Positions 1 through 37,094 of a DNA stretch of 37,094 nucleotides are shown in pieces. The number at the start of each line of letters is the position of its first letter. Position 1 is the first letter of the stretch. The notes beneath the pieces were generated by a model. It saw only the letters and a program-made list of their open reading frames with translations. It ran no database searches and was not told the origin of the DNA. Origin of the DNA: Octopus bimaculoides (Eukaryota); NCBI RefSeq assembly GCF_001194135.2, contig NC_068988.1:95569373-95606466 (forward strand), given 5' to 3'. Position numbers and translations under genes: made by a program.

Positions 1-275
1 TATATATATATATGTGTGTATGTATATATATATATATAAATATATATATATACGTGTGTGTATGTGTATATAAATATATATATATATATACATACATGTG
101 CGTGTATGTGTATATATATACATGTGTGTGTATGTGTATATATATACATGTGTGTGTGTGTGTGTGTATATACATGTGTATATATATGTGTTTGTGTATA
201 TATGTGTGTATATATGTTTGTGTGTGTGTGTGTATATACATATATGTATATATATATATGTATATATATACGTAT
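1..275. repeat. (TA)n/(TG)n compound microsatellite
   Basis: Direct reading; source of the YI/VC/MC ORFs. Confidence 0.95.
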
Positions 276-882
276 ATCATAACATATATGCACCCCCCGT
301 TATCTGCTTTACACACGCGCGCTCTCTCTTCCCTCTATCTCTTCACTCTCCATTTCTCTTCACTCTCCATTTCTTCTCCTTTTCCATGATAATTCCTTTT
401 CCTTTTCTTTCTCTTTCACTCACACTCCTTCTCTCCGCCTTCTCTCTCTCTCCTTCTTCTTCTCTCTTTCTCCTTCTTCTTCTCTCTCTCTTCTACACTC
501 TCCTTCTATTCTTCAATGTAGCTCTCTCGTTTTACGTTGCTCTCTCGTTCATTTCTTATTCTCTCTTTCTTATTCCTTTTTTCACATCAATGTCTTCCGT
601 CTCTTTGTCTCTCCTCTCTATATTCGTCTCTTTGTCTCTCTTCTCTATATTCGTCTCTTTGTCTCTCTATATATCTCTCTCTCTTACTTCTCAAAGCAAT
701 CTCTTACTCCCTCTCCGTCTCTCTACTCTTTGTGTCTTCGTTTCAATCAAAGACCCACGGAATGAAACTCTCCTGAAATATTAACCTCTTCCCAAATCAA
801 TCAATCAATGCTTAACCAAATGTTCCATCCCTCCTCCCTTGTTTACAAAACTCTTCCCCTTTCTTAGCCTGTTACTCTCACC

Positions 883-915
<33 letters not shown>

Positions 916-919
916 TCTC

Positions 920-1225
920 TCTCACCTCTCTCTCATTCACCTCTCTCTCTCGCACCTCTCTCTCACTCACCTCTCTCTCACTCACCTCTCTCTCACTCAC
1001 CTCTCTCTCACTCACCTCTCTCTCACTCACCTCTCTCTCACTAACCTCTCTCTCACTCACCTCTCTCTCACTCACCTCTCTCTCACTCACCTCTCTCTCA
1101 TTTCTCTCTCACTCACTTCTCTCTCACTCACCTCTCACTCACTTCTCTCTCACTCACTTCTCTCTCACTCACCTCTCTCTCACTCACCTCTCTCTCACTC
1201 ACCTCTCTCTCACTCACCTCTCCTT
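920..1225. repeat. 15-bp minisatellite (CTCACCTCTCTCTCA)n in CT-rich tract
   Basis: Tandem unit visible; translates as the SLTHL repeat. Confidence 0.9.
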
Positions 1226-1457
1226 CACTCACTTTATCTATCTCTCTCTATAATTCTTTCATCATCCGTTACCGTTTTTCGGTCCTTGTTTATATTCTTA
1301 TAACTCTTGTCCCGCCCTTGTCCCCTTTGTTTTCCATCCCTTCGGCGGTCGACAGAGTAAAGTTCCTGCCAACAAATTCTCTCATAATCGACTTCTTACG
1401 TCTCCCCACATTTCAAGCCTTGCAACTAACCACGTGACAAGCAATTATTTTTATTGG

Positions 1458-1560
1458 TTTCAAACTTTGGCACAAGGCCAACAATTTCGTGGAAGGGATG
1501 TAAGTCGGTTACATCGGCCCCAGCGTTTGACTGGTCCTTATTCTATCGACCCCTAAATGG
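1458..1560 (-). mobile_element. SINE family A, 3' fragment (tail T2)
   Basis: Reverse complement of GGGGTCGAT..AATAAG.ACCAG..GGCCTTGTGCCAAAGTTTGAAA shared with other copies. Confidence 0.8.
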
Positions 1561-1590
1561 TTTTTCCTAATATTTATTACAGTTCTTAAA

Positions 1591-1782
1591 GTGGCGAGCT
1601 GGCAGAACCGTGAGCACACCGAGCGAAATGCTTAGCGGCATTTTGTCCGTCTTTACGTTCTGAGTTCAAATTCCACCGAGGTTGGCTTTGCCTTTCATCA
1701 TTTTGGGATCGATAAAATAAGTACCCGTTGAACCGACTTACCCCCTCCTCAGAAATTGCTGGCCTTGTGCCAAAATTTGAAG
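1591..1782 (+). mobile_element. tRNA-derived SINE family A (GGCGGCGAGCTGGCAGAA head), tail T2
   Basis: A-box TGGCAGAACCG, B-box GAGTTCAAATTCC; more than 10 homologous copies in window; probably one of the described octopus OK/OR families (name not assigned). Confidence 0.9.
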
Positions 1783-2129
1783 CCAACATTATGTTCTGAT
1801 TTCGAATCTCACCCAGATCAACTTTGCTTTTCAGCCTTATTTGTACCAATCAAACATTGTTGTATCGCAGTGCTTCAACGGTACTTTATTTTATCGACCA
1901 CAAAATGGCTGACCTTCAGCTTATTATTGTTGTGCTTATTTTTCTCTTCATTTTTTTTTTTTTTTCGTCTTTATTTTTTCTTTCGCTTTCTGTCGGAAAA
2001 TCTCGTTTTCGCTAACCTTACATGTGAGAACATGCGAGAATATTGTAAATATTTGCTGACAAAGTGCTCCTATCAGTTTAATGATTGCCTGAGGGAGCAA
2101 TGAATAGAATCGGAATACGTCGATGAGTT

Positions 2130-2185
2130 TTAGGAAAATAGTATCTCTCTTTCTTTCTTTCCAGGATCTCTTTCTCTCTCTCTCT

Positions 2186-2224
<39 letters not shown>

Positions 2225-2500
2225 TTCCTCTTCTTTAAAATTTTCCTCCTCCTTTCCTATTTTTAGTTTCCCTTTCAATGTTTTTATTTTTTATATCTCA
2301 TTGTCATTCGTTTATTTGTCTCACTCTTTCTCTCTCTCTCTCACTCTTTCTCTCTCTCTCACTCTCTCCTACTCTCTCGCTCTCCTACTCACTCATTCTT
2401 TCTTTCTCAGATACACTCGTTCGTTTTGGCTTTATCTCTCGTTGTTTTTCTCTGTTTTGTTTTCTTGCCTCAATTTTTTATCTACACCTCTCTCTCTCTT

Positions 2501-2536
<36 letters not shown>

Positions 2537-2546
2537 NNNNNNNNNN

Positions 2547-2630
<84 letters not shown>
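2130..2630. repeat. (CT)n microsatellite tracts with 10-N gap at 2537-2546
   Basis: Direct reading. Confidence 0.95.
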
Positions 2631-2803
2631 TCTTTTTCTTAAAGATCAACTTTCTTTCCTCCTCTCTTTTCATTCTTTGCTTTCATGTCCATTCTTCCAC
2701 TTCTAAAACCATCATAAACACACACACACACACACATGTTCTCGCAAACACACCTTCGCACACAAAATGTTCCCCGCTCCAAACATGTCAGCCATGTTTG
2801 AGA

Positions 2804-2841
2804 GGGTCAGTGACTTTTAATGACCAAGAGGTCAAAGGTGA
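2804..2841. promoter_or_regulatory. Cluster of five nuclear-receptor half-sites (IR1 + ER2 + DR1), candidate enhancer
   Basis: GGGTCA-g-TGACTT (2804-2816), TGACCA (2821-2826), AGGTCA-a-AGGTGA (2829-2841). Confidence 0.3.
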
Positions 2842-3254
2842 ACGTTTCCAGCATTAAATCGTCTGCTTCGACTGCATTTATATTACAACAGCCTCAGCCA
2901 ATGTCAAACATGCTTCCAGCTTCAGTTTGTAAAATATTGTTATTCTTGTGGAACCCTTCTACTGAGGACCTTCAACAGCCGGGGGGTGGGGGAGAGGGTT
3001 TGATGAGGGGGGTCAGAGCTGGGACGGGGCTACAGTTGACAATTTGTCCTCTCGTGTTTGTTTTTTGTTTTGATATTTTTAGGTGGGTTTTTTAACGTTT
3101 TTCGGCAAATAAAACTCACCTTAAACATTTGTCTGTCATCAACAATGAAATAAAGTAACATTAAAAACAACAACAATTACAAAAGAAAAAGACAGCCACA
3201 AAAACAACACTAAGAAAATCATCAAATACAATCACTAATAACGAATGAAATAAC

Positions 3255-3368
3255 TGCTGCTGCTGCTACTACTACTATTCCTGCTTTTATTACTACTACA
3301 ACTGCTGCTACCACCACTGCTACTATCTCTTCAGTTATGTCTGCAACGATTACTATTGCTGCTACTGT

Positions 3369-3400
<32 letters not shown>
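3255..3400. repeat. (ACT/GCT)n trinucleotide repeat
   Basis: Direct reading. Confidence 0.9.
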
Positions 3401-3401
<1 letters not shown>

Positions 3402-3485
3402 AAGAATGGCAGCAACAAAAACAAGAGCAAGAATTCTAAGAACAACAATACCAGTTGTACCATTAACAATGTCTACAATGACGAA

Positions 3486-3693
3486 GGCGGCGAGGTGGCA
3501 GAATGGTTAGCACGCCGGGCGAAACGCTTTCGTCTGCCGCTACGTTCTGAGTTCAAATTCTGCTGAGGTCGACTTTGCCTTTCATCCTTTTCGGAGGTCG
3601 ATTAAATAAGTATCAGTAATCGACTTAATCCCTTTGTCTGTCCTTGTTTGTCCCCTCTATGTTTAGCCCCTTGTGGGCAATAAATAAATAAAT
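3486..3693 (+). mobile_element. SINE family A, tail T1, internal deletions
   Basis: Head GGCGGCGAGGTGGCAGAA, B-box, tail TTTGTCTGTCCTTGTTTGTCCCCTCTATGTTTAGCCCCTTGTGGGCAATAAA. Confidence 0.9.
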
Positions 3694-4654
3694 ATCTACT
3701 ACTACTACTACTACTAGCGGTGGTGGTGCAATAGCAACAACAGGGTTACAGAAGCAATAACATTAACAAAAACAGCAGCAACAACAGCAACAGCGACACT
3801 ATAACCGCTAACAATTAAAAAGGGTTGTTTTGTGATGGTGGTGGAGGGGAAGGTGTTCAAGGGTTAGTCAAGATTTCATGGATGGTGACAGGTTTGAAAT
3901 CGGGAGTTGAAGACGGTGGAGGAGCAGCAAGAAAAAGTTTCAAATTTTGTTCTTTTATTTTTTTGCTTTTTTTTATTTTTTACTTTTACACTTCTGTTTT
4001 TTTTTAAGTTACCCCCCGAATATGAATGAAAAGTGATTGTGAAGCGAATGTAGAGAGAGTTAAAACAATTATAGTTTCTTAGGAAAATTCAAGTTGAATT
4101 GTCCAAAAATGTAATTATTTACAAAGCGTTGTGATTCATTGTGAATATTTGTACTGATGTGGCTGAAAAAAAAAACTGGATGCTTGAGAAAAACCTCAAA
4201 CAAAAAGACCGTTCTACTTTCAATGGTTGCTTAACACCAACCAACCAGCCAGCCAGCCATCACTACCAGCGTTCAGATCCATTCTTCCTCTCCAGAGTCT
4301 TCTTGGAGTCTTTGTTACAGAACTCATGAATCAAAGCCATTTGTCTCAAGCAAAATCGGTTTCCGCCAGTCTTGGTTTTTATCTTGGTCTTTTTATTGTG
4401 AAATGAGACAACGGAAGAAGGATTAATGAGAAATAATCGACTGAGTCGGATCTATAGTAAATTCCAATAACTCTTTCTTATTGATCTCAGAGATGAACGA
4501 CTATAGTAACATATATATTATATAGTAAATCCAAAAAAAAAACAAGAACAAACACAAAAAAAAACAACAACGCGAGGACGTGGTACATGTTATTAGCAGA
4601 CGCTCAGGGAAGGAAAGAAAGGCGGCTTTACGTTTCGAGCAAAGCTCTTCTTCA

Positions 4655-5190
4655 GACTATTGGATCTTGTTATACATCGCTGGTTACAATACACTTTGCA
4701 TTGTTTCAGATTTTGAATGATGCCACCCCACTGGTTAGGCGAAGCAGGTCAACGTTCTTCCCCCTGGATCACGTGGTCGTACCAGTTTGATCCTGTCTCC
4801 ACCTCTTAATACAACGAACTTTTCTTGGATTTTCTACACCTACACTTCGGACTATTCTACCTAGACTTTCTACTCTCCTACCCATGGATTACACTGGACT
4901 TATCTGTTGATGAGAAATCGCTCCAATACACCACGACGTTTGAAGCTTTTGAACCTTTTGAACTTTTCTTAACTTTTTTGTATTTTCTGCTTTTCCTCTG
5001 TCCGGCATTCGCCATAATAGCTCGCTAGCCACTTCATATTCTTTATTTTCTCTCTCTCTGTTTCTTTCGGTGTTCCTTTCAGTTGAAGAGCGTAGGCTCG
5101 AAACGTTAAAGACTTTTTCATTTCCAGAGCGTTAAACTAATACATCTGTTTGTTTTCTACACCACCTGTCTTCGTCTTTTGTTGTTGTTG
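4655..5190 (+). mobile_element. Non-coding interspersed repeat ending in a Penelope-type pseudo-LTR-like segment
   Basis: Resembles a repeat I recall from octopus sequence; single copy here; carries a hammerhead-like motif at 5076-5112. Confidence 0.4.
5076..5112 (+). ncRNA. Atypical/degenerate minimal hammerhead-like motif
   Basis: CTTT-CAGTTGA-A-GAGC(GTAG)GCTC-GAAA-CG-TT-AAAG: stems I and II and the AACGTT palindrome are intact; core differs from CUGANGA at U4 and A6. Confidence 0.45.
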
Positions 5191-5359
5191 TTTTTTGTAT
5201 ATATTTGTTACTCTTTAATGAGAATAGTTTTGATAATAGTATTGACAGTGACTTCGAAGTTTCGGGTAGCTAAGCGATCATCGGACTCCAATACAATTTT
5301 AGTTCATCTTAGTTTTATATAGTCTCTACTAAGTCAAATTTTTCCCGGGTAACCCTAGT

Positions 5360-5575
5360 TCTTATTTCTCTATTGCCCACAAGAGGCTCAACATAGAGGG
5401 GACAAACAAGGACAGACAAAGGGATTAAGTCGATTACATCGACCCCAGTGCGTAACTGGTACTTAATTTATCGACCCCAAAAGGATGAAAGGCAAAGTCG
5501 ACCTCGGCGGAATTTGAACTCAGAACGTAACGGCAGACGAAATACTGCTAAGCATTTCGCCCGACGTGCCGCCCT
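5360..5575 (-). mobile_element. SINE family A, tail T1
   Basis: Reverse complement of the 10055 copy, head partly deleted. Confidence 0.9.
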
Positions 5576-5590
5576 CTGTTGAATAATTTT

Positions 5591-5780
5591 TACGCCGTAT
5601 GGTGGGTTGTGGTGACCAAATGGTACGGAGAATTTTTATTGATTAAATTTGGGGAAAAAGCTGATTTTTAAAATTAATTTCTCTTAGCAATTATAACAAT
5701 CAGCATTTCCCCAAATTTAATCAATGAAAATTCTCCATGCCATATGGCCACCACAACCCACCGTCACCTAACGGAGATTA
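5591..5780. mobile_element. Palindromic MITE with about 65-bp inverted arms
   Basis: 5601-5666 is the near-perfect reverse complement of 5698-5762 (GGTGGGTTGTGGTG.CCA.ATGG...GCTGATT); TSD unclear. Confidence 0.8.
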
Positions 5781-5854
5781 TAAAAAGCCAAGATGAACTT
5801 AAATGCATTAAAGTCCGATGTTGGTTTTAGCTGGTCGAAATTTCAGTTCTATGT

Positions 5855-6065
5855 GTGTGAGTGTGTATATATATATGTGTGCGTGTATATGTGCGTGTGT
5901 ATATGTATATATATATACACACATAAACGTGTGTGTGTGTATATATATGTGTGCGTGTATATGTGCGTGTGTATATGTATATATATACACACATAAACGT
6001 GTGTGTGTATATATATGTATGTGCGTATATGTGTGTGCGTATTTATATATACATAATATATGTAT

Positions 6066-6104
<39 letters not shown>
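5855..6104. repeat. TA/TG compound repeat with about 70-bp tandem duplication
   Basis: Unit ending ...ACACACATAAACGTGTG repeated, then (TA)n. Confidence 0.9.
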
Positions 6105-6106
<2 letters not shown>

Positions 6107-6109
<3 letters not shown>

Positions 6110-6296
6110 GGCGAGTTGGCAGAAACGTTAAGCATTTCGTCCGTCCTTACGTTCTGAGTTCAAATTCCGCTGAGGTCACTTTGCCCTTCATCCTTTCGGA
6201 GTCGGTAAAATAAGTACCAGTTACGCACTGGGGGCTCAACGTAATCGACTTACTCCCTCCCCCAAACGTGCTGGCCTTGTGCCAAAATTTGAAATA
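6107..6296 (+). mobile_element. SINE family A, tail T2
   Basis: Head, B-box and tail GCTGGCCTTGTGCCAAAATTTGAAA. Confidence 0.9.
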
Positions 6297-6597
6297 ATTA
6301 GATAGCTAAACGGATAGATAGATGGATAAAGTAAGAGAGTGTATACATGGAGGTATAAATATATTGACAAGAACGCATGTATATATATATACACACACAC
6401 ACACACACGCGCGTGTGTGTGCACAATTGCGTACAAAAATGCACGAATGAATACAAATGGAAAAACATTGCCAATATTTCCGTAATCATAAACCGTGTGT
6501 GTGTGTGTTTGAATGTATGTACGTACGCGTGCATGCTTGTATTTTGTGTGTACGAATATATTTGTAAATGTATGTGTACGAATGTGTACATGTATGT

Positions 6598-6647
<50 letters not shown>

Positions 6648-7726
6648 GTACACATATACATTTACACGCATTTGAGCAAATCCCTACAGAAACACTAAAA
6701 AATCTATTAGGTTTTCAATAGATAAATGATATATAATCTATATCGATGTGTGTGTGTGTATAAAATCTACAGGACTGTCGCTTTATCTTCTTTCATTGTT
6801 CACTCTATCTCTTACCTTTTCACTTTTTCGCTATCACTGACTCACGTTTTTTTCTTTTTTTTTCTCTCTCTTTTTTCTTAGTCCTGAATTATAAATTATA
6901 GTGAATGAAGTGTTAAACAGGGGTTGATTATTCGAGTTAGCAAAGCAGATAGACCGGTCCTTATTTATTTATCTCTCCATTTCTCTGTTCGGTAATATTA
7001 AAGTAATGTTAGTCACTAATAGCGGAGATACGTAACCGTAAAAGACGCCAGGTGACAGAGAACAACAACAACTACGTAATCTTCAAACAAACCTGCCGTT
7101 TGATAAAATCAAATAAACTGTATTTCCTTTAATGAATTGCTATTGATGAGATAGATGTGGTCGGACAATTGATAGAGTAAAGAAGTCGACGTTTCGTGTC
7201 CAGGTGATGCATGCTTTGCAGTTCTCTCGGGAATTAAAACAGTTTGTTCCAAGCGGCTCAGTCGATCAAGGCAGATCTGAATGTTGCAGAAGGTCTGTAT
7301 GATTTAAAGCTATTCTGCGGACTTGAAGTTCCCTGCTCAGATTTCCACGACAGAAAAAAACCCCTTGAAATGTCTTCCACACCACTTCTGATTTGTTCAG
7401 CATACAATGTTTCACTCATATGAAGATGCGTGGCCAATTATCAGAATACTGGACTCAAGGCCGCAAGCAGTAGCGATAACTAACGAGTGCTTCTTAATCC
7501 TACCCTTAGAATAAGGAAGAAATCTTTCTACCGAGCTAGTTAGGCCGGTGTTTCGTTTTGATTTTCATATCGATAACCAGATGAAAATGAAACCCCTTCG
7601 TCCTCCTTTGAATGCGACATCCTTGTATAGCAGACATACTCGTCTACAAAAGTTCAAGCTTGTCTGCGTCCACCTAAACTTGTCTACATTTATTTACGCT
7701 TACGTTCATTTAACATCCGTCTACGC

Positions 7727-8259
7727 CAATGGTTATCACCCGGTATCCATATGGCCCTTGGTGGGATCTGTATAGCCCTTGGAGTGGAGTCCATATGGCC
7801 CTTGGTGGGATCCATATATCCCTTGGGGCTGGGGTTCAGATAGCCTTTGAGGTGGGGTCCATATAAGATCTTGTTCCTAAATTTTATCTACAAAAAGTTT
7901 ATACAACATAAAGCGGTATTTCGTCTGTCTTTACGTTCTGAGTTCAAATTCCGCCGAGGTCGACTTTGCTTTTCGTTCTTTCGGGATCGATAAACTAAAT
8001 ACCAGTTGTGTACTGGGGTCGATCTAATCGGCTGGCCACCTCACCCAAAATTTCGGGCCTTGTGCCTAGAGCAGAAAAGAACAATTATTTTGAATACAAT
8101 TCCTAATAATATTTAATTTAAAAAATGGAATATTGATAATACTTAAATTGTGAAAATATAAGATTTTTTTAACCATTGAATGGCTTTGAGGGTCCATCCG
8201 AATAAAATGGGGACCAAAAGGGGCCATGGGCAAAGACAAAAAAGGGTTGAGAAACACTG
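7727..8259 (+). mobile_element. hAT-type MITE with internal about 20-bp tandem repeats, interrupted by a SINE
   Basis: Imperfect TIRs CAATGGTTATCACCC / GGGTTGAGAAACACTG; 8-bp TSD GTCTACGC (7719-7726) / GTCTGCGC (8260-8267). Confidence 0.8.
7912..8088 (+). mobile_element. 5'-truncated SINE family A, tail T3, nested in the hAT MITE
   Basis: GCGGTATTTCGTCTGTCTTTACGTTCTGAGTTCAAATTCCGCCGAGG body; tail GGGCCTTGTGCCTAGAGCAGAAAAGAAC. Confidence 0.9.
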
Positions 8260-8661
8260 GTCTGCGCCCATCTAAGCTCATCAAAGTTCGCTTACGCCTA
8301 AGTTCATTTACGTTCGTCTACTCCCGCCTATTTCCGTATATGTTCGTCTATACTCGTCTGCGCTCGACTGTAATCGATTATGTCATGTATTGGATCATGC
8401 TTGGGCCTCCCTTACGTTTAGTTAAAGTTGTCATTGCGTTTCCCTGGTTCCGTCTGTGGCCGATGAAATACATACCAGTAATATATTAGCCCCCCCCCCC
8501 GCCACCTATTCGACCGGCATATCCGCTTCAATTCACCCTCGCCTTCCTTTCGTTGTGCCTTAGTTTAGAAATCATTATTAAAGCAGCGAGAGTCGAAAAG
8601 TAGGCAATTTAGTTAAGTGATGTGTAAAGCTAAATGCTAAACGACATTAAATCCATCTTTG

Positions 8662-8719
<58 letters not shown>

Positions 8720-9372
8720 CACGTCATGAGAAGCTGCAATACTAACGAGATTGATTCCTCCATTATTTTTGCAGATCGAATCTCGCATGTAAGAGATTGT
8801 CTCTCTCTAGTAGTTACCTTTATGTTTCTTTATTATAGCATTTCTATATTTTGTTGAGATGTTTTATCATTATTTTACGTGAGGGGTGGGCTGAGAGATA
8901 GGGGTGTATTTTTAATGTTTGATATATTTTGTTATTAGTGTCATATGTTTTTATATTTATTTGTCTTGATATTTTGCTTCCCCTTGTGAGAAGAGAAAAC
9001 CATTTATGGATAATTAATATCCCTGGAATATTCTAGGTGTGGTAACTGATGACGTTTATATAATGTTTGTGTGCGGATGTGATTATATGCATGCACTTCC
9101 ATACGTATGGCTAGCGCATCCAGCACATGTACATGTGAGTGGGCGCGCTGCTGCTTCTGTTTTTTTTTTTATTATTAAAACAAAAAATAATGTTTCTGAT
9201 ACATGCAAATATAAATATATTTCTTCATATAAAGAACACACACACACACACACACACACACAATATGAGATTTTACGCACGTTATTCGAATGGTGTATAT
9301 ACTAGCATGTTACCCGTCATATGCCAGGTGAATATGAGAGTCTACTTTTACCACCATGGCTAATATCAAGAA

Positions 9373-9472
9373 TTCGGAGTCGATCAAATGAGTACCAATC
9401 AACTACTGGGATCGATGTAATCGATTTCCCCTCTCCACAAAAGCCGCTGGCTCTGTGCCAAAATGTGAAACC
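9373..9472 (+). mobile_element. SINE family A 3' fragment (T2)
   Basis: GGAGTCGAT..GAGTACC..GATCGATGTAATCGA..TGTGCCAAAATGTGAAA. Confidence 0.75.
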
Positions 9473-9539
9473 ATTATTTTTATTAATAATAATAATACCC
9501 AAAAAGAAGGGTGCATTAACGGGATCAGTAGAACATCAG

Positions 9540-9690
9540 ACAAAATGTTCTGCGGTATTTAGTTCCGGTACTTTCGACTTTCCTCCCTCCGACGTCTATA
9601 AAATAAACTGCTACTCAAGTTTGGGGTCCATAATATCAGTTAAGTCCCTTCCTTCAAAAATTGTTGGCCTTGTGCTTCAATTAAAAACCT
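9540..9690 (+). mobile_element. Highly degenerate SINE family A (T2)
   Basis: Residual GCGGTATT, ACTTT and GGCCTTGTGC motifs in order. Confidence 0.55.
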
Positions 9691-9890
9691 TTATACCTGA
9701 CTGGTCTCAGTGTTACCGGTGCAAGTATAGCGTTCCAGCTGTGACCACACCAGTTGTCAGACACAGTGCCTCTAAGATTTTCTTATCTAAAGTATTCTTG
9801 CTTTGTTTTAAGTCGGCAGAATGTGCTTTGATGAAGATTTGTTTGTTATTTCTAGCAGGTCCAATGACCATGTAATGGATCCCTTTTTAA
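9690..9890 (-). mobile_element. Repeat family E (TGGTC..GACCTGCTAGAAATA module), SINE body/tail
   Basis: Reverse complement matches plus-strand copies at 10448, 21858, 25466, 33272. Confidence 0.7.
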
Positions 9891-10054
9891 ATCAGTGAGA
9901 TGGATCTGCTAAGGCCCAATGGAATGATAAGGTCCATTTAAAATGTTCTTTTGCGATTCCGGTGGGAAGAAAAGAACGTATTTTTATTCCACAAAGCCTA
10001 AAGTTCTATAAAAGTCTTGGAATGCTAATGCTATCCTCGCAGAAATTGAGTAAA

Positions 10055-10273
10055 GGCGGCGAGATAGCAGAAACGTTAGAACGCCGGGCGAAATGCTTAG
10101 CGATATTTCGTCTGCCGTTGCGTTCTGAGTTCAAATTCCGCCGAGGTCGACTTTGCCTTTCATCCTTTCGGGGTCGATAAATTAAGTACCAGTTGCGCAC
10201 TGGGGTCAATATAATCGACTTAATCCCTTGTTTGTCCCCTCTATGTTTAGCCCCTTGTGGGCAATAAAGAAAT
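10055..10273 (+). mobile_element. SINE family A, near full length, tail T1
   Basis: Complete head/body/tail, highly similar to the 19055 copy. Confidence 0.95.
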
Positions 10274-10337
10274 TAAAAATTGAGTAGAAGCAAATCCAAA
10301 GGCACAGTTTTCGGCAACACATTACCATATGAGAATA

Positions 10338-10376
<39 letters not shown>

Positions 10377-10447
10377 TGTATGCTTTTTAAAATTTGTTTC
10401 ATATTTCTACTTTCTTGAATCTCTCTAATGAATTAATTACTAAGAAA

Positions 10448-10648
10448 GTCTGTATATGGTTGCTGGATCGACTAGAAAAAGCAGCTAAATCACTTTCAGA
10501 TCATATCCTTCTATCTTGAAAAGGAAAGGACACATTAAATAATGAAGGGACTGGATAATAAGCTGTGTCGAATTCGATGGTCATGGCTGGAACGTCACAA
10601 CCATCTCGATTTGCTCAGTCCACAATGACCTGAAATTAAACAACAACC
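10448..10648 (+). mobile_element. Repeat family E
   Basis: TGGTTGCTGGATCGACTAGAAAAAGCAGCTAAATC...GATGGTCATGGCTGGAAC...AAACAACAAC. Confidence 0.7.
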
Positions 10649-11106
10649 AATCATAATAGATAGATAAATAAATAACTAAAAAAACGCGAAAAAATTCAAT
10701 GATTTGAATCTTTTATCGACTGTAAAAGGTGTTAAGTGAAACTAAATATTTTGATTTGACTTAAGTTAATCTGAACAGCTTAGTCTTCGATTACAAAATA
10801 ATAATAATATTAATAATAATAATAATTTGTAATATTCGTGTTTTTTGTTGTTTTTGCTTCTGTTTTATTATCGCCTTCACTTATGTCATGCAACTCTCAC
10901 AATCAACCATTTTTCACTTCTAAGTCCACTGTTCTCTTTTTCTCTACGCTCCCATCCCTTCTATCCTCTTCTAGTTTCACTTTCATCTCCTAAAAATTCA
11001 AACTCCTGCTTTTTATCTTGCTTTTTTTCTTATACATCTTCTATTCCGTTTTTATCTCAACACAAATTGTTTCAGTTCGTTTTCAGTAACGCCACCTACA
11101 TAAATA

Positions 11107-11147
<41 letters not shown>

Positions 11148-12154
11148 CCAACCAAACAACTAATATAAAAAAATCTCTAGAAAATTCTTCATTATAATTG
11201 ATACAGCAATATGTCAGTAAAATGATCTCTTGTTGTTATCGCATCTCTCACTTTACAAACCCTTCGATATTTCGTCTGAATATTTCATTTGAATTAGGAT
11301 TTTGTGTTGAGTTTGTCGGCTTTATTGGACACGAAAAGTAAAAGAGTTTAGGACACGCTATTGTTGGTCCGAGGGGAGAAAATGACCAGCGCGTGTCTTG
11401 TTCAGCACTTCATCACTATCGTCTAGCAGGAGATGGTTGAACTCCACAAGGATCTGCAATGCAAACACCTTCAACAACTCTAACATTTTCTTTAATTTGT
11501 ATATCTTGTTGATATGACACCAGCGAAAGAGAGAGAAAGCGAGAGAGAAAGACATACAGATATGCTGACTGAGACATAGACAAATCTATATATTTTATGC
11601 AAGCTGTTTCTTTTAACAACCTACTACAGGTTTTATTCATCCATCATGTCTGATGGCAGACAACACACCCCGTTACATGGCACACAGCTGCCCAACTGGT
11701 TAAGACAAACAGAATAAAAGCTTATTATACCTAACAGACAAGAATTGGGGGGTTTATTTCATTTATTTGCCTTTTTTGTTGTTATTTCGTTGGGAAATAA
11801 TTTCTAATCGTTGGTCAATACAAGAATATATCAGTGGAAAGTGCCATAGAATAAAAAAACAAACTCACAGCCAGATGGCGCTGGAGTTTGGTTTTCAATT
11901 AGCGCTCGACGCCATTTTAGTTCGTATGTTAATGATATTTAAATGGCATTGTAGAATAGAAATGCATGAACGCCACCTATTTCCTGTTTCTCTGGTAAAA
12001 AAAAGAAGGAAACTCACATGCAACAGAGGGGTTAGTGTATAAGTCGTGTCATCCCGAAGATCTCAGTTCTGGAACCAGTTTCGATTTCAGGTGAAAGCTA
12101 CTTTGCTTTGTTAAAACACTTAATGTGCTTTGAAAGGCGTGAAGGACTCCATAT

Positions 12155-12368
12155 TCGAGATGGAAGAATTGTTAGCAAAGCTACAAAAAAAATTCTTAGT
12201 GGCATTTTTTTTCCGCTCTTAAACGTCCTGAGTTCAAATCCCGCCGAGGTCGGCTTTGTTTTTTATCCTGTTGGGGTTGATAAAGTCAGTACTAATTGAG
12301 TACTGGGTCCATATGATTGACTTCACCCTCCCCTCAGGCTTGCTGGCCTTGTGCCAAAATTAGAAAGA
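12155..12368 (+). mobile_element. Old SINE family A (T2)
   Basis: GAGTTCAAATCCCGCCGAGGTCGGCTTTG and GCTGGCCTTGTGCCAAAATTAGAA. Confidence 0.85.
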
Positions 12369-12494
12369 ACCTCTATAATTAGTAGTAGTAAACACAAACA
12401 TGTATGATAATAAAACATAACATGTTTGTTAGCACTTCAAACGAAAAGGCAATGTTAAGCACAGAAGTTGAACCCTGTCAACAAAGAAGCCCAG

Positions 12495-12549
12495 GAATCG
12501 AAACCATGATCCCGTGAGTAACAGCCTAAACACTAGGCTACGCACCCCC

Positions 12550-12550
<1 letters not shown>
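12495..12550 (-). mobile_element. tRNA-like SINE head fragment
   Basis: Minus strand TAGCCTAGTGT (A-box-like) and GGTTTCGATTCC (B-box). Confidence 0.55.
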
Positions 12551-12592
<42 letters not shown>

Positions 12593-14329
12593 CGTGAGAT
12601 ATGTGTACATATGTCACAATATTTGTATGTTTGTATATATGTATGTAGGCTACACACTCTCGTGTGCGTGTGTCTGCGTGCGTGCATGTGTATGTGTACA
12701 TGTTTGAAAATATGTATATTTTATGTATGTATGTAGACACACTAACATCAACTGGTATATTTAAAATAAACAATAATGACAAATTAAGAAGAAAATGATG
12801 GCTAACCCTCTCTCTCCCTCTTTCTCTCTCTTCCTTATACACACACACACACCTACACATATTCCAGGCACTGAGTTTGCATTTGGTCTTTTTGTGAATT
12901 ATTGTTATTTTCTTTTGGTTTATTTGTAAGTGGGAGGAGAAGTGTGAGGGGACTAACTTTTCTATATTACTTATTTTTAATTGGCGGTGGAAGGTGACGA
13001 AGAATATTATTTTTTTTTTTAGTCTTACATCGAAACTGAATATTTTGTTTATTTTGCTATCTTTATATATATATATATATATATATATTTGAAGAAATTT
13101 ACATTGCTATCTTATTTATTTACTTATTGTTTGCTTTGTTTTTCATTTTCATGTCTTTTTTTATTTATTTTTTAAACTACTCTAATTCTTTAGCAAGAAA
13201 ATTTCAACTCTTCCGAGAAATTATAAATTTATTTTGAATCCGTGGCCTTAACTATAAAGAAATCTTTCGTTTTATTCTTCCTTGCGCATATAGATAAACA
13301 CTGACACAAACGTGTGTGTGTGTGTGTGTGTACACACGCACAGGAAGTGAAAAATGAGAAGAAGTGTAGTGTCGAAATTTTAAAATTATTGCAAAAAAAA
13401 AAAGAAACAAAATAACTCAAAGAAATAAGGAGAAAATATTGGCTAAAAATGATGTCTTGAATATATAAACACACACAAAAAAAAAAGTATTTCTAGAAAA
13501 GAACAACAACAACAAAAATAAGACAAACATGTCAAAATGAATATTTTAAAGAATGTTTCTAAAATTGATTATTATTCATGAGTCTGGTCGACATTATTTC
13601 TAATTCAATCTTTCAATAGAAAGAAAGAAAGAAAGAAAGAAAGAAAGGCGATGACGGTTAGGAGGATCATAATTATCATCATCATCATAATCATCTTCGT
13701 TATTGTGATAGTAGAGGGTGGGGATGGTTTTGGCGGTGGTAATGATGATGATGAGAGGCGACCACATTGGTGTTGATGAGAAAAGAAGATCAAATTTTAT
13801 CCTTTTTTTTTTTAACAGCAGCAGATTCCAAGATGAATTTTAGTAGAACGTGGTGGATAAGACTTCATCATAAATTTTCTGTCTTTTCCAAAGATTTATT
13901 GTACAATTCCGACCATTCTTCTTTTGAATTGACTACCATAATTCAGTATTGCAAGCTGGGACAACTGTCTACAGCAAACCGAAGAGAAAACATTCGAAAC
14001 AAAACAAAGCAAAAAAATGATAAAATATATTTTTAAAAAGACATTTAATGATTTGTTTATTGCCGCAAGGACAACGAATGTACGACATTACAAGGACAAA
14101 TTTACAAAAAATTGTAGGAGTTTTACATCAAATGGAGTAATAAGATATATAAACCAAATAAAATGCAAAATTAAATACCATGTATGTATTCCCTATAAGA
14201 GAATTGTCCCCTATGACCAATCAGGACACTTTACACATTCTAGGCCTCGGTCCTGTCATTTACAGTAGAAATTTTTAAACTTCTGCTTCAGAAGTTAGAT
14301 TCTTCAAGAAAGTGTTACCATGTACATGT

Positions 14330-14750
14330 AAAAGATGGGCTACAGCAAATATTCTGCTTAATACCACAGAATTGCTTGTCATTTGTTTGACTTTAAGCAG
14401 TTGAGCATGTCCCTTGGTGGCTGATGATATGTGCATCTCTGATCACGAGCAGAAGTAGTGGGGGAGCATCATAGCCATGTGTTGAGAAGAATTCTTTGGG
14501 GTTTGGATAATTCACCTTTGGAAACAAGAGTGTTTCGTTCAACATCCTTAAACAACCCTTATTCAAGGACCTTTTGAGTGGGATGGGCTACTCGACCTGA
14601 AGAAAATTCTGAGTCCCACCTGCAAGGTCATGCGCTGTTTATCTTGATATGAGATCACCATGTCACACACATATGGTTGTCATGCATGTGCCTGGTGTAC
14701 CCTTATCAGACGGGTAGTCATGGTGGGTATACTGGTCTTCGTGTATTTGT
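14330..14750. repeat. Interspersed repeat of unknown class
   Basis: Resembles a common octopus repeat from recollection only; single copy in window. Confidence 0.4.
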
Positions 14751-15751
14751 ATCTCAGTGTCACTTTGATCGCATGCACTGCTCTCTCACTCAATAATAAT
14801 AGTAATAACATTGATGATGATGATGATCTGGATGGACAGTCAGCATCAGCTTCTTTCGTATTTAGTCCTTCTGACTCGTTGCCCGACTTTCACTGTTGCG
14901 GCTGCTTACGTTGGCATTGTTAGTGTAGGAGGAGGAGGAGGAGTGGTGGTGGTAGTAGTAGTAGTTTTACACTTCGTGTCGTTTTGGTTCTGTATTTATT
15001 TTATGCTGATTCCTTGTGTTTTGTGAAGAGACAGTTCGAAAGAGGACAAAAATCAATAACGAAAAATGAAGAAAAAAAATCAATTGAAATAATCGATTAA
15101 TGAAATAATTATTTCGTTTCGTGGGGAGGAGGGACAATTGGACGAGTGTCTTCTAGGATCATCCCAATTCGGTCAATTTTGTCCAATTTTTTACTGAATT
15201 TAAAAAAATTTTCTTTATATATTTTATTTCTTTATTTTTCTATGGTTCACACCTCTCACTCGCACTATCTTAATATTCCGGCATAAATTTGTTATTTATT
15301 CTTGTAAGGAAATGGTGGAGGTTCTTTGGAGGTTTTCAAGAAGGGTGTCACTCTTTTTTTTATATCTAACCAATATCGAAGCAATAGTCAAAGGACAATT
15401 TAGCATTAATTAACTTACATCGCGTGTGTTGATTTTCTTAAATTAATTCTTCGTCTTTCTGTCTCTATCTTCATAATTCCCGCCTCTCTTTCCTTTCATC
15501 ACTTCTCTCTCCCTCTCTACCCTTTATTCTAACCTTTTTTTTTCATAGACTCACTTCTCTCTCCTCCTCACCCTGTCTCTCATCCTTTCTTTTTCTGTCT
15601 CATTGTCTTTAGCTAGGTATCTACTTTATTATCTCTCTCTCATCCTCTCTCTTTTTATCTCTCTCTCATCCTCTCTCTTTTTATCTCTCTCTCTCTCTCA
15701 CATCCTCTCTCTCTCTCACATCCTCTCTCTCTCTTTCTTTCTCTCTCTCTC

Positions 15752-15807
<56 letters not shown>

Positions 15808-15924
15808 AGTTATTTACTTTTGTCTCTGTCTTTGACCTGTATCTAGTTGATCCGATGCCCGGTGGTCTCCTTCCAAATCCTCAAGGAATCTTATTCGAAA
15901 TAAATTGATATCACTCGGGCGATT

Positions 15925-16050
15925 GGCCATGTCGTTGGAACTCCGGATGAAATACGTTGTGATATCTCTTCCGGCTCTCAACGCTTTGAGTTCAAATTCT
16001 GCCGAAATCCATTTTGCTTTTCACCTATTCTGGGTCGATAAACAAAGGAA
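15925..16050 (+). mobile_element. Degenerate SINE family A, truncated shortly before the family D insertion
   Basis: GAGTTCAAATTCTGCCGA..TTTTGCTTTTCA..GGGTCGATAAA. Confidence 0.65.
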
Positions 16051-16070
16051 CCAACGCTGGTATAATCCTC

Positions 16071-16444
16071 TTTGAGAGATGAGGAATTATTTACATTTGA
16101 CGGATATTTGTCCTCGTCTTGTTTGTTGTTAACACAACGTTTCGGCTGATATACCCTCCAGCCTTCATCAGGTGTCTTGGGGAAATTTCGAACTTAGGTT
16201 CTCATTCCTAAGGTATTTTTCGATATTATTATTCAGGTCACTGCCTGGAATCGAACTCGGAACTCGGGTATATGGCGTAGTGGTTAAGAGCGCGGGCTAC
16301 GAACCCCAAGATTCTGAGTTCGATTCTAGGCAGTGACCTGAATAATATGAAGATCGAAAAATATTTGATGGAGGCTGGAGGGTATATCAGCCGAAACGTT
16401 GTGTTAACAAACAAGATGAGGACAAATATCCGACAAATGTAAAT
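16071..16444 (+). mobile_element. Family D copy 1: inverted 3' arm (16071-16262) plus tRNA-headed hammerhead SINE (16266-16444)
   Basis: Left arm is the reverse complement of the element from B-box to 3' end; right arm has A-box 16273-16283, anticodon loop CT-ACG-AA, B-box 16318-16326, an about 45-bp deletion, and ends at TGTAAAT. Confidence 0.9.
16131..16176 (-). ncRNA. Type I minimal hammerhead ribozyme (Penelope-type, palindromic stem III)
   Basis: Minus strand GACAC-CUGAUGA-A-GGCUG(GAGGGUAUAU)CAGCC-GAAA-CG-UU-GUGUU: stem I GACAC/GUGUU, 5-bp stem II, core intact, GUU cleavage triplet. Confidence 0.8.
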
Positions 16445-16586
16445 GTATCTGTTTGTTCACGACTACATGGGCCCCTAAAACCATTCTGGAAAACACCGTA
16501 CATGCTCGCAAGTGACGGCTGTAATTTTATATCCGGGTAGAAATGAATCATTCATTTACCGCCATGGTATTAGATATCCGAGTGAA

Positions 16587-16815
16587 GGCGCGTGTCGTAA
16601 TGGTTAGAGCCTTCCGACTTACGACCAAACAATTGAGTTCGATTCCTAGCGGCGCATTCTGTCCGTGAACAATTCCCTGAAGTTACACACGTCTATCTTT
16701 AAAAAACAAGTAGAAGGCGGTATTGGACAAACGTAGTCCTACGTACACAAAGAGACAGGATGGTCATTCTGGAACGTCTTTAAGCATAGAATTGACTGCT
16801 ACTAAACCCCAACAC
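16587..16815 (+). mobile_element. tRNA-headed SINE joined to the family E tail
   Basis: GGCGCGTGTCGTAATGGTTAGAG head, GAGTTCGATTCC B-box, then GACAGGATGGTCATTCTGGAACG tail shared with family E. Confidence 0.65.
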
Positions 16816-17005
16816 CAGCGACCCGTTACCCTCTTTTTATTTATTCATTTATTTACTTATTTTGTTGTCAGCCAGCCACAGATTCAACCGTTTCTTTGCC
16901 CTTCGGCATCTTTACAAATTCCGCAACATTATAAATTAATCGCGTTGGCTATAGAAACTAAGTCAGTTTGTCCAGAATAGAAGAAAGCCGTGACCATTAT
17001 CTTGG

Positions 17006-17038
<33 letters not shown>

Positions 17039-17189
17039 GTCAGCCGTCGTCCTCATCGTCGAGTGAAATGGGTGGGGTGGGTTTTACTTTTCATTATTTC
17101 TTTTAGTGACTGGGATGAGAGGGATAGAGAGAGGGAGAATATTGCCTGGACGCCCCGAAGGTTAGTCCTTCCTCCTTCAGGGAATGAGA

Positions 17190-17665
17190 GGTGGTTCGTA
17201 GTGGAAGGAAGATATATGTATAGGGTGGTGGTAGTGGTGATGGAGATCTGGTGGTGGTGGTGGTAGTGGCGAGATTTAAAAAAAACCTGAAGGCAACTCA
17301 ATTATAATAAGATGATGGGGGGGTGATAAAATAGGGGATCCAGGTCCATGTCTGTGTCTTTCCCCTCCCCGTTAACACCACCACCACAGGTTCCACTAAC
17401 GCCACTCCCATCAACACCATCACACAACATTCACCACCACCTCCACCACCACCTACCGCACTACCCATTATTACCACTGACCACCACCACGAGCCATCAC
17501 AATTACCAGCGACAACAACACCACCACCACCTCCACCATCAACCCCACCACTACGTCCCCTACTACCACCACTAGCAACCACACCACTGTCACTACCACC
17601 TCCACCAACACCACCCTAACCATAATCACCACCCCATCCACCACCGCCACCATCACACTCACCTT
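17190..17665. repeat. (GGT)n/(CAC)n degenerate trinucleotide tract
   Basis: Direct reading; source of the poly-H/T/V ORFs. Confidence 0.9.
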
Positions 17666-17985
17666 TCTCTTCTTCCCTCCTTTCTTTCTGTGGGTACGAA
17701 ATTTTATGACCCCAGGGGCAACTGTAATGAACCTTGTGCTTTAGGGATCAGTAAGGAGGGGGTTGAGAAAGAAGCAGGTAGTGGTGAGAGGAGGAGGAGG
17801 AGGCTATTCATATAATTGTTCCCTCCCTCCTCACCCCTCCATCTGCTTCCCCCCCCCCCACTACACGGACAAATGCAGACAGAATTTACGACTGGGTATG
17901 TGTGTGTACGTTTGTATGTATTTGTGTGTTTCTGTGTCTGTACGTATGTCTGTGAATATGCATGTGTATTTGTCTGCGTGTTCTA

Positions 17986-18042
<57 letters not shown>

Positions 18043-18433
18043 TATCAATGTTTGTCTATATATATTTGTGAATGTATTATCGCTTGTGTGCGTGTACATG
18101 TCTGTCCGTGTCTGTCTGCGTGTGTATGTGTGCATGCGCGCGTATTTGCATGATTCTGTGTCTATATACCTGTGTGTGTGTGTGTTTGTGTGTGTGTGTG
18201 CATTTGTATGTATAAGTATTGTATAAGTATGTTTATGTGTATATGTTGGTCGATGTGCATTTGTACATTCGTACTTGTATGTAGTTCTGTGACTGTAGTT
18301 GTTAGTGTATGTATGGTATAGTCGTCTCTGCGTATATATGTATAGGGCGGTGGTGGTGGTGGTAGTGGCCAGGTTAATGTTCGGCTGTGTGCCTGCATCC
18401 ATGTGCGTTTGTGTAGATATCTCTATCAATGTT

Positions 18434-18645
18434 TTCAAATTTTTCCACAAGGGCAGCAATTTAGGAGGAGGGGATGAGTTGATTAGATCGACCCCAGTAC
18501 GTAACTGGTACTTAACTTATCATTCCCCGAAAGGATGAAAGGCAAAGTCGACCTCGGCAGAATTTGAACTCAGAACATGGTGGACGAGCGAAATATCGCT
18601 AAGAATTTCGCCCGACGTGCTAACGATTCTGCCAGCTCCGTTACC
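18434..18645 (-). mobile_element. SINE family A, full length, T2-like tail
   Basis: Reverse complement of family A head/body. Confidence 0.9.
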
Positions 18646-18676
18646 TAATATATGTTTTTATAAACGATACATGCAT

Positions 18677-18730
<54 letters not shown>

Positions 18731-19054
18731 ATGAATTGTATTTGTATGTTTGTGCTTTTATCTGTACCTGTGCCTCTAAGTATGTCTATGTACCTCTTTT
18801 ATGTGTCCCCCTATGTCTGACCCGTCTGTGTGTATGTGTGTGTGTATTCAAATGTAATAGAAATGGGAGATTCTCCACACCTTCCTGGGTTCCAAATTGA
18901 CAGTATACAGCGTGGGTCCTTGTGGCTTAGTGAGAAACCATTAAGGTCATTGGACAAAATCAGTAGAGCAACAAAGAAAATCATTAGACAATTGGTAGAA
19001 TAAGGTGGAGATGGAAATAGTCGAATGTCTACATGTGTGTACTTATATACAGAG

Positions 19055-19285
19055 GGCAGCGAGATGGCAGAAACGTTAGCACGCCGGGCCAAATGCTTAG
19101 CGATATTTCGTCTGCCGTTACGTTCTGCGTTCAAATTCCGCCGAGGTCAACTTTGCCTTTCATCCTTTCGGGGTCGATTAAATAAGTACCAGTTACGCAC
19201 TGGGGTTGATGTAATCGACTTAATCCCTTTATCTGTTCTTGTTTGTTCCAGTCTATGTTTAGCCCTTATTGGGCAATAAAGAAAT
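19055..19285 (+). mobile_element. SINE family A, full length, tail T1
   Basis: Complete head/body/tail. Confidence 0.95.
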
Positions 19286-19292
19286 ATATATA

Positions 19293-19522
19293 CAGAGTGT
19301 TCGGGCTAAATTTGGCAGTTTACATAACTTGAAAATAAAATAAAGTATCTTCTGTCTTGGGACGGTCATTATGTCGATAATAACAAATACACGCACTGGT
19401 TTAATATCACTTATGTATTGCTAGTCAATCGGTTAAATATCTAATCGATCATTTGTTTAATGTAATTCGTTAAACAATCAATCAATCTATGGATTGCACT
19501 GTAGAGTTTTTCCCTCACCCTG
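19293..19522. mobile_element. Possible Tc1/mariner-type MITE
   Basis: TA-flanked ends TA|CAGAGTG... and ...CACCCTG|TA with only weak further TIR similarity. Confidence 0.3.
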
Positions 19523-20500
19523 TATCATGCATTATAGATAAATCGTATCGTGTTGACATTTCCGAAAAACTTCTAAGAACATGCTTCACGAGTTCACAGT
19601 TAATTCCTCCAAGTCTCCAACAGTTTTCACCCTTAGGTGTTTTTTCCTGCTTTTATATTTCTTCTGTGCATCCGGTATTTCGTTAGGTTTCTTTTCTGTG
19701 GATGTATTGCAAAAGCTGTGTCTTGTAAGTGAAAGTTTAAGACATTGCATGTCTATTAATGTCACCCTGAACTTTTTCCATCAACGTAGATGTGCGTGAC
19801 CTTCTGCAGAGAATGAAAAGGCATTTTGTCTGCAGCTGTAGAATTGTACAACTTCTCCAGATGTGTATCTCTGATCATTAGTCAGGCTTTACTTTGCCAG
19901 AACTTCCATTCCATTCCAACTCTTGTGATGTTATCACTTCGTATTCTAACTTGATTTGTGGTTGCTTTTCAATATTTTTCGTAGTTAGTTTCTGCTTTCA
20001 ATGGAATGTGATGCTACATTCAAAGGTTGGATCGATGTAAAGCCTCTACTTCTTTGTTTCTGTATAAGGAAGAGAGAGTCAATCCATTTGGCGAGGAACT
20101 TTCTAATGGCCGTCAGTAGTTTTCAAGTTTCAATATCGATGATCCGGATATCCACCCTGAAGGCCAAGTGTTGCTATGAATTCTAATGTAGCAGACAGAT
20201 TGTGGGCTACTGATCTATTATGCGTAGAGAGCTTCGAGGAAAATGTTTTTCATCCAGGCGTAATATTTCTTCATAACGCATTATTTGCAACAAGTGCCAT
20301 CATTTCATCCATTGTTTGGTACCTGTTGCGTTTATCGTTTGAAACTAACCAAACAGACCATTGATAGCTGTGTAGCAGGCTGGTCGCTAGTTTTCTTTAA
20401 TTTTGTAATCACGTAGGAACATTTCTCTTAGTCAGACAACATTCTTGTATCTTTTGAAAGTGGTATAACCAGGTGATGGTTCTTTGTTATATTATTGGTA

Positions 20501-20770
20501 CAGTAATCCCTTGACTATCGCAGGTGTTACGTTGGCGGAATTTGAACACACACGTACATGTACCTGTCCACTTTTCAATACTACACAAAGCCCTGATGCA
20601 AACAAACATGCAATTAGACACAGACAAGAATATATATGCCTCAATATACAGTAATCCCTCGACTATCGCGGGTGTTACCGTTCCAAAACCACCCGCGATA
20701 GATGAAAATCCGTGAAGTAGAAACAGCACTGTACTGTATATTTTTTAATATTATTTTTATAATTTTTATA
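20501..20770 (+). mobile_element. Tigger/pogo-like left ends, two direct copies (20501 and 20649)
   Basis: TA|CAGTAATCCCT(C/T)GACTATCGC(G/A)GGTGTTAC twice; resembles pogo/Tigger TIRs; no right TIR seen. Confidence 0.65.
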
Positions 20771-20839
20771 TATTTATTTTATTATAAATGCAAACCAACA
20801 CCACAGAGAAATCGACGTAAGCTTATGTTCATATATATA

Positions 20840-21236
20840 GGCGCAGGAGTGGCTGAGTGGTAAGTAGCTTGCTTACCAGCCACATGGTTCCGGGTTCAGT
20901 CATACTGCGTGGCACCTTGGCCAAGTGTCTTCTACTATAGCCTCGGAGCGACCAAAGCCTTGTGGGTGGATTTGGTAGACGGAAACTGAAAGAAGACGAG
21001 CGTATATATATATATACATGTGTGTGTGTGTGTGTGTTTGTCCCCCCACCCCCACACCAACATCGCTTTACAACCGATGTTGGTGTGTTTACGTCCCCGT
21101 AACTTAGCGGTTCGGCAAAAGAAACCGATAGAATTAAGTACTAGACTTACAAAGAATAAGTCCGGGGGTCGTTTTGTTCAATTAAAGGCGATGCTGCAGC
21201 ATGGCCGCAGTCAAATGACAAACAAATAAAAGAATA
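20840..21236 (+). mobile_element. SINE family B (tRNA head + CORE-like domain + internal TA/TG repeat), full length
   Basis: A-box TGGCTGAGTGG, B-box GGTTCAGTC, CACCTTGG(G)CAAGTG resembling the CORE domain, tail GTCAAATGAC..AAAAGAATA; four homologous copies. Confidence 0.9.
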
Positions 21237-21857
21237 TATTTCTGCACGCGAGTGTGTATTTATTTGTGTGTGTGTGTGTGTACGTCATGTGTGTGTGTGT
21301 ACGTCATATGTGTGGAACCTGTCTCTCGTGCGTCTTAGGAGAGTTATCTTTACGTATGCAACTGTGGGTGCATTTAATTTCTGTGTGAGTATGTATGTGC
21401 GTAGAAACGTGCATGCAGTAACTCTGCGTGATATGAACATGTGTGTAGTATGTGTTAGATCGGTCTGTTATCCCAGGACGCGTAAACGCATTTTTCTATG
21501 TTGTTCTGTGTGTGTGTGTACATATGTATGTACGAATGTATATACATGTGTCTGTGTGTTGGAGAGAGAGAGAGAGAGAGAGAGATGGATTGTGACACTA
21601 ACTGGGAACGAGTTCAAACAAAGAGCAGTTGTTCTCTGTGTTCTACCGTTGTGTATTTCTCTCGGAACCGTCAATGCCAAACTGTTATTCTCTTTGTGAT
21701 GTCATCCACAGCCAAGTTGTTGTCACACGTCACAATACAAACGCTGACACCATTCCTCCATTTATCACATCCATCGCCAATGCAACTACCACTACCATCA
21801 CCACCACCAACACTGTCCCCATCAATGCTATCAGCCCTAACATCACCAGAGTCAATG

Positions 21858-22060
21858 GGAGAGCCGCTACGTGGTCGCTCAACTGGCTAGAAATAGTGAC
21901 CAAATCATCTTTAAACCACTCTTTGCCGTTTTAGTGGGAAGACACGATGGACAATGTACTTCTCGGTTCCTGCAAATAGGAACAAACAGGTTTGTCATGG
22001 TTGGATTGCCATCGATCTTAGGTCTGCCGGACCAGGGATGGCCAGAGTCTAAACCACAAT
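21858..22060 (+). mobile_element. Repeat family E
   Basis: TACGTGGTCGCTCAACTGGCTAGAAATAG...GGTCTGC..ACCAGGG...CTAAAC. Confidence 0.7.
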
Positions 22061-22186
22061 TCGCACTGCCATGCGTTACCATCACCGTCAACACAATCGC
22101 CACTCTTATCATGTTTACATCCACCAACGTGAACGAGTCTCGATCTGCTCGGCCGGTGACAAGAACAATAACAACGTAGTTCTGTA

Positions 22187-22347
22187 TTTGAGAGATGAGG
22201 AATTATTTACATTCTTTACATTTGACGGATATTTGTTCTCGTTTTGTTTGTTGTTAACACGGGCATATGGCGTAGTGGTTAAGAGCGCGGCTACTAACCC
22301 CAAGATTCCGAGTTCGATTCCAGGTAGTGACCTGAATAATAATAACA

Positions 22348-22380
<33 letters not shown>

Positions 22381-34020: not shown

Positions 34021-34888
34021 CTATTATTTTACTTAATTATGTTTACAAATTGTTCGAATAACAAGGTTCCACGTGGAATCGGTGTTTATTCCTGGTTTCC
34101 GCAATGAGTAGCAATTTTACTCTCGTTTTATTGTATTTAGTGATTAAAACTGAAAGAATTGAGCTCGGCTCTATAAGCTACCAAAAGGCTGATCATTTCT
34201 AAAGAGCCATGCTATTTTACTAGAGATAGTCTTCCTCGTAGAGCTGTGCGGACCCAGCGACTGTAAATTATGTATTTCAGAAAATGTTTCAACGTTGTTC
34301 AGTCACTGACAATTGACAAATGTCATATAGCGTCAACATTAGAGTACTGTTCAGATTGTTCATCCATGGAGTAATGTTGATGATGCACACAGCCCCACCT
34401 CACCGCCACCTGCGCGCGCATACACACACACACACACTTTCTCGGATTGTTCTAAGTTATTCTAGAGGGTTTTTTTTTTTGCATACTCTACACCATTTTC
34501 TATAATTAAAGGTGAATATTTTTTGTTTAAGCAGAAATCTCTTGAGTTCTGAGAATCAGTTGTCTCAACATCATTGACAATAGTACCAATTTTCCTGACA
34601 AGACACTATGGGATATTCCATTTTGTATGGGGTGAATGGCAGGATTTGAATTTCAGATACTGATGTGTTGACGTGTTTGTATAATAAATATCCATTGTGA
34701 TGTTGCTATTATTTTTAATTACCATTATATCATGAAATTGTATATTTTTTGTTGCTCATCTCTTTTGTGAACTTCCATGTTGAATGTAAATTGTTCAGAA
34801 GAGCACTGAATTCTTCCAAGAATTTCGAGAAGAACGTCGTTAAAACGACCTTGTCTATCATCAGACAAAGTAAATAATTAAGAGAATT

Positions 34889-35054
34889 GTACCTGTAATT
34901 CCAATGGGCCGGCCTTGTCACGTTCTGCATGTCACGTGTCACGTTGAATCTTCATGAGAACTACGTTAAATGTATGCATTTCTGTGGAGTGCTCAGCCAT
35001 TTACACGTTAATTTTACGAGCAGGCTGAGACCCTCATCGTCGTAACCGACGGAG

Positions 35055-35055
<1 letters not shown>
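34889..35055 (+). mobile_element. Probable 3' tail of another SINE family
   Basis: GGCCTTGTCAC..GGAGTGCTCAGCCA..CGTCGTAACCGACGGAG followed by (TA)n; recognised from recollection of octopus repeats only. Confidence 0.4.
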
Positions 35056-35100
<45 letters not shown>

Positions 35101-35503
35101 TCTTATTCTTTTACTTATTTCAGTCATTTGACTGCGGCCATACTGAAGCACCGCTTTTATAGTCGAGCAAGTCGACCCCAGAGCTTATTCTTTGTAAGCC
35201 TAATATTTATTCTATCGGTCTCTTTTGCCGAACCGTTAAGTTACGGGAACGTAAACACACCAGCTTCGGTTGTCAAGCGATGCTAGGGGAACAAACACAC
35301 ACAAACGTATACACACACATACATATATACATATATATACATATACGACGGGCTTCTTCCAGTTTCCGTCTACCAAATCCACTCACAAGGCTTTCGTTGG
35401 CCCGAGGGGATAGCAGAAGACACTTGCCCAAGGTGCCACGCAGTGGGACTGAACCCATGACCATGTGGCTGGTAAGCAAGCTACTTAGCACCCAGTCACT
35501 CCT
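35101..35503 (-). mobile_element. SINE family B, full length
   Basis: Reverse complement of the 20840 copy. Confidence 0.93.
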
Positions 35504-36249
35504 TATATATATATATATATATATATATTATGTATGTAGATCGCATCAACTGGAATTTTGTAAGGAGGAAAAGGGAAACCAATGTCACGGTTTCCAAGAG
35601 GTATTCAATCCGATTCATTGGCTTTTTCCATCGCTTCCACAAGTCGTAGAAATATTCGTATCTAACATTAACAGAAAGGGTAGGGGCTGGGGGCAGCCAT
35701 GAAACACTGGATTCGTTTGATCGCAGAATTTGAGTGGGACTTACATGAGCGAACCTTGAAAAATAAAATCCAAAGTAGACTCGAGCTGGAATTGAACTTG
35801 CAATGACAAAGGACGCGACTGAATAACACAAAAGAATTGTGTCCAGCACTTAACTGATTCTACCAAACACAACCTGCGCCACCACCACCACCACCACCAC
35901 AACGACGACGACGACGACAACGAACATAGAGGATAGCTAGTACACTAATTGATATAGATTACTGCGCTGTAGTTTCAGAGAAAGGGGGCGGGGGGCGGAT
36001 GAGAAAACAAACAACAACAACAATGAAGAGTTTATTTTGAGAAAACCTAATAGTATAGGTAGTTAAGAGTTTATATTGCTTCGACGGCCATATAATAGGT
36101 TCTTTTTTCGTTGTATATTTTTTCTTAAGCCGATATCGATGACCGTAAGAAGATGAGCTGTAGTGACTTAGAAGAAGAAGAAGAAGAAGACTACTGAAAT
36201 GAAAAGATGAAGAAAAAGAAAATAATATGAAAAGTTTTACCACAGGAAA

Positions 36250-36312
36250 AAGCGGAAGTCCTAAATCCTCGTTGTGTGAATTCCGGAAATTCAAAGGCGC
36301 GCCGGAAATAGA
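36250..36312. promoter_or_regulatory. Candidate TATA-less promoter: three ETS-type sites plus a CDE/CHR-like element
   Basis: CGGAAGT 36253, TTCCGGAAAT 36281, CCGGAAAT 36302; minus strand GGCGCGCC-TTTGAA (36303-36290). Confidence 0.35.
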
Positions 36313-37059
36313 CAGCCGTGATATGGGTTCTAATGTATGGATGTCGTGTTAAGTGGCATTGGTCAAAAGTGGAGGTGGAATGATTTCAGAGTCTCGCCAC
36401 GGCACGCACGCTACGCATTGCTGGTCATTTTTCGAGCCAAAGTAAAGCGGCTGGCGGCCAAGTGGACAACATTTTATGATGCATTCAGCAGAGAGAAAGA
36501 GAAAACGAAGATGATAAAGAAAAAGAGAGAGAAAGAGAGTGAGAGAGAGAAAGAGAGTGAGAGAGCGAAAGACTATTGTGAACTACCTGGGCGACAATAA
36601 GAATTGGTTGTCGTCGAAATCTTGTTTTTCAACGGATTGACCGATCACAGCCTGATGGTAAATAAATTTCTCTCTAATCATTTGACTGCTTTAGCTAATC
36701 AACATTGACGTCAGACACAGCTTACACAAGACACCACTCTTTCCTCTCTCCTTCTTTCTCTCTCTCTCAGTGAAATCAGGGCGAAAGTGTCGATGCTCTG
36801 AAGTGGTACTGGTGTTGCCGAGCGTAATGTGAAGACGGTGACGACGACGGTGAAAAGGGGGTGGCTGTGAAAACGAAAGGAAAATGTAGAATGCAAAATT
36901 TCAGTGAATGAAGCCAGCGACTGAACGGATAAATATAATATTGGAGTTTAAAATATTTTCAAAACTTACCGCTTTCACACTCTCTTCCTTTCTCGCTCCT
37001 CTTTTCCTCCTCCTCCTCCTCCTCCATATATGTATGCGCGTGCGCATGCATATACATTG

Positions 37060-37094
<35 letters not shown>

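What the first reader, a model, noticed from the sequence alone, without database searches (positions are those of the whole stretch)
22250..22270. Inverted arm of copy 2 ends exactly at the predicted ribozyme cleavage site
Seen: the inverted arm reads ...GTTTGTTGTTAACAC (ends 22260) and abuts the first G of the tRNA head (22261). On the minus strand it begins GTGTTAAC, the first nucleotides 3' of the predicted scissile bond (GAAACGUU/GUGUU). Inference: this arm is a DNA copy of the 3' self-cleavage product, joined by template switch to a full-length Pol III transcript. That would be a genomic fossil of in vivo cleavage. It is one junction, so chance is not excluded; copy 1 breaks elsewhere (16262).
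Basis: partly seen in the sequence, partly recalled or inferred. Interest (0 to 1): 0.85.

Follow-up and report, generated by a model that had tools for sequence, protein, structure and literature searches.

The report
Ribozyme-bearing SINE inserted head-to-head
Two old double insertions of a small ribozyme-carrying mobile element sit head-to-head in this animal-like genome, and in one the shorter copy starts exactly at the predicted ribozyme cut site, which is an intriguing but single coincidence that only a genome-wide count can confirm.

Summary
The inverted arm of copy 2 (22187-22260, minus sense) begins GTGTTAAC. It abuts G22261, which is position +1 of the tRNA-like head.

Under the published minimal hammerhead (min-HHR) numbering for Penelope-like elements (PLEs), the core reads CUGAUGA-A-GGCUGG...CAGCC-GAAA-C-G-U-U|GUGUU. 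That G is therefore the first nucleotide 3' of the scissile bond.

The element is a ~237-nt tRNA-promoter SINE with a PLE-type 3' module. Both loci show the known PLE insertion signature: a 5'-truncated inverted copy directly upstream of a full copy, and an 18-nt "tail" on one end only.

Run-off reverse transcription of a cleaved RNA, followed by an end-to-end template jump, explains the blunt junction economically. But this is one junction of two. Chance gives about 0.5% per junction, about 1% for either of the two, and about 6.5% if ±3 nt is allowed.

A reverse-transcriptase stall at the folded ribozyme predicts the same end. No further copies could be retrieved from any collection, so the decisive breakpoint histogram was not run.

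Verdict: a real feature and a new member of a known kind. The cleavage-fossil reading is plausible but unproven.

The parts
22187..22260 (-). Copy 2, inverted 5'-truncated arm (74 nt). It starts at G1.1 of the hammerhead (22260). It runs through the AC-rich 3' module and the 18-nt tail (22187-22204). It contains a 9-nt internal duplication.
22261..22518 (+). Copy 2, direct full-length arm. It comprises the tRNA-like head from +1, an (AAT)n expansion, and a hammerhead region (CTGATGA 22435-22441, GAAA 22463-22466). The cleavage-equivalent bond is 22470|22471. The arm ends at AAATGTAAAT(A) without a tail. Core flank mutations are C15.2>U and helix I GUGCC.
22260..22261 (.). Copy 2 junction: blunt 5'-end-to-5'-end join (…AACAC|GGGCAT…), with no filler and no microhomology.
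16071..16262 (-). Copy 1, inverted 5'-truncated arm. It starts inside the B-box region (consensus position 46). It carries the only intact minimal hammerhead in the window and ends with the 18-nt tail (16071-16088).
16126..16176 (-). Intact minimal hammerhead. Helix I 5' strand is GACAC; core is CUGAUGA (C3 = 16171); there is an unpaired A. Helix II is GGCUGG/UCAGCC. Then follows GAAA-CG-UU, with the cut between 16136 and 16135, and helix I 3' strand GUGUU.
16254..16268 (+). Copy 1 junction: tandem duplication AACTCGG AACTCGG. Its last GG overlaps the GGG start of the direct arm.
   Evidence: read directly
16266..16444 (+). Copy 1, direct arm: full tRNA-like head, then a ~43-nt internal deletion that removes the helix I 5' strand. 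The core is mutated to TTGATGG. It ends at AAATGTAAAT without a tail.

Best explanation
The element is a ~237-nt non-autonomous retroelement with three modules:
- a degenerate tRNA-derived head with Pol III A and B boxes;
- a body;
- a 3' module of the Penelope-like-element (PLE) kind, made of a minimal type-I hammerhead without helix III, an AC-rich stretch, and two alternative 3' ends 18 nt apart (the "tail").

Both loci are PLE-type double insertions. The target was nicked on both strands, and each 3'-OH primed reverse transcription of one RNA copy. The two cDNAs therefore point towards each other and were joined in the middle by a template jump.

In copy 1 the left cDNA stopped inside the tRNA head and joined with slippage.

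In copy 2 the left cDNA is only 74 nt and ends on the complement of G1.1. The most economical reading is that its template was the 3' product of hammerhead self-cleavage. Cleavage would probably occur in an intermolecular RNA dimer through the AACGUU palindrome. Reverse transcriptase then ran off the 5'-OH end and jumped onto the 3' end of the full-length cDNA made on the other strand.

Shown: the anatomy, the motif, the exact coincidence, and the PLE-type architecture.

Inferred: priming on both strands, the template jump, and cleavage in vivo.

My confidence in the architecture (a PLE-type twin insertion of a min-HHR SINE) is about 0.85. My confidence that the copy 2 end was made by ribozyme cleavage is about 0.4.
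For: Motif:
- All sequence features of the published min-HHR are present in the intact copy (criteria from PMC4209133).
- Shuffles expect 0.005 such motifs per window.
- Helices I and II appear in the monomer minimum-free-energy fold.
- The double-hammerhead pairing is pseudoknot-free and evaluates at -24.3 kcal/mol, against -27.2 for two monomers.

Architecture:
- In 2 of 2 loci an inverted 5'-truncated arm lies immediately upstream of a full-length arm.
- Both inverted arms carry the 18-nt tail AATTCCTCATCTCTCAAA, and both direct arms stop at AAATGTAAAT.
- This matches the PLE description in PMC8557442.
- It also matches the in vitro finding that a PLE protein nicks and extends both strands and starts reverse transcription at two internal sites that define the tail (PMC11167929).
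- There is no poly(A).
- Both arms contain the 3' end, so two template copies were used.

Junctions:
- Copy 2 is blunt and joins two natural RNA 5' ends, tRNA +1 and G1.1.
- Copy 1 shows a 7-nt slippage duplication plus GG microhomology.

Chance of an exact hit: 0.0047 per junction.

The arms of each pair differ by 7-12%. They are therefore not assembly palindromes.
Against: - Only one of two junctions lies at the site, and the coincidence was selected post hoc.
- No other copy of the family could be found, so no breakpoint distribution exists.
- PLE min-HHRs cleave poorly in vitro.
- For the one PLE studied biochemically, ribozyme mutants inserted normally and no RNA-seq reads began or ended at the cut site.
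- Rfam's hammerhead models do not score the motif even at E<=10. This is expected for a motif without helix III.
- No partner PLE (RT plus GIY-YIG) is in the window.
- The tail is 18 nt, not 30-40.
- No clear target-site duplication was seen.
- The three bases CAC at the junction could in principle be a 5' leader or filler, since copy 1 has CTC at the same place. That would move the arm end 3 nt. The slippage reading of copy 1 makes this unnecessary but does not exclude it.
Confidence: 0.4

Rival explanations
1. Chance. Inverted arms of PLE-type insertions are 5'-truncated at essentially random positions, and this one happens to end at the predicted cut site.
For: - Copy 1 breaks at an unrelated position, consensus 46.
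- Only two junctions exist in the window.
- The nominal P is 0.009 for at least one exact hit. It rises to 0.065 with ±3 nt tolerance, and further if other landmarks would also have been called interesting.
- PLE insertions are known to be highly and variably 5'-truncated.
Against: - The match is exact to the nucleotide.
- The site was defined independently by a published structural model.
- The junction is blunt on both sides, as expected for run-off on two complete templates.
Confidence: 0.33
2. Reverse-transcriptase stop without cleavage. The folded ribozyme core blocks the enzyme just after it has copied G1.1, and it switches template there. The block would come from helix I plus the intermolecular AACGUU duplex, or from bound PLE protein.
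For: - The AACGUU palindrome begins immediately 5' of G1.1, and helix II follows.
- The PLE protein is reported to bind near the ribozyme and to be needed for its activity.
- The genomic outcome would be identical.
Against: - Stalls usually scatter over a few nucleotides.
- Stalls occur before a helix, so helix I would have been the first obstacle.
- A 4-6 bp duplex is a weak block.
- There is no direct evidence either way.
Confidence: 0.15
3. Two separate events. A full-length copy later inserted into, or next to, an older minus-oriented copy, because the PLE endonuclease recognises tail-bearing copies. The rest of the old copy was then lost.
For: - Penelope endonuclease was reported to recognise and cut DNA carrying the tail region, and PLEs tend to insert into their own copies.
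- The arms within a pair are no more alike than arms of different pairs: 88-93% versus 85-92%.
Against: - The missing part of the supposed older copy is not found on the other side of the direct arm at either locus.
- The same tail-out, head-to-head layout occurs twice.
- The copy 1 junction shows slippage and microhomology typical of a cDNA template switch.
Confidence: 0.1

Closest known systems
Minimal type-I hammerhead ribozymes of metazoan Penelope-like elements (Cervera & de la Pena 2014, PMC4209133; Lunse, Weinberg & Breaker 2017)
   Same: - CUGAUGA and GAAA boxes.
- An extra unpaired nucleotide between A9 and 10.1.
- The G10.1-C11.1 pair.
- No helix III, with palindromic 15.2/16.2.
- A short helix I (5 bp) and a longer helix II (6 bp).
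- The motif occurs in dispersed non-coding copies, sometimes as two motifs on opposite strands 100-700 bp apart.
   Different: - Here the motif sits in a tRNA-promoter SINE, not in a PLE pseudo-LTR.
- No covariation or activity data are available.
- Only one of three motif-bearing arms is still intact.
PLE insertion architecture: inverted 5'-truncated copy plus one-sided tail (Craig et al. 2021, PMC8557442; Frangieh et al. 2024, PMC11167929)
   Same: - An inverted truncated copy lies directly at the 5' end.
- Two alternative 3' ends define a tail that is present on one side only.
- The hammerhead lies a few tens of nucleotides upstream of the reverse-transcription start.
- An AC-rich region precedes the 3' end.
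   Different: - The element is non-coding and about 240 nt long.
- The tail is 18 nt, not 30-40.
- There is no tandem pseudo-LTR.
- The partner element is unknown.
Sm-alpha / Sj-alpha SINE-like elements of schistosomes (Ferbeyre et al. 1998; summarised in PMC6765202)
   Same: A Pol III-type promoter head combined with a hammerhead ribozyme in a short, dispersed, non-autonomous element.
   Different: - Sm-alpha carries a canonical hammerhead with a helix III and loop-loop contacts.
- Sm-alpha is often in tandem arrays.
- Here the ribozyme is the minimal form and the copies are head-to-head pairs.
Animal non-LTR retrozymes (Cervera & de la Pena 2020; Li, Clavereau & Pollet 2026 bioRxiv)
   Same: Small non-coding hammerhead-bearing elements thought to depend on PLEs. 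Their unit boundaries are set by the ribozyme cut site.
   Different: Retrozymes are promoter-less tandem repeats expressed as circular RNAs. This element has a tRNA-like promoter and is not tandem.
L1 twin-priming inversions (Ostertag & Kazazian 2001; from my own knowledge)
   Same: Both target strands prime cDNA synthesis, and the products join in the middle, often with microhomology.
   Different: In L1 the two segments are non-overlapping parts of one RNA. Here both arms contain the element's 3' end, so two template copies were reverse-transcribed.

Membership tests
PLE-type minimal hammerhead (min-HHR) | Catalytic boxes CUGAUGA (C3-A9) and GAAA (G12-A15.1) | tested here: met
   Exact in copy 1 inverted and copy 2 direct arms. 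Mutated to TTGATGG in copy 1 direct arm.
PLE-type minimal hammerhead (min-HHR) | Unpaired nucleotide between A9 and 10.1; G10.1-C11.1 closing a helix II of at least 4 bp | tested here: met
   CUGAUGA-A-GGCUGG...UCAGCC, 6 bp. The hairpin is present in the centroid fold.
PLE-type minimal hammerhead (min-HHR) | No helix III; palindromic 15.2/16.2; U16.1-H17 before the cut | tested here: met
   GAAA-C-G-U-U|G. ACGU/AACGUU is palindromic.
PLE-type minimal hammerhead (min-HHR) | Helix I of 4-5 bp formed by the sequence 3' of the cut and the sequence 5' of C3 | tested here: met
   GACAC / GUGUU, 5 bp with one G-U.
PLE-type minimal hammerhead (min-HHR) | Compensatory changes across a family of copies | not testable with these tools
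   Only three motif-bearing arms exist in the window, and no external copies were found.
PLE-type minimal hammerhead (min-HHR) | Self-cleavage as a dimer | not testable with these tools
   Only an energy evaluation of the dimer pairing was possible (-24.3 kcal/mol).
Rfam hammerhead families (Hammerhead_1 and relatives) | Score against the covariance model | tested here: not met
   No hit at the gathering score or at E<=10 on either locus. This is expected, because the models include helix III.
PLE-dependent insertion | Inverted 5'-truncated copy immediately adjacent to the 5' end of a copy | tested here: met
   Seen in 2 of 2 loci.
PLE-dependent insertion | Tail extension present at only one end (two reverse-transcription start sites) | tested here: met
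   The 18-nt AATTCCTCATCTCTCAAA is on both inverted arms and absent from both direct arms. It is shorter than the 30-40 bp described.
PLE-dependent insertion | Autonomous partner (RT plus GIY-YIG endonuclease) sharing the 3' module | tested here: inconclusive
   No such ORF is in the window.
tRNA-derived SINE | Internal Pol III A and B boxes at tRNA spacing | tested here: met
   TGGCGTAGTGG at position 8 and GAGTTCGATTCC at position 52.
tRNA-derived SINE | Recognisable tRNA fold or homology | tested here: not met
   ARAGORN finds none. There is no Rfam tRNA hit. No cloverleaf appears in the minimum-free-energy fold, z = +1.2.
tRNA-derived SINE | LINE-type 3' end (poly(A) or simple repeat) and target-site duplication | tested here: not met
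   The ends are AAATGTAAAT or ...CTCTCAAA. No clear duplication is seen in the flanks.
Non-LTR retrozyme / Sm-alpha-type array | Head-to-tail tandem repeats delimited by hammerheads | tested here: not met
   Only head-to-head pairs were found, with no tandem copies.
L1-type twin priming | Inverted and direct segments are non-overlapping parts of one RNA | tested here: not met
   Both arms include the 3' 47 nt of the element.

The most novel reading that the evidence does not exclude
Minimal hammerheads of PLE-type elements do cleave in vivo during retrotransposition, and the genome records it. Two element RNAs pair through the palindromic AACGUU to form the double hammerhead. A dimeric RT-endonuclease delivers them to the two nicked target strands. 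When one RNA has been cut, the result is a head-to-head insertion whose short arm starts exactly at G1.1. A genome-wide spike of 5' ends at the scissile bond would be the first in vivo evidence for the activity of these ribozymes, and a clue to their role.
Probability: 0.3. Interest if true: 0.75.

Novelty: new member of a known kind. Interest (0 to 1): 0.45.

Why it matters
Thousands of minimal hammerheads sit in animal genomes. A specialist review calls their in vivo activity and role "still a mystery" (PMC7761336). The only biochemical study of a PLE found the ribozyme dispensable for insertion in vitro and saw no RNA ends at the cut site (PMC11167929).

If truncated copies start preferentially at the scissile bond, ordinary genome assemblies would hold a cheap, retrospective read-out of in vivo cleavage. 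It could be checked in any species that has such elements.

The present window supplies the idea and one exact example. It does not supply the proof.

Tried and rejected
Searches that found nothing:
- Rfam at gathering score and at E<=10: no hammerhead or tRNA hit.
- ARAGORN: none.
- Exact scans for more copies with the 24-nt helix II/GAAA block and with a degenerate 22-nt 3'-module pattern, in viral, metagenome and prokaryote-genome collections: zero hits.
- Protein-space retrieval using the open frame through the SINE: no homologue. The same with the abundant second SINE of the window: none.
- The 205-aa ORF across composite 2 is not on record.
- The mariner fragment hit only ENA contigs at 52-74% identity. 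The two contigs fetched, L001 and L002, carry no copy and show no similarity to the window.
- Literature searches by sequence strings found nothing. No paper in the library reports breakpoint enrichment at PLE hammerhead sites.

Uninformative result:
- Unconstrained RNA cofolding prefers a loop-loop dimer and does not predict the double hammerhead.

Explanations considered and rejected:
- Fold-back at the GTTAAC palindrome: the arm joins element position 1, not its own mirror image.
- Assembly or chimeric-read palindrome: the arms differ by 7-12%.
- L1-type twin priming: both arms carry the 3' end.
- A different hammerhead register using the GUUGU/ACAAC hairpin as helix III: no U-H follows it.

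Full report
**What is there.** The window looks like a repeat-rich animal genome: microsatellites, assembly gaps, several SINE families and a mariner fragment.

A blastn of the element against the window finds exactly four arms in two loci:
- Locus 1: an inverted arm at 16071-16262 (minus sense) abutting a direct arm at 16266-16444.
- Locus 2: an inverted arm at 22187-22260 (minus sense) abutting a direct arm at 22261-22518.

The + strand reads ...gtttgttgttaacac up to 22260 and gggcatatggcgtagtgg from 22261.

**The element.** Aligning the four arms gives a consensus of about 237 nt.
- Positions 1-72 are a degenerate tRNA-derived head. It has a perfect A box at position 8 and a B box at 52. 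ARAGORN, Rfam and folding do not recognise a tRNA.
- The 3' third reads CCAAGACAC-CUGAUGA-A-GGCUGG(AGGGUAUA)UCAGCC-GAAA-CGUU-GUGUUAAC..., followed by an AC-rich stretch.
- Two alternative 3' ends follow. Both direct arms stop at AAATGTAAAT. Both inverted arms continue for 18 nt more (AATTCCTCATCTCTCAAA).

**The ribozyme.** Rfam does not score the motif even at E<=10. It nevertheless matches, feature by feature, the minimal type-I hammerhead that Cervera and de la Pena defined for metazoan Penelope-like elements (PMC4209133):
- catalytic boxes;
- an extra nucleotide between A9 and 10.1;
- the G10.1-C11.1 pair;
- no helix III;
- palindromic 15.2/16.2;
- a short helix I.

I wrote that descriptor as a script. 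It finds one intact motif in the window, in the inverted arm of copy 1. It places the first nucleotide 3' of the cut at 16135(-), the G of GTGTTAAC.

Two hundred dinucleotide shuffles of the window give 0.005 motifs on average.

Such motifs are thought to act as dimers through the palindrome. The double-hammerhead pairing of two copies is pseudoknot-free and evaluates at -24.3 kcal/mol, against -27.2 for two separate monomers and -31.4 for the unconstrained dimer. It is accessible but not the predicted ground state, in line with reports of weak, factor-dependent activity.

The other two motif-bearing arms are decayed:
- The copy 1 direct arm has a TTGATGG core and has lost the helix I 5' strand.
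- The copy 2 direct arm has C15.2>U and helix I GUGCC.

**The architecture is a known signature.**
- Craig et al. describe PLE insertions as highly 5'-truncated. [quoted passage not shown]
- Frangieh et al. showed that a purified PLE protein nicks and extends both DNA strands. It starts reverse transcription at two internal sites whose spacing is the tail (PMC11167929).
- Cervera and de la Pena already noted pairs of minimal hammerheads 100-700 bp apart on opposite strands.
- Both loci here have this layout, with the tail on the inverted arm only.
- Both arms of each pair contain the element's 3' end. Two template copies were therefore reverse-transcribed, unlike L1 twin priming.
- The arms of a pair differ by 7-12%, so they are not assembly palindromes.

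I therefore read the element as a tRNA-promoter SINE that borrows a PLE's machinery. Its closest relatives are the hammerhead-bearing Sm-alpha elements of schistosomes and the PLE-derived animal retrozymes. No partner PLE is in the window.

**The junctions.**
- Copy 2: the junction is blunt. The cDNA-sense strand ends ...AACAC, the complement of G1.1-U1.2-G1.3..., and is followed at once by GGGCATATGG, tRNA position +1. Two natural RNA 5' ends are joined with no filler or microhomology.
- Copy 1: the inverted arm stops in the B-box region. The sequence reads GGAATCG-AACTCGG-AACTCGG-GTATATGG. This is a 7-nt tandem duplication whose last GG overlaps the start of the direct arm. That is a slippage-plus-microhomology signature of template switching.
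- This reading also removes the need to postulate a 3-nt leader (CTC in copy 1, CAC in copy 2). Such a leader would shift the copy 2 breakpoint by 3 nt, and it cannot be fully excluded.

**Is it more than chance?**
- With breakpoints uniform over 212 detectable positions, an exact hit has P = 0.0047 per junction.
- P = 0.0094 for at least one of two junctions, and 0.065 if ±3 nt is allowed.
- These values are nominal, because the coincidence was noticed after the fact.
- It is suggestive, not conclusive.

**Mechanism.**
- Most likely (about 0.4): two element RNAs served as templates on the two nicked strands. One had been cut by the hammerhead. Reverse transcriptase ran off its 5'-OH end at G1.1 and jumped onto the 3' end of the full-length cDNA from the other strand.
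- Chance truncation: about 0.33.
- A polymerase stop at the folded core without cleavage: about 0.15.
- Two separate insertions with loss of the rest of the older copy: about 0.1. This rival is disfavoured because no remnant lies beyond the direct arm at either locus.

**What could not be done.**
- Exact scans of the viral, metagenome and prokaryotic collections with two conserved blocks found nothing.
- The protein collection holds no ORF derived from this SINE or from the abundant second SINE of the window.
- The composite ORF is not on record.
- Contigs reached through the mariner fragment belong to unrelated organisms.
- I found no paper in the library that reports such an enrichment.

**Verdict.**
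- The object is a new member of a known kind: a PLE-type head-to-head insertion of a minimal-hammerhead SINE.
- The cleavage-fossil interpretation is coherent and bears on an open question, since the in vivo role of these ribozymes is "still a mystery".
- It rests on a single junction.

Noticed in passing
window 16590-16660 (+): A second, different tRNA-like head, about 150 nt downstream of copy 1. It shares the B-box string GAGTTCGATTCC and is probably the head of another SINE family.
   Followed up: no
window 1589-1849, 5443-5546, 6131-6233, 10009-10272, 15851-16070, 18525-18576, 19122-19173: An abundant, unrelated SINE-like family containing ...GGATGAAAGGCAAAGTCGACCTCGGCGGAATTTGAACTCAGAAC.... 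At least seven copies are present, some as inverted pairs 550-680 nt apart. One copy lies directly left of composite 1. A peptide derived from it has no match in the protein collection.
   Followed up: partly
window 27307-27630 (-): Fragment of a Tc1/mariner transposase (Pfam DDE_3, E = 3e-7). The nearest database proteins are only 52-74% identical.
   Followed up: partly
L002 about 16100-16135 (-): An unrelated ENA contig was fetched through the mariner hit. It carries a canonical metazoan-type hammerhead, CTGATGAGTCCAAAAGGACGAAACGCGTC, with a palindromic CGCG helix III.
   Followed up: no
window 16254-16267 (+): Exact 7-nt tandem duplication AACTCGG AACTCGG at the copy 1 junction, overlapping the GGG start of the direct arm. 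This is a slippage/microhomology signature.
   Followed up: yes
window 22334-22378 (+); 16340-16365 (+); 22215-22235 (+): Changes specific to individual arms:
- an (AAT)n expansion in the copy 2 direct arm;
- a ~43-nt deletion in the copy 1 direct arm that removes the helix I 5' strand;
- a 9-nt duplication in the copy 2 inverted arm.
   Followed up: partly
window 22071-22688 (+): A 205-aa open frame runs through the whole of composite 2. It is almost certainly fortuitous and is not on record as a called gene.
   Followed up: yes
window 2537-2546, 23996-24878, 26804-26813, 28682-29268, 31703-31780: Runs of N (assembly gaps) flanked by CA/TG and other microsatellites. This is a draft-quality scaffold.
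   Followed up: no
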